A DNA stretch of 64,000 bases. Origin: a virus. Made by a program: the position numbers and the translations under genes. Every line of letters starts with the position of its first letter. Within the stretch, counting starts at the first letter, position 1. Where the stretch lies: positions 1-64,000 of the IMG/VR virus record IMGVR_UViG_3300042879_004946, one strand, 5' to 3'. Of this stretch, positions 1 to 64,000 are shown piece by piece. A model generated the notes under the pieces. It did no database searches. It saw only the letters and a program-made list of their open reading frames with translations, and was not told the origin of the DNA.

Positions 1-311
1 ACTTTACCGATAGAGGTTGTATTTTTGGCATCACCAAATTTAGTAATACCTTTGATGTAGTCTAAAACTTGATAACCATTTTTAGTTAAAAAATCGGTAA
101 CTTCTTTTTCAACGTTAGAAACAGGGCCAGATTTTTCTTTTTTTCCTAATGGTATGTAAATACGATAATAATTTCTATCGTGTTCAAATTCATCACCTAA
201 TTTTTTAAAAATATCTACATATCTTTCACGATTAAAGTTTTTAACGTAATTTCTAAATTGGGATGGTTTTAAAGCCTCTTGTAACAGAATTTTATGAATT
301 AATTTTTTCAT
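1..311 (-). CDS. Partial hypothetical protein with virion-protein-type leader (MKKLIHKILLQE...), runs off the window start
   Basis: Manual translation from ATG at 311 on the minus strand: MKKLIHKILLQEALKPSQFRNYVKNF...; ATATTTAT motif just upstream. Confidence 0.7.
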   Translation of the reverse strand, partial: MKKLIHKILLQEALKPSQFRNYVKNFNRERYVDIFKKLGDEFEHDRNYYRIYIPLGKKEKSGPVSNVEKEVTDFLTKNGYQVLDYIKGITKFGDAKNTTSIGK

Positions 312-353
312 TTTATTTAATATTAAATAAATATTTATAATTTTTAAAAAAAT

Positions 354-384
354 TTTGCCAAATCATTTTTTATCGTTATATTTG
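354..384 (+). promoter_or_regulatory. Bacteroidota-type primary sigma promoter (-33 TTTG / -7 TATATTTG)
   Basis: TTTG 354-357, 19-nt spacer, TATATTTG 377-384; matches the TTTG-N19-21-TAnnTTTG consensus; directly upstream of the peptidase gene. Confidence 0.75.
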
Positions 385-395
385 TATATTAAAAT

Positions 396-1265
396 GTGCA
401 CAAAATGAAAATGACAGAAGAAAAATTTAACCGATTAAAAGAAGTATTATCGATACCAACATATTCACAAGATGAAAAGTTAATGATTGAATACCTCCAA
501 AAAGTTTTAACCGAAAAAGGATATCAACATTACACCGATGAACATGGTAATATTTATGCCACCAAAGGTGAAAGCCAAAATTATCCTTGTTTTATTGCTC
601 ACACCGACACGGTTCATAAAGTTAATTTAAATTTAACCGTAGTTGAAGGGTACCAAAAAGGTGAAACCGTTCTTAAAGGTGTTGATTGTGTTACCGGAAA
701 ACCAACGGGAATTGGTGGTGATGATAAGTGTGGTGTTTTTTTGGCTTTAGAAATGTTGGGCACCTTACCAAATGTTAAAGTTGCCTTTTTTGTTTCTGAA
801 GAAATTGGTTGTAGAGGCAGCCAACACGCAGACCCTGAATTTTTTAAGAACGTTGGTTACGCAATTCAGTATGACTCCCCGGAAGGTAACTCTATGAGTT
901 TAACACTTATGGGTAGATATTTGTTCAATCAAAAATCAGAATTCGCTGATAAAGTAACTGGTTTGATAAAAGAACACGGAATTAGTAATTGGGCGTATCA
1001 TCCATATACCGATGCTTGGCAAATTGTTGAAAAATTTGATATAGCTTGTTTAAATTTGGCTGCAGGGTATTACCAATATCATACAGCAAACGAATATGTT
1101 GTTGTTGATGATGTTGAAAACGGATATCAATTGGGGTTAAAACTTGTTGAGGTTTTAGGAGAAAATAAATACTCAAACAAAAAAGAAGAACGTAGTTATC
1201 TTCTGAATGATGGATATGGTAGTCAATATAACAGAAAAAGAATTGATTACGGATATGAAGATTAA
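396..1265 (+). CDS. M20/M28-family zinc peptidase
   Basis: Metal-ligand motifs AHTDTV, GGDDKCG, SEEIG, QYD, YHT. Confidence 0.85.
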   Translation: MHKMKMTEEKFNRLKEVLSIPTYSQDEKLMIEYLQKVLTEKGYQHYTDEHGNIYATKGESQNYPCFIAHTDTVHKVNLNLTVVEGYQKGETVLKGVDCVTGKPTGIGGDDKCGVFLALEMLGTLPNVKVAFFVSEEIGCRGSQHADPEFFKNVGYAIQYDSPEGNSMSLTLMGRYLFNQKSEFADKVTGLIKEHGISNWAYHPYTDAWQIVEKFDIACLNLAAGYYQYHTANEYVVVDDVENGYQLGLKLVEVLGENKYSNKKEERSYLLNDGYGSQYNRKRIDYGYED

Positions 1266-1293
1266 AAAAAGGGACTTTTAGGTCCCTTTTTTT
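1264..1293. terminator. Bidirectional intrinsic terminator
   Basis: A7-GGGAC-loop-GTCCC-T7 between convergent units. Confidence 0.75.
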
Positions 1294-1334
1294 GTGTTAT
1301 AAAAAAAAATATAACAATTTAATTTTTAAGATAA

Positions 1335-1568
1335 AAATTTCAATCCTTTCGTTTATGGGTCATCTCCAGCTACCGCTGGATTAAGTTATCTAGCATCTCC
1401 GTTGTAAATACCTTTCGTTTATGGGTCATCTCCAGCACAAACAATTAACCATTGAGGTTATCTCTAGTTGTAAATACCTTTCGTTTATGGGTCATCTCCA
1501 GCCGCTTTATTCACGAATGTTACGTTGTTTCTGTTGTAAATACCTTTCGTTTATGGGTCATCTCCAGC
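1335..1568. CRISPR. CRISPR-like mini-array 1: three identical 36-nt repeats, one degenerate terminal repeat, three 30-nt spacers; no cas genes in the window
   Basis: GTTGTAAATACCTTTCGTTTATGGGTCATCTCCAGC at 1401-1436, 1467-1502, 1533-1568; degenerate copy 1335-1370 (last 26 nt identical); unique 30-nt spacers 1371-1400, 1437-1466, 1503-1532; repeat ends can base-pair. Confidence 0.85.
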
Positions 1569-1891
1569 ATACGCACGCATAAGTCTTTGATTTCTTGTTC
1601 ATTAAGACGAAATTCTTGATTTAATTTTCTCCAAATTTTATCATAATCAACTAATAAATAAGGTTTTTTTTTATCTCTATCCGCATCATCCACCATTAAA
1701 GTAACCCCGCTTTTATCCTTATATAACATTAAACCTGGATTATTTTCCGAAGGAACCACCTTTAAATTGGACATAATTTCATAAAGAAATTCTTCAGCGG
1801 GGGAAAATTGTTTAGTATTACCAACCAATTCTTCAGCCCAATCAAAATCATCAAATTCTTCTTTTAATATTTTTCTTATAAGGTTTTTCAT
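1520..1891 (-). CDS. Array-linked small protein, paralog A (123 aa); C-terminus encoded by the repeat plus first spacer
   Basis: ORF with MKNLIRKILKEE leader; nearly identical to 1952-2329 and 36099-36473. Confidence 0.85.
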   Translation of the reverse strand: MKNLIRKILKEEFDDFDWAEELVGNTKQFSPAEEFLYEIMSNLKVVPSENNPGLMLYKDKSGVTLMVDDADRDKKKPYLLVDYDKIWRKLNQEFRLNEQEIKDLCVRMLEMTHKRKVFTTETT

Positions 1892-1904
1892 ATTTTATAA
1901 ATAT

Positions 1905-2006
1905 CAGGTTAACATTTTTCGTTTATGGGTCATCTCCAGCTCAAATCAACTTCAATCAAAGTCCGATTCAGCTGTCAATACCTTTCGTTTATGGGTCATT
2001 TCCAGC
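1905..2006. CRISPR. CRISPR-like mini-array 2: repeat, 30-nt spacer, degenerate repeat
   Basis: GCTGTCAATACCTTTCGTTTATGGGTCATTTCCAGC 1971-2006; spacer 1941-1970; degenerate repeat 1905-1940. Confidence 0.8.
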
Positions 2007-2329
2007 ATACGCACGCATAAATTACTGATTTCTTGTCCATTAAGGCCAAATTCTTGACGTAATTTTAACCAAATTTGACGATAATCAACCCATAAATAAG
2101 GATTTTTTTCATCACTATCCACACTATCCGCCATTAAAGTAAGCCCGCTTTTATCCTTATATAACATTAAACCTGGATAATTTTTTGAAGGAACCGCCTT
2201 TAAGTTTGACATGATTTCATACAAAAATTCTTCAGCGGGTGAAAATTGTTTGGTGTTACCAACCAATTCTTCTGCCCAACCAAAATCATCAAATTCTTCT
2301 TTTAATATTTTTCTTATAAGGTTTTTCAT
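1952..2329 (-). CDS. Array-linked small protein, paralog B (125 aa)
   Basis: Near-identical paralog; ends LEMTHKRKVLT-AESDFD, with the tail derived from the spacer. Confidence 0.85.
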   Translation of the reverse strand: MKNLIRKILKEEFDDFGWAEELVGNTKQFSPAEEFLYEIMSNLKAVPSKNYPGLMLYKDKSGLTLMADSVDSDEKNPYLWVDYRQIWLKLRQEFGLNGQEISNLCVRMLEMTHKRKVLTAESDFD

Positions 2330-2697
2330 TTTAAAGTTAAAAGATATTTTAATTTATTTATCTGACTCATCATTTCATCTCTGATGTTTAACAAATCAGA
2401 ATCTTTTTGTGGATCCAAAGAATTACTTAAAGACATTAAGAATTCTAAATTTTGATTTAAAAATTCATTTAAACCTAAATCATTGGTATTTTTTAAAACA
2501 ATGGTACCTTCACCTGAAGTGAATTCAACACGACCATATTTCCCCATGTAAACTTCAACAAAGTCATCGATAAGTTCATTAAAAGCACCATAGATTTCAC
2601 CGTAAGCTTTATGTCTGGCAAAAGATTTTGTTTGCCAGTGTAAAACCCTAAATTGTTCTTGTAGGGTTATAAAATTAATTAATAATTGCCCTTTCAT
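2326..2697 (-). CDS. Ferritin/Dps-like four-helix protein (DUF5856-like)
   Basis: HWQT..FARHKA..E.Y......D.FVE.Y.G and C-terminal LLNIRDEM...NKLKYLLTL pattern. Confidence 0.7.
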   Translation of the reverse strand: MKGQLLINFITLQEQFRVLHWQTKSFARHKAYGEIYGAFNELIDDFVEVYMGKYGRVEFTSGEGTIVLKNTNDLGLNEFLNQNLEFLMSLSNSLDPQKDSDLLNIRDEMMSQINKLKYLLTLK

Positions 2698-3821
2698 TAT
2701 CTGTAGTATATTCTTTGTTTGTTATAATCAATAATAGGGTTTCTATCAGCATCGTAAATACTTTTAAAAATATCAACCGATTCTGGTGATTCTATAGGTA
2801 GTGCTGCTTTTAAAGCTTTAGTGAATAAAGTGTTTGAATATTGTAATTGTGCGTCATCACAACCGTGCACTTGGCAATAATTTGCCTCACATAATTCCGA
2901 TATTACCATACCAGTATAAAACCCATGTAAATCATACGGGACCACAAATCTATCGGCATTACACCAAACAGCAACAATTGGTTTTGTTTTTAAAATATTT
3001 AAAAAGTCATAACCAACGGAGTAGTGTTTATATTTAACATATTGACCGCTACTATTTAATTCCACACCTTCAACACCCCCAATCATACTTAACATTAAAC
3101 CACTTGGTGATCCATGACCCATCAATATAATTCTTCTGTGATTTTTCATGGTTTCTTTTAAATTATACATATCATCTTTAGTTGTTAAAACTGTCGCATT
3201 TAAACCAGCATAAGACGGTTTTAAAAAATCAGTTGTTCTATCGTCTGGATGTATAATTAATGTATCACCTTTTTTAACGTTTCTAGTCAACAGTTTCTCT
3301 AACTGTTCTGGTGTATAAGATTTAGTGTCTATTATGTTATCATTTTTAAAGTAACTACCATAATTACCATAATTACCATAACCACCTAAAACATCTGATT
3401 TACGGCTTTTATCTGTTTTTTTATCGATAAAAAATTTAATATAAAAACATAAATCCTCAACGGCCTCTAAAGTGTATAATTTAATATCCCTAGGTGATGC
3501 CAAAATTTTATTATACAAGTCATTAGGTATGTTGGTATATTCTAATGCTTTTTGAGCAACACGACCATTAATAAGGTTAAAGTTTTTATGGAAACATTCG
3601 GCTGCCGCAATAACCGCTTCCAAGACATCAACATCAAAACTACCTAATTCATAAGCTTCTGTAACCATCCATTCCAAATATTTATTACTACCGGAAGGAT
3701 CTGCCATTGATAAATCTCTTATAGCAACTTCTGGGACATTATATTTAGAATATTTTTTTATAATGTCCTGTAAACGACCTTCATTTAATATTGTTTCTAA
3801 AATAATATGTTTAAGATTCAT
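2697..3821 (-). CDS. Leader-bearing protein with possible C-terminal clan-CD (caspase/gingipain/CHAT-like) His-Cys domain
   Basis: N-terminus MNLKHIILETILNE; ILMGHGSP and VAVWCNA motifs each follow a hydrophobic strand. Confidence 0.5.
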   Translation of the reverse strand: MNLKHIILETILNEGRLQDIIKKYSKYNVPEVAIRDLSMADPSGSNKYLEWMVTEAYELGSFDVDVLEAVIAAAECFHKNFNLINGRVAQKALEYTNIPNDLYNKILASPRDIKLYTLEAVEDLCFYIKFFIDKKTDKSRKSDVLGGYGNYGNYGSYFKNDNIIDTKSYTPEQLEKLLTRNVKKGDTLIIHPDDRTTDFLKPSYAGLNATVLTTKDDMYNLKETMKNHRRIILMGHGSPSGLMLSMIGGVEGVELNSSGQYVKYKHYSVGYDFLNILKTKPIVAVWCNADRFVVPYDLHGFYTGMVISELCEANYCQVHGCDDAQLQYSNTLFTKALKAALPIESPESVDIFKSIYDADRNPIIDYNKQRIYYR

Positions 3822-4437
3822 TGTTTATATTTTTTTTAATTTTTAATATATCTTGTAGTTTTTTTATTCTTGATTCCAGTTCATCAACCTCAAGATCCTC
3901 AGAGTTAGAATCTTCTAATTCAGATTCTAAGTCCGTAATTCTTTCTTCTAATTCTTCTATTTTAGATTCTAAACCTTCAACCTCGTCATCTCTAGAATCT
4001 TTACCTTCCTCATAACCGTCATCAAAACCACTGCTACGTCCTTCTTCATAAGCTTCATCACGTGCTTCTCTAATTTCTTGTCTATGATCATCATAATAAA
4101 TGAAATCATCACAACAACCATCACAAGTACAATAGTTATCACGAGCATATTCTTTACCTTCCTCATAAGCTCTATCAAATTGGTTATACAATTCATCTCC
4201 AATATCATCCAAAACAGACTTTTTAAGAATACCGTTATCAGTGATTAATTCAAAAAGATCATCAATATCAACACCATATTCATGTTCGGAACGAAACCAA
4301 TTTTTTTTTATAATTTTTTCAGCTCTATTAATATCTAAATTAGGAACCCATTCATAATCATCGGAGTCATCTTCTTTAATAATTTTTTGAACCAATTTAT
4401 GAATATCTTTTTCGGTTAATTTGATTATTTTTTTCAT
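3811..4437 (-). CDS. Acidic leader-bearing hypothetical protein with C-terminal coiled coil
   Basis: MKKIIKLTEKDIHKLVQKIIKE leader; YEEG repeats; heptad-like LESKIEELEERITDLESEL. Confidence 0.75.
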   Translation of the reverse strand: MKKIIKLTEKDIHKLVQKIIKEDDSDDYEWVPNLDINRAEKIIKKNWFRSEHEYGVDIDDLFELITDNGILKKSVLDDIGDELYNQFDRAYEEGKEYARDNYCTCDGCCDDFIYYDDHRQEIREARDEAYEEGRSSGFDDGYEEGKDSRDDEVEGLESKIEELEERITDLESELEDSNSEDLEVDELESRIKKLQDILKIKKNINNES

Positions 4438-4478
4438 TCAAACATTTTATAATAAATATCAATAAATTTTAAAAATAT

Positions 4479-4509
4479 TTTGTAAAATGAATATTTATAT
4501 GTATCTTTG
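4479..4509 (+). promoter_or_regulatory. Bacteroidota-type promoter driving an ORF-less transcript
   Basis: TTTG 4479-4482, N19, TATCTTTG 4502-4509. Confidence 0.7.
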
Positions 4510-4514
4510 TTAAA

Positions 4515-4663
4515 GAAATAAAAACACAGGGTTGAATCGGTTAATCCCTTAAGCTTAATCGACGTAATGTGACGAAACAACACGGTGAAAATCCGCAATC
4601 TTTAACAGATATTAAAGATGAAAAATAAGAAGCCCATCGGTCAGAATACTGGTGGGTTTTTTT
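4515..4663 (+). ncRNA. Candidate ~145-nt structured small RNA
   Basis: Lies between a consensus promoter and a terminator; no credible ORF; hairpins GGGTTGA..TTAATCCC, CGG-TGAAAAT-CCG and ATCTTTAA-CAGATA-TTAAAGAT. Confidence 0.5.
4631..4663 (+). terminator. Intrinsic terminator
   Basis: GCCCATCGG..CTGGTGGGT stem followed by a T-run. Confidence 0.7.
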
Positions 4664-5060
4664 ATTTCCCAAATAATTGTAACTGACCACGACCAATTTC
4701 AAAATCTTTTTTATTCATTACGGTGATAACATTTAAGATCCATTGATAAGGGTCAACCATTTCAGGTTCGATAACAACATTTAAAAAAGGATAATTAGTG
4801 TCAGAAACAATAAATCTAACTTTATTTTGAATCTCATTAACTACAATTTTGAATGTTATATCGTCTAAAACTTTTTGTATCAAATTAAGAATATCGACAT
4901 CATGAATAACCTGACCTTTTTCTGCAACGTGACGCCATTGTCTTTTTTTGGAATGTTCACTTGGGTCGTGACGTAAATTAAAATTAATAAAAATATTTGC
5001 TTTTAATTGTGCAATTTTTCTTTCTAAAAGTAATTGTTCTTTGATAATATTTCTAATCAT
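4662..5060 (-). CDS. Leader-bearing hypothetical protein
   Basis: MIRNIIKEQLLLE N-terminus; GATATTTAT upstream. Confidence 0.75.
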   Translation of the reverse strand: MIRNIIKEQLLLERKIAQLKANIFINFNLRHDPSEHSKKRQWRHVAEKGQVIHDVDILNLIQKVLDDITFKIVVNEIQNKVRFIVSDTNYPFLNVVIEPEMVDPYQWILNVITVMNKKDFEIGRGQLQLFGK

Positions 5061-5073
5061 AATAATAAATATC

Positions 5074-6657
5074 TTACTGATTAGAAAACTCCCATCTTAT
5101 GTTACCACAATCGTAAATACGATATATTTTACGATTAAACATTATTTCTTTTTCTGTTTTATTTCTATCAAAACCCTGTTTAACCAACACAGATTTTTTA
5201 AAATTTAATCTATGATATCTAATACCGTTATGTACATACCAATAATTTGGTTTTGTCGACCCACAATTATTAAACCCTAGTTTTGTGTAAACACCACCAG
5301 TAAACCAACGATTGTCTGAGTAAGATATGATTTTTTTAACTTTAAAATTTTTAATAAAAAAATTAAATAGTTTGGAGGCCGCTCCCACCACAATCGTATT
5401 TTTCTTATTACAAAATCTAATTAATTCCCAATCAGTGTTATTACCAACACCATTTCTTTTACCAAAAGTCATTAAAGAAACTAATTCGTCTTTATAATAT
5501 AACCCAATTTTAACCGTAGAAGAGACATTTCCTTGTATATGGTTTTCGGATAAAAAAAGGTTACTTTCGTTTGACGTAACCTTTTTTATTTCACAATTTC
5601 TAGAATATATTTTGTTTGAAATTAACTTGAGTTTATTTTTTAATATAGATAAAACAGTTTCTTGTTTAAACAACCATTCATCTTCGAAAATATGAATTAA
5701 TTCGATGTTAGATTTTTTACATAAATTAGTTTTTACCAAATGGTAATCATTGGTAAGATATAATTCATTATGCCAATAAATTCCATCAAATTCAATGGCA
5801 GTTTTTATAGATGGAATATAAATATCAATTTCAAGAGAAGAATTAGGTATTTTATTATGTCTTTCATATTCTACACCCCAATCATCTAATATAGAACATA
5901 ATGAATCTTCATAAGATGATGAAAAACTCATGCCAATTGGATTACATTTTGTACATAAAACGTAATTATGTTTTTTTCTTTCTCGTAATAAATTTTGTGT
6001 TATAGAATATACATCATCACATTTATGACATTTAATGTGAAGCATAGATAAATCAGTCGATATTTTTTTAATTTCTAACTCTGGATACCGTTCAATAACC
6101 TTATTACTTAATAAATTTCTATAATCATCCGATTTAACAAAGTTATCAACCCCATATTTTATATTACAGGTTTCTTTATACTTTTCAAAATTGTTATATT
6201 TTTTATTTCCGTACAACTTCGATTTTGTTTGTAACATTTTTTCAGTGTTGTTATAGTTTTTATTACCATAAGTTTCGATTTTGGTTTTATCACGTTTTTT
6301 GATAAAGTCTTTATGTTGGGTATAAAACTCAACACCATGGTTTTTTAAGTTGGATTCTTTGATTTTATTAATTAATAAACCACTATTGTTTGCACATTCT
6401 AATGAACAAAATTGATTATATCCTCTGTCAAATCTTTCTGAAAATTTAACTTCGGTATTACAAGATTGGCATTTTGGTTTTTGTGTTAGATTCTTGAAAT
6501 AGAACCATATTTTTTCTTTAAAAGAAGATTCCGATTTTAAATGTTGTTGACAATAAGATGTTATATCAACATACTCTTGGGGGTGATTTTTTGCAAACCA
6601 CACCTCTTTGGTTTTGTGACCAGATTTATTATCTGTTGTAAAAAAAGAAAAGTCCAT
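5074..6657 (-). CDS. Free-standing putative homing endonuclease (Hef/Vsr-like PD-(D/E)xK domain, zinc-finger N-terminus, conserved C-terminal domain)
   Basis: CxxC motifs, EIDIYIP..KTAIEFDGIYWH, HIFEDEW, WELIRFCNK, IYDCGN; likely start ATG 6657 (MDFSFF) behind an ATATTTAT motif, ORF track start 6702. Confidence 0.7.
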   Translation of the reverse strand: MDFSFFTTDNKSGHKTKEVWFAKNHPQEYVDITSYCQQHLKSESSFKEKIWFYFKNLTQKPKCQSCNTEVKFSERFDRGYNQFCSLECANNSGLLINKIKESNLKNHGVEFYTQHKDFIKKRDKTKIETYGNKNYNNTEKMLQTKSKLYGNKKYNNFEKYKETCNIKYGVDNFVKSDDYRNLLSNKVIERYPELEIKKISTDLSMLHIKCHKCDDVYSITQNLLRERKKHNYVLCTKCNPIGMSFSSSYEDSLCSILDDWGVEYERHNKIPNSSLEIDIYIPSIKTAIEFDGIYWHNELYLTNDYHLVKTNLCKKSNIELIHIFEDEWLFKQETVLSILKNKLKLISNKIYSRNCEIKKVTSNESNLFLSENHIQGNVSSTVKIGLYYKDELVSLMTFGKRNGVGNNTDWELIRFCNKKNTIVVGAASKLFNFFIKNFKVKKIISYSDNRWFTGGVYTKLGFNNCGSTKPNYWYVHNGIRYHRLNFKKSVLVKQGFDRNKTEKEIMFNRKIYRIYDCGNIRWEFSNQ

Positions 6658-6766
6658 ACATTTATTTATTAATAAATATACGGACTTTTTGTTGGTTGTC
6701 AAGTATGTACTTATTTAACAAAAATAAATACATACAGAGAAGACGAAGTTTGTATTTGATAGAGGA

Positions 6767-7255
6767 TCAAAATACGCTTATAGCACGATCAAAACGAAGT
6801 GTTGCTGTTATTTCAGCAATATCGTTGGAATCATAAGCTAAAGAACCGAAATCAACATCGTTTAACATGGTTCCTTGAAGAATCCATTTTTCTACGATAA
6901 CACCGGTTGGGTCTAACATTTCCAATTCAACATCTTTCTTGTATCCAGCAGCGTAACCTTGTCTACCTGTTACTGATTCCGAATGTAAACGTACCCATTC
7001 CATAAGAGCTTGAGTCGCAGAAGGGCCAATCGGGTCACGAAAAGTTACACTAATAGTTTCCCAGTTAAATCTACCTGTAACAAAAGTTGAAGTATTAAGA
7101 AATTGGATTTCAGTTTCTTGTGCCGTATATTTCGGTCTAGAAGCTGATTTAACATACCACTCCTGGATGCCAAGCGGAGAAGGGAATCTTAAAATAAATC
7201 GATTCTGTTTTTTTGGTTCGTAAGGAATGGGCATCCTCATTAATAAATCTGCCAT
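6767..7255 (-). CDS. Tail tube protein (T4 gp19-like)
   Basis: YEPKKQNRF, SASRP, GRFNWETISVTFRDPI, GYKKD..LEMLDPTG..VEKW.L.G, DFGSL.Y, I.ATLRFD. Confidence 0.85.
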   Translation of the reverse strand: MADLLMRMPIPYEPKKQNRFILRFPSPLGIQEWYVKSASRPKYTAQETEIQFLNTSTFVTGRFNWETISVTFRDPIGPSATQALMEWVRLHSESVTGRQGYAAGYKKDVELEMLDPTGVIVEKWILQGTMLNDVDFGSLAYDSNDIAEITATLRFDRAISVF

Positions 7256-7261
7256 GTTTTA

Positions 7262-8923
7262 TTGTTTTTTAGTTTATTATTATTATATTTGTTTCATACT
7301 TATAAATATATGATAAACGAATATTTTTTATTTTTTATGGATAATAAATCTGGTTGGAAAACCAACGAAAAAAAATTATCCAAAAAAGAACCAAAAATTT
7401 ATGAAGAAGTTAAAAAATTTATTGAAAATAATTCTTTAAACTATTTACCTTTTCAACAACAAGTTTGGCACTTTATTAATAAATATACAGAAATACCAAA
7501 ATGTGCAGAATGTAATAAAGAATTAATTTTTAAAAGAAGTTTAAAAGAAGGATACGGAAAATATTGTTCTTTAAGTTGTACTAATAAAAATAAAGAACAT
7601 ATTGAAAAATCTAAAAAAACTTGGTTAGGTAAATTTGAAGAAACACAAAAAAAAATCAAAAAAACAAATAAAGAAAGGTATGGTGTAGAAAATACATATC
7701 AAAATTTAGAATTAGTAAAAAATGGCTTTATAAAAAATCACGGTGTTGATCATGTATCAAAAGTTGAAGGTGTCACTGAGAGAAAAAAGTTAACTAACAT
7801 GGAAAAATATGGAAAGACAACAATCCTATCAACACCAGAAGTATTGGGTAAAACACATGATACTAGAAGAAAATACTTTATTGAAAAATATGATAAATTT
7901 AATTTTATAACACATACTGGTGATACTTTAAATATTCTTTGCCAAACATGTAATAAAAACTATGATATTCATCGTAATAGTTTTAGATATCGTGTTTTAG
8001 TAGGTGTTAATCCTTGTACGTTGTGTAACCCAATAAATGAATCAGTTTCTATTCAAGAAAAAGAATTACAAAAATTAATAACAGAGATAACCGATGGGAA
8101 TTGTTTGCTTAATGATAGAACCTTAATATCCCCCAAAGAATTGGATGTTTTTATTCCTAATAAAAACATCGCAATAGAATATAATGGTGTTTATTGGCAT
8201 AATGAATTTTTTGTTGAGAAAGATTACCATTTAAAAAAGTATTTAAATTGTAAATCTAAAAATGTTGATCTAATACAAATCTTTCAAGATGAATGGGAGG
8301 TTAAAAAAGACATTGTAACTTCTTTAATAAAAAATAGGTTGGGGATTAATGGTAAAAATGTAATATATGCGAGAAAGTGTGAGATAAAATTGGTGGACAA
8401 TAAAGAACATAATGATTTTTTAAATAAAAACCATATTCAAGGAAAAGTTAATTCTTCAGTTAAGTTAGGTTTATATTATAAGGATGAATTAGTGTCATTG
8501 ATGACATTTGGTAGGCTTAGAAAATCTTTAGGTTCTAAACACGTTGAAGGTGAATGGGAGTTGATAAGATTCTGTAATAAGTTAAATTACAATGTTTTAG
8601 GTGGGGCTTCTAGGTTATTTAAATCTTTTATAAAAACGTATGACCCTAAAAAAATATTATCTTTTTCTGATAATAGGCTTTTTAATGGTAATATGTATAA
8701 AGTATTAGGGTTTGAGTATGAGGGGTATTCGAAACCGTCTTATTTTTATGTTATAAACGGAATTAGGTACCATAGATATAACTTTAGAAAAGATGTTTTA
8801 GTTGCTGAAGGTTACGACAAAAATAAAACCGAACACCAAATAATGGAAGAAAGGGGTATACCCAGAATATACGATTGTGGCAATAAAAAATGGGTTTGGA
8901 AACCCCAAACCCATCTTCTATAA
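7262..8923 (+). CDS. Free-standing putative homing endonuclease, paralog 2 (true start probably 7310 or 7337)
   Basis: ELDVFIPNKNIAIEYNGVYWH, IFQDEW, WELIRFCNK, IYDCGN; KT..ERYGV repeats. Confidence 0.7.
   Translation: MFFSLLLLYLFHTYKYMINEYFLFFMDNKSGWKTNEKKLSKKEPKIYEEVKKFIENNSLNYLPFQQQVWHFINKYTEIPKCAECNKELIFKRSLKEGYGKYCSLSCTNKNKEHIEKSKKTWLGKFEETQKKIKKTNKERYGVENTYQNLELVKNGFIKNHGVDHVSKVEGVTERKKLTNMEKYGKTTILSTPEVLGKTHDTRRKYFIEKYDKFNFITHTGDTLNILCQTCNKNYDIHRNSFRYRVLVGVNPCTLCNPINESVSIQEKELQKLITEITDGNCLLNDRTLISPKELDVFIPNKNIAIEYNGVYWHNEFFVEKDYHLKKYLNCKSKNVDLIQIFQDEWEVKKDIVTSLIKNRLGINGKNVIYARKCEIKLVDNKEHNDFLNKNHIQGKVNSSVKLGLYYKDELVSLMTFGRLRKSLGSKHVEGEWELIRFCNKLNYNVLGGASRLFKSFIKTYDPKKILSFSDNRLFNGNMYKVLGFEYEGYSKPSYFYVINGIRYHRYNFRKDVLVAEGYDKNKTEHQIMEERGIPRIYDCGNKKWVWKPQTHLL
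8885..8914 (-). terminator. Terminator for the minus-strand 825-aa gene, embedded in the endonuclease 3' end
   Basis: 10-bp stem ATGGGTTTGG/CCAAACCCAT preceded by an A-run on plus (U-run on minus). Confidence 0.6.
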
Positions 8924-8936
8924 AAATTTATTTTTG

Positions 8937-11414
8937 TTAAGAAATTTTAAACATTAAATTTTTTATTTTATTAATTTCTTCGGTTAAAAGTGGATTTACT
9001 TTTTTAACTGATTCTTGTTTAGGTTCAGGTTTTGTTTTGGTGGGTTTTTTGGTTCCACCAATTTTAGTATCAGAGCTACTACTTAATTTACCCTGTCTTT
9101 TAAGCTTATACATATATTGGAACATATTCATAAGTTCGGTAATAAAACTAATCATGTTGTTTTTTAGATCACTTTTAGCTTTAGCTTTCTTACCTTTTCT
9201 TTCAACTAAGTAAGATTCACCCATAGAAACTTTATTAATATTCCCACCACCAAGGGTACCCATTTTACCAACCATACCACCGGCATCTTTAAAAGTCATA
9301 CCCCTGAATTTACCTTTATACACTATTTCTATTAACTCATTAATAAAGTTACCCATTGCCTCAACATTTTGAGGGTTACCTGGATCTACGTTAAATGTTT
9401 TAGTAAAATCCTTACTCATTATTGGGTTAGCTTTAAGTTTTTGGACAAATTTATCAATTACCTTATCACCTGTATTGTCCATTTTTTTAATTTTGTTTCT
9501 GATGATTTCAACACGGGTCATAAAACTTTCAAAAAATTTAAGTTTATTTTGGTCGATACCAGATTTTTGTTTTAAAATTTTTATTACTTCTGGGTCTTTT
9601 ATAAATTTACCTTCAGAAATTAAATTGTTGTTTGACATTTCGTTTATTAATTTATTATTTTTAATCATAGATTCAGAAAGTTGAGTACACCCTACAGAAT
9701 AAGTTCCTCCATCTTCTCTTTTAACTTTAACTTCACCTTTTTTAATTGAATCGTCTTCCGTGCTATTGGCAATAACTTCAACCGCTTTTCCGGCTTTTGT
9801 TTTTACTTTTTGACCTTTAGTAAATTTAGAACAAGGATTTTCTTTTAAATCTTCTTTTTTATCACCAAACAATTCAGGTGATGCCATTTTTCTATTGTTG
9901 TATGTAAACTTAAAGAATCCTGCTAAATCATTAAAAAGACCTTCTTTATTATTTTTCCCTTCACCACCTTTTTCTTCTTTTTTATTATCATCCTCTTTTG
10001 GTTGTTCAGGTAAAACTGGTTGATTTTGTTCAGTACCTTTAATCGGTTGAATAGAATTTAAAAGGTCTTGTAAAGTTTTAGCTCTTGATTGTTTCTGACC
10101 TTTCATTCTCATCAATTTAACCAACGCTCCAGTAGCTAAAACAGCAATACCTAGAGGGGCTAAAACAGAACCAACCGAGGCAATTTTTGTCGCCAAAACA
10201 GTACCCGCAGTACTACCAGCAACACCTTTTACGGCTTGTTTAATTAATACTTTTGCAGTAAAAGAAGCAGCTTTACTAATACCAAACAAGTTTCTACCCT
10301 GCTTCATGTCACCATAAGTGTCACCTTGGAACAACTCCCCAACACTTTTATTAGCGTTATCACCACCAACTAATTGCTGTAGTTTACTTACCTGATCCAT
10401 TGAATCACCGGCACCGTTACCATCGAACATGTGACTAACATTTTCAGCACCCATTTTGTTAACAAAATTAGATACGTCAGCCCCAGTTTTCATTGGGTTA
10501 CTAGGGTCTATTTGATTTGCCCAATGAAGAAATCCTTTAGGATCACCACCACGTCCACCTGTAAAAGTTTGATAAATAGCGTCTTCTCCAGGGATACCTT
10601 TTTTATTAAGCCACGATTCTAATAAAGTTTTTAACCAATCAGTTTGTGCTAACCAACCCAAAGTACCTAAAGAACCACCAACTGCGGTTAATATTAAAGG
10701 TAAATTATTAGATTTTAAGGTTTTCATTCTTTCACTATCTCTATCAGCTGCATCACCTTTTTTCGCTTGTAATTTTGTTCTTACATCTTCCGCTTCATCT
10801 TCGTTAATATCTTCTACTTCATCAGTTAAAAGTTCTGTATCTTTATCAACTTTTTCTTTTTCAGAATCCATTACAGAATATGCTGCAGATAAATCAACGT
10901 CCAAGAACTTTTTAACATATTCTCCCAAATCCTCAATAATGGTGTTTGCAGCATCAATAGGTAAAAACCCCTCTTCTTTGGGATCTTTTTTGGTTGCCAC
11001 AACAACAGAATCATAAACTGCAGAAATTTCTAAAACAGTATTTAAAAAATCTTGACCTTTTTTATTGTTAGGAAATTCAGGATTTTTTTCTTTTATACTA
11101 CTATTAAGAGCTTTAATCATTTCATTACCTTTTTTATCGATAATAGTTTGAATTTTAGCAGCCGCTTCTTGGTCTATTTTACCTTTACCTAAAATTTTAC
11201 CACCTGCTTTATATCTACCCAATTTAGATAAACCGTATTTTACCTTTTCCCAAAGACCTTCATTTAATGTTTCATACTCTTCTTTGGACAATCTATTTTC
11301 AAACAACATTTTGTTGCTTTTATTATATAAATCAACGACTTCCAAAAGATCTTTTAAATCTTTTTGAAATTGTATTTCCAATGATTTGTTTAAATCTTCT
11401 TTAGTTAATTTCAT
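8937..11414 (-). CDS. Large putative internal virion/ejection protein with two hydrophobic segments
   Basis: Several L/I-x-E sites (LFE, LNE, INE, ISE, LVE, LTE); hydrophobic LPLILTAVGGSLGTLGWLA and VLAPLGIAVLATGALV; lies between tube and sheath genes. Confidence 0.55.
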   Translation of the reverse strand: MKLTKEDLNKSLEIQFQKDLKDLLEVVDLYNKSNKMLFENRLSKEEYETLNEGLWEKVKYGLSKLGRYKAGGKILGKGKIDQEAAAKIQTIIDKKGNEMIKALNSSIKEKNPEFPNNKKGQDFLNTVLEISAVYDSVVVATKKDPKEEGFLPIDAANTIIEDLGEYVKKFLDVDLSAAYSVMDSEKEKVDKDTELLTDEVEDINEDEAEDVRTKLQAKKGDAADRDSERMKTLKSNNLPLILTAVGGSLGTLGWLAQTDWLKTLLESWLNKKGIPGEDAIYQTFTGGRGGDPKGFLHWANQIDPSNPMKTGADVSNFVNKMGAENVSHMFDGNGAGDSMDQVSKLQQLVGGDNANKSVGELFQGDTYGDMKQGRNLFGISKAASFTAKVLIKQAVKGVAGSTAGTVLATKIASVGSVLAPLGIAVLATGALVKLMRMKGQKQSRAKTLQDLLNSIQPIKGTEQNQPVLPEQPKEDDNKKEEKGGEGKNNKEGLFNDLAGFFKFTYNNRKMASPELFGDKKEDLKENPCSKFTKGQKVKTKAGKAVEVIANSTEDDSIKKGEVKVKREDGGTYSVGCTQLSESMIKNNKLINEMSNNNLISEGKFIKDPEVIKILKQKSGIDQNKLKFFESFMTRVEIIRNKIKKMDNTGDKVIDKFVQKLKANPIMSKDFTKTFNVDPGNPQNVEAMGNFINELIEIVYKGKFRGMTFKDAGGMVGKMGTLGGGNINKVSMGESYLVERKGKKAKAKSDLKNNMISFITELMNMFQYMYKLKRQGKLSSSSDTKIGGTKKPTKTKPEPKQESVKKVNPLLTEEINKIKNLMFKIS

Positions 11415-11464
11415 TTTTTGTATATTTATTTTTATATAAATATTTGCTTTTTAAATAAAATTAT

Positions 11465-11495
11465 TTTGTAAATAATCTTTTTATATTTATCTTTG
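11465..11495 (+). promoter_or_regulatory. Bacteroidota-type promoter
   Basis: TTTG 11465-11468, N19, TATCTTTG 11488-11495. Confidence 0.75.
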
Positions 11496-11514
11496 TAAAA
11501 CCAAATTAACAACA

Positions 11515-11766
11515 ATGGAAACAAAACCAAAAATCAAAAATCAAATTAATCAGTGGTCAAAATGGTCTGTTATCTATTTATTGATTCTTTTAATTAATTT
11601 ATTCGCAATCAAAATTGGTGATTCCTCTACTGTTATTTATTTTTTAAATTTTTTAAACGTTATCTTTTTTGGTTATAAATCTGTTGTCGCAGTTTTTGAA
11701 CGCGAATTTTGGGCGGACATTTATAAAAACCCAACAATGAAAGACGATTATTTTAATTTACCTTAA
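11515..11766 (+). CDS. Small two-TM membrane protein in its own transcription unit
   Basis: Two hydrophobic stretches; host-type promoter and terminator flank it. Confidence 0.7.
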   Translation: METKPKIKNQINQWSKWSVIYLLILLINLFAIKIGDSSTVIYFLNFLNVIFFGYKSVVAVFEREFWADIYKNPTMKDDYFNLP

Positions 11767-11770
11767 ATAA

Positions 11771-11797
11771 AAAAAACCCCTCACTGAGGGGTTTTTT
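11771..11797. terminator. Bidirectional terminator
   Basis: AAAAAACCCCTCA-C-TGAGGGGTTTTTT palindrome between convergent genes. Confidence 0.8.
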
Positions 11798-11816
11798 ATT
11801 GATTAATTTTAAAAAA

Positions 11817-12329
11817 TTATTTAAAAAGGTTTCTAAAAAAAGATTTTTTCTCTTGTGGAGATTTTGTAACCAATTCTTTTTCCATTGATTTAACATCTTT
11901 TGGTGCTGGAACGTCAGAACCAAAAGTGCTCTTCCAGGCCGCTACAGCCGCACCAATAGCGAGACCAGCACCGGCTAAAAATTGTGCAAGTGGTACAGCT
12001 CCACCTGTGGCAAATTCACCTAGAGCCTCTTTCACCATTTTTGGTTTACTCATATAAGAAGTTTTTCCCTTTCCTTTTGCCATATGTTTTTTAGCCTCAG
12101 GAGCTTGAGATAATTTTTTCTTCATTGGTGATACAGAAGGCATACCTTCAGATTGGTCTACGATTTTACCTGAAATTTTATTTTTAACATATTTTTTAGC
12201 CTCAGGCCCTTGTTTAGGAATCATATTTTTAACTGGAGTTTTACCGTTATTTTCTGTTGATTCCATTACGAAATTTTCAACAACCATTTCAAGTTGTTCT
12301 TTAGTGATTTTGTATCTTGTGTTTCCCAT
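11817..12329 (-). CDS. Leader-bearing basic protein with hydrophobic C-terminal helix
   Basis: YKITKEQLEMVVE leader; Q(G/A)PEAKK repeated twice; LAQFLAGAGLAIGAAVAAW. Confidence 0.7.
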   Translation of the reverse strand: MGNTRYKITKEQLEMVVENFVMESTENNGKTPVKNMIPKQGPEAKKYVKNKISGKIVDQSEGMPSVSPMKKKLSQAPEAKKHMAKGKGKTSYMSKPKMVKEALGEFATGGAVPLAQFLAGAGLAIGAAVAAWKSTFGSDVPAPKDVKSMEKELVTKSPQEKKSFFRNLFK

Positions 12330-12337
12330 TTTTATTT

Positions 12338-12892
12338 TTATTTTTTAGGTGTGTAATTTACTAATTTATTGAAGTTACTTAGTTCTTTTTGAATATCTTC
12401 ATTGATTAAAGGTTTTCTAGAGTTTTTGGATTCATCAAAGGATGATAACGTATTTACTCTAGAATTAGGATCATTTTTTTCTAAAGATTTAAAAATATTT
12501 TTAGATGTATTCGAATCACATTTTATATAATGGTCACCAACAAATAAATCATACTTTCCTTTTCCTCTTTTTTTAGAGATTATCTGTTGGCTTTTACCTA
12601 TAGTGAAATTGTAACTTATTTGCAAAAAATCTGGCATATTTACATTACCCACGGCAGAAGATTTTAAATCCTTAATTTTTTCTGGATTATTCGTTATAAT
12701 GGTTAAAATTTTATCAGCGATTTGTTGATCGTCACCACCTTCACATTTACCCCCATAACAATTAAAAAGTCCCATATAATCTTCTCTTGATCCTTCTACC
12801 AAAGGTTTTTTAGGATTTTTAGATATACCGGCTTGTTTTAAAGTACTTTCAATAAGTACATCAATCATTTTCTTTTTTACAATTTTTGACAT
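12338..12892 (-). CDS. Leader-bearing hypothetical protein
   Basis: KKMIDVLIE, KPLVE, KPLINE motifs. Confidence 0.7.
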   Translation of the reverse strand: MSKIVKKKMIDVLIESTLKQAGISKNPKKPLVEGSREDYMGLFNCYGGKCEGGDDQQIADKILTIITNNPEKIKDLKSSAVGNVNMPDFLQISYNFTIGKSQQIISKKRGKGKYDLFVGDHYIKCDSNTSKNIFKSLEKNDPNSRVNTLSSFDESKNSRKPLINEDIQKELSNFNKLVNYTPKK

Positions 12893-12934
12893 AGTATTTT
12901 TTATTATATAAATATATTCATTTTTGATAAAAAT

Positions 12935-14419
12935 TTATTTTTTATAAATAAATTTCATATTACCACAATCCCAGATTCTATCAAAGCCTCTTTCTTGCAT
13001 AATTTGCCATTCAGTTTTATTAGAACCAAAACCTTCTGATATTAATTTTGCTTTTCTAAAATTAAAACGGTGATGCCTTTTTAATTGTGAAGATGGTTTA
13101 AAATACCAATAATTGGGGTTTGATAGGCCTAAAAATTTCATGTCACATTTATGGTAAACGGTTTTTTCATGGTTTAACCCTGACCACCTACAATCAGAAT
13201 AAGTCATAAAAGTTTTAATGCCCTCATTTTTTAAAACATAATTTAGTAGTTTATTGAACCCACCTCTTACTGAATGATAGCTTTTATTACAAAATCTAAT
13301 CAATTCCCAATTAGACTCTTTTGATTTTGTTATTTTTCTTTTACCAAAAGTCATTATTGAAACTAATTCGTTTTTATAAAATAAACCATACCTTATTTTA
13401 TCTTTTGCATCACCTTGTAAATGATTTTCTTCTAGAAATTTAATTTTAACTTCATTTGATATCTTTTTTATTTCACACTTTCTAGCATCTATTTTAATAA
13501 TATTTGAAAGTTTTAACTCATGGGAGAGTTTAGATAAAACAATATTTTTTTGATTAACAATTTCATCCTCAAAAATATGGATTAATTTTACATTTATTTT
13601 TTCCGTCATTTTTGATTTATTCAAATGATAATTTTTATCCTTACCAAGAAGCTCACCATGATAATAAAGACCATTTATTTCAATACCTAAATTATGGTCT
13701 GGTAAATAAAAATCGATTTCAAACGGATATATAATTTTTCTATTGTTTTGAATATATTTAATGTTGTTATTATTTAAAAATTCTTGTATAAATAATTGTG
13801 GCCTAGAATCTTTCTGTGATGGATGGCACTTACCACATCTTGGTATTATTCCACAACCCAATAAAGTACTAGTAAATTTATGATTACAAGCTAAACATTC
13901 AAATTCATACGGTAATGATGTATTACCATTTTTGTTGGCCGTATAATTAGAAAGTAATTTTAAACCATTAGATTCTAACTTTGGTAATAAATTTTTTAAA
14001 GTTTTTTGACGAACAGTTTCTTTTTGTTTATTAACCGATAATTCTTTGTTAGTGTTATCTATTGTTTTTTGGTGAATTTTTTTTACTTGCCATACATGGT
14101 CAACGCCGTATTTTTCTTTTACGGTATTTTTTATGTTTTGTAATCTTTTTTCTTTAACATCTTTTCTTTCTCCCCAAACTAAACGGCATTCATCAGAACA
14201 TAATTGTTTAAAATGATTTTTTTTAGTTTCAAACTTAGTACCACAAACTTTACATTCTCTTTCTTCTCTTATGGTTTTATCTTTACTTCTGCCTATTTTT
14301 ATCTTTCCTTGACGAGCATTTTCAAAATAGCAATTTCTGGAACAAAATTTTTTATCCCTAAATTTATATTCAGTTTCAAAATTTTGATTACAATGTTGGC
14401 AGGTTAATTCTATTTTCAT
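12935..14419 (-). CDS. Free-standing putative homing endonuclease, paralog 3
   Basis: CxxC..F...FCS..C zinc fingers, EIDFYLPDHNLGIEINGLYYH, HIFEDE, WELIRFCNK, IWDCGN. Confidence 0.7.
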   Translation of the reverse strand: MKIELTCQHCNQNFETEYKFRDKKFCSRNCYFENARQGKIKIGRSKDKTIREERECKVCGTKFETKKNHFKQLCSDECRLVWGERKDVKEKRLQNIKNTVKEKYGVDHVWQVKKIHQKTIDNTNKELSVNKQKETVRQKTLKNLLPKLESNGLKLLSNYTANKNGNTSLPYEFECLACNHKFTSTLLGCGIIPRCGKCHPSQKDSRPQLFIQEFLNNNNIKYIQNNRKIIYPFEIDFYLPDHNLGIEINGLYYHGELLGKDKNYHLNKSKMTEKINVKLIHIFEDEIVNQKNIVLSKLSHELKLSNIIKIDARKCEIKKISNEVKIKFLEENHLQGDAKDKIRYGLFYKNELVSIMTFGKRKITKSKESNWELIRFCNKSYHSVRGGFNKLLNYVLKNEGIKTFMTYSDCRWSGLNHEKTVYHKCDMKFLGLSNPNYWYFKPSSQLKRHHRFNFRKAKLISEGFGSNKTEWQIMQERGFDRIWDCGNMKFIYKK

Positions 14420-14471
14420 GGTAAAATATTTTTAATACGTATTACTACATATATAAATATCTTACAAATAT

Positions 14472-14501
14472 AAAAAAAGCCCACAATTTGTGGGCTTTTT
14501 T
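14472..14501 (-). terminator. Terminator after the tail sheath gene
   Basis: AAAAAAAGCCCACA-ATT-TGTGGGCTTTTTT. Confidence 0.8.
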
Positions 14502-14522
14502 ATTGAAAAAATAATACTTAGA

Positions 14523-17282
14523 TTAAATGTCATCGAAGGAAGCTCCTGTCGGTGTTACATTAAATTCAATGTAAATGTATTCAAGTGTTGGTACTGGTTT
14601 TAAGAAAATCTTACCACGTAACTCATTTCTATCGATTTCTTCAGGGTCGTTAGATAATTGAACTCTAAAATCGGCCAAACCTCTTTCTTTTCTAATGTTA
14701 TCCAAAATAGGATTTACAGAATTTAAGAATTGGTTTCTAACAATTTGATCGTTAGGTTCAAACAACAATCTAATACCAACCGCGGTAATTAATCTACGAG
14801 CTTGTAACAACAATCTTCTAATGTTAAGCCTGTTAAGAACGGAATCTTTAACTTGCATATTTTTATTACCCCAAATAACAACACCAACATCAGAATAAGT
14901 CGCCATAGGGTTAACACGACCTTCGTAAAGAACGTCTCTATCGGCCTCAGTTAATTTGGTTCTTGCTTTAATCGCGTTGGTTAAACCTCTGTTATAACCA
15001 GCAACTGCGTACCAAGGGAAGGTAATATTATCTGTTAATGCAATGTTTCTAACAACTTCCAATGTTGGCGGCAACCAAACGTTAACAGTATTTTCAGTAT
15101 CTCGTTCTTGAACCCATGGCCAATAAGTGGCGGTGTAGTTAGAATCAATATCTGCGGCGTCTAACAATGAAATTAAAGCGTCAGCAGAATCAACAGTTGC
15201 TTGATTAAAACCAAAAGCGGAAGTAACATCTGTATCATCGTAAACAACATTATCTGGTGCGGTTACAATATAAACAGAATCTGCTCTTTCTTGTTCCACC
15301 ATATCAATGGTTTCTTGTACAATGTAGTTATTGTTTGACCAATCGATACCTGGGGTTGCTAAAACGTTAATGTTAACTGCCTCAGGATTTGCGAAAGTTC
15401 TAATAGCGTTCCAATATGCGTATAAATCTGAAGTACCATCTTGTGGCCCTAGTTGTTGGAATTGACCACTTGCTAAACCTGCAGTAAATCCAGCTCTACC
15501 AACACGATATCTATCAGTGTTTGTTCTAGAAGTACGATAACAATCCCAACCATCAAATCCCCAATAAGGTACCAAGGTAAATTTCCTTGCGGTTGTGCTT
15601 TCATAGTCAGTACCTTCAGCATCTGTACTATTTTGGAATTGTGATTCACCGACATAGAAATTGCCTGCGACTGTTGCTCCAGAATCCATGTGGAAACCTT
15701 TTGTTGTTGCCGTCCAGTAAGTATCACTAGTAGTTAAACCTTTCCAGTTAAACATGTTTTGATCAATACCTACAGTATCAGAAATACCTAAGTAAACTTT
15801 TCTTACTCTTTCATTTTCTAAATCATAAGAAGTTTTATAGTGGATGAATGGTGCCAATGCTGACCCATAAGTCGCGACACGATAACCTTCAAAACCCGCT
15901 GCGAAAGCATCAATCGGTGCCTCTTCATTAACAACTGCCATAATGAATTTAGAATTTAAAACAAATTCACCATCAGCAGTACCAATCGCTCTTGCGATGT
16001 AGTTATTAGAAGAAGGATCCATAACACATTTTGGGAATGTTTCCAATATTGAAGGGTTTGCATCGGTATCACCCCAAGTTCTAACAATAACGTCAAATTC
16101 TTTAGTATCAAAATTTACGTTTCTAATAGAAATTTTAATTTCTTGGTTAGCTGCAGAACCATCAGAGATGGAAACAAATTTAAATAATTTAAACACTTGA
16201 TTACCACGAAGTTCCGAAACAATCCAAGGGGTTTCTGGTGTTTGATATTGTTGTCTGTAATTATCTAAAGTAGTAAGATAAGTTAAAGAGCTGTTAAGGC
16301 CTAAAATGTAATTGTTATCAATTAAATCTTGTAACATGTTAGGGTAAATTTGTTCAACATAGATTTTAGTATTTCTATCTTGACAATCTGTTCCTAAAAC
16401 ACCTGCAATATAATTTTGAGAAGTTCTGTCTAATGAAACTTGATAAATGGATGTGTTTGCTGATGAAGTTGCTGATAATGTAAATTGAGCTAACGAATTT
16501 GTTTGTGCATTTGTAAAGTTACCATTAACACCATTACTTGTTTCTAAGGTTGACCAAACTAAAGTATCCGTGTTGTATACCGCTCTTGGTCTTAGTACTG
16601 CTAATACCATGTTATCATATTCAGTATAAGCACTTGCGGTATAAGTTGTTACAGTACCTGAAACTGTACCTGAAGTTCCTGTTAAAGTAAGTTGTTGTAA
16701 GGTTGCTGAAACCCCACTAAAAGAAATTCCTGTAGTTCTATCAAAAACAATTCCTTCTGGATACACAGTAGTATCGTTTGGTACGTTTGCGGTTGTTAAA
16801 GTAGCTCCATTAGGGAATAAACCTAAATCATACAAATATTGTGCTTGTGGTGACCCAACCCCAGTAAAATTACTATAAGTTGTGCCAGTAAAGTTCGCCG
16901 TAAAGTTTGTAGTTGCACCTGTTACAATTGTTGACGGATTATAGTTTGCTCTAGAAGTTATAACCCAAGCACTTCCTGCGTCATAACCTGTTAAACCTAA
17001 AACTCTAGTTACGAATAACTGATTTGATTCCGTTAGGTAACTTTTTGCAATATAAGGTAATTCGTATTTCGGTACGTTATTACTAAATTTAGTGGGATTT
17101 TGACCACCAAAAATAGTTAAAAATTCATCATAATTTCTGATGAATATTGGCTCAAAAGCGGGACCTTTAAGGGTCTCACCGGCCAAACCCAATGTAGTTA
17201 CACCAACTTGTTGAGCGATAAATGTCAAATCTTTTTCTGATGTAAAAATACCTGGAGATACTAAAATTTTTTCTGCTGCCAT
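14523..17282 (-). CDS. Tail sheath protein (T4 gp18-like)
   Basis: VSPGIFTSEKD, KGPAFEP, YWPWV, PWYAVAGYNRG, LYEGRVNP, IWGNK, RLNIRRLL, LFEPND, LEYIYIEF. Confidence 0.92.
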   Translation of the reverse strand: MAAEKILVSPGIFTSEKDLTFIAQQVGVTTLGLAGETLKGPAFEPIFIRNYDEFLTIFGGQNPTKFSNNVPKYELPYIAKSYLTESNQLFVTRVLGLTGYDAGSAWVITSRANYNPSTIVTGATTNFTANFTGTTYSNFTGVGSPQAQYLYDLGLFPNGATLTTANVPNDTTVYPEGIVFDRTTGISFSGVSATLQQLTLTGTSGTVSGTVTTYTASAYTEYDNMVLAVLRPRAVYNTDTLVWSTLETSNGVNGNFTNAQTNSLAQFTLSATSSANTSIYQVSLDRTSQNYIAGVLGTDCQDRNTKIYVEQIYPNMLQDLIDNNYILGLNSSLTYLTTLDNYRQQYQTPETPWIVSELRGNQVFKLFKFVSISDGSAANQEIKISIRNVNFDTKEFDVIVRTWGDTDANPSILETFPKCVMDPSSNNYIARAIGTADGEFVLNSKFIMAVVNEEAPIDAFAAGFEGYRVATYGSALAPFIHYKTSYDLENERVRKVYLGISDTVGIDQNMFNWKGLTTSDTYWTATTKGFHMDSGATVAGNFYVGESQFQNSTDAEGTDYESTTARKFTLVPYWGFDGWDCYRTSRTNTDRYRVGRAGFTAGLASGQFQQLGPQDGTSDLYAYWNAIRTFANPEAVNINVLATPGIDWSNNNYIVQETIDMVEQERADSVYIVTAPDNVVYDDTDVTSAFGFNQATVDSADALISLLDAADIDSNYTATYWPWVQERDTENTVNVWLPPTLEVVRNIALTDNITFPWYAVAGYNRGLTNAIKARTKLTEADRDVLYEGRVNPMATYSDVGVVIWGNKNMQVKDSVLNRLNIRRLLLQARRLITAVGIRLLFEPNDQIVRNQFLNSVNPILDNIRKERGLADFRVQLSNDPEEIDRNELRGKIFLKPVPTLEYIYIEFNVTPTGASFDDI

Positions 17283-17371
17283 TTAATTTTATTTTTTTTT
17301 GGTTATTAGTTATTTCTTTTATAATAAATATTGACTTTTTTAACAAAGTTTTTTTTTAAAAATAAAATAGT

Positions 17372-17593
17372 ATGATTTCTGTGATATTTATGTATGAAAA
17401 GTATCATACTTTAAAAAAAAAGCAAATGAAAAGAGATAAGAATATTAAAATAACACCCACAACACATGAGTTGTTAAAAAAATATTGTGAAGAAAACGGC
17501 CTTAAAATGTTTTCATTTGTTGAAAAGCTAATAAGGGAAAAATGCCAAACAAAAATAGTTTTGCCTAAGAAAGATATTTACGGTGAAGGTTAA
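17372..17593 (+). CDS. Small ribbon-helix-helix-like DNA-binding protein (start may be 17426)
   Basis: KNIKITPTTHELLKKYCEENGLKMFSFVEKLIRE fits the RHH strand-helix-helix pattern. Confidence 0.6.
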   Translation: MISVIFMYEKYHTLKKKQMKRDKNIKITPTTHELLKKYCEENGLKMFSFVEKLIREKCQTKIVLPKKDIYGEG

Positions 17594-19023
17594 ATAACCA
17601 TCTGTCTTAGTAATACTGTAGATGTGTTTAATAATATATAAACGTAAACTATTTCTGTAGTACCGTCTTTGTAAACAACATCAAAAGCCGTATCACCAAC
17701 AATAGCGGTAGAGTTAGGGTATAAAAAAGTGTTCCAACCATCTTGATCACCTGTTGTAATGTTATACCTGAACCAACGACCTGTTGCATCTTTTTGTCCA
17801 TAAATAAAATTATTACTATAAACCCATTTTGTTCCTGTTGTAAATGTTTCAGTCGCCGGAGCGTAACTTAAAGCGTTAACCCAAGTATTACCAGGGATAT
17901 CATAATAATCTAAAGTAGCCCCACCGTTACCTCTAAAAGAATAAATTCTTCTACCGTTTAATATGGCGTTTTCGTTGGTCCAATCACTAGCAGAAGTGTC
18001 CCATACCCAATGTCCAGACATACCTGCACCTGGGGCGGCAGCTCTAGCAACACTTGGTGACAAAGTAGTCCAAGTGTTTGTTGTAATACTATAACGAAAT
18101 AAAGTAACGGCATTATTACCCATATAGTAAAGAAAATCATCGTTGCCTTCTATAGAGTAATTAGAGGTACTATCTGGTTGTGTTGCCCAGTTAGTTGAGA
18201 CTGTTATAATGGTTGCAGTGTTTGAAGCTATAGTTCTAATCTGGCCTGCACCGGTACCAGTTGTAATTCTGATTTGATAATTTGTCCATTGATTTGTAGT
18301 CCAGTTTTTTGTTGAATTTGTCAATGTATTAACACCCCCAGAAGTTGTTGTGCCTGTAGCAAAAGACGCATAATTACTATCCACCCAAGATGGCGTTGCT
18401 ATCAATTTACCGTCAGTACCTATTGAAGCAGGTAAGTTTGTTTGGGATAGAGTAGTCCAAGTGTTTGTTGCAAAATCGTATTTTCTAAAAGAACCGGCAG
18501 CTAATGTACCAGAACCAACAACATACCAAACAGGTGTTACCAATCTATAAACGTTTGTATTTGTAAAGGCACTTACTTGTGTATCAACTGTAATAACAGA
18601 ATTAGAGCCAATAGTATTACTACGAATCTCAAGAGTTGAACCAGCGTTTGGTCCAGATATGATATTTATATAGTAACCCCTTAAATCCCTAGTAAAAGTT
18701 TGATTTGTTAATATCGTACTTGTAGTACCACCTGACGCTGTTAATGTAGAACCAGTACTTGAACCACTACTAAAAGCTACTGAAGTACCTGCGGCACCTG
18801 CAGCTAAAGTACCGGCGAGAGCAGGAGAAGGGATTTGTACCCAGCCATCCTCATTTGGGTTATAAAGCCAAGCTGTGGTTGTTCCGTTAATATATAACTG
18901 TTGTTGTCTATAATGTCTTGATGACGTAATAGAAGAACCAGCCACTGATGCACTTGGTGCTGGTGTCATAAATTCCCATCTTTTTGGGTCTAATATTTTT
19001 CTGTTTCCGTTTGTTGTTGGCAT
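17590..19023 (-). CDS. Structural protein with Kelch/beta-propeller-like repeats
   Basis: Repeated Y(D/S/N)..TNTWTTL motifs; Thr/Gly-rich; located in the tail operon. Confidence 0.6.
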   Translation of the reverse strand: MPTTNGNRKILDPKRWEFMTPAPSASVAGSSITSSRHYRQQQLYINGTTTAWLYNPNEDGWVQIPSPALAGTLAAGAAGTSVAFSSGSSTGSTLTASGGTTSTILTNQTFTRDLRGYYINIISGPNAGSTLEIRSNTIGSNSVITVDTQVSAFTNTNVYRLVTPVWYVVGSGTLAAGSFRKYDFATNTWTTLSQTNLPASIGTDGKLIATPSWVDSNYASFATGTTTSGGVNTLTNSTKNWTTNQWTNYQIRITTGTGAGQIRTIASNTATIITVSTNWATQPDSTSNYSIEGNDDFLYYMGNNAVTLFRYSITTNTWTTLSPSVARAAAPGAGMSGHWVWDTSASDWTNENAILNGRRIYSFRGNGGATLDYYDIPGNTWVNALSYAPATETFTTGTKWVYSNNFIYGQKDATGRWFRYNITTGDQDGWNTFLYPNSTAIVGDTAFDVVYKDGTTEIVYVYILLNTSTVLLRQMVI

Positions 19024-19041
19024 ATTGTTTTTTTTTTTAAT

Positions 19042-19437
19042 TTATGTTACATTTATATTTGCACGTAATCCTTGTGCGTTCATACTCATTAAAGCCGGTA
19101 TTTGGTCCTGTGTAGCAAAAGTACCTATTTGAGATTGGTTTGTTAACGTAGATACGGTGGTTACAGTACTTACAGTACCTACCGACGTTACGGTGGCTAG
19201 TGTTAAGTTAGCTGTTATAGCGTCTAATAAAATTCTAATTCTACCAGTGGTATCAACTGTCATTAAACCGTTAGATCTTGTTAAAGAAACAACGGCCATT
19301 CTTAAAGCTTCCAAAGCCTCTATCAATTCACCTTCACTTGCGTCAACTGATATACTACTTTGATTACTGGCTACAACAACAGGTGTTGAAGCCGACATCG
19401 GTGCCTGACCATTTGGGTTTTGTGGGTTATAACTCAT
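19042..19437 (-). CDS. Hypothetical structural protein
   Basis: 131-aa ORF with VT(S/T)V(G/S)T repeats; GATATTTAT upstream. Confidence 0.65.
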   Translation of the reverse strand: MSYNPQNPNGQAPMSASTPVVVASNQSSISVDASEGELIEALEALRMAVVSLTRSNGLMTVDTTGRIRILLDAITANLTLATVTSVGTVSTVTTVSTLTNQSQIGTFATQDQIPALMSMNAQGLRANINVT

Positions 19438-19475
19438 ACTTTTCTTTTTTTATTAATAAATATCTTAACACATTA

Positions 19476-22400
19476 TTATATTATAAACCAATTTGATCCA
19501 TCGGTAATAAATGTTATCGATGCGTTCACAACTGTTACGGTTGCCGTAGATGTACCATCTATAGTTTGTCCACCAGATGTGTTTACAATCAAATTAGGGG
19601 CTCCGCCTATTTTTTTAATAGTTACTTTAGCATTACCGTTATTTGGTAAGGTAACATTAAAGGTGCCACCACTTGTGTTACACAATATTATTTGCTCACC
19701 AGTGGTTGCACTACTAATATAATTATTTAATGGTTTCACTATTGAATAAGAACTACCACCACCTAGGGTAGATGAATCTCGGTATTTAACTTCACCACTA
19801 CTTGAATCTCTGACCAATATTTGTGTTAATGCATCATTATTTGCTGGGGTTGAATTTATGTTTAAACTTGAAACATATACAAAATCACTGGATGTTCCGG
19901 AAATACCTTGGCCACCTAAAACAACTGAACGATCACCTGTAACCGTGGAATTTGTGGAGTGTATAAAAGAAGCTATACCTGATACAGTACTACCTGAACC
20001 TGAAGCAAATGAACCGTAACCCAATGCTATGGTGTTAATACCTTGTGAGTGTGAATAATCACCCATACTTAGCGTATTGAGACCTTCAGCGTGTGAACCA
20101 ATACCTAAAGCTTTGGTTACTTCACCTTCGGTGTGTGAATGACTGTTAGATATAATTTGGTCAGCACCAGTTGGCAGTACATTTGAAGGGACACCCACAA
20201 GAGTACCCGAATTAATAAGTGCATCTTGTAATGTTATTATGGTGTTAGTGCCATTCCAATTAACGGAACTAATATTAAGATAACTTAAAGTCACACCATC
20301 TAATAAGATAACCGTATTTGAGAATTCTGTAGTAACGTCCCCATAACTAGTATTTAAAGTTAAAACACCAGCTAAAACAGAATCTAAGGTGTACGCATAT
20401 ATTCCTGTTGCCGTACTTAAACCTTCTGAGTGTGAACCATAACCAAGTGACGAAGTTGTCAACCCTTCCGCGTGTGATCTCTCACCAACTGCGTGTGAAC
20501 CATCACCTTCTGCGTGTGAATAATTACCAGCTGTTTTACTGCCTCTACCTTCTGCGTGTGACCATGAACCTGATACTAGTGTAGCATATCCCTCAGCGTG
20601 TGAATAAGATCCTGATGATATTGCTTCTTGACCTTCAGCGTGTGAATAATCTCCTATTGCTCGAGTGTTATCTCCTTCAGCATGTGAGTACTCTCCTTTT
20701 GCTTGAGCAAGATTTCCTTCAGCATGAGATGCAATTCCTGATGCTATTGATAGATTTCCTTCAGCATGTGAATAATCACCAGCAGCAACCGTAGTATTAC
20801 CAAAAGCAAAACTGGTTATTCCTGTTGCACTGGAACCAAAATTTTGAATTGAATCGTGAATTGTTATAGGAGAACATCCGTGTAAATTTGAAACATAGAT
20901 ATCTGAAATACAATTTGCAGAAGTATTACCTGTGAAAACATAAGATGAAGGTACTGACGCACCAATTTGTTTTGCAATAACAATAAGTGATGGTGAATCG
21001 GGTCTTGTTGGTGTCGTCAACCCACTTAAAGCGGTTAATTGAACATATTGACTATTTGATGAAAAATAAAATTGAACATAATCATTTGCCTCTAGTTCAA
21101 ATATAAGAGAAACAAAGGGTAATTGATAAGTACTATTAGAGACTAATCCTAAAGTTGAAGAACTTCTAGTTACAGGATTTCCGTTTACTTCCGCCCAAAT
21201 AGTGACCAAAGCATCGGTTCCCTGAGTTTTTTCTATTTGAGGAGAATAACCAATTTCATAAACACCTTTATTAAAAACTTTAATTTTACTGTTATCGACT
21301 ATGGTAATACCGTTACTTAATTCCGTTTGGTTATAAGTCCAAACTGTTGATGTATTTGCTGCAGTAACTGGAATGTTTCCTGTATTTGAAAAACTTCCGT
21401 AATAATTTAAAGCGTATCCACTTAAAGAAGTTGTAAACCCTGGTATTGATAGGGAACCGTTTTGACGATTAAGAGTTAATATACCCGTTGTGTTATTATA
21501 CGTACCGCCAGTCACATAATAATCAGTTCCTGTACTGCCAGAACCACCTGTTGATACAGCCCATCTTGCATTACCAGAAGCATCAGAAGTTAAAACATAA
21601 CCATTGGTTGCCCCAGAAGTCATCTGGAAGTTAGTGGTTATAATTTTTGTTGTTGCTGTTAATGTGGTGAATAAAGAACTACCGTCTGCATTTAACCACG
21701 CTGTCTGTGTTCCTGCATTATTTTCTATAATAATATTTTTATCCGTATCACTACCAGTACCACCTCTAAACTGAACACCATCTAAAGTAGAGTTTGTTAC
21801 AATTTCTGGGTTTGTTGAATTATTATACGCTTGTTGAAGTGTTGTTGTTGATAGGCCACCAGTACCCCCTAAAAGTTCACCAAATTTAGATACCGGGGTA
21901 AATACTGCATAACTACTATTTGTTAACGGTTGACCGTCTGCAACAATATCATTTCTCACTGAAATAATACCGATTAAGATGCCAGTATTTTTGGCATTTG
22001 GGTAAACAACGAATGATTCGGTTTGTATACCAGCTACCGCCTCCGTTAGACTACCATAATTTGTTTGACCATAAAGAATGTTTAAAACACCTGTTGGGTA
22101 TAAATACACTCTTTGATTACTAGCGTTATCACTATTAGCAGCACCCATGCTAGTTATAGCACCGTTAACGTCATATTTTGTTGGGTCGATTACCGATACT
22201 GACGAACTTGTACCACCTGTTTGTGTTCTATAAAAAAATGATGCAGGTACTTTTGCTGATATACCTACACTATTTGGGTTTAATTCATTTGTAACCCAAC
22301 CAATTCCATTACCCCAAAGAGTTCCTGATGAAATGTTAATATTTAAATTAGAACCATTTGGTGACACTAAAACACCTTCATTTATTAATTTTATTGGTGA

Positions 22401-24926
22401 CCATAAATCGCGTAACGATGACATCGGTGATACATCATAATCAACCGTGTTATTCACATTAAGTATTGTTGTTCTATTTGGGTGAACTACCTTACCTAAA
22501 AATATATTTTCCCTTCTTTGTTGTGGGGTTGGGAATGAAGTTTGTTGATATAGAGTACCCCCACTATTAACTAATAAATAAGTTGCGTCTGCTGATGTAA
22601 GGTTAGGTAACGAGATATTCGTACCACCACTATAATAAATGTTTAACACCAAAGGGTTTGTTGAATACTCATAAGTGTTATATACAATCCAACCCCTCAT
22701 TTGGGATACATTTATAGTTGTTGTTGACGCAGTTGTTGCACCTGTATAATAATAAGTACCTGTCGATATGACATTACCTAATAACACATTAACCTCTTGT
22801 TGTGTTAAACTTTGTAACGGATTTTCATTTTCAATTTTAACGTAAATTTTACCGTTTACTGGGTCGGAACTTAAGCACCACCCAATGGTTGAAATTCTTG
22901 AGGTTAATGCAATTGAATTCGGGTTATTTGTTATACCACCATCAATAGTATCAGATAAAAATAATTCTTGACCCACAGTAAACCCACTTGTGTTTAAATC
23001 CCTAACAATACCAAAATTGGTCATAAAACCAAACCCGCCGTTTGGTATATTATGAGTTGCTACACCTGAACTTTGTGCTAAACTATCGGTAAAAGTAAGA
23101 CCTAATTTAGATGCGTTAGCTAATGCAACTGTAGGTATACCTCCAGTCGCTCCTGTAATATGGAGAACTTGTCCGTTATTAATTTGAACCCCGGTTTGAT
23201 TATAAATTCTAATTAAAGATTCTTGACCGATATTAACAGTAACATCATTACCACTAGTTATCGGTTTATAAGATAAAGCATTTTCATTATAATCAAAATA
23301 TAGTGTACCACCAGTTATTGAAGGTATTGTAGGGTTAATATTAAAATCAATATAATTTACTGGTGATAAAGCTACAGCACTTAAAGTTGTTGCACTTATG
23401 GAACCGTTAACAGTTAGTCCAGTAAAAGTATTAATAAAAACATTTAACGGTGCTTGACCTTGATTTTGAGATATGGTTAATTTATTTGCATCATTATAGG
23501 TAAAACCTGTAACGTATGTATCAATTCCTGTTACTGTACCACCAGTTAAAAATCCCGGGATTGTAACCGAACCATTTTGTCTATTGAGTGTTAATGTACC
23601 ATTAGAATAAGTACCACCTGTTACATAATAATCGGTAAACCCTGTAACAACAACATTAACATTATCAGTTCTGGTTAAAGTTAAATTACCAGTATTTGGA
23701 TTATAATTACCGCTACTTAAATAAATGTCGGTAAATCCTGTTAAAAACCCAGAAACTTGAAACGAACCACCTACATTATTAAAAAATGTTGCAACACCAT
23801 TACTAGGGTTGTAGGTACCGCCCGTAACAGTAATGTCACCCGCTAAAATACCTAAATTTTGAGTTAAAGGTGCAACACCATTATTTTGGAAAATAGTTAA
23901 ATCGTAAGTGCCTGTATTAAATGTAAAACCAGTGACAAAAGTATCCGCACTTAATAAACCACTTATTGAAACTGAGCCATTTTGACGGTTTAGTGTTAAA
24001 ACACCATTGGAGTAGGTACCACCTGTAACAAAATTATCTGTATCTGTAGTACCAGTTAAAAATCCTGTTATAGTTACTAAACCATTTTGTCTGTTAAGTG
24101 TTAATGTACCATTAGAATAGGTACCACCCGTAACAAAATTATCTGTAATACCTGTTATAGTAACAGAACCATTTTGCCTATTAAGAGTTAATGTACCACT
24201 AGAAAAAGTACCACCTGTGACAAAATTATCTGGGTCTATAGGTAGACCTAAATATGTAGATGCGGATAAACTACCATTGATAGTTAAACCTGTAAAATTA
24301 TTTATTGAAACCGTTAAAGGTGTTAAACCCTGGTTTCTATTTATTGTTAAATTATTATTAGAATATGTGAAACCCGTTGTGAAAGTATCTGTTGTTCCAG
24401 TTAAAAAACCAGATACACTTACTGAACCATTTTGTCTATTTAATGTTAAAGTTCCGTTTGAATAGGTGCCGCCTGTAACATAATAATCAGGAATACCAGT
24501 TAAGTTTGAACCATCACCATAGTAGGTTGTTGCTGATATATACGATAAAGAGTTTATTGGATCCCAAACGGTTATTGGTGAACAACCATGCAGGTTTGAA
24601 ATATATAAATTACTTACACAACTTGCTGAAGTATTACCAGTAAAAATTGCAGTCGTTGAAAATCCAGAAATTGAAATGTTAACGCCGTCATTTCTGTTTA
24701 AAATTAAAACACCTTCGGAATAAGTACCGCCCGTAATAAAAGTATCAGTAGTTCCGGTTAAGAATCCAGATATCAATAAACTAACACCATCATTTCGACC
24801 TAAAGTTAAAGTACCACTAGAATAGGTACCACCTGTAACATAGATATCAGTGCCAGTTGAACCGGTGTTACCTGTATCTACGATAAAAATTTTAGTTATA
24901 TCCCCTTGTTGACAAAAATTACTCAT
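19476..24926 (-). CDS. Long tail fibre/adhesin-like protein (1816 aa)
   Basis: More than 10 D(N/Y)(F/Y)VTGGTYSNGTLTLNRQNG repeats; 14-residue SHAEG repeats (YadA-head-like beta-roll). Confidence 0.75.
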   Translation of the reverse strand: MSNFCQQGDITKIFIVDTGNTGSTGTDIYVTGGTYSSGTLTLGRNDGVSLLISGFLTGTTDTFITGGTYSEGVLILNRNDGVNISISGFSTTAIFTGNTSASCVSNLYISNLHGCSPITVWDPINSLSYISATTYYGDGSNLTGIPDYYVTGGTYSNGTLTLNRQNGSVSVSGFLTGTTDTFTTGFTYSNNNLTINRNQGLTPLTVSINNFTGLTINGSLSASTYLGLPIDPDNFVTGGTFSSGTLTLNRQNGSVTITGITDNFVTGGTYSNGTLTLNRQNGLVTITGFLTGTTDTDNFVTGGTYSNGVLTLNRQNGSVSISGLLSADTFVTGFTFNTGTYDLTIFQNNGVAPLTQNLGILAGDITVTGGTYNPSNGVATFFNNVGGSFQVSGFLTGFTDIYLSSGNYNPNTGNLTLTRTDNVNVVVTGFTDYYVTGGTYSNGTLTLNRQNGSVTIPGFLTGGTVTGIDTYVTGFTYNDANKLTISQNQGQAPLNVFINTFTGLTVNGSISATTLSAVALSPVNYIDFNINPTIPSITGGTLYFDYNENALSYKPITSGNDVTVNIGQESLIRIYNQTGVQINNGQVLHITGATGGIPTVALANASKLGLTFTDSLAQSSGVATHNIPNGGFGFMTNFGIVRDLNTSGFTVGQELFLSDTIDGGITNNPNSIALTSRISTIGWCLSSDPVNGKIYVKIENENPLQSLTQQEVNVLLGNVISTGTYYYTGATTASTTTINVSQMRGWIVYNTYEYSTNPLVLNIYYSGGTNISLPNLTSADATYLLVNSGGTLYQQTSFPTPQQRRENIFLGKVVHPNRTTILNVNNTVDYDVSPMSSLRDLWSPIKLINEGVLVSPNGSNLNINISSGTLWGNGIGWVTNELNPNSVGISAKVPASFFYRTQTGGTSSSVSVIDPTKYDVNGAITSMGAANSDNASNQRVYLYPTGVLNILYGQTNYGSLTEAVAGIQTESFVVYPNAKNTGILIGIISVRNDIVADGQPLTNSSYAVFTPVSKFGELLGGTGGLSTTTLQQAYNNSTNPEIVTNSTLDGVQFRGGTGSDTDKNIIIENNAGTQTAWLNADGSSLFTTLTATTKIITTNFQMTSGATNGYVLTSDASGNARWAVSTGGSGSTGTDYYVTGGTYNNTTGILTLNRQNGSLSIPGFTTSLSGYALNYYGSFSNTGNIPVTAANTSTVWTYNQTELSNGITIVDNSKIKVFNKGVYEIGYSPQIEKTQGTDALVTIWAEVNGNPVTRSSSTLGLVSNSTYQLPFVSLIFELEANDYVQFYFSSNSQYVQLTALSGLTTPTRPDSPSLIVIAKQIGASVPSSYVFTGNTSANCISDIYVSNLHGCSPITIHDSIQNFGSSATGITSFAFGNTTVAAGDYSHAEGNLSIASGIASHAEGNLAQAKGEYSHAEGDNTRAIGDYSHAEGQEAISSGSYSHAEGYATLVSGSWSHAEGRGSKTAGNYSHAEGDGSHAVGERSHAEGLTTSSLGYGSHSEGLSTATGIYAYTLDSVLAGVLTLNTSYGDVTTEFSNTVILLDGVTLSYLNISSVNWNGTNTIITLQDALINSGTLVGVPSNVLPTGADQIISNSHSHTEGEVTKALGIGSHAEGLNTLSMGDYSHSQGINTIALGYGSFASGSGSTVSGIASFIHSTNSTVTGDRSVVLGGQGISGTSSDFVYVSSLNINSTPANNDALTQILVRDSSSGEVKYRDSSTLGGGSSYSIVKPLNNYISSATTGEQIILCNTSGGTFNVTLPNNGNAKVTIKKIGGAPNLIVNTSGGQTIDGTSTATVTVVNASITFITDGSNWFII

Positions 24927-25966
24927 TATAGTGGTATTGTTCCTCTTAATATTATTTCAGATATTTGTGTAGCATCCATTCTAACAATATTGATACTAAC
25001 TAAATCACCGTTATGTACCGTAAAAGGCACTGTCACAACATTACCATTAACACGAATTGTAACCGCAGTTATATTTTCAGTTTCTAAAGAAGTAAAATTT
25101 GCATCAGAGTCGGATTGAAAATTTAAATAAGTCGGTGCACTAACTAAAAACTGAACTATTAAGTTTAAACTTTTATCATTTTGACTTTGATCTTTAATAA
25201 ATTTTGCAACATTTTTTGGCCTTTTATCGGTTAAATCATAAGTTAAAACTGTTCTATTAACCGCTGGTACTATTTTAAATTCATCTTTATCTAATGTATA
25301 AGCCATCATTTTTAACTCATACGTTTGAACGTAATATCTTTTTTCATCAATATTATCAATCGTGGATTCGTCACCAACACTCTCCAGTATGATAGGGAAA
25401 TAATTGCCTTTTATGTTAACGTAAGACTGTGATGAACTAAAAGTTTTTAATACTTTTTGATTTAAAACATTTAATTCTGCCATACGATAGGTAAAAAATC
25501 TAATAGTATACGTTAAATCAACACCAACTGGCTGTGGTGCCATATAAACATCCGCACCTTTACGATTGCCGTCCCAAGTTGGAACCACCATATATGGAAA
25601 AGTTTTTCTAACAGGAATTTTAAAATCACTTGGGTTAGTACCTGGTTGGCCTTCTGGTTTTCTAACAACAGAAATAAAAGGTATTTTTATATTTTTATAT
25701 TTATCAGAACTTTGCCAGGTTTTGGTAAACTCTGTCCACCTTTGAGCCGTTAAAAACGTAACAGGAATTTTTTCACCATCAATAACCAACTCTAGTTCAG
25801 TATTTACCCAATCAACAAAACCACCATCTAAATCAGTAAAATCAATACCTCTTGGCAAAGGCGTATTTTTTTGGTCAATAAAATTTTCCAAATACTGTCT
25901 TGGGTTACTTTGTTGTAAACCAGGTTGTAAATCTAAATCTTTTTTTATTTTTTTAGGTAGTCCCAT
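24926..25966 (-). CDS. Probable tail terminator/sheath stabiliser (T4 gp15-like)
   Basis: IPV.F...QRW, IPFISVVR, PQPVGVDLTYTIRF pattern; adjacent to neck genes. Confidence 0.5.
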   Translation of the reverse strand: MGLPKKIKKDLDLQPGLQQSNPRQYLENFIDQKNTPLPRGIDFTDLDGGFVDWVNTELELVIDGEKIPVTFLTAQRWTEFTKTWQSSDKYKNIKIPFISVVRKPEGQPGTNPSDFKIPVRKTFPYMVVPTWDGNRKGADVYMAPQPVGVDLTYTIRFFTYRMAELNVLNQKVLKTFSSSQSYVNIKGNYFPIILESVGDESTIDNIDEKRYYVQTYELKMMAYTLDKDEFKIVPAVNRTVLTYDLTDKRPKNVAKFIKDQSQNDKSLNLIVQFLVSAPTYLNFQSDSDANFTSLETENITAVTIRVNGNVVTVPFTVHNGDLVSINIVRMDATQISEIILRGTIPL

Positions 25967-25969
25967 TTA

Positions 25970-26491
25970 TTAAAATTTTGGCAAAAACTCATTACTATCT
26001 GCATTAACGCAGTTTATTGTTCTGTAATAACCTTTATAACCAAGCCTTGTATGTTTGTTATCTGAGAATATTTTACCATCATTTGCAACGGTAAAATATT
26101 TTATATTATCTTCTTTATCGACATAACCAATGTAATCACCATAGGAAATATCACAATCTAATTCGTCTAACTGTTCTTGAAAAATATGAAAAGTTAATTT
26201 ACCATATTCTAAATATCGGTTCATACCACCAGAATATGCTTTATTTTCACTTTGGTCTAAAACAAAACGAACCCTAAGTTCTTTTGGTGATTTAAACCTA
26301 ATTTCATTTGATTTTGCTTCACCATAAACCGCATCAACTTCTGTTTGAGTTCTATCAACCTCAAAAAGAACAACTACAAAGTTTAAATCACCTTCTAGAT
26401 GTTCGCGGGCCATTTCGTTCTCAATTCCGAAGTCTATACTATCATAGAATTTCCCAAGTCTTTGTATAGGTCTGCGTTTAGCCATAATCAA
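25970..26491 (-). CDS. Probable neck/head-closure protein (T4 gp14-like)
   Basis: DAVYGE...RF..P pattern, size and gene context. Confidence 0.45.
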   Translation of the reverse strand: MIMAKRRPIQRLGKFYDSIDFGIENEMAREHLEGDLNFVVVLFEVDRTQTEVDAVYGEAKSNEIRFKSPKELRVRFVLDQSENKAYSGGMNRYLEYGKLTFHIFQEQLDELDCDISYGDYIGYVDKEDNIKYFTVANDGKIFSDNKHTRLGYKGYYRTINCVNADSNEFLPKF

Positions 26492-26566
26492 CTTTTTTTA
26501 TAAATATTTAGTAAACACCTATTTTATTTATTTTTTATAAATTGTTGATTATATTTATTCTACTTT

Positions 26567-28384
26567 ATGGTAGATTTAACTAGATTAAAAAGTAAAACAA
26601 CATTAGAAAAGTTAAAAAACTATGTAGGTGAAAATGAACACATTTTAAAAATGAAAAAAAAATTCGAAAATGAAGGTTTTTTCATTTTAACACCAAGTCA
26701 AATATCTTACATAGAAGAAAATTATAATTTTTCACCCATAGAATTCAATAAAATTGTTGAGATAACCGCTTATTTTGGTGAACAATTAAAAGAAAAATTT
26801 GCTTTAAAAAACGTACCTGAAAAAGTTTTTATTGAAAAACTTTTAAGTGATGGTGAAAAATCTTATCACGTCAAAGGCAAACTTTATAAAAACCAAAAAG
26901 AAAGTGTATATTATCATATACCAAAAACACAATTACTAACAGATTTATTTTTTGAATCATATGAAGATTTAGAAGTTGATTTTGAATCTGTTAATAAAGT
27001 AAATAAAAAAAATAGAAACTTATTTCCACACCAAGAAACTGCAATAAAATTTTTATTAAAAAGAGACAAATCTATTTTATCTGACGATATGGGTTTGGGA
27101 AAAACGAAATCGGCAATCGCTGCAGCTTTGTTATCTGGTGCTGAAAAAATATTAGTTGTTTGCCCTGCAAACGCAAAAATTAACTGGTTTCGTGAAATTA
27201 CTGAATATTTGGATGAAGAAATGGTCACCATAGTTAAAAGTGGATATTGGCAACCAAAAGTTTTTACCATTATTAATTACGATATTTTAAATCGTTTTCA
27301 CGAAATTCAAGATAAAAGAAAAAAAGAAGAGACCAAAAGTTACATTAATGAAGAAAAATTTGATTTAATGATTGTTGACGAGGCTCATATGATAAAAAAT
27401 AAAGATAGCATTCGTGGTAAGATTGTTGCACAAATCACTGAAAATATTCCTAAAGTTTGGTTATTAACAGGAACGCCGATATCAAATAGACCAATGGATT
27501 ACTACAATCTATTAAAGATTTGTAAAGTTCCAGTAACTGATAATTTTCAACATTTCGCATATCGTTATTGTGCTGCGAAATCATTTAATAAAAAATTAGC
27601 ATCAGGTAAAATTAAAAGAATTTGGTTGACCGATGGTGCTTCTAATTTAGAAGAGCTACATCAAAAAACTAAAAATTATATTCTTCGTAGAAAAAAAGAA
27701 GACCATTTAGATTTACCACCTAAAATTATTTCACCTTTTTATTTAGAGTTAGAAAATAGAAAAGGTTACGAAAGTGCTTTTGAAGAATACGTTACTTGGT
27801 TAAAATTAGAAGGTAGAAGATTAGGACCAGCAAGACAAATGGTGGAAATGGTGGTTTTACGAAAATTTATTTCACAGGAAAAAATTCCACACACTATTGA
27901 CATGGTGCAAAACTTTTTAGAACAATCAGAAACCAAAAAAGTTATTATATTTACTGTTTTCACTGAAAGTTTAAAAAAATTAAAAGACGAACTTGGTGAC
28001 ATTGCGGTTTGTCACAACGGTGAAATGTCGGATAAGGAAAAACAAAAAAGTATTGATAAATTCCAAAACGATCCAAAAGTTAGGGTTTTTATTGGTAATA
28101 TTGTTTCAGCTGGTTCCGCAATCACATTAACTGCGTCAGATACAACTTTGTTTCATGATATCGATTTTGTTCCTGCAAACCACCAACAAGCTGAGGATAG
28201 ATCCTACCGTATCGGCCAAGACAAAACGGTTAACATATATTACCCCATATTTGAAAATAGCATAGAAGAAAAAATTTACGAAATTCTACAAAAGAAAAAA
28301 GAAATAATATCTAAAGTTATGGGTGAAAAAGTTGATCACATAGATATTGCTGAAGATTTTATTTCAACTTTATTTAAAATATAA
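26567..28384 (+). CDS. SNF2-family helicase/translocase
   Basis: DDMGLGKT, VDEAH, LTGTPISN, QAEDRSYRIGQ. Confidence 0.92.
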   Translation: MVDLTRLKSKTTLEKLKNYVGENEHILKMKKKFENEGFFILTPSQISYIEENYNFSPIEFNKIVEITAYFGEQLKEKFALKNVPEKVFIEKLLSDGEKSYHVKGKLYKNQKESVYYHIPKTQLLTDLFFESYEDLEVDFESVNKVNKKNRNLFPHQETAIKFLLKRDKSILSDDMGLGKTKSAIAAALLSGAEKILVVCPANAKINWFREITEYLDEEMVTIVKSGYWQPKVFTIINYDILNRFHEIQDKRKKEETKSYINEEKFDLMIVDEAHMIKNKDSIRGKIVAQITENIPKVWLLTGTPISNRPMDYYNLLKICKVPVTDNFQHFAYRYCAAKSFNKKLASGKIKRIWLTDGASNLEELHQKTKNYILRRKKEDHLDLPPKIISPFYLELENRKGYESAFEEYVTWLKLEGRRLGPARQMVEMVVLRKFISQEKIPHTIDMVQNFLEQSETKKVIIFTVFTESLKKLKDELGDIAVCHNGEMSDKEKQKSIDKFQNDPKVRVFIGNIVSAGSAITLTASDTTLFHDIDFVPANHQQAEDRSYRIGQDKTVNIYYPIFENSIEEKIYEILQKKKEIISKVMGEKVDHIDIAEDFISTLFKI

Positions 28385-28417
28385 AAGTAATGGATATTTA
28401 TCTATTAAAAAACCTAA

Positions 28418-29563
28418 ATGACTTTAGTAATAGATGATATCGAAAAGGAAAAAGTTTTCCGTCAAATCAGACATAGGTTAGGTGCTCCACTTAGAAAAAT
28501 AGAATTATCCGATGAACAACTTTGTACTTTATTGGAAATTGCTATCGAAGATCATTCGGCCTACATAAATGAATGGTTGATAGAGGCACAATGGTCTTCT
28601 TTAGATAATATAAATTTAAACACAACAGATTTAACCAAGGCATTAACAACCAGAGGTCAGGATTATGAGGATAGTTTTACTTATGCGTATTCTAAAATTG
28701 TTGGTTTACAAGCTAGAGGCCCTTGGGAGCTAAAACAAGATTATGTGGTTTTAAATGACCACCAACAAGTGTATCAAATACCAGCTGGTCGTGAGGTAAG
28801 TGAAGTACTTTATTTCCAACCGCCAACTGTAGATTACGCTTTATATTCTAATTATGGTTTTGGTGATTATGGTTTTGGTGGTGGTGTTGCTCAATTACCT
28901 TATGGTGCTGCTGGTGGTGGTTTTGGATACGGTGGTTTTTATTTGGCACCAGCTTTTGATATTGTATTAAGAAACTCAGATTATAATTTAAAACAAAGAT
29001 TAGTTAGTTCAGAATTAATCTATTGGATTACGGCAGGCCCTAACGGTACTAAATTTTTACATTTAGCACCACCTCCAGGTAGTCGTTTAGCTTTTGGACG
29101 TGGTGGTTTTGCCGGAGGTAATTCCATCAATGTTGCCGGTAGTCGAGTTTGGTATTGGTATTACGAAACAACGACGGCTGAAGATCGTTTACGTTGTTTA
29201 AACGCAAATAAAGATATTGTAAAATTACCTTCTGACGTTCCGATTGATGTTGTTAATTTTACAGAATTAAACACACCATCAAAACAATGGGTCAGAGATT
29301 ATTTTACTGCCTTATGTAAAGAAACTTTAGGTAGGGTTCGTGGAAAATTTGGTGGTGTTTTGGGTGTTGCTGACGCTGAGGTTACAATGGATTATGAATC
29401 TTTATTGTCAGAATCCAAGGAAGATAAGGAGAAGTTGATGACACGTCTTAATGAAAGACTAGAAAGATTACGTCCGGATAACATGTTGACCAGAAAGGCA
29501 ACAGAGGCTGAACAATTAAATAAAATGTTACAATACAGACCTTTAGGTTTTACAGTTATATAA
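28418..29563 (+). CDS. Neck protein (T4 gp13-like head-tail adaptor)
   Basis: RLGAP..KIELSDEQL N-terminus; WVRDYFTALCKETLGRVRGKF C-terminal motif. Confidence 0.7.
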   Translation: MTLVIDDIEKEKVFRQIRHRLGAPLRKIELSDEQLCTLLEIAIEDHSAYINEWLIEAQWSSLDNINLNTTDLTKALTTRGQDYEDSFTYAYSKIVGLQARGPWELKQDYVVLNDHQQVYQIPAGREVSEVLYFQPPTVDYALYSNYGFGDYGFGGGVAQLPYGAAGGGFGYGGFYLAPAFDIVLRNSDYNLKQRLVSSELIYWITAGPNGTKFLHLAPPPGSRLAFGRGGFAGGNSINVAGSRVWYWYYETTTAEDRLRCLNANKDIVKLPSDVPIDVVNFTELNTPSKQWVRDYFTALCKETLGRVRGKFGGVLGVADAEVTMDYESLLSESKEDKEKLMTRLNERLERLRPDNMLTRKATEAEQLNKMLQYRPLGFTVI

Positions 29564-29564
29564 A

Positions 29565-31862
29565 ATGGCACAATTTTTTACTCGCCCAAACATAGAAGAT
29601 AGAACCATGGTACAATACAGTTCAATGGTAATTAATTTATCAGGAACTACGGCAATCGCAAACCCTGGGTATTTAAAAATTAACCAAGGTGCGGCACCAG
29701 GTTTAGTTGCAACATCTTTAGATTTTGATGGTACCGTTGTTTGGGGCCCAGTTAGTGGTTTAAGTTGGTCGATATCAGCTTGCACCTCACCCTTATACGT
29801 TAATAATATTGTTGCATGTCCGTCATCAGCTGGTACCATTGTGGTACAATCTGGAATCTTAACGGTTAACGGGGCTTTACAATTAAACCCAACATTATCA
29901 GGTGGTACCGCTGGTGACCGTCTTTTAGTTATAGATAGTAATGGTTATGTTAAAGTTGGTCAAACAGGTACTTCTATAAGTTCTTTAAGTTATAACAATA
30001 ACAACTTAACCTTAACCTTAAACGATGGTAGTATTTTTACTGCAACCATTAACACAATGACAGGATTAACTATTAATGGCAATTTAACCGTTAGTGGTAA
30101 CACAAGAATTGTTGGTAATACTTCTGTAATTGGTAATTTAAATGTTACTGGTAATACTTCTATTAACGGTTCAGTAAGTGCGACAACTTATTATGGTGAT
30201 GGTTCTAATTTAACAGGTATTCCTGACTACTACGTGACTGGTGGTACTTTTGGTGGTAATGTTTTAACTTTAAATCGCCAAAACGGTTCTGTCACGATTG
30301 CAGGTTTTACCGGTTTTACTGATAATTTTGTAACTGGTGGTACTTATAATTATAGTACCGGAACTTTAACATTAAACAGGCAAAACGGTTCTCTTTCAGT
30401 TTCTGGTTTAAGTTTTACAGGCAACACTTTAGGTACTTGTATTACTGATATATACGTTCAAAATTTATATGGTTGTAGTAATCCTATAACAATAGGGAGT
30501 TCACTTAAAAGTTCTGCAGGTGGCTCTACCGCGGCAGGAACATCAGCTTTTGCTTTCGGTAACAATGTTGCTGCGACAGGTAACTTTTCCATGGCTCAAG
30601 GTAATGGAACATCAACTGCTGGTGGAACATATGCTCATGCAGAAGGTGCTAATACAACCGCTAGTGGGTTAGGTTCTCACGCAGAGGGGTTATCAACAAC
30701 ATCATCAGGTCAATATGCACATGCTGAAGGTAGAGGGACTGTTGCATCAGGAAACTATTCACACGCACAAGGGTTATTTACAAACGCAACAACAGAAGGA
30801 ACTTTTGCATCAGGTTCAGGTTCAACCGCATCGGGAGCAAATTCTTTTATCCATTCAGTTGGATCAACGGTTTCTGGTAATAGGTCAGTTGTTTTAGGTG
30901 GTTTTGGAATAAACGGAACATCAAATGATTTTGTTTATGTCCCAAGTTTAAACATTAACACAACACCAACAAATAATGATTCAAATGCTCAAATTTTATC
31001 AAGAAATTCTAGTACCGGTAATATTGAATATACTAATCTATCTTTATTAACCGCTTATACTGATACTTTTGTAACCGGTTTTACTTATAACAATGCAAAC
31101 AGGTTAACAATAAGTAGAAACGGGAGTCAACCTGATTTAACGGTTAATATTAACAGATTAACTGGATTAACTGTTACAAACGGTTTATCCGCAGATACCT
31201 TAACATTAACCACAATGGCGGTAACTGCAAGTACTAGCACCCAAGCTTTAGTTAGAAATACAACAACTGGTGTTGTTGAAAGTCGACCATTTGGTTTGGA
31301 AAGTATTATTCTTGTAACTTCAGCTTCAACCATACCAATAGCAGGCGTTGGGCCAAGTTTCGATTCGATTAAAGGCATACCACAAGGCCAAGTTATTACG
31401 GGTTATACCACTATATATAGTAACAATGTTTCCCAATCCGGACCAACAGTAAACACTAACTTTGGTACATATGATAATACAACAGGTTTATTTACGACAA
31501 ATGTGAATGCGACTTTAATGTTAAACGCATATATACATTTAAAACCAGACACTAGCACATCAACCGCGTGGTCACTTTCGGGGACTGGTGAATTTGGTAT
31601 TGGTATTTGTCCTAATAACGCAACTGATATTTATGTTGGTGATTATCAAACAATAATCCCTGACCCTGATACGGCACAATATGTTTATGAATTGTATGGA
31701 GCAAACGCACCAAGAACAAATCAAATAGATATCAGTATTAGCACTGTAATTTACGCAGCTTCTAATTCTAGTTTTAGAGTTAAAGTTTTAAATAAAACTG
31801 ATAGAAATTATACTGGTGTTCAAGGTGACGGTATCAGATTTTCAATAACAAGAATAATGTAA
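29565..31862 (+). CDS. Tail fibre-like protein, paralog 2
   Basis: VTGGT..LTLNRQNG and (S/A)HAEG repeats shared with 19476-24926. Confidence 0.7.
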   Translation: MAQFFTRPNIEDRTMVQYSSMVINLSGTTAIANPGYLKINQGAAPGLVATSLDFDGTVVWGPVSGLSWSISACTSPLYVNNIVACPSSAGTIVVQSGILTVNGALQLNPTLSGGTAGDRLLVIDSNGYVKVGQTGTSISSLSYNNNNLTLTLNDGSIFTATINTMTGLTINGNLTVSGNTRIVGNTSVIGNLNVTGNTSINGSVSATTYYGDGSNLTGIPDYYVTGGTFGGNVLTLNRQNGSVTIAGFTGFTDNFVTGGTYNYSTGTLTLNRQNGSLSVSGLSFTGNTLGTCITDIYVQNLYGCSNPITIGSSLKSSAGGSTAAGTSAFAFGNNVAATGNFSMAQGNGTSTAGGTYAHAEGANTTASGLGSHAEGLSTTSSGQYAHAEGRGTVASGNYSHAQGLFTNATTEGTFASGSGSTASGANSFIHSVGSTVSGNRSVVLGGFGINGTSNDFVYVPSLNINTTPTNNDSNAQILSRNSSTGNIEYTNLSLLTAYTDTFVTGFTYNNANRLTISRNGSQPDLTVNINRLTGLTVTNGLSADTLTLTTMAVTASTSTQALVRNTTTGVVESRPFGLESIILVTSASTIPIAGVGPSFDSIKGIPQGQVITGYTTIYSNNVSQSGPTVNTNFGTYDNTTGLFTTNVNATLMLNAYIHLKPDTSTSTAWSLSGTGEFGIGICPNNATDIYVGDYQTIIPDPDTAQYVYELYGANAPRTNQIDISISTVIYAASNSSFRVKVLNKTDRNYTGVQGDGIRFSITRIM

Positions 31863-31877
31863 AAAATATAATATAAA

Positions 31878-33911
31878 ATGTCATTAAATTTAAGAAGTTC
31901 AGGAACCCCTTTAACACAACCACAATTAGATAGTAATTTTACTTTTCTTTTTGGTAGAGATATTACTGGGACAACTGTATCTGGAAATACGGTTTTTTTA
32001 AATAAACAAAATGGTACAAGTTTTAGTTTTAATATACCTTCTTTTACAGGAAACACTTCAGCTTCTTGTATAAATGATTTATATGTTAGTAACATTCACG
32101 GATGTTCACCAATAACAATTCATGATTCTATTCAAAGTGTTGGTTCTTTCGCAAATGGTTTTCGTAGTTTTGCTTTTGGTGATGATGATAATACAGCTAG
32201 TGGTGATTTTTCTTTTGCAATTGGTGAGACTACAATAGCAAGTGGTAATTCTTCACACGCGGAAGGTGTAAGTACAACAGCAATTGGTTATGGTTCTCAT
32301 ACAGAAGGCAATAGCACAGAAGCTATTGGTAATTATTCACACGCGGAAGGTGAAGGTACAACATCGAATGGCATATCTTCACACGCGGAAGGTTTTACTA
32401 CAACAGCAACTGGTGATTATTCACATGCGGAAGGATCGACAACACTAACCACTGGTGCTTATTCTCACGCAGAGGGTAGGGGTACTAAAACAGAAGGTGA
32501 TTATTCACATGCAGAAGGTGAAAATACGATAGCAACCGGTGAAAGATCACACGCGGAAGGTCGTGATACGCGGTCACTTGGTTGGTGGTCACACGCAGAA
32601 GGATCTGGGTCTTATACTGGTGTATATGGTTATACAGTCACAAACACAACAAACGGTGTAATCACGTTAGATTCTACCTATGGTAATGTTGTGTCACAGT
32701 TTACCGGTATGACTTATGTTATGACTAACGCTTCAGGGATGTATGGTACAATAAGTGGGACACCGACTTTTGATGGTACTAATACAATAGTATATATAAA
32801 TGAAACTGATGGTGGAGAAACGATAATAGCACCAATGGAAAATCCACAAGCTGAATCGGCCGACCAAATATTAGGCGGTTATTATTCACATGCGGAAGGT
32901 CAAGGCGCAATAGCACGTGGTGACTATTCACATGCGGAAGGAGGGCTTCAATCTTTTTCATCCCCAGGAGGTGGTACAATATTTACAAGAACAGTTGCCA
33001 ATGGATCTTATTCACACGCAGAAGGTATTGCAACTAAAGCTTTAGGTAATAGTTCACATTCACAAGGTATTTTAACAGAGGCTATTGGTACCTATTCATT
33101 TGCGTCAGGAAGTAATTCAAAAGCTTATGGGTTCACTTCCTTCATACACTCAACTGATTCTATCTTAACTAGTGGTGCAACAAATTCGGTTTTATTGGGC
33201 GGTCAAAACATCACGGGTTCATCAAGTAATACTGTTTATGTTCCGAATTTAAATATTAATTACCAACCAAACACACATACAGGTACAACTTCGCAAGTTT
33301 TGGTTAGAGACAGTGTTACAGGTAATGTTGAAGTTAAAAATATTGGAAATGTTTATTATTGTGCTTTATTTATAAATTCTAGTAGTCAACCACCTGCAGG
33401 TATTATACCGTCGGTAACAATAGCTAATGGTGGTATCGCTGATAGAGGTAAAAGAATTACTGGTTTTACACAGATAGTATCAAATGGTGTTGTCTCTAAT
33501 TCAACGGGAGTAGGTAATTATGTGACATCACCACCAAGTTGTAGTTTCGGTACTTTTAATAATAATAGTGGAGTTTTTAGTATAACACAAGCAGGTCTTT
33601 ATCTTATTGAAGGATCGATACATCTTAAATCGGATAATGATTCTTCTGTTTATTGGCAATCAGTTTCGGCAGGTACTTTTGGTTTAGGTATTCACCCGGC
33701 AAATGATACTGATATTTATGCAGGAAATTATATGGCAGTATTACCTAATGTACAATCAGAAATTGATGTAACAGTAAGTACTTTAATATATGCTGACGGT
33801 ATAAATGATTTTGTCTCTCTAAAACATTTAAATTGGACTAATAGAAGTTATAACGGTACAGTTTACACTAGTAGTGATGGCATCAGGTTTTCAATAACAA
33901 AAGTGTATTAA
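31878..33911 (+). CDS. Tail fibre-like protein, paralog 3
   Basis: About 12 SHAEG-type repeats; FTGNTSASC..LYVSN.HGCSPIT module; C-terminal domain similar to 29565-31862 (DGIRFSIT). Confidence 0.7.
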   Translation: MSLNLRSSGTPLTQPQLDSNFTFLFGRDITGTTVSGNTVFLNKQNGTSFSFNIPSFTGNTSASCINDLYVSNIHGCSPITIHDSIQSVGSFANGFRSFAFGDDDNTASGDFSFAIGETTIASGNSSHAEGVSTTAIGYGSHTEGNSTEAIGNYSHAEGEGTTSNGISSHAEGFTTTATGDYSHAEGSTTLTTGAYSHAEGRGTKTEGDYSHAEGENTIATGERSHAEGRDTRSLGWWSHAEGSGSYTGVYGYTVTNTTNGVITLDSTYGNVVSQFTGMTYVMTNASGMYGTISGTPTFDGTNTIVYINETDGGETIIAPMENPQAESADQILGGYYSHAEGQGAIARGDYSHAEGGLQSFSSPGGGTIFTRTVANGSYSHAEGIATKALGNSSHSQGILTEAIGTYSFASGSNSKAYGFTSFIHSTDSILTSGATNSVLLGGQNITGSSSNTVYVPNLNINYQPNTHTGTTSQVLVRDSVTGNVEVKNIGNVYYCALFINSSSQPPAGIIPSVTIANGGIADRGKRITGFTQIVSNGVVSNSTGVGNYVTSPPSCSFGTFNNNSGVFSITQAGLYLIEGSIHLKSDNDSSVYWQSVSAGTFGLGIHPANDTDIYAGNYMAVLPNVQSEIDVTVSTLIYADGINDFVSLKHLNWTNRSYNGTVYTSSDGIRFSITKVY

Positions 33912-35689
33912 TGGACATAAAAAACAACTATTATTTTAAAAATTTTGAAACCATAAATTTGGTTTACAATGAATATTGGGATTTTAATCTTGCGAACGAC
34001 AAAACTGGTGATTTTATTCCTTATGCCATTAATTGTAAAGATAGTTGTGGTCATGTGATTATAACGGATGGTTTGGTTGCATGGTTTGATATTAACAACA
34101 GTGGTACCACAACGTCAAGTTATAGTTTGACTTCTTTAGTAGAATGGTCAGGTTATACCTTGACACCTTCTAGTGGTTTTACCTTAAATGATTGGGGGTT
34201 AACGGGGGTTGATAACGGTAGAACTGATTGTTTATCAGGAAAAACTTTAACTATAACATCAGCAGATACTAGATTAGTTTTATACGCTGTTACTGGTTAT
34301 AGTATTACATATAATTCAGAATCTGGTTGTACAGTTGGCCCTGGAATTTATACCTATCCATATGAAACTCATTATAATGTAGAAGCTTTAGGTGGTTGTC
34401 CCGTTGGTGATACTGTTTGTTTAAACGGTGGTTTTTACCAAGGGTTTTTTAAATTAGATAACGACAAGCCATCACCAATTAACGAATTAAGTGTTGATCC
34501 TTGTTGTCAAAGTGGATATACCTTAACTTCAACTTCTGGATATACAAAATGGCAAGTAATGCCAACAGAATTTCCAAATGGCTGGTCAATGGAGACTTGG
34601 ATTAAATGGGATAACTCTTATTGTTCTTCAGGGAATACATCAGGTCTTACTTTAAATGATAATTTCACAGGAAACACTAATTTCTTTTTTTATATTGGTA
34701 CACGAGCAGAAAATAAATTTTGGAATGATTTTTCAGGTGAAACAGGATATACGACTACCACTGGTATTCCATTACAAAGAACCGCTTCTTTAGAATACGA
34801 GGAAAAAGTAGTAGAACCAAATAGTGGCGTTAGTTGGTTTACCAGAAATACTAGTTGTAGTTGTGGTTGTCAGGTTACTTGTGATGTTTGTGGTACTGTT
34901 ACCACAGGGTATGTTGACCCAAGTTATATTTCAGGTGGTCAAAACTGGTTTTCTCAGGGCAGTAGTCAAATAGCAACTTGTTGTAGCGTTTGTAACACGC
35001 CAGTATTAAATTCGGTAGTTACTGGTTATAGTTATAATTATTGTGACCAGTTATCAGAAAACGCTTTAGGTTTTAGAATTACAAATGATGGTCGAATTGG
35101 TTACCGTAAGATGACAGTTACGGGTGATTGTTATAATAATAAATTTTTAATAACTGGAACCGTTATGGAAGAAGGTTATTCTGACGCAAATATTATGCCA
35201 ACAGGAAACACATGGACGCATGTTGTAGTGACTTATATTGAGGGTGGTTCTAAATATGGTTTGCCGGCAGGTACTTTAACTTTTTGGGTTGATGGTTTGG
35301 CAAAATATAAAGTTTATGATTTTATTGGCTTACAATTACGTGCTTTAAACGAATGGAGTGATAAACAAATAGGTGTACCTTTTAATATGAGTTGGGGTGG
35401 TGGTACACAAGGTCTAACAGAAAGTCAAACATTTGGTGGTCCAGACCCAGCTGATAAAAATTTAGATATTGAAAAATACTTTGCAGGAACTTTTGAAGGT
35501 GAGTTATCACAATTACGTTTTTATGAAAAGGCTTTAAATGTTTTAGAAATTAGAAATAACTTTTTTGTTGATTGTCGAAGATATTGTAAAGACAATACTT
35601 TTGGCGGTGCACAAATTGTACAACCAGGAAACAATAACTGTGGTAGTTGTAAAAGTCCACTACCACCTTATATCATAATACCATGTTGA
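33911..35689 (+). CDS. Cys-rich structural protein with LamG/concanavalin-like domain
   Basis: WSMETWIK, WTHVVVTY, FWVDG, FEGELSQLRFYEKAL. Confidence 0.65.
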   Translation: MDIKNNYYFKNFETINLVYNEYWDFNLANDKTGDFIPYAINCKDSCGHVIITDGLVAWFDINNSGTTTSSYSLTSLVEWSGYTLTPSSGFTLNDWGLTGVDNGRTDCLSGKTLTITSADTRLVLYAVTGYSITYNSESGCTVGPGIYTYPYETHYNVEALGGCPVGDTVCLNGGFYQGFFKLDNDKPSPINELSVDPCCQSGYTLTSTSGYTKWQVMPTEFPNGWSMETWIKWDNSYCSSGNTSGLTLNDNFTGNTNFFFYIGTRAENKFWNDFSGETGYTTTTGIPLQRTASLEYEEKVVEPNSGVSWFTRNTSCSCGCQVTCDVCGTVTTGYVDPSYISGGQNWFSQGSSQIATCCSVCNTPVLNSVVTGYSYNYCDQLSENALGFRITNDGRIGYRKMTVTGDCYNNKFLITGTVMEEGYSDANIMPTGNTWTHVVVTYIEGGSKYGLPAGTLTFWVDGLAKYKVYDFIGLQLRALNEWSDKQIGVPFNMSWGGGTQGLTESQTFGGPDPADKNLDIEKYFAGTFEGELSQLRFYEKALNVLEIRNNFFVDCRRYCKDNTFGGAQIVQPGNNNCGSCKSPLPPYIIIPC

Positions 35690-35707
35690 TGATATTTATT
35701 AACTAAG

Positions 35708-36097
35708 ATGGCACAAAATTTTTTCATTCGTAAGAACAGCACACTTCCGGTAGTTAAGTTAAAATTAACTAATGACGGTAGAAGTACCTATCGTCAAATA
35801 TATGACCGTTTAGAAAACGCTGCAATCACCTTCAGTATGATAGATGATAAAGGTAATTATAAAGTTTTTAATAAAGCAGGATTACTTTTACCCGTAGATA
35901 AGGCCCTATGTAAAGAAGATGGTGAATATTATCTAGGTTACCAATTTGACATTAAAGATGTAAACCAGGCAGGTTCTTTTAAAGCGGAATTTAGAGTTGA
36001 TTTTTTAGACAATGGTGAGAGTTTAATTGTTCCAATTAGGGAAGACTTATATATAAATGTATTAGATAGTTTTACAAAAGCTAAAATTGTATGTTAA
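35708..36097 (+). CDS. BppU-N-like (baseplate upper/Ig-like) small structural protein
   Basis: FFIRKNSTLP...YQF..DV..AGSFKAEF.V.F....IVP pattern. Confidence 0.5.
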   Translation: MAQNFFIRKNSTLPVVKLKLTNDGRSTYRQIYDRLENAAITFSMIDDKGNYKVFNKAGLLLPVDKALCKEDGEYYLGYQFDIKDVNQAGSFKAEFRVDFLDNGESLIVPIREDLYINVLDSFTKAKIVC

Positions 36098-36098
36098 A

Positions 36099-36473
36099 AT
36101 GAAAAATCTTATAAGAAAAATATTAAGGGAAGAGTTTGATGATTTTGATTGGGCAGAAGAATTGGTTGGTAACACCAAACAATTTTCACCCGCTGAAGAA
36201 TTTTTGTATGAAATTATGTCCAATTTAAAGGCGGTTCCTTCGGAAAAAAATCCAGGTTGGATGTTATATAAGGATAAAAGCGGGGTTACTTTAATGGCGG
36301 ATAGTGTGGATAGAGATAAAAAAGATCCTTATTTATGGGTTGATTATGATGAAATTTGGTTAAAATTACGTCAAAAATTTGGTCTTAACAATCAGGAAAC
36401 CAAAGACTTATGCGTGCGTATGCTGGAGATGACCCATAAACGAAAGGTATTGACAGCAGCCTTCATCGGCTAA
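36099..36473 (+). CDS. Array-linked small protein, paralog C (124 aa from ATG 36099)
   Basis: Near-identical to paralogs A and B; ends LEMTHKRKVLT-AAFIG. Confidence 0.85.
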   Translation: MKNLIRKILREEFDDFDWAEELVGNTKQFSPAEEFLYEIMSNLKAVPSEKNPGWMLYKDKSGVTLMADSVDRDKKDPYLWVDYDEIWLKLRQKFGLNNQETKDLCVRMLEMTHKRKVLTAAFIG

Positions 36474-36523
36474 ACCCTTCGTACAAAGCTGGAGATGACC
36501 CATAAACGAAAGGTATTGACCTG
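36422..36523. CRISPR. CRISPR-like mini-array 3: repeat, 30-nt spacer, degenerate repeat
   Basis: GCTGGAGATGACCCATAAACGAAAGGTATTGACAGC 36422-36457; spacer 36458-36487; repeat 36488-36523 ending GACCTG; reverse complement of the array 1/2 repeat. Confidence 0.8.
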
Positions 36524-36533
36524 ATATTTATAA
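36523..36533 (+). promoter_or_regulatory. Recurrent (G/A/T)ATATTTAT motif, candidate phage late promoter (example copy)
   Basis: Same motif shortly upstream of starts at 311, 1891, 4437, 5060, 6657, 7255, 11414, 12892, 14419, 17282, 19437, 26491, 28418, 35708, 36537, 39872, 40177. Confidence 0.65.
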
Positions 36534-36536
36534 AAT

Positions 36537-36881
36537 ATGAAAAATCTTATAAAAAAAATATTAAAAGAAGAAATCGCCACCAGCAAGAGTTTTGAAGACT
36601 TTGCTGAAAAAAGATTTAAAGGTGCGGAAAAAATCACCAATAATGCAAAAGAAAAAGGTGGTCCAGCAATGTTAACCTATCACCATTTTAGAGTTAAATT
36701 ACCTTACTATAAAAAAGCAATGGAAGGTAAATTTGATTTGGAAGAATCAAAAAAAGAATTTAAAAAATATCTAGATGAATTATGTGACTTATCTGAAAAC
36801 GTTGAAATGGGACAAGTAGAATTTCAAAAATTAGTTGGTCTTATAGAAGTTTTAGGTGAACTCATAATCAAACAAAAGTAA
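36537..36881 (+). CDS. Leader-bearing hypothetical protein
   Basis: MKNLIKKILKEE leader near-identical to the array-linked paralogs; the rest is unrelated. Confidence 0.8.
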   Translation: MKNLIKKILKEEIATSKSFEDFAEKRFKGAEKITNNAKEKGGPAMLTYHHFRVKLPYYKKAMEGKFDLEESKKEFKKYLDELCDLSENVEMGQVEFQKLVGLIEVLGELIIKQK

Positions 36882-36968
36882 TTTACTATCTCAAAATATT
36901 TCGTTATCTTTATTAAAAATTAATAACGAGTTGGTCTTACTGTACCCGTCCAAAACAGATGAAATATT

Positions 36969-39836
36969 ATGAGCAAAGAAAAAATTTCCCAAGCGACTCC
37001 CGCTGACATTAAAACCTTTTTAGAAGGTCGTGACCCTGAAAAATATATTGTAGGAATAGAATTAGACCAAACAGATGATTGGTCGGTTGATAATTCTAAT
37101 CGTGTTTATCTTATGATTGATGACCCTGAAAAAGGTAAAAAAATTAAAACTCAAAAGTTTATACCTTTTTTATGGACCAAATCTTTAAAAGATACTGGTT
37201 TCTATGGTGATGATGTTGAAAGAATGAAGTATGAGGCAAAAAGACATGGAATTTCTACCGAAAAATTAAGAACCGATGATAATCAACGTTTAGAAGATGG
37301 TTTTAAATATTTGGTTAAAACAACTGGTACTTATCGTGATTTGGTTAACTTTTTTAAAAAAGGTGGTTTAGACCCCTGGAAACGAAAAGACGTTATACAA
37401 ATATTACCACCGATTGAACAATATATGATTCAAACCGGTAAAAGATTGTTTAAAGGTTTTGATGATTATTCTGAAGTTCATAAAGTAGTATTCGATATTG
37501 AGACCACTTCTTTAGAACCAGAAGAAGGTCATATATTTTTGATTGGTATTAAGGATAATCGTGGTTTTAGAAAGATTTTAAGTGCTTACGATGAAAATGG
37601 TGAATGGACGACTGAAGCTGAAAAAGAAATGATTATAAAGTTTTTTGAAACTATTTCTGAACTTAACGCTTCGATTATTACTGGTTATAATTCTGAAAAC
37701 TTTGACTGGCACTATATTTTAGGTAGAATGAAAATATTAGGAATCGTCAATGAATATGTTAGAGTTTCACCCAGAGGTGATAAAACTAAAACTTATACTT
37801 CAGATGGTTTTATTAAAACTAAACATCCTGGAATTCCTTTAACACGTAAAACTGCATCACTTAAATTGGGTGCAGAGTTGGAGCAATATGAACAAACAAA
37901 CATGTGGGGTTATAATATTTTAGACACCTTACATCGTGTTAGACAAGCACAAGCATTAAATTCAAACATTAAAGAAGCGGGTTTGAAATATATTGCAAAA
38001 GAAGCAAAAGTAGAAAGAGGAAATCGTGTTTATGTTGATGGTTTACAATTAGGTAGAATTTGGAATGAAAATAAACAATATTATTATAACCCTACAAGCG
38101 GTCAGTGGCATGGTTTAGAAGAAGATAAACCAGAACCAAAAATGGTGGAAAATAAAAAAGGTGAAATGGTTGTTATTGACGGATATGAAGATAAGTGGGA
38201 TATTGTTGATGGTCGATTTTTAATTACGGAATACTTAACGGATGACTTACTGGAAACCGAACAAGTAGATGATATTTACACCCAAGCAGGGTTTTTAACA
38301 GCATCACTGGTACCAACAACTTTTAGCAGAAGCATTACAATGGGAACCGCGACACTTTGGAAATTATTGATGATGGCGTGGTCGTATGAAAATGGTCTAG
38401 CAATTCCCGATACATTACCAAAAAGAGATTTTACTGGTGGTCTTTCCAGACTTTTACATTTGGGTTATAGTAAAAAAGTTGCAAAATTTGACTACGCATC
38501 ACTTTATCCGTCGATTCAATTAACGCACGAAGTTTTTCCTGATTGTGATATTACGGGTGCTCTAAGAGCTATGTTATTGTACTTATCCGAAACACGTAAT
38601 AAGTATAAAGCTTTGATGAATGAATCAAATGCGGTGGGTGACGTAAAAGCGGCTTCCATGTACGATAAAAAACAATTACCAATTAAGGGTTTAAATAATT
38701 CCGCTTTTGGTTCTATTTCCGCTCCATACATTTTTCCTTGGGGTGATATTGATATCGGTGAGATGATTACTTGTACAGGTAGACAATATCTAAGAACTAT
38801 GATTACTTTTTTCATGGAAAGAGGATACACACCTTTAGTGTTAGATACTGATGGGGTTAATTTTTCTTGTCCTGAAGATGCTGACAACCGAGAATATATT
38901 GGTAATGGTTTACATCGTTTTGTTAAAAAAGGAGTTGTATATAAAGGTATTGATGCCGATGTTGCTGAATATAACGAAAGGTTTATGCACGGTGTTATGG
39001 GTCTTGATATTGATGATATTATGGATGCAACAATTAATTTATCCAGAAAAAATTATGCAATTTTAAAACCTGGTGGAAAAGTTAAATTAACAGGTAATAC
39101 CATTAAGGGAAAAACAATACCTAAATATATTGAAAAGTTTTTAAGTAAAGCAATTAGACTGTTGTTGGATGGTAAAGGTAAGGAGTTTGTTGATTTTTAT
39201 TATGAGTATTTAGAAAAAATTTATAACAAACAAATACCTTTGGTAGATATCGCAAATAAATCAAAAGTTAAAAAAACCATTGAGAGTTATAAAAAAAGAG
39301 GTACCGACAAAAACGGTAGGGAACTATCTAGACAAGCTCACATGGAGTTAATTATTCGTGATGGTATTCACATAAACTTGGGTGATACCATTTATTATAT
39401 TAATAATGGAACTAAAAAATCTCACGCAGATATCACAACCAGTAAAACTAAAAAAGACCCACCAGAAGGTACTCTTAAATTTAATTGTTATTTGATTACC
39501 GAAGACCAGATTAAGAAAAATCCTGATTTAACTGGCGAATATAATGTACCAAAATACATTGATGCTTTTAATAAAAAAGTAGAGCCACTTTTAGTAGTGT
39601 TTCCTTTACATATTCGAGAATCTTTAATTATTGAGAACCCAGAAGACAAACAATATTTCACTTCTAAAGAATTAGAGTTAATTGGTGGTATTGCAACAAA
39701 CCCAGAAGACCAAGATACCTTAGAAGAATTGATGACTATGAGTGAAGGTGAGGTTAATTTTTGGAATAGAAAAGGTGTTTCCGAAACTTATATGATAAAA
39801 GATAGATTTCAAGAAAATAAAGAAATTATTATATAA
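36969..39836 (+). CDS. Family B DNA polymerase
   Basis: Exo FDIET, GYNSENFD; pol DYASLYPSI, K..NNSAFG, LDTDG, KNYA. Confidence 0.93.
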   Translation: MSKEKISQATPADIKTFLEGRDPEKYIVGIELDQTDDWSVDNSNRVYLMIDDPEKGKKIKTQKFIPFLWTKSLKDTGFYGDDVERMKYEAKRHGISTEKLRTDDNQRLEDGFKYLVKTTGTYRDLVNFFKKGGLDPWKRKDVIQILPPIEQYMIQTGKRLFKGFDDYSEVHKVVFDIETTSLEPEEGHIFLIGIKDNRGFRKILSAYDENGEWTTEAEKEMIIKFFETISELNASIITGYNSENFDWHYILGRMKILGIVNEYVRVSPRGDKTKTYTSDGFIKTKHPGIPLTRKTASLKLGAELEQYEQTNMWGYNILDTLHRVRQAQALNSNIKEAGLKYIAKEAKVERGNRVYVDGLQLGRIWNENKQYYYNPTSGQWHGLEEDKPEPKMVENKKGEMVVIDGYEDKWDIVDGRFLITEYLTDDLLETEQVDDIYTQAGFLTASLVPTTFSRSITMGTATLWKLLMMAWSYENGLAIPDTLPKRDFTGGLSRLLHLGYSKKVAKFDYASLYPSIQLTHEVFPDCDITGALRAMLLYLSETRNKYKALMNESNAVGDVKAASMYDKKQLPIKGLNNSAFGSISAPYIFPWGDIDIGEMITCTGRQYLRTMITFFMERGYTPLVLDTDGVNFSCPEDADNREYIGNGLHRFVKKGVVYKGIDADVAEYNERFMHGVMGLDIDDIMDATINLSRKNYAILKPGGKVKLTGNTIKGKTIPKYIEKFLSKAIRLLLDGKGKEFVDFYYEYLEKIYNKQIPLVDIANKSKVKKTIESYKKRGTDKNGRELSRQAHMELIIRDGIHINLGDTIYYINNGTKKSHADITTSKTKKDPPEGTLKFNCYLITEDQIKKNPDLTGEYNVPKYIDAFNKKVEPLLVVFPLHIRESLIIENPEDKQYFTSKELELIGGIATNPEDQDTLEELMTMSEGEVNFWNRKGVSETYMIKDRFQENKEIII

Positions 39837-39871
39837 TTATATAAATTAATTTTTATGGATATTTATAAATT

Positions 39872-40135
39872 ATGATGTTAGATTTACAAGAATTTGTTAC
39901 TTACGATATAGCTTTAAAATTAAAAAAATTAGGGTATTCAACCCCTTTGACTACTTATTATAACATCTACAACAAACATGTTTTCTTTTCTAATAACGGA
40001 ATTCATAATGAAGCTATTTGGGCACCTAATTACAAACAAACTTTAGATTGGTTAACAATAGTTTTTGGTTTAAAAATTAAGCCAACAAAAGAATATATTA
40101 TTAAAGCGGTCAATGAATTAAGTGAAAAATTATAA
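39872..40135 (+). CDS. Hypothetical protein
   Basis: 87-aa ORF; FVTYDIALKLKKLG...AP...Q.LDW pattern; upstream GATATTTAT. Confidence 0.7.
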   Translation: MMLDLQEFVTYDIALKLKKLGYSTPLTTYYNIYNKHVFFSNNGIHNEAIWAPNYKQTLDWLTIVFGLKIKPTKEYIIKAVNELSEKL

Positions 40136-40176
40136 AATAAATCGTTTTTCTATGATATTTATAAAGAAAAGAAAAA

Positions 40177-40779
40177 ATGATAAATTTTGTAAACGAATTC
40201 ATTTATTTTGATGGTAAAAGAATACCCAATAGAGATGATGTGAAATCGGCTTCTAACAGCACCACAGATCCAATATTTAACCCTGAAGATGGTGAACAAT
40301 TAAAAAATGCAACAGCCCAACAACGTCAACAAGGGTATCGAGGGTATTATTCATTGGTACCGATGCCAGCCGTTAAAACACCTTTAGCTGATGATAGTTA
40401 TCCGACAATGGTTTCCTATATGGATGATGAGAAAAATATTAGGAATTTTAATAAAAACAAATTAAAAAACTTTAAAGCCAAAAGAAGAATTAAAGAAGTC
40501 GCAAAAAATAAAATAGACAATATGATTGAAGATATTGTTAATAAAAAAATAGCGAAAGATATTTTAAATGTTAGAAAAAACGGCATTCCAGATATTGATG
40601 TTGTTAGTGAAGAAAACCCGATTTTAGTTAGGAAATTAAAAAATTTAGTTGATATTGTTGATTTGAACCAGGCGACAGGTGAACAAAAAGGCGTTATTTT
40701 AAATTTTTTAATCAATAACATCGGCACTGTTGATATTCCTGTAGAATATAAAGAAGAAATTGTAAAAAAATTAAAATAA
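40177..40779 (+). CDS. Hypothetical protein
   Basis: 200-aa ORF, first of a tightly coupled operon. Confidence 0.75.
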   Translation: MINFVNEFIYFDGKRIPNRDDVKSASNSTTDPIFNPEDGEQLKNATAQQRQQGYRGYYSLVPMPAVKTPLADDSYPTMVSYMDDEKNIRNFNKNKLKNFKAKRRIKEVAKNKIDNMIEDIVNKKIAKDILNVRKNGIPDIDVVSEENPILVRKLKNLVDIVDLNQATGEQKGVILNFLINNIGTVDIPVEYKEEIVKKLK

Positions 40780-41316
40780 ATGGCAAATTCACAGTTACAA
40801 GGGCATTATTGGGATTTACCTGAAGAATTACAAAATCATTTAAAAAGAATTATGCGAGCCTATAAAGGCGAGGAAAACGTAGAAGGATATCAAAGGTTAA
40901 AAAATTTAATTTCAAATTCAAAAATCAGTTATGAAGAATTAAAAAGAATTAAAAATTTTTTCGATACACAACCACATAATACTGATTATATGGATGATAA
41001 AAAACAAACAACACCTTTTATTTTAAATGGTGGTTTAAAAATGAAAAGTTGGGTAAATAGCACCTTAAATAACGCTAGAAGTTCTATAAACGCAAACAAA
41101 AAAATAAAAACAAATACTGGTATGGTTGGTAGTCATTATAAAAATGATGACATGTCGTTTAACACAAAGGTAAAAACCGACGATGTTAAAATTAAAACCT
41201 CACACCAAAAAAGTATTTCTGAATCTCAACATATTTATGAGATAGAAAAGATGGAAAACATCATAAATATTTTTAATAAAAACAAAGAATTATGCCACAA
41301 ATCGCACCAATCCTAA
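40780..41316 (+). CDS. Hypothetical protein
   Basis: 178-aa ORF, translationally coupled. Confidence 0.75.
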   Translation: MANSQLQGHYWDLPEELQNHLKRIMRAYKGEENVEGYQRLKNLISNSKISYEELKRIKNFFDTQPHNTDYMDDKKQTTPFILNGGLKMKSWVNSTLNNARSSINANKKIKTNTGMVGSHYKNDDMSFNTKVKTDDVKIKTSHQKSISESQHIYEIEKMENIINIFNKNKELCHKSHQS

Positions 41317-41633
41317 CAGATGCAGCTAGTGTTCAAAGCTTTGGACCTGGTGGTATTTTAAATCAATTACCTGGTTTAAAACAAACAGCAGACGCTGAAA
41401 GATTAACATTAACCACAATAAATGAATATAAAAATTTAGCGGGTAACCAATATGGGTCGACACACCCAAATGCTTTAAGTGATAACGACGAAAAAGGTCG
41501 TGGTGACGCAAATAACCAAGTAGGTACCATTATTGATATTCAAACGCAACAATTTTTAACATATAGTTCTGGTAACAAATACGAACCAGGAGCGGGTTAC
41601 AACAACTTTAACTATCCACAACAATATTGGTAA
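41292..41633 (+). CDS. Hypothetical protein
   Basis: 113-aa ORF overlapping its neighbours. Confidence 0.7.
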   Translation: MPQIAPILTDAASVQSFGPGGILNQLPGLKQTADAERLTLTTINEYKNLAGNQYGSTHPNALSDNDEKGRGDANNQVGTIIDIQTQQFLTYSSGNKYEPGAGYNNFNYPQQYW

Positions 41634-42016
41634 TAATGAAGCTTTACTCTATTCTAAATGAACTTATTTTAGAAGCAGCTTCAGATACTGAGGTTAGTGA
41701 TGCTATTGTTAAACACAACAGGGTTAAAATAAGATATGAGGAACCAGATGGTCGATATAGTACTCGTTATTTGGAATCTTATGTTTTAGGGCTTTCTAAA
41801 GCCGGTAATCCAATTGTAAGAGCATATCAATACGCTGGTGACACTAACACAGAAATAGGCTGGAAAACATTTAGATTAGATAGAATAATGGATTGGGAGG
41901 AAATGAACGAAAGGCCATTTACAAACCCAATTTCAGATAGAATAAGTGGGATACCAAAATATAATCGTTTTGGTGACCGTAGTATGATAAGTATAAATAA
42001 ACAAGCAAGATTTTAA
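41627..42016 (+). CDS. WYL-domain-like protein with leader
   Basis: VKIRY....G..STR..E.Y.L......VRAY.....WKTFRLDRI; N-terminal MKLYSILNELILE. Confidence 0.7.
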   Translation: MVIMKLYSILNELILEAASDTEVSDAIVKHNRVKIRYEEPDGRYSTRYLESYVLGLSKAGNPIVRAYQYAGDTNTEIGWKTFRLDRIMDWEEMNERPFTNPISDRISGIPKYNRFGDRSMISINKQARF

Positions 42017-42017
42017 A

Positions 42018-42656
42018 ATGGATCCTAAATTATTAGCAATTCTCAAGAAGGCAAAAGCAATTGATAAAGCCGCAGAAAAGTTTGATACCGGTGCGGTAAA
42101 AAGATCACAAACACCTGGTTTAACAAATGATAGAAATGTAATGTCTGAAAGTTACTCCGACTATAACACGTCGATAAACGAAAGCGTTGAAGTAGGCAGT
42201 GAAATGTACCGAGAAAAAGTACAAAGTTCCAAATTACCTGCAGCAATTCAAAAAGCGATGTTAGAAAATCCAATACCACAATTAAACCCAATGAGTGATA
42301 TTGACGATGAAGCTATTAGAGAATTACGTGGCGTTGCCCCAGTTAAAGAATCGGTTAGAAAACCTGTTTACAGTGAAGACGACGAAATTGATATGTTTGC
42401 ACAACCAACAAAAAAACCAGAAATTAAAAAAAGAAAAATGGTAACTGAAAATTTTGAAACAAGTTCAGTTAATGTTGATGAAGCACATTTAAGAAAATTA
42501 ATTGCGTCGGAAATTTCAAAAGCTTTACCTAAAATAATTGAGAATTATTTTGAATCTAGGTTGGTTAAAGAAAATGTTCAGTTTAAAGCTGGCAATACAA
42601 TTTTTTCTGGAAATGTTATGCCAATGCCTAATATAAAAAAAAGGAATAACAATTAA
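42018..42656 (+). CDS. Hypothetical protein
   Basis: 212-aa ORF; SKLPAAIQKAMLENPI motif. Confidence 0.75.
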   Translation: MDPKLLAILKKAKAIDKAAEKFDTGAVKRSQTPGLTNDRNVMSESYSDYNTSINESVEVGSEMYREKVQSSKLPAAIQKAMLENPIPQLNPMSDIDDEAIRELRGVAPVKESVRKPVYSEDDEIDMFAQPTKKPEIKKRKMVTENFETSSVNVDEAHLRKLIASEISKALPKIIENYFESRLVKENVQFKAGNTIFSGNVMPMPNIKKRNNN

Positions 42657-42672
42657 ATAAAAAAAAGAAACT

Positions 42673-42732
42673 ATGACAACAAAAGGCTGTGGTTGCAAAG
42701 GTAACAAAGGAACCCCAAAAGGTAAAAAATAA
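42673..42732 (+). CDS. 19-aa basic GCGCK micropeptide
   Basis: MTTKGCGCKGNKGTPKGKK*, A-rich leader, ends just before a terminator. Confidence 0.5.
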   Translation: MTTKGCGCKGNKGTPKGKK

Positions 42733-42747
42733 CCTTTACAAAAAAGA

Positions 42748-42777
42748 AAAAAACCCCACTATTATGTGGGGTTTTTT
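42748..42777 (+). terminator. Intrinsic terminator
   Basis: AAAAAACCCCAC-TATTAT-GTGGGGTTTTTT. Confidence 0.8.
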
Positions 42778-42804
42778 ATTGCATTAAAATTAAATAAAAT
42801 ATAT

Positions 42805-44124
42805 ATGAAAGATAAAATTAAAGTATTAGTTATTTGTTCAGACCGTTCAGGTGTGGCAAAGTTTAGGTCGTTAGATCCACATTTAAGATTACAAGAAATG
42901 TATCCAGATGATTTTTTTGTGGATATTATAACAGCAGGTATTGATAGTATTAACTGGGATGATGATAACTATTTAAAGAGTTTTCATATTGTTCATTTTC
43001 ATAGAACAATAACCGACAATGTTAATGGGCAATTACAACCAGTTTACGGTGAAAATGCAAAAAGAATTTTTAATAAATTTAAAAAATTTGGCATAATTTC
43101 AGTTATGGATATTGATGATTACTGGATGCCATCACCTGATCACCCTGCATACGTAATGTTAAAACAAGCAAAATTAGATGAACTCATTAAAAGTAATTTT
43201 CCGTTAGTTGATTATGTCACAACAACAACTAAAATTTTTGCAGATGAAATTAGAAAATACAATAAAAACGTTATTGTTATTCCAAATGCTATAAACCCAG
43301 AGGAACCACAATTTCAAAAAAAATTGGTCACAAGTGATAAAAAATTTCGTATTGGTTGGTTAGGTGGTAGTTCACATTTAGAAGATTTGCGTTTAATAAA
43401 ACAAGGTTTAAATGTTTGGATGGCGTCTGAAGAAGCTAAAGATACACAATTGGTTTTATGTGGTTTTGATACTCGTGGTAGCATGACCGAAAATAACCCG
43501 CAGACTGGAGAACAAAAAACCAGAAAAATCTTACCACATGAAAGTGTTTGGGCTCGTTATGAAGAACTTTTTACCGATGATTATAAAATATTGAGTCCAG
43601 AGTATAAAAAACATCTTTTAAAATATTCACAAGAAGATGATTTTAAAGACATTAATGAACCTTATCGTCGTGTTTGGACAAAACCAATTACAACATATGC
43701 TTCTAATTACAATTCTTTTGAGATTTCTTTAGCTCCTTTAAAAGAACATATGTTTAATAAAGTAAAATCACAATTAAAAGTTATTGAGGCTGGATTCCAT
43801 AAAAAGGCTTTAATCGCTCAAAATTACGGGCCTTATACTATTGATTTGGTAAATGTTATGGAGTTTGGTGGCAAAATTAACGAAAAAGGTAATGCAATTT
43901 TAATTGATTCTGGAAAAAATCACAGTGATTGGTTAAAAGCAATTAAATTATTACACAGAAACCCACAGCTTATTGAAATAATGGGAGAAAATTTATATCT
44001 TTGTGTCAAGGAAAAATATCATATTGATGTGACCACAAAAACAAGGTCAGATTTTTATTCCGAAATTGTAAAAAGAAATCAAAAAGAAACACAAGAACTA
44101 ATAACCGAAAGCAATGCAATTTAA
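42805..44124 (+). CDS. GT-B fold glycosyltransferase (GT4-like)
   Basis: DIDDYW, VIPNAI, IGWLGGSSH..DL, LAPL....FN..KSQLKVIEAG; likely start MKDKIK. Confidence 0.8.
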   Translation: MKDKIKVLVICSDRSGVAKFRSLDPHLRLQEMYPDDFFVDIITAGIDSINWDDDNYLKSFHIVHFHRTITDNVNGQLQPVYGENAKRIFNKFKKFGIISVMDIDDYWMPSPDHPAYVMLKQAKLDELIKSNFPLVDYVTTTTKIFADEIRKYNKNVIVIPNAINPEEPQFQKKLVTSDKKFRIGWLGGSSHLEDLRLIKQGLNVWMASEEAKDTQLVLCGFDTRGSMTENNPQTGEQKTRKILPHESVWARYEELFTDDYKILSPEYKKHLLKYSQEDDFKDINEPYRRVWTKPITTYASNYNSFEISLAPLKEHMFNKVKSQLKVIEAGFHKKALIAQNYGPYTIDLVNVMEFGGKINEKGNAILIDSGKNHSDWLKAIKLLHRNPQLIEIMGENLYLCVKEKYHIDVTTKTRSDFYSEIVKRNQKETQELITESNAI

Positions 44125-44821
44125 CATCGAAAAACTACTATTTTTTGACATCGAAAGTGTAAGTCAATACGAATTTCTTAAAGATTTGCCTGAAGAAGAT
44201 TATAAACAATGGTTATCTTATTATGATAACTTTAGAGAAAGAGTGACCGATGAAAATCGAATCACTAAAAAAATGGCTGAAGAAGAAGTTAAGCAAGAAG
44301 TTTATAGACAAACTGCGGCATTCTTCCCTGAATTTGGTAAGGTCGCCTGTATTTCTATGGCCTTTGTAACTAAAGACGGTAAAGTTAAATTTGAATCTTT
44401 TTGTGGTCAAGATGAAGTTGAAATCTTAATGAACACTCGTAAAATTTTTGACAAGGTAGAAACTTTAGGTTTTGAACTTTGTGGTCAAAATATTAAAAAT
44501 TTTGATATCCCATTTTTAGCGAAAAGATACGTTATTAACGGGTTAAAACCACCAAAGTTGTTTCCAAACCACAACACTAAACCTTGGGAGTTAAAAGTTG
44601 TCGATACCAGAGACGTTTGGAATTTTGGCGGTAAGAGCATTGGTTCTTTGGATTTGATATGTAGTGTTTTAAAAGTTGATTCTCCTAAAAACGGTGAAGT
44701 TAAGGGTGATAGTGTGACTACTAATTTTTGGGAAGGTAAATACGAAGAAATTAAAACTTATTGTCAAAAAGACGTTAAAGCTTTAGTAGATATTATAACA
44801 AAATTTAATAATTTAAAATGA
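44114..44821 (+). CDS. PolB-related 3'-5' exonuclease (DEDDy)
   Basis: FFDIES, GQNIKNFDIPFL, YCQKDV. Confidence 0.85.
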   Translation: MQFNIEKLLFFDIESVSQYEFLKDLPEEDYKQWLSYYDNFRERVTDENRITKKMAEEEVKQEVYRQTAAFFPEFGKVACISMAFVTKDGKVKFESFCGQDEVEILMNTRKIFDKVETLGFELCGQNIKNFDIPFLAKRYVINGLKPPKLFPNHNTKPWELKVVDTRDVWNFGGKSIGSLDLICSVLKVDSPKNGEVKGDSVTTNFWEGKYEEIKTYCQKDVKALVDIITKFNNLK

Positions 44822-45414
44822 AAAGTGATTTAGAAAATTATATTAAAGAATTAGTTCACAGAAAAAAATTAGGTTTAATTTCAAATGACGAAATCACGGA
44901 ATTAGACAGGCTCTTAAATGTAACAAAAAATATGGAATCATCTTTTAAATCTGAAAATGTTGATTGGGGTAAATTACAAATAAAATTTGTAAATCTATCT
45001 GACAACCCTGATCCTATTTGGGCTAAAGAAGGTGATTCTGGTTTTGATTTAAGAGCTAACGAAAGTGGCATATTAAAACCGTTGGAAAGAATGTTAATTT
45101 CTACTGGGTTGTTTTTTGAAATACCTAAAGGATATGATATCGAAGTAAAATCTAGAAGTGGTTTAGCTTTTAAACATGGTATAGGTGTTTTAACTGGTAC
45201 TATAGACCAAAATTACAGAGGTGAAGTAAAAGTACTATTATTTAATATTAGTAATGAAAATTTTGAATTTAAAAAAGGTGATAGAATTGCACAAGCTATT
45301 GTTAGAAATAGAATAAGTGACGATTTTGGTGCCTTAATTAAATTACAAGAGCTAAATCAACTTTCAGAAACTGAACGTGGTTCAGGTGGCTTTGGATCAA
45401 CTGGTAAAAATTAA
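44818..45414 (+). CDS. dut: Trimeric dUTPase
   Basis: SGFDL, SRSGLA, GTIDQNYRGE, GDRIAQ, RGSGGFGSTG. Confidence 0.95.
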   Translation: MKSDLENYIKELVHRKKLGLISNDEITELDRLLNVTKNMESSFKSENVDWGKLQIKFVNLSDNPDPIWAKEGDSGFDLRANESGILKPLERMLISTGLFFEIPKGYDIEVKSRSGLAFKHGIGVLTGTIDQNYRGEVKVLLFNISNENFEFKKGDRIAQAIVRNRISDDFGALIKLQELNQLSETERGSGGFGSTGKN

Positions 45415-45418
45415 TATT

Positions 45419-45724
45419 ATGTCACATTATAGGCCACTACCCGATTACTTAACAATTAAAGCATCAACAATAGATGGCCTTGGTTTGTTTACTAATGTAG
45501 ATATCGACGCTAATTTTGTAATCGGTATTACACATGTTTTAGACAGTCGTTTTGAAGACCACTACATTAGAACACCACTAGGTGGTTTTTTTAACCACTC
45601 AGAAACACCAAATTGTGAAGTTATTTATGATAATGATTTTATAAAATTAAAAACAATTAAGAATATTAAAGCCGGTGAAGAACTAACCTCAAAGTATACA
45701 CTGTATAACCCAATAAAAGAATAA
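45419..45724 (+). CDS. Minimal SET-domain protein (putative lysine methyltransferase)
   Basis: S.IDGLGLFT, FFNHSETPNC, IKAGEELTSKY. Confidence 0.85.
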   Translation: MSHYRPLPDYLTIKASTIDGLGLFTNVDIDANFVIGITHVLDSRFEDHYIRTPLGGFFNHSETPNCEVIYDNDFIKLKTIKNIKAGEELTSKYTLYNPIKE

Positions 45725-45728
45725 AAAT

Positions 45729-45965
45729 ATGAAAATAAAATTAATTGTTATTGTTTTTTCACTTTTTTTGTTGTTAACATCTTGTTTTTCTTTAACGGAT
45801 GTGCCAACGAACAATCTTTATCCTTACCATTATTATAGGCCAAATTGGTATTCGCCTTACTGGTACTCACCTTACTGGCCAAATAATAACTATTACTATT
45901 TAGACCAATACGGTTGGCAATATAGAACTTACCCCAGAGCCTGGAGACACCCTAGAAGAAGATAA
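45729..45965 (+). CDS. Small lipoprotein rich in Tyr, Trp and Pro
   Basis: Signal peptide with lipobox LLLTSC; (W)YSPYW repeats. Confidence 0.7.
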   Translation: MKIKLIVIVFSLFLLLTSCFSLTDVPTNNLYPYHYYRPNWYSPYWYSPYWPNNNYYYLDQYGWQYRTYPRAWRHPRRR

Positions 45966-45969
45966 AATT

Positions 45970-46461
45970 ATGTCAGTAGTAGCAGTAAAAGTTGAAAAAA
46001 ATAAAATTGTAATTGGTGCTGATTCAGTGCTTATAAATGGTTATACACAAGAAAAAGATAAAATGGCAAAACTGTTCCAAAATGAATGGTTAATTTGCGG
46101 TGATGTCGGTGAGGCCCAAGAAGGTGCTCTTTTTCAAATATTTTCAAAAACAAGAAAACCCAGAGAGGCTTCGGTTGAAGCGGTGACAGAATATCTTTTT
46201 GATTTTTTTTCCTGGAAAAGAGAAAAAACTGATGCCGATAAATTAGAAAATAGTTACATTATTATTTTTAATAAAAAGGTTTTTCTAATTGAAGGTTTTT
46301 ACGTTAAGGAAGTTACGGATTATGCGGCTATTGGTGCTGGGATGGATTTTGCTCTTGCAGCTCTATATCTAGGTTCCTCAGTAAAAGACGCGATTAAAGC
46401 TGCTTGCCATTTATCAATTTTATGTGAAGAACCTGTTAATATTATTACTGTTGAAATTTAA
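45970..46461 (+). CDS. HslV/proteasome-beta-like Ntn-hydrolase
   Basis: MSVVAV....IVIGADS, AIGAGMDFALAAL; N-terminal Ser where Thr is usual. Confidence 0.7.
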   Translation: MSVVAVKVEKNKIVIGADSVLINGYTQEKDKMAKLFQNEWLICGDVGEAQEGALFQIFSKTRKPREASVEAVTEYLFDFFSWKREKTDADKLENSYIIIFNKKVFLIEGFYVKEVTDYAAIGAGMDFALAALYLGSSVKDAIKAACHLSILCEEPVNIITVEI

Positions 46462-46473
46462 AAAATAAAAAAT

Positions 46474-46647
46474 ATGGAAAATTTATACGATTATTATTTT
46501 CACTACAACACTTACACAAAAGAGTGGAATGCTTTTTTAAGAACCGAAAATTCAAAATATCTGAATGGTGAAGCCAAAATTTATAGTGACGAAGATATTA
46601 ATAATTTGATTAAAAAAATCAAAGAAGTAGAAAAAGTAGAATCTTAA
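46474..46647 (+). CDS. Small hypothetical protein (57 aa, absent from the ORF track)
   Basis: MENLYDYYFHYNTYTKEWNAF...; fills the gap and its stop overlaps the next ATG. Confidence 0.65.
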   Translation: MENLYDYYFHYNTYTKEWNAFLRTENSKYLNGEAKIYSDEDINNLIKKIKEVEKVES

Positions 46648-48233
46648 TGGTAAGTGTTGTTTACTCAACTAGGAAACCCAATAAAGAGTTTCAAGAGTAC
46701 ATTAAAAAAACCATTGGTTTAAAAGATTTTGAAATCTATGAAATTGTTAACAATGGTCAAAAATCTTTAACCCAATGTTATAATGAAGGGTTAGATAATA
46801 CCAAAAATAACATTGTTGTTTTTTGTCACGATGATATTCTTTTAAAAGAAGGTTGGGGTAAAAAAATTATAAAACATTTTCAAAATACTGATTATGGTAT
46901 TTTGGGGATGGCAGGAACTACCGACATGGCAGAAACAGGTCGTTGGTGGGAAGATCAATCAAAAATGGTTGGCATTGTTTCTCATTCTCACCAAGGAAAA
47001 ACCTGGGAAAATAGGTATTCTGAAAATTTTGGTGATGATATTATTGAAACAGTGATTCTTGATGGTTTATTTTTTGTTGCCCATAAAGACAGAATTAAAA
47101 AAAGATTTGATGAATCATTTAAAGGTTTTCATCTTTATGATGTTGATTTTACGTTTAATAACCATTTAAATGGTGTTAAAGTTGGGGTTATGTTTGATAT
47201 TAAGATAACCCATAAATCAATTGGGATGACCAACGAAGAGTGGGAAAAAAACCGTGAACAGTTTGTCCAAAAATATAAGGGTAAACTTCCCTATAAAATT
47301 AAACCTGAATTAAGGTATGAAACTAAATTTAAAGCTTTAAAAGAATACCCTAAGTTATCCATTATAATCCCAACCAAAGGTAACATAGATTTAGTTAAAC
47401 AATGTGTTGACTCACTTTATAAACAAGGTGGATATATTGGTATGGCAATGAGAACTATTATTGCTGACACTGGCTCAACACCTGAAGAATTAGCTGAGTT
47501 AAAAGATTATGTAGATGGGTTACAGTTTAAGTCGGATCAACATTACTGGGTTAAAATAGTTGAATACGACTTTTATAATTTTGCAGTTATTAACAATGAT
47601 GTGGTAGAAAACCATATTGAAAAAGATACAGAAGTTTTATTGTTCTGCAATAATGATATCAAAGTCGTTAACAATGCCATCAACTTAATGGTGGGTACTT
47701 ATCTTAAAAACAAAAAAACAGTTGGTACTATTGGTGCTCGTTTACATTTTGGTGACAATACGGTACAACATTCAGGTATTAGAGTTTTTTTAAATCAAGA
47801 ACCAAATGGTATGTATCGAATAATGTTAACACACAAAGGTTTAAAAAGTTATTATTCTTTCTATGGTGACAATAGAAAAATATTTGGTAATACTGGTGCG
47901 TTTTTAATGATTAACAAAGAATTATTTTTAAAAATTGGCGGCTTTAATACGAACTATAGAGAATGTTTTGAAGATGTCGAATTAAATATTCAATGTTTAA
48001 ACCATAATAAAGAAAATATTTTTTGTGGTGATGCAGTTTGTTATCACTATGAAAGTCAAACCAGAAACAAAGATGAAAAAAAGGCCAGAAGAGAATATGA
48101 AGATTATTCAAGACTATTAATCCCTTTTGTTGTTAATAATAAAAAAACTTATCATTATTTTGATAATATTGATGCCAAAAATTTAGATCACATTATTAAA
48201 ATATCAGATGAGTTAAAACAATTTTTAAGATAG
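46647..48233 (+). CDS. Two-domain GT-A (GT2-like) glycosyltransferase
   Basis: FCHDDI and FHLYDVD in domain 1; SIIIPTK, FCNNDI, TGAFLMI, GGF, EDVEL in domain 2. Confidence 0.85.
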   Translation: MVSVVYSTRKPNKEFQEYIKKTIGLKDFEIYEIVNNGQKSLTQCYNEGLDNTKNNIVVFCHDDILLKEGWGKKIIKHFQNTDYGILGMAGTTDMAETGRWWEDQSKMVGIVSHSHQGKTWENRYSENFGDDIIETVILDGLFFVAHKDRIKKRFDESFKGFHLYDVDFTFNNHLNGVKVGVMFDIKITHKSIGMTNEEWEKNREQFVQKYKGKLPYKIKPELRYETKFKALKEYPKLSIIIPTKGNIDLVKQCVDSLYKQGGYIGMAMRTIIADTGSTPEELAELKDYVDGLQFKSDQHYWVKIVEYDFYNFAVINNDVVENHIEKDTEVLLFCNNDIKVVNNAINLMVGTYLKNKKTVGTIGARLHFGDNTVQHSGIRVFLNQEPNGMYRIMLTHKGLKSYYSFYGDNRKIFGNTGAFLMINKELFLKIGGFNTNYRECFEDVELNIQCLNHNKENIFCGDAVCYHYESQTRNKDEKKARREYEDYSRLLIPFVVNNKKTYHYFDNIDAKNLDHIIKISDELKQFLR

Positions 48234-48273
48234 AATAAATTTACATTTTTAAAAAAAAAATTAATTTTAAATT

Positions 48274-48675
48274 ATGGGACACCTTATACAAAACTTTAAA
48301 ACAAAAAAAATAGAAGATATTATTGAGAACTGGGAACACACAGGTCTAATATCTAATGAAATGGTAAAAAATAAACAAAATGTTGCACTTTCTTATGAGT
48401 TAACCGCGTTGTATCTTTTATCAAAAAGTGATTTTGATAGTGACAAAAACGACCTATCAACATTAATTTTCCCTGTTATGTGTAGGATTTTTAGTAAATA
48501 CGAGGAAAATTTAACAACTGATACCATTTTTGAAGAGGTTGTTAAAATAATAAAAGAATTCCAAACAAAATTAGAATCTACCGACAAAACTGAATGGTTA
48601 AAACCTTTTGTGGATACTGATTATGAGGCAGAATTTATTGTCGATTTCTGTGCTAATTATAGTATAAAAAAATAA
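48274..48675 (+). CDS. Hypothetical protein resembling the N-terminal part of T4-like major capsid proteins
   Basis: WEHTGLI....NVA..YE..A.YLL....FPVMCRIF pattern. Confidence 0.4.
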   Translation: MGHLIQNFKTKKIEDIIENWEHTGLISNEMVKNKQNVALSYELTALYLLSKSDFDSDKNDLSTLIFPVMCRIFSKYEENLTTDTIFEEVVKIIKEFQTKLESTDKTEWLKPFVDTDYEAEFIVDFCANYSIKK

Positions 48676-48680
48676 AATAT

Positions 48681-49454
48681 ATGAAATTAGGGGTATCTTA
48701 CAACTTATGGGATGGTGAAGAGTTATTAGAAGGTTCTATTAAACAAATAAGGCAACATGTGGATTACATAAGTGTTGTTTATCAAACAATATCAAATTTT
48801 GGTAACCCGTGTAACCCTGAATTGGTTCCACTTTTAGAAAGATTAAAATCAGAGGGTTTAGTAGATGAATTATTTGAATATTCACCTAAAATCAATAAAG
48901 GTGGACATTTCAATGAAATTCAAAAAAGAAATATTGGGTTATCCTTATCTCAAGGTGCCGGATGTACACATCATATGTCTATGGATTCTGACGAATATTA
49001 TATCACGTCAGAATTTGAGAATCTTAAAAAAATAGTAGAAGATGGTGATTACGATTCCTCTTATTGTCAAATGCAAACTTACTACAAATCTTGGGAATAC
49101 GCTTTAGACCCTCCAGAAACCTATTACGTCTCATTAATATTTAAAATCAAAAATGAATCTAATTATGTTATCGGAGCTCCGGTACCAGTTTTGGTTGACC
49201 CAACAAGAAGAATGTCACCCAGTGATAAACCATTGGTTTTAAAACGTGAACAAATACAAATGCATCATGGTTCTTATATTAGAAATGATATAAGAATTAA
49301 ACTAACCAATAGTTCAGCTTCTGTTAATTTTAATAAAGATATTAATAGAATTGTTAGTCATTATGCTAATTGGAGATACCCCCAAAAAGTATTATGGGGT
49401 GGATTACCAAGTACATTACATAAAGTTAAAAAAGTTGAGGGTTTATTTGTATGA
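48681..49454 (+). CDS. Putative GT-A glycosyltransferase
   Basis: E..KRN.GL, HMSMDSDEYY (DxD), MHH.SY.R. Confidence 0.65.
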   Translation: MKLGVSYNLWDGEELLEGSIKQIRQHVDYISVVYQTISNFGNPCNPELVPLLERLKSEGLVDELFEYSPKINKGGHFNEIQKRNIGLSLSQGAGCTHHMSMDSDEYYITSEFENLKKIVEDGDYDSSYCQMQTYYKSWEYALDPPETYYVSLIFKIKNESNYVIGAPVPVLVDPTRRMSPSDKPLVLKREQIQMHHGSYIRNDIRIKLTNSSASVNFNKDINRIVSHYANWRYPQKVLWGGLPSTLHKVKKVEGLFV

Positions 49455-50089
49455 AATTAAATGATTTTTTTGATGGTATATACTGTATTAACCTTGATGA
49501 ACGAACAGATAGATGGGGGCAAGCCCAAAAAGAATTCAGGAAATTAGGCATTACCGATGTTAATAGATTTTCAGCAATAAAACACGAAAAAGGGGCTATC
49601 GGTTGTAGAGAAAGTCATTTAGGTGTTATTACTGAGGCTAAGAAACTAGGTCTTAAAAATGTCCTTATCTTTGAAGATGACTTATTGGTGATTGGTGAAG
49701 ACGTAAAGAAGTTAGAAGAGACATTAAACGACATCGAAGAACTTGATTGGGATTTATTTTATTTGGGTGCTACTGTGGACCCTAACGTTAGTAGGTTACA
49801 GTATGTGACCCCTAATGTCGTTAAAACAAATTTCGCTTATACTACCCACGCGTACGCTATTAATAGTACAGCTTTCGATACAATTTTAGAACAAGCCCCA
49901 TACCATGGGATAATAGACGTTTTCTATTGTCGACACATAATACCAAGAGGTAAGTCATATATAATAAACCCAATGATGTGTATTCAACAAGAGAGTTGGA
50001 GTGATATAGAAAAACACCACGCTGACTATTGGTGGATGGTCGACTTTTTTAATCAAATTAAATTAAAAAGCGGTATTAATGATAACTAG
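49451..50089 (+). CDS. GT25-family glycosyltransferase
   Basis: YCINLDERTDRW, GCRESH, LIFEDD, WDLFYLG, TTHAYAIN. Confidence 0.85.
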   Translation: MKLNDFFDGIYCINLDERTDRWGQAQKEFRKLGITDVNRFSAIKHEKGAIGCRESHLGVITEAKKLGLKNVLIFEDDLLVIGEDVKKLEETLNDIEELDWDLFYLGATVDPNVSRLQYVTPNVVKTNFAYTTHAYAINSTAFDTILEQAPYHGIIDVFYCRHIIPRGKSYIINPMMCIQQESWSDIEKHHADYWWMVDFFNQIKLKSGINDN

Positions 50090-50894
50090 TTATTTACAGG
50101 GTGGATTAGGTAATCAAATGTTTCAAATAGCTGCTGCCTATGCTCACGCTAAAAAAAATTATGATACAGCAGTATTCGATTTAAATAATTCATATACACC
50201 ACACCAAGGTCAAAATATTTCCAAGTATAAAACTAATATATTTAATGGTTTTAATCATATGGATAATGTTTATGATTTATGTAATAACACATTTACACAA
50301 CCAAGTCATTCATATTGTGATATTCCGTATTTTAATAACCAACAATTACAAGGATACTTTCAATCTGAAAAATTTTTTATAAATAATAAAACTGAGTTGA
50401 TAAATTTGTTTATCGAAGGATTAAAATCACATAAATCTTGGTTCGAAGTTGAAAAGGATTTTAAAGACATTAGACTGTTATTACGTGGGGAAATACCCAT
50501 AGTATCGATACATATTAGACGAGGTGATTACCTTAAATTTTTAGGGATACATGACCCCTGTCCTATTGAATACTATCAAGAGTCTATCAAATTAATGAAG
50601 GATAAAATAGGTAATTTCCAACCTTATTTCATATCAGATGATATAGAGTGGTGCAAAACAGCTTTCAATGGTATTGGTATGTATTCTAATAAAAAAGACG
50701 AATTAGAAGACATGATTATAATGTTAAATTGTGATCATAATATAATCGCTAACAGTAGTTTTAGTTGGTGGGGGGCTTATTTAAATAATAATAATAATAA
50801 AATTGTCATTGGACCTGAAAAATGGTTTGGACATTACGGGCCAAAAGACCAAGATGATATAATACCAATTAATTGGATTAAAATATGGAAATAA
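50079..50894 (+). CDS. GT11 alpha-1,2-fucosyltransferase-like
   Basis: GGLGNQMFQ, GYFQSEKFF, HIRRGDY, SDDIEWC, NSSFSWWGAYL. Confidence 0.9.
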   Translation: MITSYLQGGLGNQMFQIAAAYAHAKKNYDTAVFDLNNSYTPHQGQNISKYKTNIFNGFNHMDNVYDLCNNTFTQPSHSYCDIPYFNNQQLQGYFQSEKFFINNKTELINLFIEGLKSHKSWFEVEKDFKDIRLLLRGEIPIVSIHIRRGDYLKFLGIHDPCPIEYYQESIKLMKDKIGNFQPYFISDDIEWCKTAFNGIGMYSNKKDELEDMIIMLNCDHNIIANSSFSWWGAYLNNNNNKIVIGPEKWFGHYGPKDQDDIIPINWIKIWK

Positions 50895-51700
50895 AATGTG
50901 ATCTTCACGGAAGTCACTTAATACCAAGAGATGAAAATGATGAAATTTGGGATTGGTATTATAGTAAAAAAGTTAGTGTATCTTTCGATGTTCTTAATTT
51001 TACGCATGACGCTGACGTAAAAGTGTGGATTCAAATTGAATCACCTAGTGTTATTGATAACACAGCCGGTATAATCGGTCAAAAAAATAATTTTGACCTA
51101 ATATTAACATTTAGTGATGAGGTGTTAAATAATTGTAACCAGTCTAAAAAATTCATCTTTGGTGGTTGTATGTTAGACTTAAAAACACTATCATTAAATA
51201 AGAAAGATGAGATATCATATATTATGTCCAGTAAAAATTTCGCACCAGGTCATAGGTTTAGACACGAAATATGGGATAAATATAGTGATTTAAAAGATAT
51301 AAATGGATTAACCACTAGATTTGTAAAAACAGGTCCATTTTGGTTACCGAATAAAAACGAATTATTTGAGAATGCTAAATTTCATATAGTGGTAGAAAAT
51401 TTAATAACTAACAGTTATATTACCGAAAAAATTGTTGATTGTTTTTTAAGTAAGACTGTACCCATATATTGGGGGTGTTCAAATATAGGTGAATTTTTTA
51501 ACACAGATGGGATATTACAGTTTAATAATTTACATGAATTAGATGAACAACTAAATAAAGTTAATAGTGGTTTATATGAACAATTAACTGATGTTATAGA
51601 AGAAAATTATCAGACAGCTCAAAAATATAAAAACCTATATGTTAGAATTGATGATACTATTAAGGATTTCATTTTGACTAAATACGGAAATAATAATTAA
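50885..51700 (+). CDS. GT10 alpha-1,3-fucosyltransferase-like
   Basis: KFHIVVEN....YITEKIVDCF...TVPIYWG. Confidence 0.85.
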   Translation: MEIKCDLHGSHLIPRDENDEIWDWYYSKKVSVSFDVLNFTHDADVKVWIQIESPSVIDNTAGIIGQKNNFDLILTFSDEVLNNCNQSKKFIFGGCMLDLKTLSLNKKDEISYIMSSKNFAPGHRFRHEIWDKYSDLKDINGLTTRFVKTGPFWLPNKNELFENAKFHIVVENLITNSYITEKIVDCFLSKTVPIYWGCSNIGEFFNTDGILQFNNLHELDEQLNKVNSGLYEQLTDVIEENYQTAQKYKNLYVRIDDTIKDFILTKYGNNN

Positions 51701-51713
51701 AAATAAATAAAAT

Positions 51714-53048
51714 ATGTTAGAAAACACAGAATCAAATAATACACAAGAAAGAGGATTAACTGAGATATTAAGTGAACTTAATGATTATATAAGAGATAAT
51801 AAACCAGATTATCTCTATAATCAAAAATTTGAACCCGGCAAAAGTCAGGTTCTATATTCAGGACCTTATTGGGATGAAGAGGAGATTATGGCCGCCATTA
51901 AAACTTTTGTTAAAGGTAAATGGGTGGTAGCTGGTGAAAATGTTTTCATGTTTGAAAGAAAATTCGCTAAAATCTTTGGGGCTAAATACGCACAAATGGT
52001 GAATTCAGGTAGTTCAGCTAATCTTGTGTTAATTGCTGGATTGAAAAAATATTTTGGATGGGAGGATGATGATGAAGTTATCGTCTCCCCAGTTGGGTTC
52101 CCAACAACAATATCGACTATCGTACAAAATGGGTTAAAACCTGTGTTTATCGATATTGAATATGAAACACTAAATTTTGATATAACTAAAATTGAAGAGA
52201 AAATAACTAATAGAACTAAAGCTATTTTTGTTTCACCAGTATTAGGTAATGTACCAGATATGGATTTTTTAAAAGAGTTATGTGAAAGACGTGGACTTCA
52301 ATTAGTTGGTGATAGTTGTGATAGTCTAGGTTCTAAATGGGATGGTAAACATCTTAGTGAATATTATGTCGCTTGGTCTTCATCATTCTATCCAGCGCAT
52401 CACATCTCAACAGGTGAAGGTGGGATTATTTGTACTAATATAGAAGAATTAAAAAAGAACTTTACAAGTTTTGCTTGGTGGGGTAGAGATTGTTATTGTG
52501 TTGGTTCAGCTAATTTACTTTCATGTGGTACATGTGGTAAAAGATTTGATAATTGGTTGGACTCTTATAATGGTATTATTGACCATAAATACGTTTTCAC
52601 CAACATGGGGTATAACCTTAAACCAATGGATTTACAAGGTTCAATTGGTTTGGTTCAGTTAAAAAGATTCGAAGAGATTGATACTAAACGAAAAATTTCT
52701 AAAAATAGAATGGAAAGTATCCTTTTAAAAAATGTAAAAGGTTTATCTGGTGTTAAAATGTTAGAGAAAGCTGATACGTGTTGGTTTGGTACACCTTTTA
52801 TTTGTGAGAAAAAAGAATTAAAAAATAAATTAGTTTCCTTTTTAGAAGTTAATAAAATACAAACTAGAAATTATTTCGCTGGTAATATATTAATGCATCC
52901 AGGATATAAACACCTAGATGATTTAACTAAATACCCTAATGCTAATGAAGTATTAGATAAGGTATTTTTCTTGGGTGCCGCACCACATTATGATGAACAA
53001 GTTTTTAATTACATAGAGGAAATTTTTGCTGAAAAATGGATAAATTAA
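51714..53048 (+). CDS. RfbH/DdhC-like NDP-4-keto-6-deoxyhexose 3-dehydratase (DegT/DnrJ fold)
   Basis: VNSGSSANL, SFYPAHHISTGEGG (His where aminotransferases have Lys), Cys cluster GRDCYC..CGTC, GYNLKP. Confidence 0.85.
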   Translation: MLENTESNNTQERGLTEILSELNDYIRDNKPDYLYNQKFEPGKSQVLYSGPYWDEEEIMAAIKTFVKGKWVVAGENVFMFERKFAKIFGAKYAQMVNSGSSANLVLIAGLKKYFGWEDDDEVIVSPVGFPTTISTIVQNGLKPVFIDIEYETLNFDITKIEEKITNRTKAIFVSPVLGNVPDMDFLKELCERRGLQLVGDSCDSLGSKWDGKHLSEYYVAWSSSFYPAHHISTGEGGIICTNIEELKKNFTSFAWWGRDCYCVGSANLLSCGTCGKRFDNWLDSYNGIIDHKYVFTNMGYNLKPMDLQGSIGLVQLKRFEEIDTKRKISKNRMESILLKNVKGLSGVKMLEKADTCWFGTPFICEKKELKNKLVSFLEVNKIQTRNYFAGNILMHPGYKHLDDLTKYPNANEVLDKVFFLGAAPHYDEQVFNYIEEIFAEKWIN

Positions 53049-53737
53049 AAGTACTTGTATTGGGTGATGGATTACTTGGAAGTGAAATAGTAAAACAAAC
53101 TGGATGGGATTATATCTCAAGAAAAAACAATAATTTTGATATCAATAATTTAAGAATTTCTATACCTAAAGACGAATATCAAAATCCAATTCACAATGTT
53201 ATTATTAATTGCGTTGCAAATACAGATACTTACTCAAATGATAAAGATTCACATTGGAATGTAAATTATAAAATGGTTGATGAATTGATTATTTTCTGTA
53301 ATGATTATAATATAAAATTAGTTCACATATCAACAGATTATTTATATGCTGGGTCAATTAATGAAGCTAGTGAAAATGACGTACCAGTTCATTGTAATAC
53401 TTGGTACGGTTATACTAAATTATTAGCTGATGGTTTGGTACAACTAAAAACAAAGAATTATTTAATTTGTAGGTGTACACATAAACCTAATCCTTTTCCA
53501 TACGATAATGGTTGGATTGACCAAATAGGAAACTTTGATTATGTGGATAATATAACATCATTGATAATACTAATGATAAATAAAGATTTATCCGGTGTTT
53601 ATAATGTTGGAAATGGAGTTAAGACAATGTATGAACTAGCATCTGAAACAAATGACAATGTTAGAGTTTCTTTTGCACCACCACATGTACCTAAAAATTT
53701 ATCAATGAATACTAAAAAACTATGGAGTCAAATTTAA
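53036..53737 (+). CDS. RmlD-like NDP-sugar reductase (SDR)
   Basis: LGDGLLG, HISTDY, YGYTK. Confidence 0.8.
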   Translation: MDKLKVLVLGDGLLGSEIVKQTGWDYISRKNNNFDINNLRISIPKDEYQNPIHNVIINCVANTDTYSNDKDSHWNVNYKMVDELIIFCNDYNIKLVHISTDYLYAGSINEASENDVPVHCNTWYGYTKLLADGLVQLKTKNYLICRCTHKPNPFPYDNGWIDQIGNFDYVDNITSLIILMINKDLSGVYNVGNGVKTMYELASETNDNVRVSFAPPHVPKNLSMNTKKLWSQI

Positions 53738-54423
53738 ACCAACCATTTTTTTCTATAGCCATCCCAACTTATGGGTATAATGGGAAAGGTGTTGAATTTT
53801 TAGAACATAATTTAAATATTTTGTTTAAACAAAAATTTACTGATTTTGAAATTGTAATATCAGACCATAGTGTTGACGATACCATTTTTGAAGTAACTAA
53901 AAAGCATCCAACTATAAAATACGTTAAATGTGAACATGGTCGTGGTATTATTTCACCCAATTTAAATAATGCAATGAAACACTGCCAAGGTAAGTGGATT
54001 AAAGTTTTGTTTCAAGATGATTTTTTATATGATGAAAATTCTCTTCAAAAACAATATGAAATACTTAATGAAAACCCAGATATAAAATGGTTGGTAACAT
54101 CGTTTCAACACAGTAATGATGGTAGTACTTTTTATAGATTATATAACCCAACTTATAGTGATAATATATGGACTGGAAATAATACACTTGGTAATCCGAG
54201 TAACCTAACATTAAAAAATGAAGATTTACTTTTTTTTGATGAAGAGTTAAATTGGTTAGTAGATTGTGAATACTATTACAGAATGTATTTAAAACACGGA
54301 AAACCAACAATAATTAATGAGGTGACAGTTGTTAATAGAACTCATGGTGGTGGCTTAACCGATACGACCCCAAGTAGTATTAAAAATCACGAATTAAAAA
54401 AAATAATTGAAAAATATGTTTAA
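53722..54423 (+). CDS. GT2 glycosyltransferase
   Basis: FSIAIPTY, EIVISD, LFQDD, DCEYYYR. Confidence 0.85.
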   Translation: MESNLNQPFFSIAIPTYGYNGKGVEFLEHNLNILFKQKFTDFEIVISDHSVDDTIFEVTKKHPTIKYVKCEHGRGIISPNLNNAMKHCQGKWIKVLFQDDFLYDENSLQKQYEILNENPDIKWLVTSFQHSNDGSTFYRLYNPTYSDNIWTGNNTLGNPSNLTLKNEDLLFFDEELNWLVDCEYYYRMYLKHGKPTIINEVTVVNRTHGGGLTDTTPSSIKNHELKKIIEKYV

Positions 54424-55075
54424 ATTACATAACGTAACACTTATTGCACTTACTTCAGTAAAAATAGATAAAACAATTAAAGCTTTATCACACAGTTGTA
54501 AGGATATAGAATTTGGTGCTGTTAAATTAGTGTCAGATATTAAACCAGATAATATAACCTATCCAATTTATCATGAATATTGTCCTAAGATGAGTAATAT
54601 TGATGAATGGAATTACGCCGCTATTTATGAACTACCAAAACATGTCGAAACAGAATTTTGTATCTTGATACATGATGATGGTTTTATCGTTAATGCTGAT
54701 TCATGGAGAACTGAATTTTTAGAATACGATTATATTGGGGCTCCTTGGCCTTTACCTAATGACGATTTTTCTTATAGAGATATAAACGGTGAACTTATTA
54801 GGGTTGGAAATAGTGTATCACTTAGAAGTAAGAAATTACTTGATTTAGCAATTGATTTACCATTAGAATGGAAACCATTTCACGGATATTATAATGAAGA
54901 TGGGTTTATTTGTGTTAATAATAGACATATTTATAAACAACACGGGTGTAAGTTTGCAGATATAGATGTTGCTAAATATTTTTCACACGAAACAATGATA
55001 CCAGAAATTGAAGATATCAAACCTTTTGCTTTTCATAGATATGCTGGGACTAATAATAAGTACATAAAATTTTAA
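54407..55075 (+). CDS. DUF5672-like putative glycosyltransferase
   Basis: LIHDDGF, FLEYDYIGAPW, VGN..SLRSKK, NEDGFIC, AKYFSHE, FAFH. Confidence 0.7.
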   Translation: MKNMFKLHNVTLIALTSVKIDKTIKALSHSCKDIEFGAVKLVSDIKPDNITYPIYHEYCPKMSNIDEWNYAAIYELPKHVETEFCILIHDDGFIVNADSWRTEFLEYDYIGAPWPLPNDDFSYRDINGELIRVGNSVSLRSKKLLDLAIDLPLEWKPFHGYYNEDGFICVNNRHIYKQHGCKFADIDVAKYFSHETMIPEIEDIKPFAFHRYAGTNNKYIKF

Positions 55076-55094
55076 ATTACCTTTAAATATAGAT

Positions 55095-55754
55095 ATGAAA
55101 AAAAAGATGATAATAAGTAGGTATAATGAAGATATTTCTTGGGTTAAAGAATATGAGAAAGATTTTGATTATATCATATATAATAAAGGTAAAAAGTTAG
55201 AAACAGGATATAAATCATTGGACGTAGATAATATAGGTAATAATCAAAGAGATATTTTCCATTTTATATATGAGAACTATAGTGACCTACCAGATATAAT
55301 GATATTTGTACAAGGTCACCCATTTGACCACTGTAAAAAAGATTCGTTTGATAAATTGGTCTATAATGAAACGTTGACATCTTTAGAGGATTTAAGACAC
55401 CTTCAAAATATGATGGATGAAAATGGTGGATACCAAGAAGGTAATGATTCTTGGTATGTAAATGCTCATAACAATACATGGAATCAAACTTGTAAGTGGA
55501 ATACTCTTGATGAGTTTATGGATAAAACATTTACTAATTATAAAAAATTGGATAAGATTAGATTTACGCCAGGCTCACAGTATATAATAACCAAAGACAT
55601 AGCTAAACACTACTCTAAAAACTTTTGGTTATACATGATGGATATTTTACATAAAAATAATATGACAGAAGGTCACATTATAGAACGATCTCTATTGGAG
55701 ATATTAAAATGTTATTTAGAACCGATAAATGAATTAAAAGATGATAACACTTAG
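55095..55754 (+). CDS. DUF3431-like putative glycosyltransferase
   Basis: ISRYNEDISW, IYNKG, FVQGHPFDH, GHIIER. Confidence 0.7.
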   Translation: MKKKMIISRYNEDISWVKEYEKDFDYIIYNKGKKLETGYKSLDVDNIGNNQRDIFHFIYENYSDLPDIMIFVQGHPFDHCKKDSFDKLVYNETLTSLEDLRHLQNMMDENGGYQEGNDSWYVNAHNNTWNQTCKWNTLDEFMDKTFTNYKKLDKIRFTPGSQYIITKDIAKHYSKNFWLYMMDILHKNNMTEGHIIERSLLEILKCYLEPINELKDDNT

Positions 55755-56502
55755 TTCTATTATTTACGAAGGAAATTTTGATACATTTTTATCAGATGAT
55801 TGTTGGTTTATGAAATTCAAATCACCATTAATTACTAATAAAATTATTGTGGTTAATAACCTAACGTCTAAAGAGCTTTTTTTAGCTAAGGTAAACGATT
55901 TACTAACCAGACATGATTTCGAAGTAATTTATGTTAATGAAATTAAAGATATTGTAATTAACAAATACAAACTTGGGATTAACGAATCAACACATGGGTA
56001 TTATTATACAATACCTTATTTTTGTTTATTTGAAAAAGTAAAAACAAAATATGTTTTTAATGTTGCTAGTGACTGTATGTCTGATATTAAAATTAGTGAA
56101 ACATTTCTAAATTTATCTGTTAATGAACTAGAAACAAATAACCGTTGTTCAACAACTATGGTGGCTTGGGTAAAAAATAACCGTATCATGTCAAATAATC
56201 TTACTGTTGGGCAATCCGAAAATATAGAAACATTTAAACAACTATGTCTTAACTATATTGAGTCTGAAAACTTCAACTATACCTTTGGCTTTACTGACCA
56301 ATTTTTTATTGGGGATGTTGAAAGATTAAGGAATACGGATTTTAACATCCCAACACATATCTCTGAACAGATATATCATGGACCTGATTATGGGGGTAAT
56401 TGTTTTGAAAAAAGAATGGTAGGGCAACAAATACAAAATAATATTTTTAATTGTATATATAAAGGTAGTGATTATTATATACATTCAGGAAATCTACATT
56501 AA
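55741..56502 (+). CDS. Hypothetical protein in the glycosylation cluster
   Basis: 253-aa ORF coupled to its neighbours; FTDQFF motif. Confidence 0.7.
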   Translation: MITLSSIIYEGNFDTFLSDDCWFMKFKSPLITNKIIVVNNLTSKELFLAKVNDLLTRHDFEVIYVNEIKDIVINKYKLGINESTHGYYYTIPYFCLFEKVKTKYVFNVASDCMSDIKISETFLNLSVNELETNNRCSTTMVAWVKNNRIMSNNLTVGQSENIETFKQLCLNYIESENFNYTFGFTDQFFIGDVERLRNTDFNIPTHISEQIYHGPDYGGNCFEKRMVGQQIQNNIFNCIYKGSDYYIHSGNLH

Positions 56503-56519
56503 ATTTAAATAATTAAACT

Positions 56520-57620
56520 ATGGGATTAGAAGAGTCAAAAAGAATTAACGAAGAAGGTATAGTTGAAGGTAAAACCTACACCAGTAATGTTAGTAAACTA
56601 CTAAAACACTTACCTAAAATAAAGAGATTACAAGATGGTATGAGACCATCACCAGTGATGTTTCATATGTCACCAGCTAATCCATGTAATATGACATGTA
56701 GTTTTTGTTGTTTTGCTAATAGAACACTTAAAGAAATGTTAACATATGAACAGATGACAAAAGCTATCGATTCATTCGTTGAATTAGGGGCTACAGGTAT
56801 GGAGTTAACTGGTGGTGGAGAACCAACATTACATCCCGATTTTGGTAAAGTAGTTAATTACGCTTATGAAAAGGGTTTAAAAATTGGTGTTGTAACAAAT
56901 GGGACTATGATAACTAAGTGGCATAAAGTTGGTGGTGTATGGGATAAACTTGAATGGATACGATTGGGTATGTATGGGTTCTATGAAGGGTATACTTACG
57001 ATATTGAAGCTTTAAGAACCTACCCTAATTTAACAATTGGTGCCGCCTATATTTGGGATGAAAATTTTGAACATTCTGATAACCCAAATGTTACTGGTAA
57101 ATGGGAAACAAAAGAAGGTGATAAAAAAGGTAAAAAATTAGCTAAAAATAGACAAACACCAGAACATTTCGAAAGAATGTTAGAGTGGGTTGAGAAGGAA
57201 AAAATACCAACAAGAATCGCTTTCAATTCAATCAAAGTATCTGATATAATTAAAGAGGATATAAGTTTAATCAAAGATAGAATCAAAGATAGAAACTTAA
57301 AGTATGCTTTCTTATCTGATTTCAATTGGAAAGGTGAGAGAAGAGATAGTAAATGTTATATGCACAACTTCAAACCGTTTGTTTTTACCGATGGTAATGT
57401 TTATGTATGTCCATGTGCTGAAATGTCGGTAGAAAATGCATATAGAGTTAATTCGGAGTTTAAAATTTGTGATATTGATGGTATATTAGACTTTTATAAC
57501 AGTGTACAAGCTAATAATGGTGTTGAAAGGACACATGCTTGTACCTATTGTAAATATGCAGCACAAAATGAATTAATTGGTGATGCTATGACAGAAACAC
57601 AACATAATGATTTCGCTTAA
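56520..57620 (+). CDS. Radical SAM protein with C-terminal SPASM/twitch-like Cys cluster
   Basis: CNMTCSFC, TGGGEPTLHP, VTNGT, DGNVYVCPC, CTYC. Confidence 0.9.
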   Translation: MGLEESKRINEEGIVEGKTYTSNVSKLLKHLPKIKRLQDGMRPSPVMFHMSPANPCNMTCSFCCFANRTLKEMLTYEQMTKAIDSFVELGATGMELTGGGEPTLHPDFGKVVNYAYEKGLKIGVVTNGTMITKWHKVGGVWDKLEWIRLGMYGFYEGYTYDIEALRTYPNLTIGAAYIWDENFEHSDNPNVTGKWETKEGDKKGKKLAKNRQTPEHFERMLEWVEKEKIPTRIAFNSIKVSDIIKEDISLIKDRIKDRNLKYAFLSDFNWKGERRDSKCYMHNFKPFVFTDGNVYVCPCAEMSVENAYRVNSEFKICDIDGILDFYNSVQANNGVERTHACTYCKYAAQNELIGDAMTETQHNDFA

Positions 57621-57631
57621 AAACACAAGAA

Positions 57632-58330
57632 ATGAAAAAAATTAATATTGAAGAATTAAAAAATAAGAATGTTTACAATAATGAACACTTAGACACACCT
57701 TTTGAAGGAACATTCTATGATGCTGACTATTTTGAAAATGGTCAAGAATCCGGTAAAGGATGGTTGGAAAATTATAGATGGATGCCTAGAAGAACTTTTA
57801 GAGAAGCCTTAGGTATTATAGATTATCTAGAATTAGATGACAATAGTTATGTATTAGATGTTGGTTGTGCGAAGGGATTTATTGTTAGAGCTTTAAGAGA
57901 GTTAGAGATAAAAGCTGACGGTTGTGATATTAGTGATTACGCTTTATCTTTTGCACCTGAAGGTTCATGGAATTGTACATCATGGGAAAGTCATTATAAT
58001 TTTGGTTATACCCATATTATGGTAAAAGATATGTTGGAACATTTAACTATGAACCAACTAAATGAAATGTTACAAACGATAAAGAAAGTTGGTAATACAC
58101 TATTGGTTGTTGTCCCTATTGGTGATAAGGGTGTATATAGAATACCTGAATATCACATGGAGATATCACACTTAATCGCTGAAGATGAAGATTGGTGGAT
58201 GAATAAATTTATTGAAAATGGTTGGGAAATATATAAACATTGCCCATCAATCCCAGGAATGAAAGATAATTGGGATTCTCATGCTAATGGTTTAGGTAAT
58301 CACGTATTTGTACTAAAAATTAAATCATGA
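57632..58330 (+). CDS. Class I SAM-dependent methyltransferase
   Basis: VLDVGCAKG, GCDIS, DMLEHL. Confidence 0.85.
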   Translation: MKKINIEELKNKNVYNNEHLDTPFEGTFYDADYFENGQESGKGWLENYRWMPRRTFREALGIIDYLELDDNSYVLDVGCAKGFIVRALRELEIKADGCDISDYALSFAPEGSWNCTSWESHYNFGYTHIMVKDMLEHLTMNQLNEMLQTIKKVGNTLLVVVPIGDKGVYRIPEYHMEISHLIAEDEDWWMNKFIENGWEIYKHCPSIPGMKDNWDSHANGLGNHVFVLKIKS

Positions 58331-59250
58331 TAACAGCAAATTTAACTGGAAATTTAGGAAATCACATGTGGCAATATGCTGTATGTAGAACCGTAGCAGA
58401 AAAATTAGGGTATGAGTGGGGTATTAATTCATCACCATCACACGATTACCATCAAGGTCAAAATCAAATGTATTTTATGGATGTTGACTTTGGTAAGCCA
58501 GTTGAAGGTATTTTACATGAATATCGTGAACCGTGGAAAGAAATATCACATGTCGATAGGGTTAATATCACTATGTTGAATCCATCCTTATATGAGATAC
58601 AAGATAACACTCTACTTGTTGGTGATAGAAATATTAATCCAGGTGCAGTTGGTGGTTTATTTCAATCAGAAGATTATTTAATTGATAGGAAAGAAGATGT
58701 GCAAAAATGGTTTAAGATTAGACCAGAGAATAAAGAAATATATGACAAAAAATTATCTGATTTAGGTATTGTGTTAGATGATAATTTATGTGTGATTAAT
58801 TTTAGGGGTGGTGAATATCGTGGCCTTCATAACGTTATTTTAAGAAAAGAATATTGGCGAGATTCCATTAATCACATGTTATCTATTAATAATAATATGA
58901 AATTTTTGGTCATTACAGACGATATTGAATGGTCTAAAAATTTTATGCCATTTGAAATTGATACGGTACATGTTGATATTGGATTTGATTTCTACGTTGT
59001 CAATCAAGCTAAATGGGTCATCCTTTCAAATTCATCATTTGGGTGGTGGGCAGCGTGGTTGAATATTAACTCTAATAAAATAATCGCACCAAAGTATTGG
59101 GCTAGACATAATGTTAGTGATGGGTATTGGGCTACTGGTGATGTATACACTAGGACATTCACATATATGGATAGAGAAGGTAATCTATCTGATTATGAAA
59201 CTTGTAGACGTGAGGCTGAAGATTATTATAGAGTAAAAAACATTATTTAA
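58327..59250 (+). CDS. Second GT11-like fucosyltransferase
   Basis: GNLGNHMWQY, FQSEDY, NFRGGEY, TDDIEW, SNSSFGWWAAWL. Confidence 0.8.
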   Translation: MITANLTGNLGNHMWQYAVCRTVAEKLGYEWGINSSPSHDYHQGQNQMYFMDVDFGKPVEGILHEYREPWKEISHVDRVNITMLNPSLYEIQDNTLLVGDRNINPGAVGGLFQSEDYLIDRKEDVQKWFKIRPENKEIYDKKLSDLGIVLDDNLCVINFRGGEYRGLHNVILRKEYWRDSINHMLSINNNMKFLVITDDIEWSKNFMPFEIDTVHVDIGFDFYVVNQAKWVILSNSSFGWWAAWLNINSNKIIAPKYWARHNVSDGYWATGDVYTRTFTYMDREGNLSDYETCRREAEDYYRVKNII

Positions 59251-60119
59251 TGAGAAAGATTTATGATTGTTTTTTATTTTTTAATGAATTAGATTTATTA
59301 GAACTTAGACTTAATATATTAGATGATTATGTCGATTATTTCGTATTAGCTGAGGCATCTGTAACACATAGTGGTTTAGATAAACCATATTATTTTGAAG
59401 ACAACAAAAAGAGGTACTCTAAATTTTTACATAAAATTATTCATGTAAAATCAAATGATATACCTAATGATTTTAATAACTTACCTAGTATTGGTAGTAC
59501 TAATGCATTCGATGATAAAGCTGTTAAACAAATCCATGATTTTATAAATACACAAACACATAGATTCAATAGAACAACCGAACCACATTTTGGTCGGGAT
59601 TTTTTTCAAAAAGAGTCGATTAGAAGAGGTCTCATGAATTGTAATGATGAAGATATAATTCTATCGTCAGATTTAGATGAAATACCAAACCCAGAAATTT
59701 TAAAACAAGTGGATGAAATATTAAGTAGTGGTAAATTTTTTACATTTAATCAAACCACGTATTATTACTATTTAAATTTATTAAAAGAGTATGATTGGCA
59801 AGGTACTAGAATGGGTAAATATGGTGATTTAAAAAATTATTCATACAATGAATTAAGAGCTCAACAAAACATACGACTATCTAATGGTGGATGGCATTTT
59901 AGTTTCCAAGGTGGGTTAGAAAAAGTTAAAACCAAAATTAAATCATATTCACATCAAGAAATGAATACACCAGATATTTTTGAAAAATTACATAATAATA
60001 TAGAAAATAATATCGACCCATTTAATCGCGGGTTATTAAATCTTGTTGAGATAGATAATACATATCCAAAATATCTGTTGGAGAATAAAGAAAAGTATAA
60101 ACATATGATAAAATCATGA
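59250..60119 (+). CDS. GT17-family (beta-1,4-GlcNAc transferase-like) glycosyltransferase
   Basis: YDCFLFFNELDLLELRL, SDLDEIP, GGWHFS, KIKSYSH. Confidence 0.85.
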   Translation: MRKIYDCFLFFNELDLLELRLNILDDYVDYFVLAEASVTHSGLDKPYYFEDNKKRYSKFLHKIIHVKSNDIPNDFNNLPSIGSTNAFDDKAVKQIHDFINTQTHRFNRTTEPHFGRDFFQKESIRRGLMNCNDEDIILSSDLDEIPNPEILKQVDEILSSGKFFTFNQTTYYYYLNLLKEYDWQGTRMGKYGDLKNYSYNELRAQQNIRLSNGGWHFSFQGGLEKVKTKIKSYSHQEMNTPDIFEKLHNNIENNIDPFNRGLLNLVEIDNTYPKYLLENKEKYKHMIKS

Positions 60120-60658
60120 AATATAATTCACAAATGGGCCAAGACAAGTTTGTTGTTGAACAGTTAAAAAATAAAAAAAATGGGATATTTGTTGATATTG
60201 GGGGGGCACATCCTATTTCCATAAATAATACATACACTTTAGAAAAGGATTTAGATTGGACAGGCATATCTTTCGATATAGGTCCACCACATACTCACGG
60301 ATGTGAAACAATGTCTATTGATGAATATAAAATCTATTGGAACTCTAATCGGATAACCCCGATAATTTGTGGGGATGCTTTAAAACAAAATTATAGTCAG
60401 AAGTTTAAAGAATATGACCTACCTAAACGTATGGATTATTTATCAATAGATTTAGAACCACCTAAAGTAACTTTTGATTGTTTAATGTTAATACCATTTA
60501 ATGAATATATCTTTAATGTGATAACGTTTGAAACAGATTATTATAGAGATCCAACAACTAGAGAACCATCACGTCAATTATTATATTCACATGGATATAA
60601 ATTAGTGACGTTTGATAATCAAGAGGATTGGTATGTACATAACACATTAAATTTATAG
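60116..60658 (+). CDS. FkbM-like methyltransferase
   Basis: SQMGQDKFV, FVDIGG, NNTYTLE..LDWTG, DYLSIDLE. Confidence 0.75.
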   Translation: MKYNSQMGQDKFVVEQLKNKKNGIFVDIGGAHPISINNTYTLEKDLDWTGISFDIGPPHTHGCETMSIDEYKIYWNSNRITPIICGDALKQNYSQKFKEYDLPKRMDYLSIDLEPPKVTFDCLMLIPFNEYIFNVITFETDYYRDPTTREPSRQLLYSHGYKLVTFDNQEDWYVHNTLNL

Positions 60659-60666
60659 TTTTTTTA

Positions 60667-61671
60667 ATGAAGAAAATAGTAGTCCTAGGTGGTGGTGGTT
60701 TTATTGGTTCACATTTAGCGAAAAGATTAAAAAAAGATGGTCATCATATCACAGTTTGTGATATTAAAAATCATGAATATCTTAACCATGATGAGTTTTG
60801 TGATGAATTTATTGTTGGGGATCTTAGAGACCCTGTGACAGTAAGCATGGTAATTAAACAGAGTACGGACGAAGTATATCAATTGGCAGCGGATATGGGT
60901 GGTGCGGGTTATATTTTTACAGGTGAAAATGATGCAAATGTGATGCATAATTCAGCTTTAATAAATTTAAATGTCGCACATGAATGTGTGAAAAAGAAAA
61001 TAAATAAAGTTTTTTATTCTTCATCTGCTTGTATGTATCCAGAACATAATCAATTAGACCCTAATAACCCTAACTGTGAAGAATCTTCAGCTTATCCTGC
61101 AAATCCAGATTCTGAATATGGTTGGGAAAAATTATTCAGTGAGAGACTTTATTTAGCTTTTCAAAGAAATTATGGTTTAAATGTTAGAATCGCTAGGTTT
61201 CATAACATTTTTGGACCTTATGGTACTTGGAAAGGAGGTAAAGAAAAAGCACCGGCAGCTATGTTAAGAAAAGTTTCTGAAATCAATGAAAAGGGTGAAA
61301 TAGAAGTTTGGGGTGATGGAACTCAAACTAGGTCTTTTTTATATGTTGACGAATGTGTTGAAGCGGTTTTAAAATTAATGGAATCAGATTTTATTGGTCC
61401 TGTTAATATTGGATCAGAAGAAATGGTTACCATTAATCAACTAGCACAAATAGCAATAGATATATCAGGAAAAAAGGTAAAAATTAAAAATATTTATGGG
61501 GACGAATTTTTTCAAAAATACGGACATAAATGTCCTATAGGTGTTAAAGGTAGAAATTCTGATAATAAATTATACAAAGAAAAAATTGGTTGGGTAGTTT
61601 CAGAACCACTTAAAAATGGTATGGAAAAAACTTACAAATGGATTAATAGTATGGTAAAAAAATATAATTAA
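60667..61671 (+). CDS. NAD-dependent epimerase, GDP-mannose 3,5-epimerase-like
   Basis: GGGGFIG, LAADMGGAG, YSSSACMYP, YGWEKLFSE, RFHNIFGP, EKAPAA, WGDGTQTRSF. Confidence 0.85.
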   Translation: MKKIVVLGGGGFIGSHLAKRLKKDGHHITVCDIKNHEYLNHDEFCDEFIVGDLRDPVTVSMVIKQSTDEVYQLAADMGGAGYIFTGENDANVMHNSALINLNVAHECVKKKINKVFYSSSACMYPEHNQLDPNNPNCEESSAYPANPDSEYGWEKLFSERLYLAFQRNYGLNVRIARFHNIFGPYGTWKGGKEKAPAAMLRKVSEINEKGEIEVWGDGTQTRSFLYVDECVEAVLKLMESDFIGPVNIGSEEMVTINQLAQIAIDISGKKVKIKNIYGDEFFQKYGHKCPIGVKGRNSDNKLYKEKIGWVVSEPLKNGMEKTYKWINSMVKKYN

Positions 61672-62463
61672 ATGACAAATAGACGAAGAAATAAAAAATT
61701 AACCGAAGAAGAAATACAAGAAATTGAATCTTTCATTGGTAAACACCCAGAAGAAGGTAAAATAATAAATCAATTAAAAATTGAAATTAAACCAAAAACT
61801 GAGAATCAAAAAAAATTAATCCAAGCGATCAAAGAAAATGAAATTATTATTGCTTCAGGTTTTCCTGGTAGTGGTAAAACTTTTCTTAGTTGTGCGGAAG
61901 CCCTCAAATTAATTAAAAATCCACAAACACCATATAAAAAAATTATTCTTGTTAAATCGGTAACTACGTTAAAAGATGAAGAAATTGGTTTTTTAAAAGG
62001 AACAATGGAAGAAAAAATGGAACCCTTTATGGATTCTTTTTTGGATAATTTTAATAAAATTATTGGTGAGTATTTAACAGGTAAATTAAGAGAACAAAAA
62101 TTAATTGAAATTAAGCCAATAGCTTACGTCAGAGGGCGAAGTATTGATAATTCAGTTATCATTATTGATGAAGCACAAAATATTTCTTTGGATAATATGC
62201 GTACCTTAATGACCAGAATCGGTGATAATTCAAAATTAATTATTTTAGGTGATATTAAACAAAAAGACATTCGTAATAAACGTGAAAGCTCTTTGGAGAT
62301 TGTTTTAAACAGGTTTAAAGATAAAAACAGTTTTGGTATTGTCGAACTTAGAAACGAAGAAGACATTGTTAGAAATCCAATTATTAAAGTTATCGAAGAA
62401 ATTTTTGACCAAATAGATGACGAAAAAAGTAATAATGGTAAAAAACAAATATTAAAAGATTAG
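61672..62463 (+). CDS. phoH: PhoH-family ATPase
   Basis: GFPGSGKT, YVRGRSI, IIDEAQN, TRIG, GD..Q. Confidence 0.92.
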   Translation: MTNRRRNKKLTEEEIQEIESFIGKHPEEGKIINQLKIEIKPKTENQKKLIQAIKENEIIIASGFPGSGKTFLSCAEALKLIKNPQTPYKKIILVKSVTTLKDEEIGFLKGTMEEKMEPFMDSFLDNFNKIIGEYLTGKLREQKLIEIKPIAYVRGRSIDNSVIIIDEAQNISLDNMRTLMTRIGDNSKLIILGDIKQKDIRNKRESSLEIVLNRFKDKNSFGIVELRNEEDIVRNPIIKVIEEIFDQIDDEKSNNGKKQILKD

Positions 62464-63059
62464 TGAGAAAATATAAAAATATTAGATTGAGAAAATCACC
62501 AATAGTAGAAGAAAGGGTGAAATTAATCAATAGAATTATTAAAGAAACTATTAATGAAAGTTTTGAATCTGTGATTAATACCGATTATGAGTTAATAGAA
62601 GAAAATTCAAATATTTTAATATATAGATTTAAAACAAATAGTGGTTATAGTTACGATTTAGAATTTATTACAGATTTTATTGAGAATGATAAAAAATTTT
62701 ATAATGGAAAAATTTTAAAAGACTATATCGATTCCGATTATATTGAACCTACCATAGACATCGCTTTTGTGCCTTCTGAGGTTAACATGGAAGATAGAGA
62801 TTCACCTGAATTATATACAAAAGAAACGAATAGGTATGAAACTATTGAATTAATGGGTAGAATATCTTTTTTAATAGAAGAGTTTATAAAAAACAATCCA
62901 AGAATAAAAGTTTATATTATTGGTAAAAATACCAAAGAAATTAAATTAAGTATTTATTTAAAAATATTTGATAATATATTTTCTGATAACTTTTATAAAA
63001 CAGAAGGTCGTAGTTTAGGTTATCCCAGCGGTGCTTTTTATTTTATAAAAAAACAATAA
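62463..63059 (+). CDS. Hypothetical protein with internal leader-like motif
   Basis: LINRIIKETINE; 198-aa ORF. Confidence 0.65.
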   Translation: MRKYKNIRLRKSPIVEERVKLINRIIKETINESFESVINTDYELIEENSNILIYRFKTNSGYSYDLEFITDFIENDKKFYNGKILKDYIDSDYIEPTIDIAFVPSEVNMEDRDSPELYTKETNRYETIELMGRISFLIEEFIKNNPRIKVYIIGKNTKEIKLSIYLKIFDNIFSDNFYKTEGRSLGYPSGAFYFIKKQ

Positions 63060-63085
63060 CAATAAAAACAAATATTAAAAACTTA

Positions 63086-63751
63086 ATGACAATAGGTGTT
63101 TCAGTTAACGGCGTACTCCGTGATTACTTTGGCAAAATAGAAAAAACACACACGAAATATTTCAATCCTGAAGATGGGCAAGAAATAAAAATTAAAGATT
63201 ATGATTTGGAAAAATGGATAAAATTTCCTGAAGAAGAAATTGTAAGACAAGAAATTGAATTTAATCCTGATTTTAATTTAAAAGATTTTGTGCAAACAGA
63301 TTCTAGTTTTAAAATCGAAGAAGTTAAAGATGATCCAATAACGGTTGATGATTTTATCTACGATAAATGTTGTTTGGAAATTTTTGGTTATGCAGAAGAA
63401 GAAATGGATGGTATTGTACAAGCTCTAAATGATTTTGATCTTCATTTAAAAATGTTAAAGAAAGATTATGAAGTAGTAATCACCAGTAGAGAGGCAGGTC
63501 GAAGTGTACCCGCAACTCTTTTCTTTTTATCAAAAACAGGTTGTATGATACAAAACGTTAAATTCACAATGGGAACCACTGATTGTTGGGATTTTGTTGA
63601 TATTATGATTACAGATCATCCTGAAATTTTATCAACTAAACCAGAAAATAAAATTACAATTAAAGTCGAAAAACCGTTTAACTCCCATATAGATTCTGAT
63701 TACACTGTTAGAAGTATTAAAGAACTTACTGGTTTGGGGGTTTTTAATTAA
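63086..63751 (+). CDS. HAD-fold 5'(3')-nucleotidase-like protein with degenerate catalytic motif
   Basis: IGVSVNGVLRD in place of DxDGVL; ITSR; MITDHP in place of IDD; PFN. Confidence 0.55.
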   Translation: MTIGVSVNGVLRDYFGKIEKTHTKYFNPEDGQEIKIKDYDLEKWIKFPEEEIVRQEIEFNPDFNLKDFVQTDSSFKIEEVKDDPITVDDFIYDKCCLEIFGYAEEEMDGIVQALNDFDLHLKMLKKDYEVVITSREAGRSVPATLFFLSKTGCMIQNVKFTMGTTDCWDFVDIMITDHPEILSTKPENKITIKVEKPFNSHIDSDYTVRSIKELTGLGVFN

Positions 63752-63787
63752 CGTTTACTTATAAAAAAACTTATATAATTTTAAAAT

Positions 63788-64000
63788 ATGAATAAATTTA
63801 AAAAAAATGATAATCCAGAAATGTTTGCCATCGCTGGTAGTCAATACTATTTCGACTTGGACGAATTAAGTCGTTATATCAGGGTTGAAAAAACTGAAAG
63901 TGTTGAAGATATTCTTAATGAAGCGAAAAAAGAAATGACTGGAGACCCTGAAAACGCCGAAGAAGATGCTGAGATCTTAGGTCAAATAGTAGATGTCACC
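63788..64000 (+). CDS. Partial hypothetical protein, runs off the window end
   Basis: Open frame from ATG 63788: MNKFKKNDNPEMFAIAGSQYYFDLDEL... Confidence 0.65.
   Translation, partial: MNKFKKNDNPEMFAIAGSQYYFDLDELSRYIRVEKTESVEDILNEAKKEMTGDPENAEEDAEILGQIVDVT

Follow-up and report, generated by a model that had tools for sequence, protein, structure and literature searches.

Array-bearing genes of a giant lake phage

The viral DNA analyzed here (64,000 nucleotides, positions 1 to 64,000 of the IMG/VR record IMGVR_UViG_3300042879_004946; hereafter, the window) contains three loci at which an array of 36-nt repeats begins within the coding 3' end of a gene. Array 1 (1335–1568, minus strand) consists of repeats at 1533–1568, 1467–1502 and 1401–1436 and a degenerate terminal repeat at 1335–1370, separated by three spacers of exactly 30 nt: 1503–1532 (the newest), 1437–1466, and 1371–1400 (the oldest). 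Array 2 (1905–2006, minus strand) has one repeat (1971–2006), one spacer (1941–1970) and a degenerate terminal repeat (1905–1940). Array 3 (36422–36523, plus strand) has a repeat at 36422–36457, a spacer at 36458–36487 and a terminal repeat at 36488–36523, which ends in ..ACC TGA and extends into the region where the next gene starts. The initial annotation of this DNA had reported 36-nt repeats with exactly 30-nt spacers at these three loci, and we found them at the very positions given, with the degenerate repeat on the gene-distal side of every locus, also as described. Eight copies of a 28-nt repeat core are present in the window, and none in 100 shuffles.

The three genes are paralogs. 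Paralog A (1520–1891, minus strand, 123 aa) ends in ..MLEMTHKRKVFTTETT; repeat 1 of array 1 forms its last 12 codons, and spacer 1 supplies the tail TETT and the stop. Paralog B (1952–2329, minus strand, 125 aa) ends in ..VLTAESDFD, and paralog C (36099–36473, plus strand, 124 aa when counted from the ATG at 36099) in ..VLTAAFIG, the last 12 codons being repeat 1 of array 2 and of array 3, respectively. The gene-proximal repeat is in frame in all three, in agreement with the earlier statement that it lies inside an ORF of about 124 aa whose tail comes from the next spacer. Immediately past array 1, we read in the sequence a G+C-rich hairpin bordered by runs of A and of T (1262–1296, strand not assigned), which is likely the terminator of a transcript containing the gene and array 1. 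A consensus scan did not call it. An Rfam scan of 1200–2400 returned no CRISPR repeat family and only weak look-alikes of sRNA terminators, which align to this same hairpin.

The initial annotation had also proposed a scan for more cassettes. This yielded two extra loci, at 72 kb and 81 kb of the same record and outside the window (72471–72572 and 81061–81226). The record, which covers 108 kb of a giant lake phage of about 320 kb, thus has five array-gene loci in all, including the three of the window, with 1–3 unique spacers of 29–30 nt each. Across phage genomes, the array-bearing gene is present in 5–11 copies per genome. In public viral and metagenome data we identified 33 distinct arrays with the phage repeat; all 33 are fused to this gene family, and none has cas genes nearby. 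These arrays are short (2–5 repeats, with decaying terminal repeats), and contain 67 unique spacers of 28–32 nt, of which 51 are 30 nt long and 16 have another length.

The direction in which the arrays grow can be read from pairs of related loci. A syntenic array of the record (G000) and of the related phage L020 has spacer 1941–1970 in common, in distal position, and L020 carries one extra spacer on the gene side. Similarly, when L014 is compared with L010, L013 and L022, the shared spacers are gene-distal and the extra spacers gene-proximal. One further locus (L017) shares its flanks with the 72-kb locus and differs from it in every spacer. These comparisons demonstrate that new 30-nt spacers enter beside the gene, the repeat being duplicated at each insertion. 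The gene is therefore on the side where spacers are gained, which upholds the earlier view of the gene body as standing in leader position.

The repeat and the fused protein

The array geometry and the repeat had been considered typical of Bacteroidota type VI-B and II-C arrays. Our search for related CRISPR repeats supported type VI-B, as it found kin of the phage repeat next to cas13b. The phage repeat is identical at 22/36 and 23/36 positions to the repeats beside verified cas13b genes in two genomes (G006 and G157); those two repeats agree with each other at only 20/36. In the last 16 bases, it shares 13–14 with these repeats. By eye, we also count 23/36 identities with an array repeat of F. 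columnare (PMC5395568, Table 4), and a likeness to the type II repeat of the putative host family (see below) that is confined to the terminal 16 nt (12/16). Neither the 185,579 species genomes nor the 241 million metagenome records searched yielded a bacterial array with the core of the phage repeat, and the phage records G000 and G001 had no inverted or solitary repeat-like copy (anti-repeat or tracrRNA).

The repeat is written in codons that the phage hardly uses. The 11 codons encoded by the repeat include CTG, CGA and AAG, which account for 0.8%, 4.5% and 9.6% of Leu, Arg and Lys codons, respectively, and just 0.04% of 11-codon windows in phage genes are equally atypical (p about 0.0004). 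Third-position G+C is 0.55 in the repeat codons versus 0.20 genome-wide. We relied on codon usage in place of synonymous-site conservation, which would be circular here because the loci were picked by the repeat core. Since these codons are extremely rare for the phage, the test demonstrates that the repeat is evidently held by selection on the nucleic acid, and not on the protein alone. When the repeat was considered as a whole-repeat hairpin, 92% of cells were paired, against 24–50% in slid controls, with covariation equal to that of shuffled controls. At 4/5 loci, self-folding of the first repeat is predicted, rather than pairing with the upstream RNA.

At the protein level, we collected 149 homologues, all of which end in LE.THKRKV.. 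followed by a variable tail; the repeat contributes the basic residues of ..THKRKV... The homologues are 115–177 aa long, their tails are highly varied, and some read through 2–3 repeats. Distant homologues (28–34% identity) have another C-terminus and another 36-nt repeat with the layout unchanged, so that repeats diverge in step with the proteins. Where proteins are longer, the array-fused domain is always the C-terminal module. That every spacer supplies an in-frame stop does not hold in general: stops appear in the gene frame in 12/35 cases, versus 10/35 and 16/35 in the other two frames.

The three paralogs had no match in Pfam or PHROGs. AlphaFold gave a confident fold for the fused protein (pLDDT 86). 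This model had no match to solved structures with Foldseek at E <= 0.001, a best VIA-align Z of 4.5, which is not meaningful, and no usable match in a protein atlas search; in a viral structure library it matched exclusively uncharacterised proteins of uncultured phages.

Source of the spacers and distribution of cas genes

The initial annotation had asked for protospacers, and these were found in the genomes G251 and G416, both from one Bacteroidia family. Of the record's eight spacers, five have matches in ordinary chromosomal genes of this family, at 30/30, 30/30, 29/29, 27/30 and about 27/29 identities. Three of the five spacers in the window are among them (two exact, one 27/30). The oldest spacer of array 1 (1371–1400) is a 30/30 copy of a segment of G251 (contig C106), inside an ORF resembling an outer-membrane beta-barrel protein, and gene-sense RNA from the array would be complementary to the mRNA of this ORF. 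Spacer 1941–1970 matches at 27/30 within a gene of G416 with PKD and type IX secretion sorting domains, and spacer 36458–36487 at 30/30 (32/32 including flanks) within a flavin amine-oxidase-family gene, also of G416. The protospacers of the 81-kb locus were detected with short queries. Overall, the protospacer genes encode a TonB-dependent receptor, a type IX secretion sorting-domain protein, MazG, an amine oxidase and an outer-membrane barrel protein. Four of the six protospacers that lie in genes have the orientation in which the RNA would be complementary to host mRNA, and the flanks of seven protospacers have no consistent motif. The G+C content of the spacers is 0.39, versus 0.306 for the phage. 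The spacers 1437–1466 and 1503–1532 and the 72-kb spacer had no match in 27 genomes of the family. Two other genomes, G100 and G186, gave matches at noise level only and support no statement made here.

We did not find viral targets for the three window spacers searched against 2.9 million viral contigs, nor protospacers for array 1 in GenBank phages (blastn), nor matches of the spacers to the phage's own genome and its relatives. A megablast of the first 5 kb revealed no relative among GenBank phages. The matches identify these spacers as copies of chromosomal genes of the Bacteroidia family. This family is likely the host of the phage; one protospacer-bearing bacterial contig and the phage co-occur in one lake metagenome run. 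Unique spacers of near-constant length, their polarised gain, and the existence of protospacers together support that these are CRISPR-type arrays, and not chance repeats.

The window had been described as lacking cas genes, and our targeted searches found none. Neither Cas1 nor Cas13b had a match in the 108-kb record or in the records of four related phages, of which one is 96% complete, and PADLOC gave no cas match among the ten largest ORFs of the window or 39 large ORFs of G001. Cas13b was also not found in any of the 27 genomes of the spacer-source family (a sample that includes some incomplete metagenome bins); the model used recovers the cas13b genes of G006 and G157. In 401 sampled genomes of Bacteroidia, we detected Cas13b in two, one of which is the seed genome of the sample. 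Cas1 was present in 7 of the 27 family genomes, and the Cas1 and Cas2 of one locus, L241, were assigned to type II. Three cas1 loci of the family adjoin arrays, with 47-nt repeats and spacers of about 30 nt. The best match of the spacers of these type II systems to the phages was 24/30, to G001.

Candidate roles of the arrays

No published description of a gene-fused array layout was found; several known systems share part of it. The closest are type VI-B arrays without cas1 and cas2 (PMC8092290), which likewise have a 36-nt repeat with pairing GYTG...CARC ends, 30-nt spacers, the leader side upstream in the crRNA sense, a degenerate terminal repeat and no adjoining adaptation genes; the 3' half of the phage repeat (..GAAAGGTAT.TACAAC) is near-identical to the repeats beside verified cas13b. 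Unlike them, the arrays described here are phage-borne rather than chromosomal, their first repeat is translated as a protein end, their spacers come from the host chromosome instead of invaders, cas13b was found neither in the phage nor in the likely host family, and a leader-repeat hairpin is not predicted. The lack of an anti-repeat (tracrRNA) partner in G000 and G001 sets them apart from type II-C arrays. In having 1–4 spacers in a virus without acquisition or interference genes, they resemble viral mini-CRISPR arrays and the compact arrays of huge phages (PMC11656645, PMC7162821), some of the latter with spacers reported to match bacteria from the same sample (PMC7162821). Known viral mini-arrays have repeats identical to those of host arrays and spacers mostly against related viruses (PMC11656645). 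Here, in contrast, each array forms an in-frame fusion with a member of a multi-copy gene family and the three window spacers searched had no viral target; and since no bacterial array with the phage repeat was found, these arrays do not fit the rule that a viral mini-array carries the host's exact repeat. Repeat mimicry by phages is also known from RNA anti-CRISPRs (Racrs; PMC10651486), and, like the extraneous crRNA of Cas13 arrays (PMC13187072), an exposed first repeat would yield RNA that lacks a guide or is harmless and could occupy an effector. Racrs, however, are solitary, non-coding, intergenic repeat units with a promoter of their own (PMC10651486), and here the repeat is coding and is followed by real spacers and further repeats.

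On balance, we lean towards an explanation in which these are genuine cas-less CRISPR arrays of the phage, written in trans by the adaptation enzymes of the host, and with a decoy role. The last 36 bases of the gene are the first repeat, and the gene body stands in for the leader and presumably provides the promoter. Type II (Cas9-associated) Cas1-Cas2 of the host would insert spacers in trans; such filling has been shown experimentally in Flavobacterium columnare, for type VI-B arrays without cas1 and type II-C Cas1-Cas2 (PMC8092290). Gene and array would form one transcript. Decoy activity of exposed repeat hairpins appears the most probable role, at somewhat less than even chances: the repeat RNA may occupy a repeat-binding effector, like extraneous crRNA or an RNA anti-CRISPR, and the repeat DNA may soak up the host integrase, with the host-derived spacers as a by-product. 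First-repeat RNA sequesters Cas13b and lowers defence, and native type VI-B leaders for this reason prevent self-folding of the first repeat (PMC13187072), which is predicted at 4/5 of the phage loci. Against a decoy, no effector able to read the phage repeat was found, Cas13b being undetected in five phage records and 27 family genomes and detected in just two of 401 sampled Bacteroidia genomes. A decoy alone would also require no spacers, and a decoy of Cas13b should avoid the mRNA-pairing orientation, yet 4/6 protospacers pair, in a sample too small to decide. Finally, the repeats of the host family are 47 nt long, and it is puzzling that a ruler-type integrase should copy 36 nt; the same problem has been pointed out for natural type VI-B arrays (PMC8092290).

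The spacers invite another reading, which we regard as unlikely: that array RNAs with deliberately stored host-gene spacers load an RNA- or DNA-guided host effector, Cas13b or other, against host transcripts or the chromosome, aiding host shut-off. This is consistent with the chromosomal origin of five of the eight spacers of the record, with the mRNA-complementary orientation at four of six in-gene protospacers, with the lack of self-matching spacers in the phage, and with the host-targeting spacers reported in arrays of huge phages (PMC7162821). The targets look arbitrary, however (MazG, an amine oxidase, a PKD protein, a TonB-dependent receptor), and an orientation of 4 versus 2 fits no strand bias as well. 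The 27 family genomes yielded no Cas13b. Active Cas13b cuts RNA indiscriminately and leads to dormancy (PMC13187072), which would harm the phage, and Cas9 would have to be used without any anti-repeat or tracrRNA-like copy in the phage. As first proposed, phage-chosen guides would load host Cas effectors against rival phages or host transcripts; the absence of a viral match for the three window spacers searched speaks against rival phages as targets, and with Cas13b found in 0/27 family genomes, the loading of host Cas13b is not supported. With a similarly low probability, these giant lake phages, as a widespread family, would have made the end of the multi-copy gene a landing pad for the host CRISPR integrase, so recording parts of host chromosomes, and the RNAs would be read by a partner other than Cas13b (an unrecognised phage protein, perhaps the fused domain, or a host factor), silencing host genes or disarming immunity independently of any known Cas effector. 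We see a still smaller chance for a new phage-borne system, independent of known Cas proteins, in which a phage protein, possibly the fused protein itself, binds repeat RNA and spacers act as guides. Such a system could account for a repeat found in no bacterial array, for the absence of detected known cas genes in the 96%-complete relative, and for a confidently modelled domain without a clear match among solved structures, which always forms the C-terminal module of longer proteins and acquires basic residues (..THKRKV..) from the repeat. Set against this, nothing points to a nuclease fold or one that binds RNA, the spacers have exactly the length and polarity of those in host type II and type VI-B arrays, and an integrase is still required, in a phage without detected Cas1.

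The arrays could also have no function as such. A coding end that happens to mimic the leader-repeat junction for the Cas1-Cas2 of Bacteroidota would receive ectopic spacers, neutral or mildly harmful to the phage, and this would fit the short arrays with decaying terminal repeats, the arbitrary host genes as spacer source, the lack of selection for in-frame stops and the absence of a matching effector among the host-family genomes. We nevertheless hold such an accident to be improbable: codon usage as extreme as that of the repeat is seen in very few windows (p about 0.0004), which argues for selection on the nucleotide sequence, the fusion is kept even in homologues of only 28% identity, whose repeats have diverged alongside them, the gene is present in 5–11 copies per genome, and all arrays found with the phage repeat sit on it. 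Diversification of the protein tail, each captured spacer providing a new C-terminal peptide, appears the least probable of all. One repeat plus one spacer amount to 66 nt, or 22 codons, so the frame is kept, and tails do vary in homologues of 115–177 aa, some of them extending through 2–3 repeats. Nonetheless, stops in the gene frame are no commoner than in other frames, 16 of the 67 spacers depart from 30 nt, which breaks the frame, and the tails are translated from arbitrary host DNA in either orientation.

If the favoured explanation is true, these loci would represent CRISPR adaptation in reverse, with host enzymes writing host DNA into a virus, and the virus would be purposely maintaining an integration site within a protein-coding gene. 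They would also offer a natural setting in which to study how Cas1-Cas2 selects integration sites that are not at its own leader. The survey in which Racrs were described found all CRISPR types except type VI (PMC10651486). Because ORFs were masked there, a repeat mimic located in a gene would be invisible, and our results would point to a repeat mimic, of type VI or type II, missed in published surveys. The spacers, in turn, would tie uncultured giant phages directly to their hosts by sequence.

Phage gene ends that double as CRISPR-like arrays

The virus record containing the window (108,457 bp) is rated ~33% complete by CheckV, so the whole phage would be ~320 kb; the related phage G001 has 317,983 bp at 96% completeness. 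The phage G+C content is 30.6%. The initial annotation had placed CRISPR-like arrays at three window loci, and its repeat and spacer coordinates proved exact: array 1 (1335-1568, minus strand) has four repeats and three 30-nt spacers, while array 2 (1905-2006, minus) and array 3 (36422-36523, plus) each have two repeats and one spacer. The 36-nt repeat reads GCTGGAGATGACCCATAAACGAAAGGTATTTACAAC in gene sense, and its 28-nt core occurs eight times in the window versus never in 100 shuffles. As had also been described, at all three loci the gene-proximal repeat is in frame with paralogous ORFs of 123-125 aa, coding for their end ..M|LEMTHKRKV(L/F)T, and the adjoining spacer supplies the tail and stop. 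The proposed scan of the rest of the record found two more such loci (72471-72572 and 81061-81226), bringing the record to five loci and eight spacers. The gene-end arrays are confirmed as an observation, and their interpretation is partly supported. Between array 1 and a peptidase-like gene (396-1265) lies a G+C-rich hairpin (1262-1296) flanked by A and T runs, which was not called by a consensus terminator scan and could terminate transcription from either side.

The same arrangement runs through the whole gene family. A protein search identified 149 homologues at 54-99% identity, all from metagenomes or viral contigs; beyond a closing LE.THKRKV.. each of the 149 has an unrelated tail, and several read through two or three repeats. 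Searches by repeat pattern matched 17 stretches (repeat pair) in the viral contig collection and only 14 (three repeats) in 241 million metagenome records; pooled with the protein homologues, these gave 33 distinct arrays of 2-5 repeats, and a family ORF enters the first repeat in every one (33/33). Homologues at only 28-34% identity end in other motifs (WLGEHYNLRGVT, WLDEVYGITGLT, WLEETFKLRGYT), each with a correspondingly different 36-nt repeat, and still bear gene-fused arrays with a period of 65-66 nt. Family members that seemed to lack an array had, on closer look, a single spacer plus a terminal repeat that has decayed. Among 1.84 billion representative proteins, a profile search returned 144 clusters with the array-bearing domain, in some as the C-terminal module of longer proteins. 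In P0122, P0124, P0147, P0148 and P0229 (250-760 aa) this domain is always at the very end, and one of them has a cyanophycin-synthase-like N-terminal domain. The AlphaFold model of the paralog is a confidently predicted small alpha/beta domain (pLDDT 86), with the repeat coding for the end of the last helix and for the final strand; it had no convincing match among solved structures, its only structural neighbours being uncharacterised proteins of uncultured phages.

Comparison of syntenic arrays in related phages indicates that spacers join beside the gene and turn over fast. The counterpart of array 2 (L020) keeps the window spacer distally and has one extra spacer on the gene side; L014 shows the same pattern against L010, L013 and L022, and L017 has the flanks of the 72-kb locus on both sides but none of its spacers. 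These gene-proximal additions bear out the suggestion that the gene body occupies the leader position. Locus-specific repeat variants (e.g., GGTT for GACC at 72 kb) are common to the copies within one array, as predicted by duplication of the first repeat.

Cas-less phage CRISPR arrays are a known kind, of which the gene-end arrays are a variant. Huge phages carry compact arrays without cas genes, in some cases with spacers that match bacteria from the same sample (PMC7162821); the repeats of viral mini-arrays are identical to those of the host, and their spacers target related viruses (reviewed in PMC11656645); and RNA anti-CRISPRs are solitary intergenic repeats, found for all types but type VI in a survey that masked ORFs (PMC10651486). 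In the literature searched, we found no published description of a repeat doubling as a coding gene end, nor of a multi-copy gene family taking the part of an array leader.

Two other features of the phage were observed. Many unrelated small ORFs open with the motif MKNLI(R/K)KILKEE (in the window 36537-36881(+), 3811-4437(-) and 3-311(-); elsewhere in the record 72643-73062(-) and 80275-80751(+)), whose pattern matches >592 stretches in the viral contig collection and which may act as a common leader for targeting or packaging. Long coding repeats of 42-nt period (..SHAEG.. units; 19999-20773(-) and 30615-33067(+)) occur within very large ORFs resembling tail fibres.

Bacterial sources of the spacers

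Protospacers were found in two bacterial genomes of one Bacteroidia family, G251 and G416. Spacer 1371-1400 matches G251 (30/30) in an outer-membrane beta-barrel-like gene adjoined by an AraC-type regulator, on a contig of 36% G+C. The others match G416: spacer 36458-36487 (30/30) in a flavin amine-oxidase-family gene, 1941-1970 (27/30) in a PKD protein with a type IX secretion sorting domain, the first 81-kb spacer (29/29) in a MazG gene and the second (~27/29) at two places in a repeated element. The element matched by the G+C-rich 81-kb spacer has at least two copies in G416, with conserved flanks (L250, C276; L251, C218). Two spacers of the related phage G003 are also exact in G416, in a TonB-dependent receptor gene and a DUF2851 gene. 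By these individual matches, five of the eight record spacers map to this family, including three of the five window spacers whose search had been proposed; the remaining three record spacers were not found in the 27 family genomes examined. The source bacterium and the phage co-occur, since one phage-bearing lake-water run contains a contig with the 1371-1400 sequence in bacterial flanks. Spacer G+C is 0.39, versus 0.306 in random phage 30-mers (standard deviation of the mean 0.012).

The idea of guides against rival phages was not borne out: three window spacers had no exact 24-mer in the viral contig collection, and array 1 had no match in GenBank phages. Nor did 67-69 spacers match the 108-kb record, its 318-kb relative or any other phage DNA examined. 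Guides directed at the host are a rival explanation: among protospacers within genes, four are orientated for gene-sense phage RNA to pair with the mRNA and two oppositely, too few for a bias, and seven sets of protospacer flanks had no clear motif.

Repeat type and Cas machinery

The phage repeat resembles those of type VI-B systems, as its geometry had suggested. When 185,579 species genomes were scanned for a 10-nt repeat core occurring twice, no bacterial array with the phage repeat itself emerged, so that part of the proposed search came back empty; a related repeat was recovered in a Prevotellaceae array, 2 kb from a gene matching the Cas13b model (E = 3e-189). Another cas13b genome (G157) provided a further repeat for comparison. 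Read in gene sense, the window repeat matches the Prevotellaceae and G157 repeats at 22/36 and 23/36 positions, 13-14 of them within the last 16 bases, whereas the two match each other at only 20/36. Counted by eye, it also matches 23/36 positions of the 36-nt Flavobacterium columnare repeat (30-nt spacers; PMC5395568, Table 4); the array of that species with 36-bp repeats is described as type VI-B in PMC8092290. The orientation fits as well, since the Prevotellaceae array has its degenerate repeat downstream in crRNA sense and transcription of type VI-B arrays proceeds from the leader into the array (PMC8092290). Phage repeats are predicted to fold as a whole-repeat hairpin with terminal GCUG paired with CAGC; across 34 distinct repeats, 92% of cells agree with this structure, and covariation is no higher than in shuffled controls.

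The phages themselves seem to lack cas genes, as had been claimed for the window. Model searches of five phage records found neither Cas1 nor Cas13b, and among 39 large ORFs tested in the 96%-complete G001 and the ten largest ORFs of the window, the only defence models matched were of helicase type. Those ten window ORFs contribute a single such match, an SNF2/DpdE-like helicase (26567-28384(+); E = 4e-40 to defence-system helicase models). The inverted or solitary repeat copy needed for a tracrRNA was absent from the record and G001. Cas13b was found in none of the 27 genomes of the spacer-source family, and is rare generally (2/401 sampled Bacteroidia genomes, one being the genome that seeded the sample). 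Cas1 is present in 7/27. At the only locus typed (L241; PADLOC), a type II Cas1 (E = 8.5e-108) is accompanied by cas2, immediately after which comes an array with 47-nt repeats and 30-nt spacers; similar arrays, with spacers of ~30 nt, occur at two more loci of the family. The end of the 47-nt repeat (..TTTGAAAGCAAATCACAAC) matches that of the phage repeat at 12/16 bases. Type VI-B and type II-C repeats are alike at the leader-distal end even where their lengths differ, and a cas1-less type VI-B array was shown experimentally to be filled by a co-resident type II-C Cas1-Cas2 (PMC8092290). The simplest reading is that the phage arrays are written by the same in-trans reaction. One type II spacer of the likely host family (L239:3191-3220) matches G001:155857-155886 at 24/30 positions, and may be a diverged spacer against this phage group or a chance match.

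Possible roles of the arrays

Codon usage indicates that selection acts on the repeat at the level of nucleic acid. The 11 codons within the repeat include GAG, ACC and TTG as well as CTG, CGA and AAG, which make up 0.8%, 4.5% and 9.6% of the phage's Leu, Arg and Lys codons, respectively. Among windows of 11 codons taken from the genes of this phage, only 0.04% are equally atypical, and third-position G+C is 0.55, versus 0.20 genome-wide. Diversification of protein tails by incoming spacers is weakened as an explanation, given that the gene frame shows no excess of stops (12/35, versus 10/35 and 16/35 in the other frames) and one spacer in four breaks frame. Further rivals are neutral ectopic insertion of the spacers and reading of the repeat by a new phage-borne factor.

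The favoured reading is that the phage repeats may serve as decoys. Native Cas13b arrays bury their first repeat in a leader-repeat hairpin; otherwise its RNA ("extraneous crRNA") sequesters Cas13b to the detriment of defence (PMC13187072). For four of the five phage loci, folding predictions pair the first repeat with itself and hardly at all with the 80 nt upstream. With first repeats thus exposed at 5-11 gene ends per phage, their expression would flood a repeat-binding effector; as DNA, the repeat sites could also divert the integrase away from the host's own array. While the decoy reading does not account for the absence of the effector from the likely host family, nor for repeats of 36 versus 47 nt, it would account for the selection at the nucleotide level, the copy number and the divergence of the repeat in step with the phage clade.

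Follow-up and report, generated by a model that had tools for sequence, protein, structure and literature searches.

A 36-bp CRISPR-type repeat translated as the C-terminal end in a large family of small phage genes

The described systems closest to the locus reported here are the CRISPR arrays of Flavobacteriia, the mini-arrays carried by viruses and the solitary repeats termed Racrs. In F. columnare, transcription of the type VI-B arrays begins at the leader and proceeds into the array, and they receive their spacers in trans through the Cas1 of the type II-C system, whose repeats share just the leader-distal motif with those of VI-B (PMC8092290); type II integration is directed by about 10 bp of the leader and by both ends of the repeat (PMC6895254). 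Virus-borne mini-arrays (PMC6858448; PMC11656645, the latter a review of CRISPR in mobile elements) hold 1-5 spacers without cas genes, show spacer turnover between close relatives and are presumed to use the adaptation and effector proteins of the host; they are intergenic, with a host-like leader or none (PMC6858448). Racrs (PMC10651486) are small, non-coding repeat mimics carried by phages, nearly identical to the repeats of the host, present in several copies per genome and transcribed in sense orientation. Within the accessible portion of the literature on virus mini-arrays, Racrs, phage crRNA-like regulators (bioRxiv 10.1101/2024.10.29.618823) and CRISPR in mobile elements, an in-frame fusion of an array with a conserved gene was not found.

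The stretch of DNA analysed, referred to as the window, comprises the first 64 kb of an IMG/VR virus record of 108,457 bp with a GC content of 30.7%. The phage, which comes from a lake, is T4-like, its major capsid and portal genes both being of T4 type, and the closest relatives of its capsid are those of phages of Microcystis, Flavobacterium and Rhodothermus and of uncultured huge phages. A T4-type portal gene containing an intein and an HNH endonuclease domain was seen outside the window, at L052:1411-5814 (minus strand), where the adjoining 1043-aa ORF has a LAGLIDADG domain; in the window, two very large ORFs (19476-24926, minus strand, and 29565-33911, plus strand) contain 42-nt (14-residue) tandem repeats with YadA-head-like motifs and probably code for tail fibres or adhesins. 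Five paralogous genes, each of about 123 aa, are present in the 108-kb record, three of them inside the window (A, B and C), and all of them lead into a 36-nt repeat with spacers of 29-30 nt and further repeats behind it. The features of the window are the following.

1266-1293, no strand assigned: GC-rich hairpin followed by a T run, downstream of array A, read by eye
1335-1568, minus strand: array A, with four repeats (1533-1568, 1467-1502, 1401-1436, 1335-1370) and three 30-nt spacers
1335-1370, minus strand: terminal repeat of array A, reading LEMTHKRKD and then a stop
1520-1891, minus strand: paralog A, 123 aa, running into array A, from the ORF list
1889-1904, minus strand: promoter-like motif with the ATG of paralog A, a 16-nt junction that is the same after array C
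1904-1906, minus strand: in-frame TGA of array B, formed by the two last bases of the repeat and the first base of the promoter-like motif
1905-1940, minus strand: terminal repeat of array B, reading LEMTHKRKMLT and then a stop, its last three bases unlike those of the internal repeats
1941-1970, minus strand: spacer of array B, 30 nt, identical to the last spacer of the L009 array (L009:3459-3488)
1952-2329, minus strand: paralog B, 125 aa, with repeat 1 of array B encoding the residues (L..T) that end its structured part
1971-2006, minus strand: first repeat of array B, read in the frame of paralog B, with the synonymous change GAG>GAA
36099-36473, plus strand: paralog C, 124 aa, running into array C
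36422-36523, plus strand: array C, with repeat 1 (36422-36457) and the terminal repeat on either side of one 30-nt spacer
36488-36523, plus strand: terminal repeat of array C, reading LEMTHKRKVLT and then a stop
36522-36524, plus strand: in-frame TGA of array C, overlapping the start of the promoter-like motif of the gene at 36537-36881

The 24-nt core of the repeat occurs eight times in the window, against none expected in shuffled sequence, and 13 times in the 108-kb record. Repeat and spacer together have a period of 66 nt, which corresponds to 22 codons, and because the unit is of 66 bp the frame runs on through each open 30-nt unit. The other two frames of the repeat reach early stops, thus a spacer that is not of 30 nt ends translation in the next repeat; indeed, the unrelated C-terminal tails of the proteins are the three frames of the next repeat, giving the same peptide if in frame and otherwise AGDDP-stop or WR-stop/WK-stop. 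In paralog B, the tail and the stop fall in the spacer of the array. The 3′ end of the internal repeats is ACARC, that of the terminal repeats CCTG, CTTA or ATTA, and the terminal repeat of array B has neither the leader-distal ACARC motif nor the hairpin discussed below. A renewed in-frame translation confirmed the peptides and the substitutions listed for the terminal repeats of arrays B and C in the preliminary description: the two repeats differ at four bases, namely AAG>AAA, TTG>TTA and two in GTA>ATG. Downstream of array A, the hairpin and T run probably terminate the transcript of the gene and its array, as read from their sequence. The 16-nt promoter-like motif that ends in ATG, present in the window at 1889-1904 and 36524-36539, occurs also at G000 39859, 74856 and 101561; the genes that follow it often share the N-terminal sequence MKNLI(R/K)KILKE, the rest being unrelated (36537-36881 and 74163-74843; many loci match only over residues 1-22). 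Motif and shared N-terminus look like a mobile start cassette.

In their make-up these are CRISPR arrays, with near-identical 36-bp repeats, unique spacers of uniform size, one of them of foreign derivation, polarised growth and a degenerate distal repeat. Repeat length, GYTG..ACARC ends and spacers of 30 nt with a foreign composition fit the Bacteroidota 36/30 class, and a generic pattern search of 401 genomes located arrays of this class next to Cas13b in G037 and G261 and next to Cas1 and Cas9 in G399. The predicted fold of the B and C repeats (-7.9 kcal/mol, z = -3.0) has an end stem of 4 bp, an inner stem and small internal loops, resembling two Cas13b repeats, whereas the Cas9-linked repeat is unstructured; the repeat of array A and the repeat of a second subfamily, termed YNL, fold unlike the Cas13b repeats. 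Ungapped identity is 19-20/36 to the two Cas13b-linked repeats and 15-17/36 to the one Cas9-linked repeat examined (G399). The YNL-type repeat had been considered as type II-C-like, an assignment that was abandoned since ungapped identities do not separate II-C from VI-B.

The similarity to the VI-B/II-C arrays of Flavobacteriia (PMC8092290) thus includes the 36-bp repeats, the 30-bp spacers, the GYTG..ACARC ends, the degenerate leader-distal last repeat, the hairpin shape of the B/C repeat and the tolerance of chromosome-derived spacers. Unlike them, the phage arrays have only 1-5 repeats, they have neither cas genes nor an AT-rich non-coding leader, a coding gene being present instead and the first repeat being translated, and no cas gene was found next to a repeat identical to theirs. 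As in virus-borne mini-arrays, the arrays are short, lie in a viral genome and differ in spacers between close relatives, and neither Cas1 nor Cas13b was found in five phage records that bear the family, one of which is 100% complete at 296 kb. They differ from mini-arrays (PMC6858448) in being fused in frame to a conserved gene, and from them also in the lack of a near-identical repeat in a host array: a search of 185,579 species genomes and of JGI metagenomes for host arrays with this repeat core returned only gene-fused phage arrays, and no array with the repeat was found in four Bacteroidota genomes that bear a protospacer. The host may be lacking from the sampled collections.

The fusion is not a peculiarity of this phage. 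A word-based search recovered 128 homologs, all with the motif LC.RMLE.THKRKV.T followed by unrelated tails, and all of the 51 distinct arrays with the repeat core that were collected from viral and metagenome contigs are fused to a gene of the family and have 1-5 repeats, with no long host-type array among them. A profile search of 1.84 billion representatives led to 1,451 clusters; among the 150 matches listed, nearly all keep the C-terminal motif [WM]-[LVM]-x-E-x-[YFH]-[NK]-[LR]-x-[GK]-x-T, and some two dozen repeat it with a period of 22 residues in their tails, in many repeat variants. In the YNL subfamily, whose repeat encodes LDEVYNLRGVTP, 41 of the 48 genes inspected as DNA bear arrays, and over the whole family arrays are found in more than 85% of about 105 genes so inspected. 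The fusion of gene and repeat is therefore old and family-wide. The de novo birth of an array in this phage, as proposed in the preliminary description, is not supported, since the fusion is old, the repeat resembles those linked to Cas13b and Cas9 and uses codons foreign to the phage, internal and terminal repeats differ at the leader-distal motif, and the array-less members of the subfamily are decayed arrays.

Single-repeat states also exist, such as the lone full-length repeat of L176 and a fusion protein with a lone repeat in L016; in the latter (L016:4503-5780), the family domain is joined to the C-terminus of a protein of about 300 aa, a homolog of which is the ORF cut by the start of the window (3-311, minus strand). 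Tandem multi-domain members with an internal repeat-coded motif were seen at L049:746-1441 and in P0121 (760 aa, five domain matches), and these probably arose by fusion of tandem gene-array-gene units. No relative of the gene was found in GenBank phages at the DNA or protein level, Pfam gave no match to it and no Rfam family matched the repeat region. Searching with the AlphaFold model, Foldseek found nothing in PDB at E <= 0.001, the best Z in the wide VIA-align search was 4.4, which is under the meaningful level, and the fold matches in BFVD were uncharacterised proteins of uncultured phages and no others; the fold therefore gives no function for the family protein.

That the repeat is constrained both as nucleic acid and as protein had been proposed from five substitutions between repeats, which are too few for this purpose: they show no codon bias by themselves (3/4 at third positions, p of about 0.1). 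Over the 51 related arrays, synonymous changes are likewise only weakly in excess (8/21 and 5/15 distinct changes versus 24% expected, p = 0.10 and 0.27, respectively). The claim is nevertheless strongly supported by the rare codons, the array-less relatives and the predicted fold. The repeat makes use of codons that are rare in the phage, namely CTG (0.9% of Leu), CGA (4.4% of Arg), AAG (10% of Lys), ACC (17% of Thr) and GAG (16% of Glu), and among 18 genes that were found through protein search and not through the repeat these codons are kept in 13-18, except for GAG, kept in 9. GTG and CGT, the two codons just upstream of the repeat, are likewise uncommon and conserved, which by analogy would fit the leader of about 10 bp that is read by type II integrases (PMC6895254). 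A slight excess of codon identity in the repeat over the gene body (0.74 vs 0.68) was dropped in favour of the rare-codon argument.

In three relatives whose arrays are lost, namely L023/P0100, L015:3427-3807/P0102 and L184, the peptide is conserved but is written in synonymous codons, most of them preferred ones. In P0100, TTA, ACT, AGA, AAA and GTT code for the same residues, and relics of a second repeat as well as the same terminator context are still present; P0102 retains H-K-R-x-V with three synonymous changes, and L184, which belongs to the YNL subfamily, shows the same retention of the peptide with relaxation of the codons. The C-terminus of array-less homologs, singled out from the start as the point to check, is homologous and not unrelated, and by this check the idea of the preliminary description is not refuted. 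AlphaFold predicts residues 30-123 of paralog A with a pLDDT of 96-98, and the repeat-coded residues L109-T119 cover the last part of helix 98-113, a turn and the beginning of strand 119-122, so that in the model they sit inside the fold. Thus the codons are fixed by the nucleic-acid function and the residues by the protein, the variation of the repeat being limited from both sides.

New units are added to the arrays on the side of the gene, which makes the terminal repeat the oldest. Indeed, in four pairs of related arrays (G000-B/L009, L015/L098, L105/L093 and L016/L093) the distal spacer is common and the extra spacers lie on the gene side; the single spacer of array B is the last of three in L009, which has two more towards the gene. 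Read from the gene, the ACARC end is the leader-distal motif, and therefore the gene holds the position of the leader and the terminal repeat is the oldest; likewise, in the genuine Cas13b array of G037 the degenerate repeat is at the far end, with its 5′ half kept. Spacers are exactly 30 nt in 59 of 79 cases and 29-31 nt in 77, they are unique except for those common by descent, and their mean GC content is 37%, compared with 30.7% for the phage. One of them, located outside the window (72507-72536), is a 30/30 copy of a gene of four freshwater Bacteroidota genomes (L057:4515-6230) that codes for a secreted repeat protein of 571 aa whose C-terminal domain is of the sorting type. This spacer has the same sense as the host mRNA, thus its transcript could not guide Cas13b to that mRNA, and the protospacer does not have the F. 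columnare acquisition motif on the leader side. No protospacer was found in IMG/VR for spacers A1 and C1, the comparison of 147 spacers with all the DNA gathered here gave the Bacteroidota gene as its single match, and none of the family spacers compared was found to target a rival virus.

Recombination also takes part in the evolution of these loci. Repeats are sometimes unequal inside one array (L011, L016, L010), which points to recombination between paralogs besides integration, and in contigs of four lake metagenomes a recombinant was found in which the 5′ part of paralog B is joined to the 3′ part of paralog A, linking window position 1636 to 2102 with 27 other letters between them and with deletion of array B. 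The spacers of array A are identical in contigs from several of these four metagenomes, each contig spanning a part. No zero-spacer form was seen among the metagenome contigs over the region, which break at the repeats, and a pattern search of IMG/VR found no zero-spacer allele; P0032 and P0041, whose contigs measure about 500 bp, terminate right at the repeat and are candidate zero-spacer proteins.

The position of the stop was analysed in 40 complete arrays, which reduce to 18 distinct downstream contexts, against a background of 7.1% stops per codon. A stop immediately follows the 11 repeat-coded residues in five of the 18 contexts (binomial p = 0.007), with TGA, TAA and TAG all in use and just the last three bases of the repeat altered, and it lies within codons 10-14 in 11 of 18; three contexts share the ending TTA and may not be independent, and the stop-bearing contexts may go back to only two or three independent events. 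Among 120 homologs, 16 (13%) end on the terminal-repeat stop. In 79 family spacers, in-frame stops (46%) are about as frequent as stops in the other frames (42%), and 15 of 41 first spacers carry one; since spacers are not enriched in stops, read-through to later repeats is common and the backstop is in use. All five spacers of the window (1371-1532, 1941-1970 and 36458-36487) have an in-frame stop, probably by chance. Elsewhere in the genome the promoter-like motif is not preceded by CCTG, therefore the stop belongs to the end of the repeat and not to the motif. The YNL subfamily has a different pattern, with terminal repeats that keep about 23 nt, spacers of 27 to 33 nt and stops at varying codons past the break, and the clean stop at the repeat end is thus specific to the subfamily of the window.

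The terminal repeat is therefore a working gene end and a translation backstop. It could instead be an ordinary decayed last repeat, whose stop derives from AT-rich downstream DNA and shared ancestry; this is consistent with the similarly 3′-decayed terminal repeat of the G037 Cas13b array, with the scattered stops of the YNL subfamily and the background of 7% per codon, and with the uncertain independence of the three TTA contexts. The exact placement of the stop at codon 12, reached with three different stop codons, the change confined to the last three bases of the repeat and the share of family proteins that end there argue against it and make this explanation unlikely. As to the claim that the terminal repeat represents the ancestral gene end, it is correct in that this repeat is the oldest unit and a functional end; on the other hand, the array-less members of the window's subfamily are nested among array-bearing genes and none of them ends in KVLT-stop.

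The explanation that we prefer, and that appears reasonably probable, is that the gene and its mini-array form one unit, in which a host Cas1-Cas2 writes spacers at the junction of gene and repeat and the terminal repeat acts as the backstop. Direct support for it comes from the anatomy, the growth polarity, the double constraint, the placement of the stop and the family-wide spread, all of which are shown; we infer the host enzyme that writes the spacers, the fate of the transcript and the ancestral state. The last 11 codons of the gene are a 36-bp repeat of the Bacteroidota class seen with Cas13b (VI-B) and Cas9 (II-C), with the gene body in the place of a CRISPR leader. A host enzyme is proposed because the phage has no cas genes, and a Cas1-Cas2 of presumed type II-C would most likely insert the 30-bp spacers at the gene/repeat junction. 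Each insertion would duplicate the repeat, so that the new copy encodes again the end of the C-terminal helix and the strand and the fold is kept, and it would shift the older units downstream. The oldest repeat, without ACARC and hairpin and with a stop in the gene frame at or near its end, serves as translation backstop and probably goes back to a time when the gene had its end within a single repeat. Against this explanation stand the host repeats, only 15-20/36 identical without gaps, the searches that found no host array with the core, the unequal repeats, the array A and YNL-type repeats that fold unlike those of Cas13b, the sense of the only known protospacer and its missing acquisition motif, the different pattern of the YNL subfamily and the few independent events to which the stop-bearing contexts may go back. 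A more far-reaching version, to be held tentatively, is that the repeat is a self-repairing landing site for the host spacer writer inside a protein gene, where insertion regenerates the C-terminus, adds a new random tail and gives the transcript one more guide; the phage could in this way soak up adaptation, as in the sink for host Cas1-Cas2 suggested in the preliminary description, arm host Cas13b with its own guides or vary the tail.

The repeats might also be mainly RNA decoys on an abundant mRNA that, like Racrs, tie up the host effector, with the spacers as by-products and the protein perhaps having an anti-defence role. This overlaps with the preferred explanation and does not exclude it. 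Gene and repeat have the same sense, the B and C copies fold like Cas13b repeats, five gene copies are present in 108 kb, and viral repeat mimics that inhibit CRISPR are known (PMC10651486). Racrs are lone non-coding repeats at least 90% identical to that of the host, whereas the repeat described here is coding and in most cases has real spacers behind it, its counterpart in a host was not found and the repeat of array A folds poorly; a role mainly as decoy is hence improbable.

More doubtful still is the proposal that the native end of the gene came to mimic a host repeat and then began to receive spacers, the terminal repeat being the seed. It agrees with the homology of the C-terminal motif with and without arrays, and with its internal position in two-domain proteins (L049), with the place of the repeat-coded residues in the predicted fold and with the stop that the terminal repeat carries for its gene, fused to the promoter motif of the next one. 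When Cas1-Cas2 integrates a spacer, the target repeat is copied without change. Off-target ('neo-CRISPR') integration at look-alikes of the leader-repeat junction, reportedly described by Nivala et al. (2018, Nat Microbiol), is said to duplicate the target site exactly as well, and the idea of Cas1-Cas2 starting an array at a non-CRISPR site is common to both cases. Unlike in neo-CRISPR, terminal and internal repeats differ here at the leader-distal end (CCTG, CTTA or ATTA versus ACARC), where a seed would be expected to be copied exactly, and the layout is family-wide, not sporadic. Moreover, the supposed seed does not have the leader-distal motif that type II integrases use (PMC6895254, PMC8092290), it is written in codons foreign to the phage, array-less genes of the subfamily are decayed arrays that retain relics of a second repeat and the same terminator context, no zero-spacer allele was found in IMG/VR, and the two-domain proteins are explicable as fused tandem paralogs.

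The copying of repeat-spacer blocks from host arrays by recombination or template switching, which would make the terminal repeat a hybrid with a native phage 3′ end, fits its repeat-like 5′ and phage-like 3′ parts, has been proposed for spacer gain in leaderless phage mini-arrays (PMC6858448) and draws on recombination that the unequal repeats and the paralog A/B recombinant prove to occur, but it is very unlikely given that no host array with the repeat was found in the collections searched, that 51/51 arrays are gene-fused and that related arrays differ by single gene-side units.

What is new in the gene-array unit preferred here is its family-wide scope, the evidence from rare codons and their relaxation, the structural placement of the repeat, the test of polarity and the statistics of the stops. 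Phage mini-arrays and repeat mimics have been known solely as non-coding elements, and here 36 bp double as part of a folded protein; this dual use spans hundreds of gene clusters, with several copies per genome, in a very large and undescribed family. For annotation, it implies that such genes are called with variable, meaningless C-terminal tails and that CRISPR finders would report orphan arrays. If the landing-site reading is true, CRISPR adaptation would here, for the first time, be seen to write into an expressed protein-coding gene by conserved design. If host Cas1-Cas2 writes at these sites, leaders need not be non-coding, the family would offer a natural system for the minimal needs of a type II-C integrase, and phages may exploit or divert the adaptation of their hosts, beyond interference.
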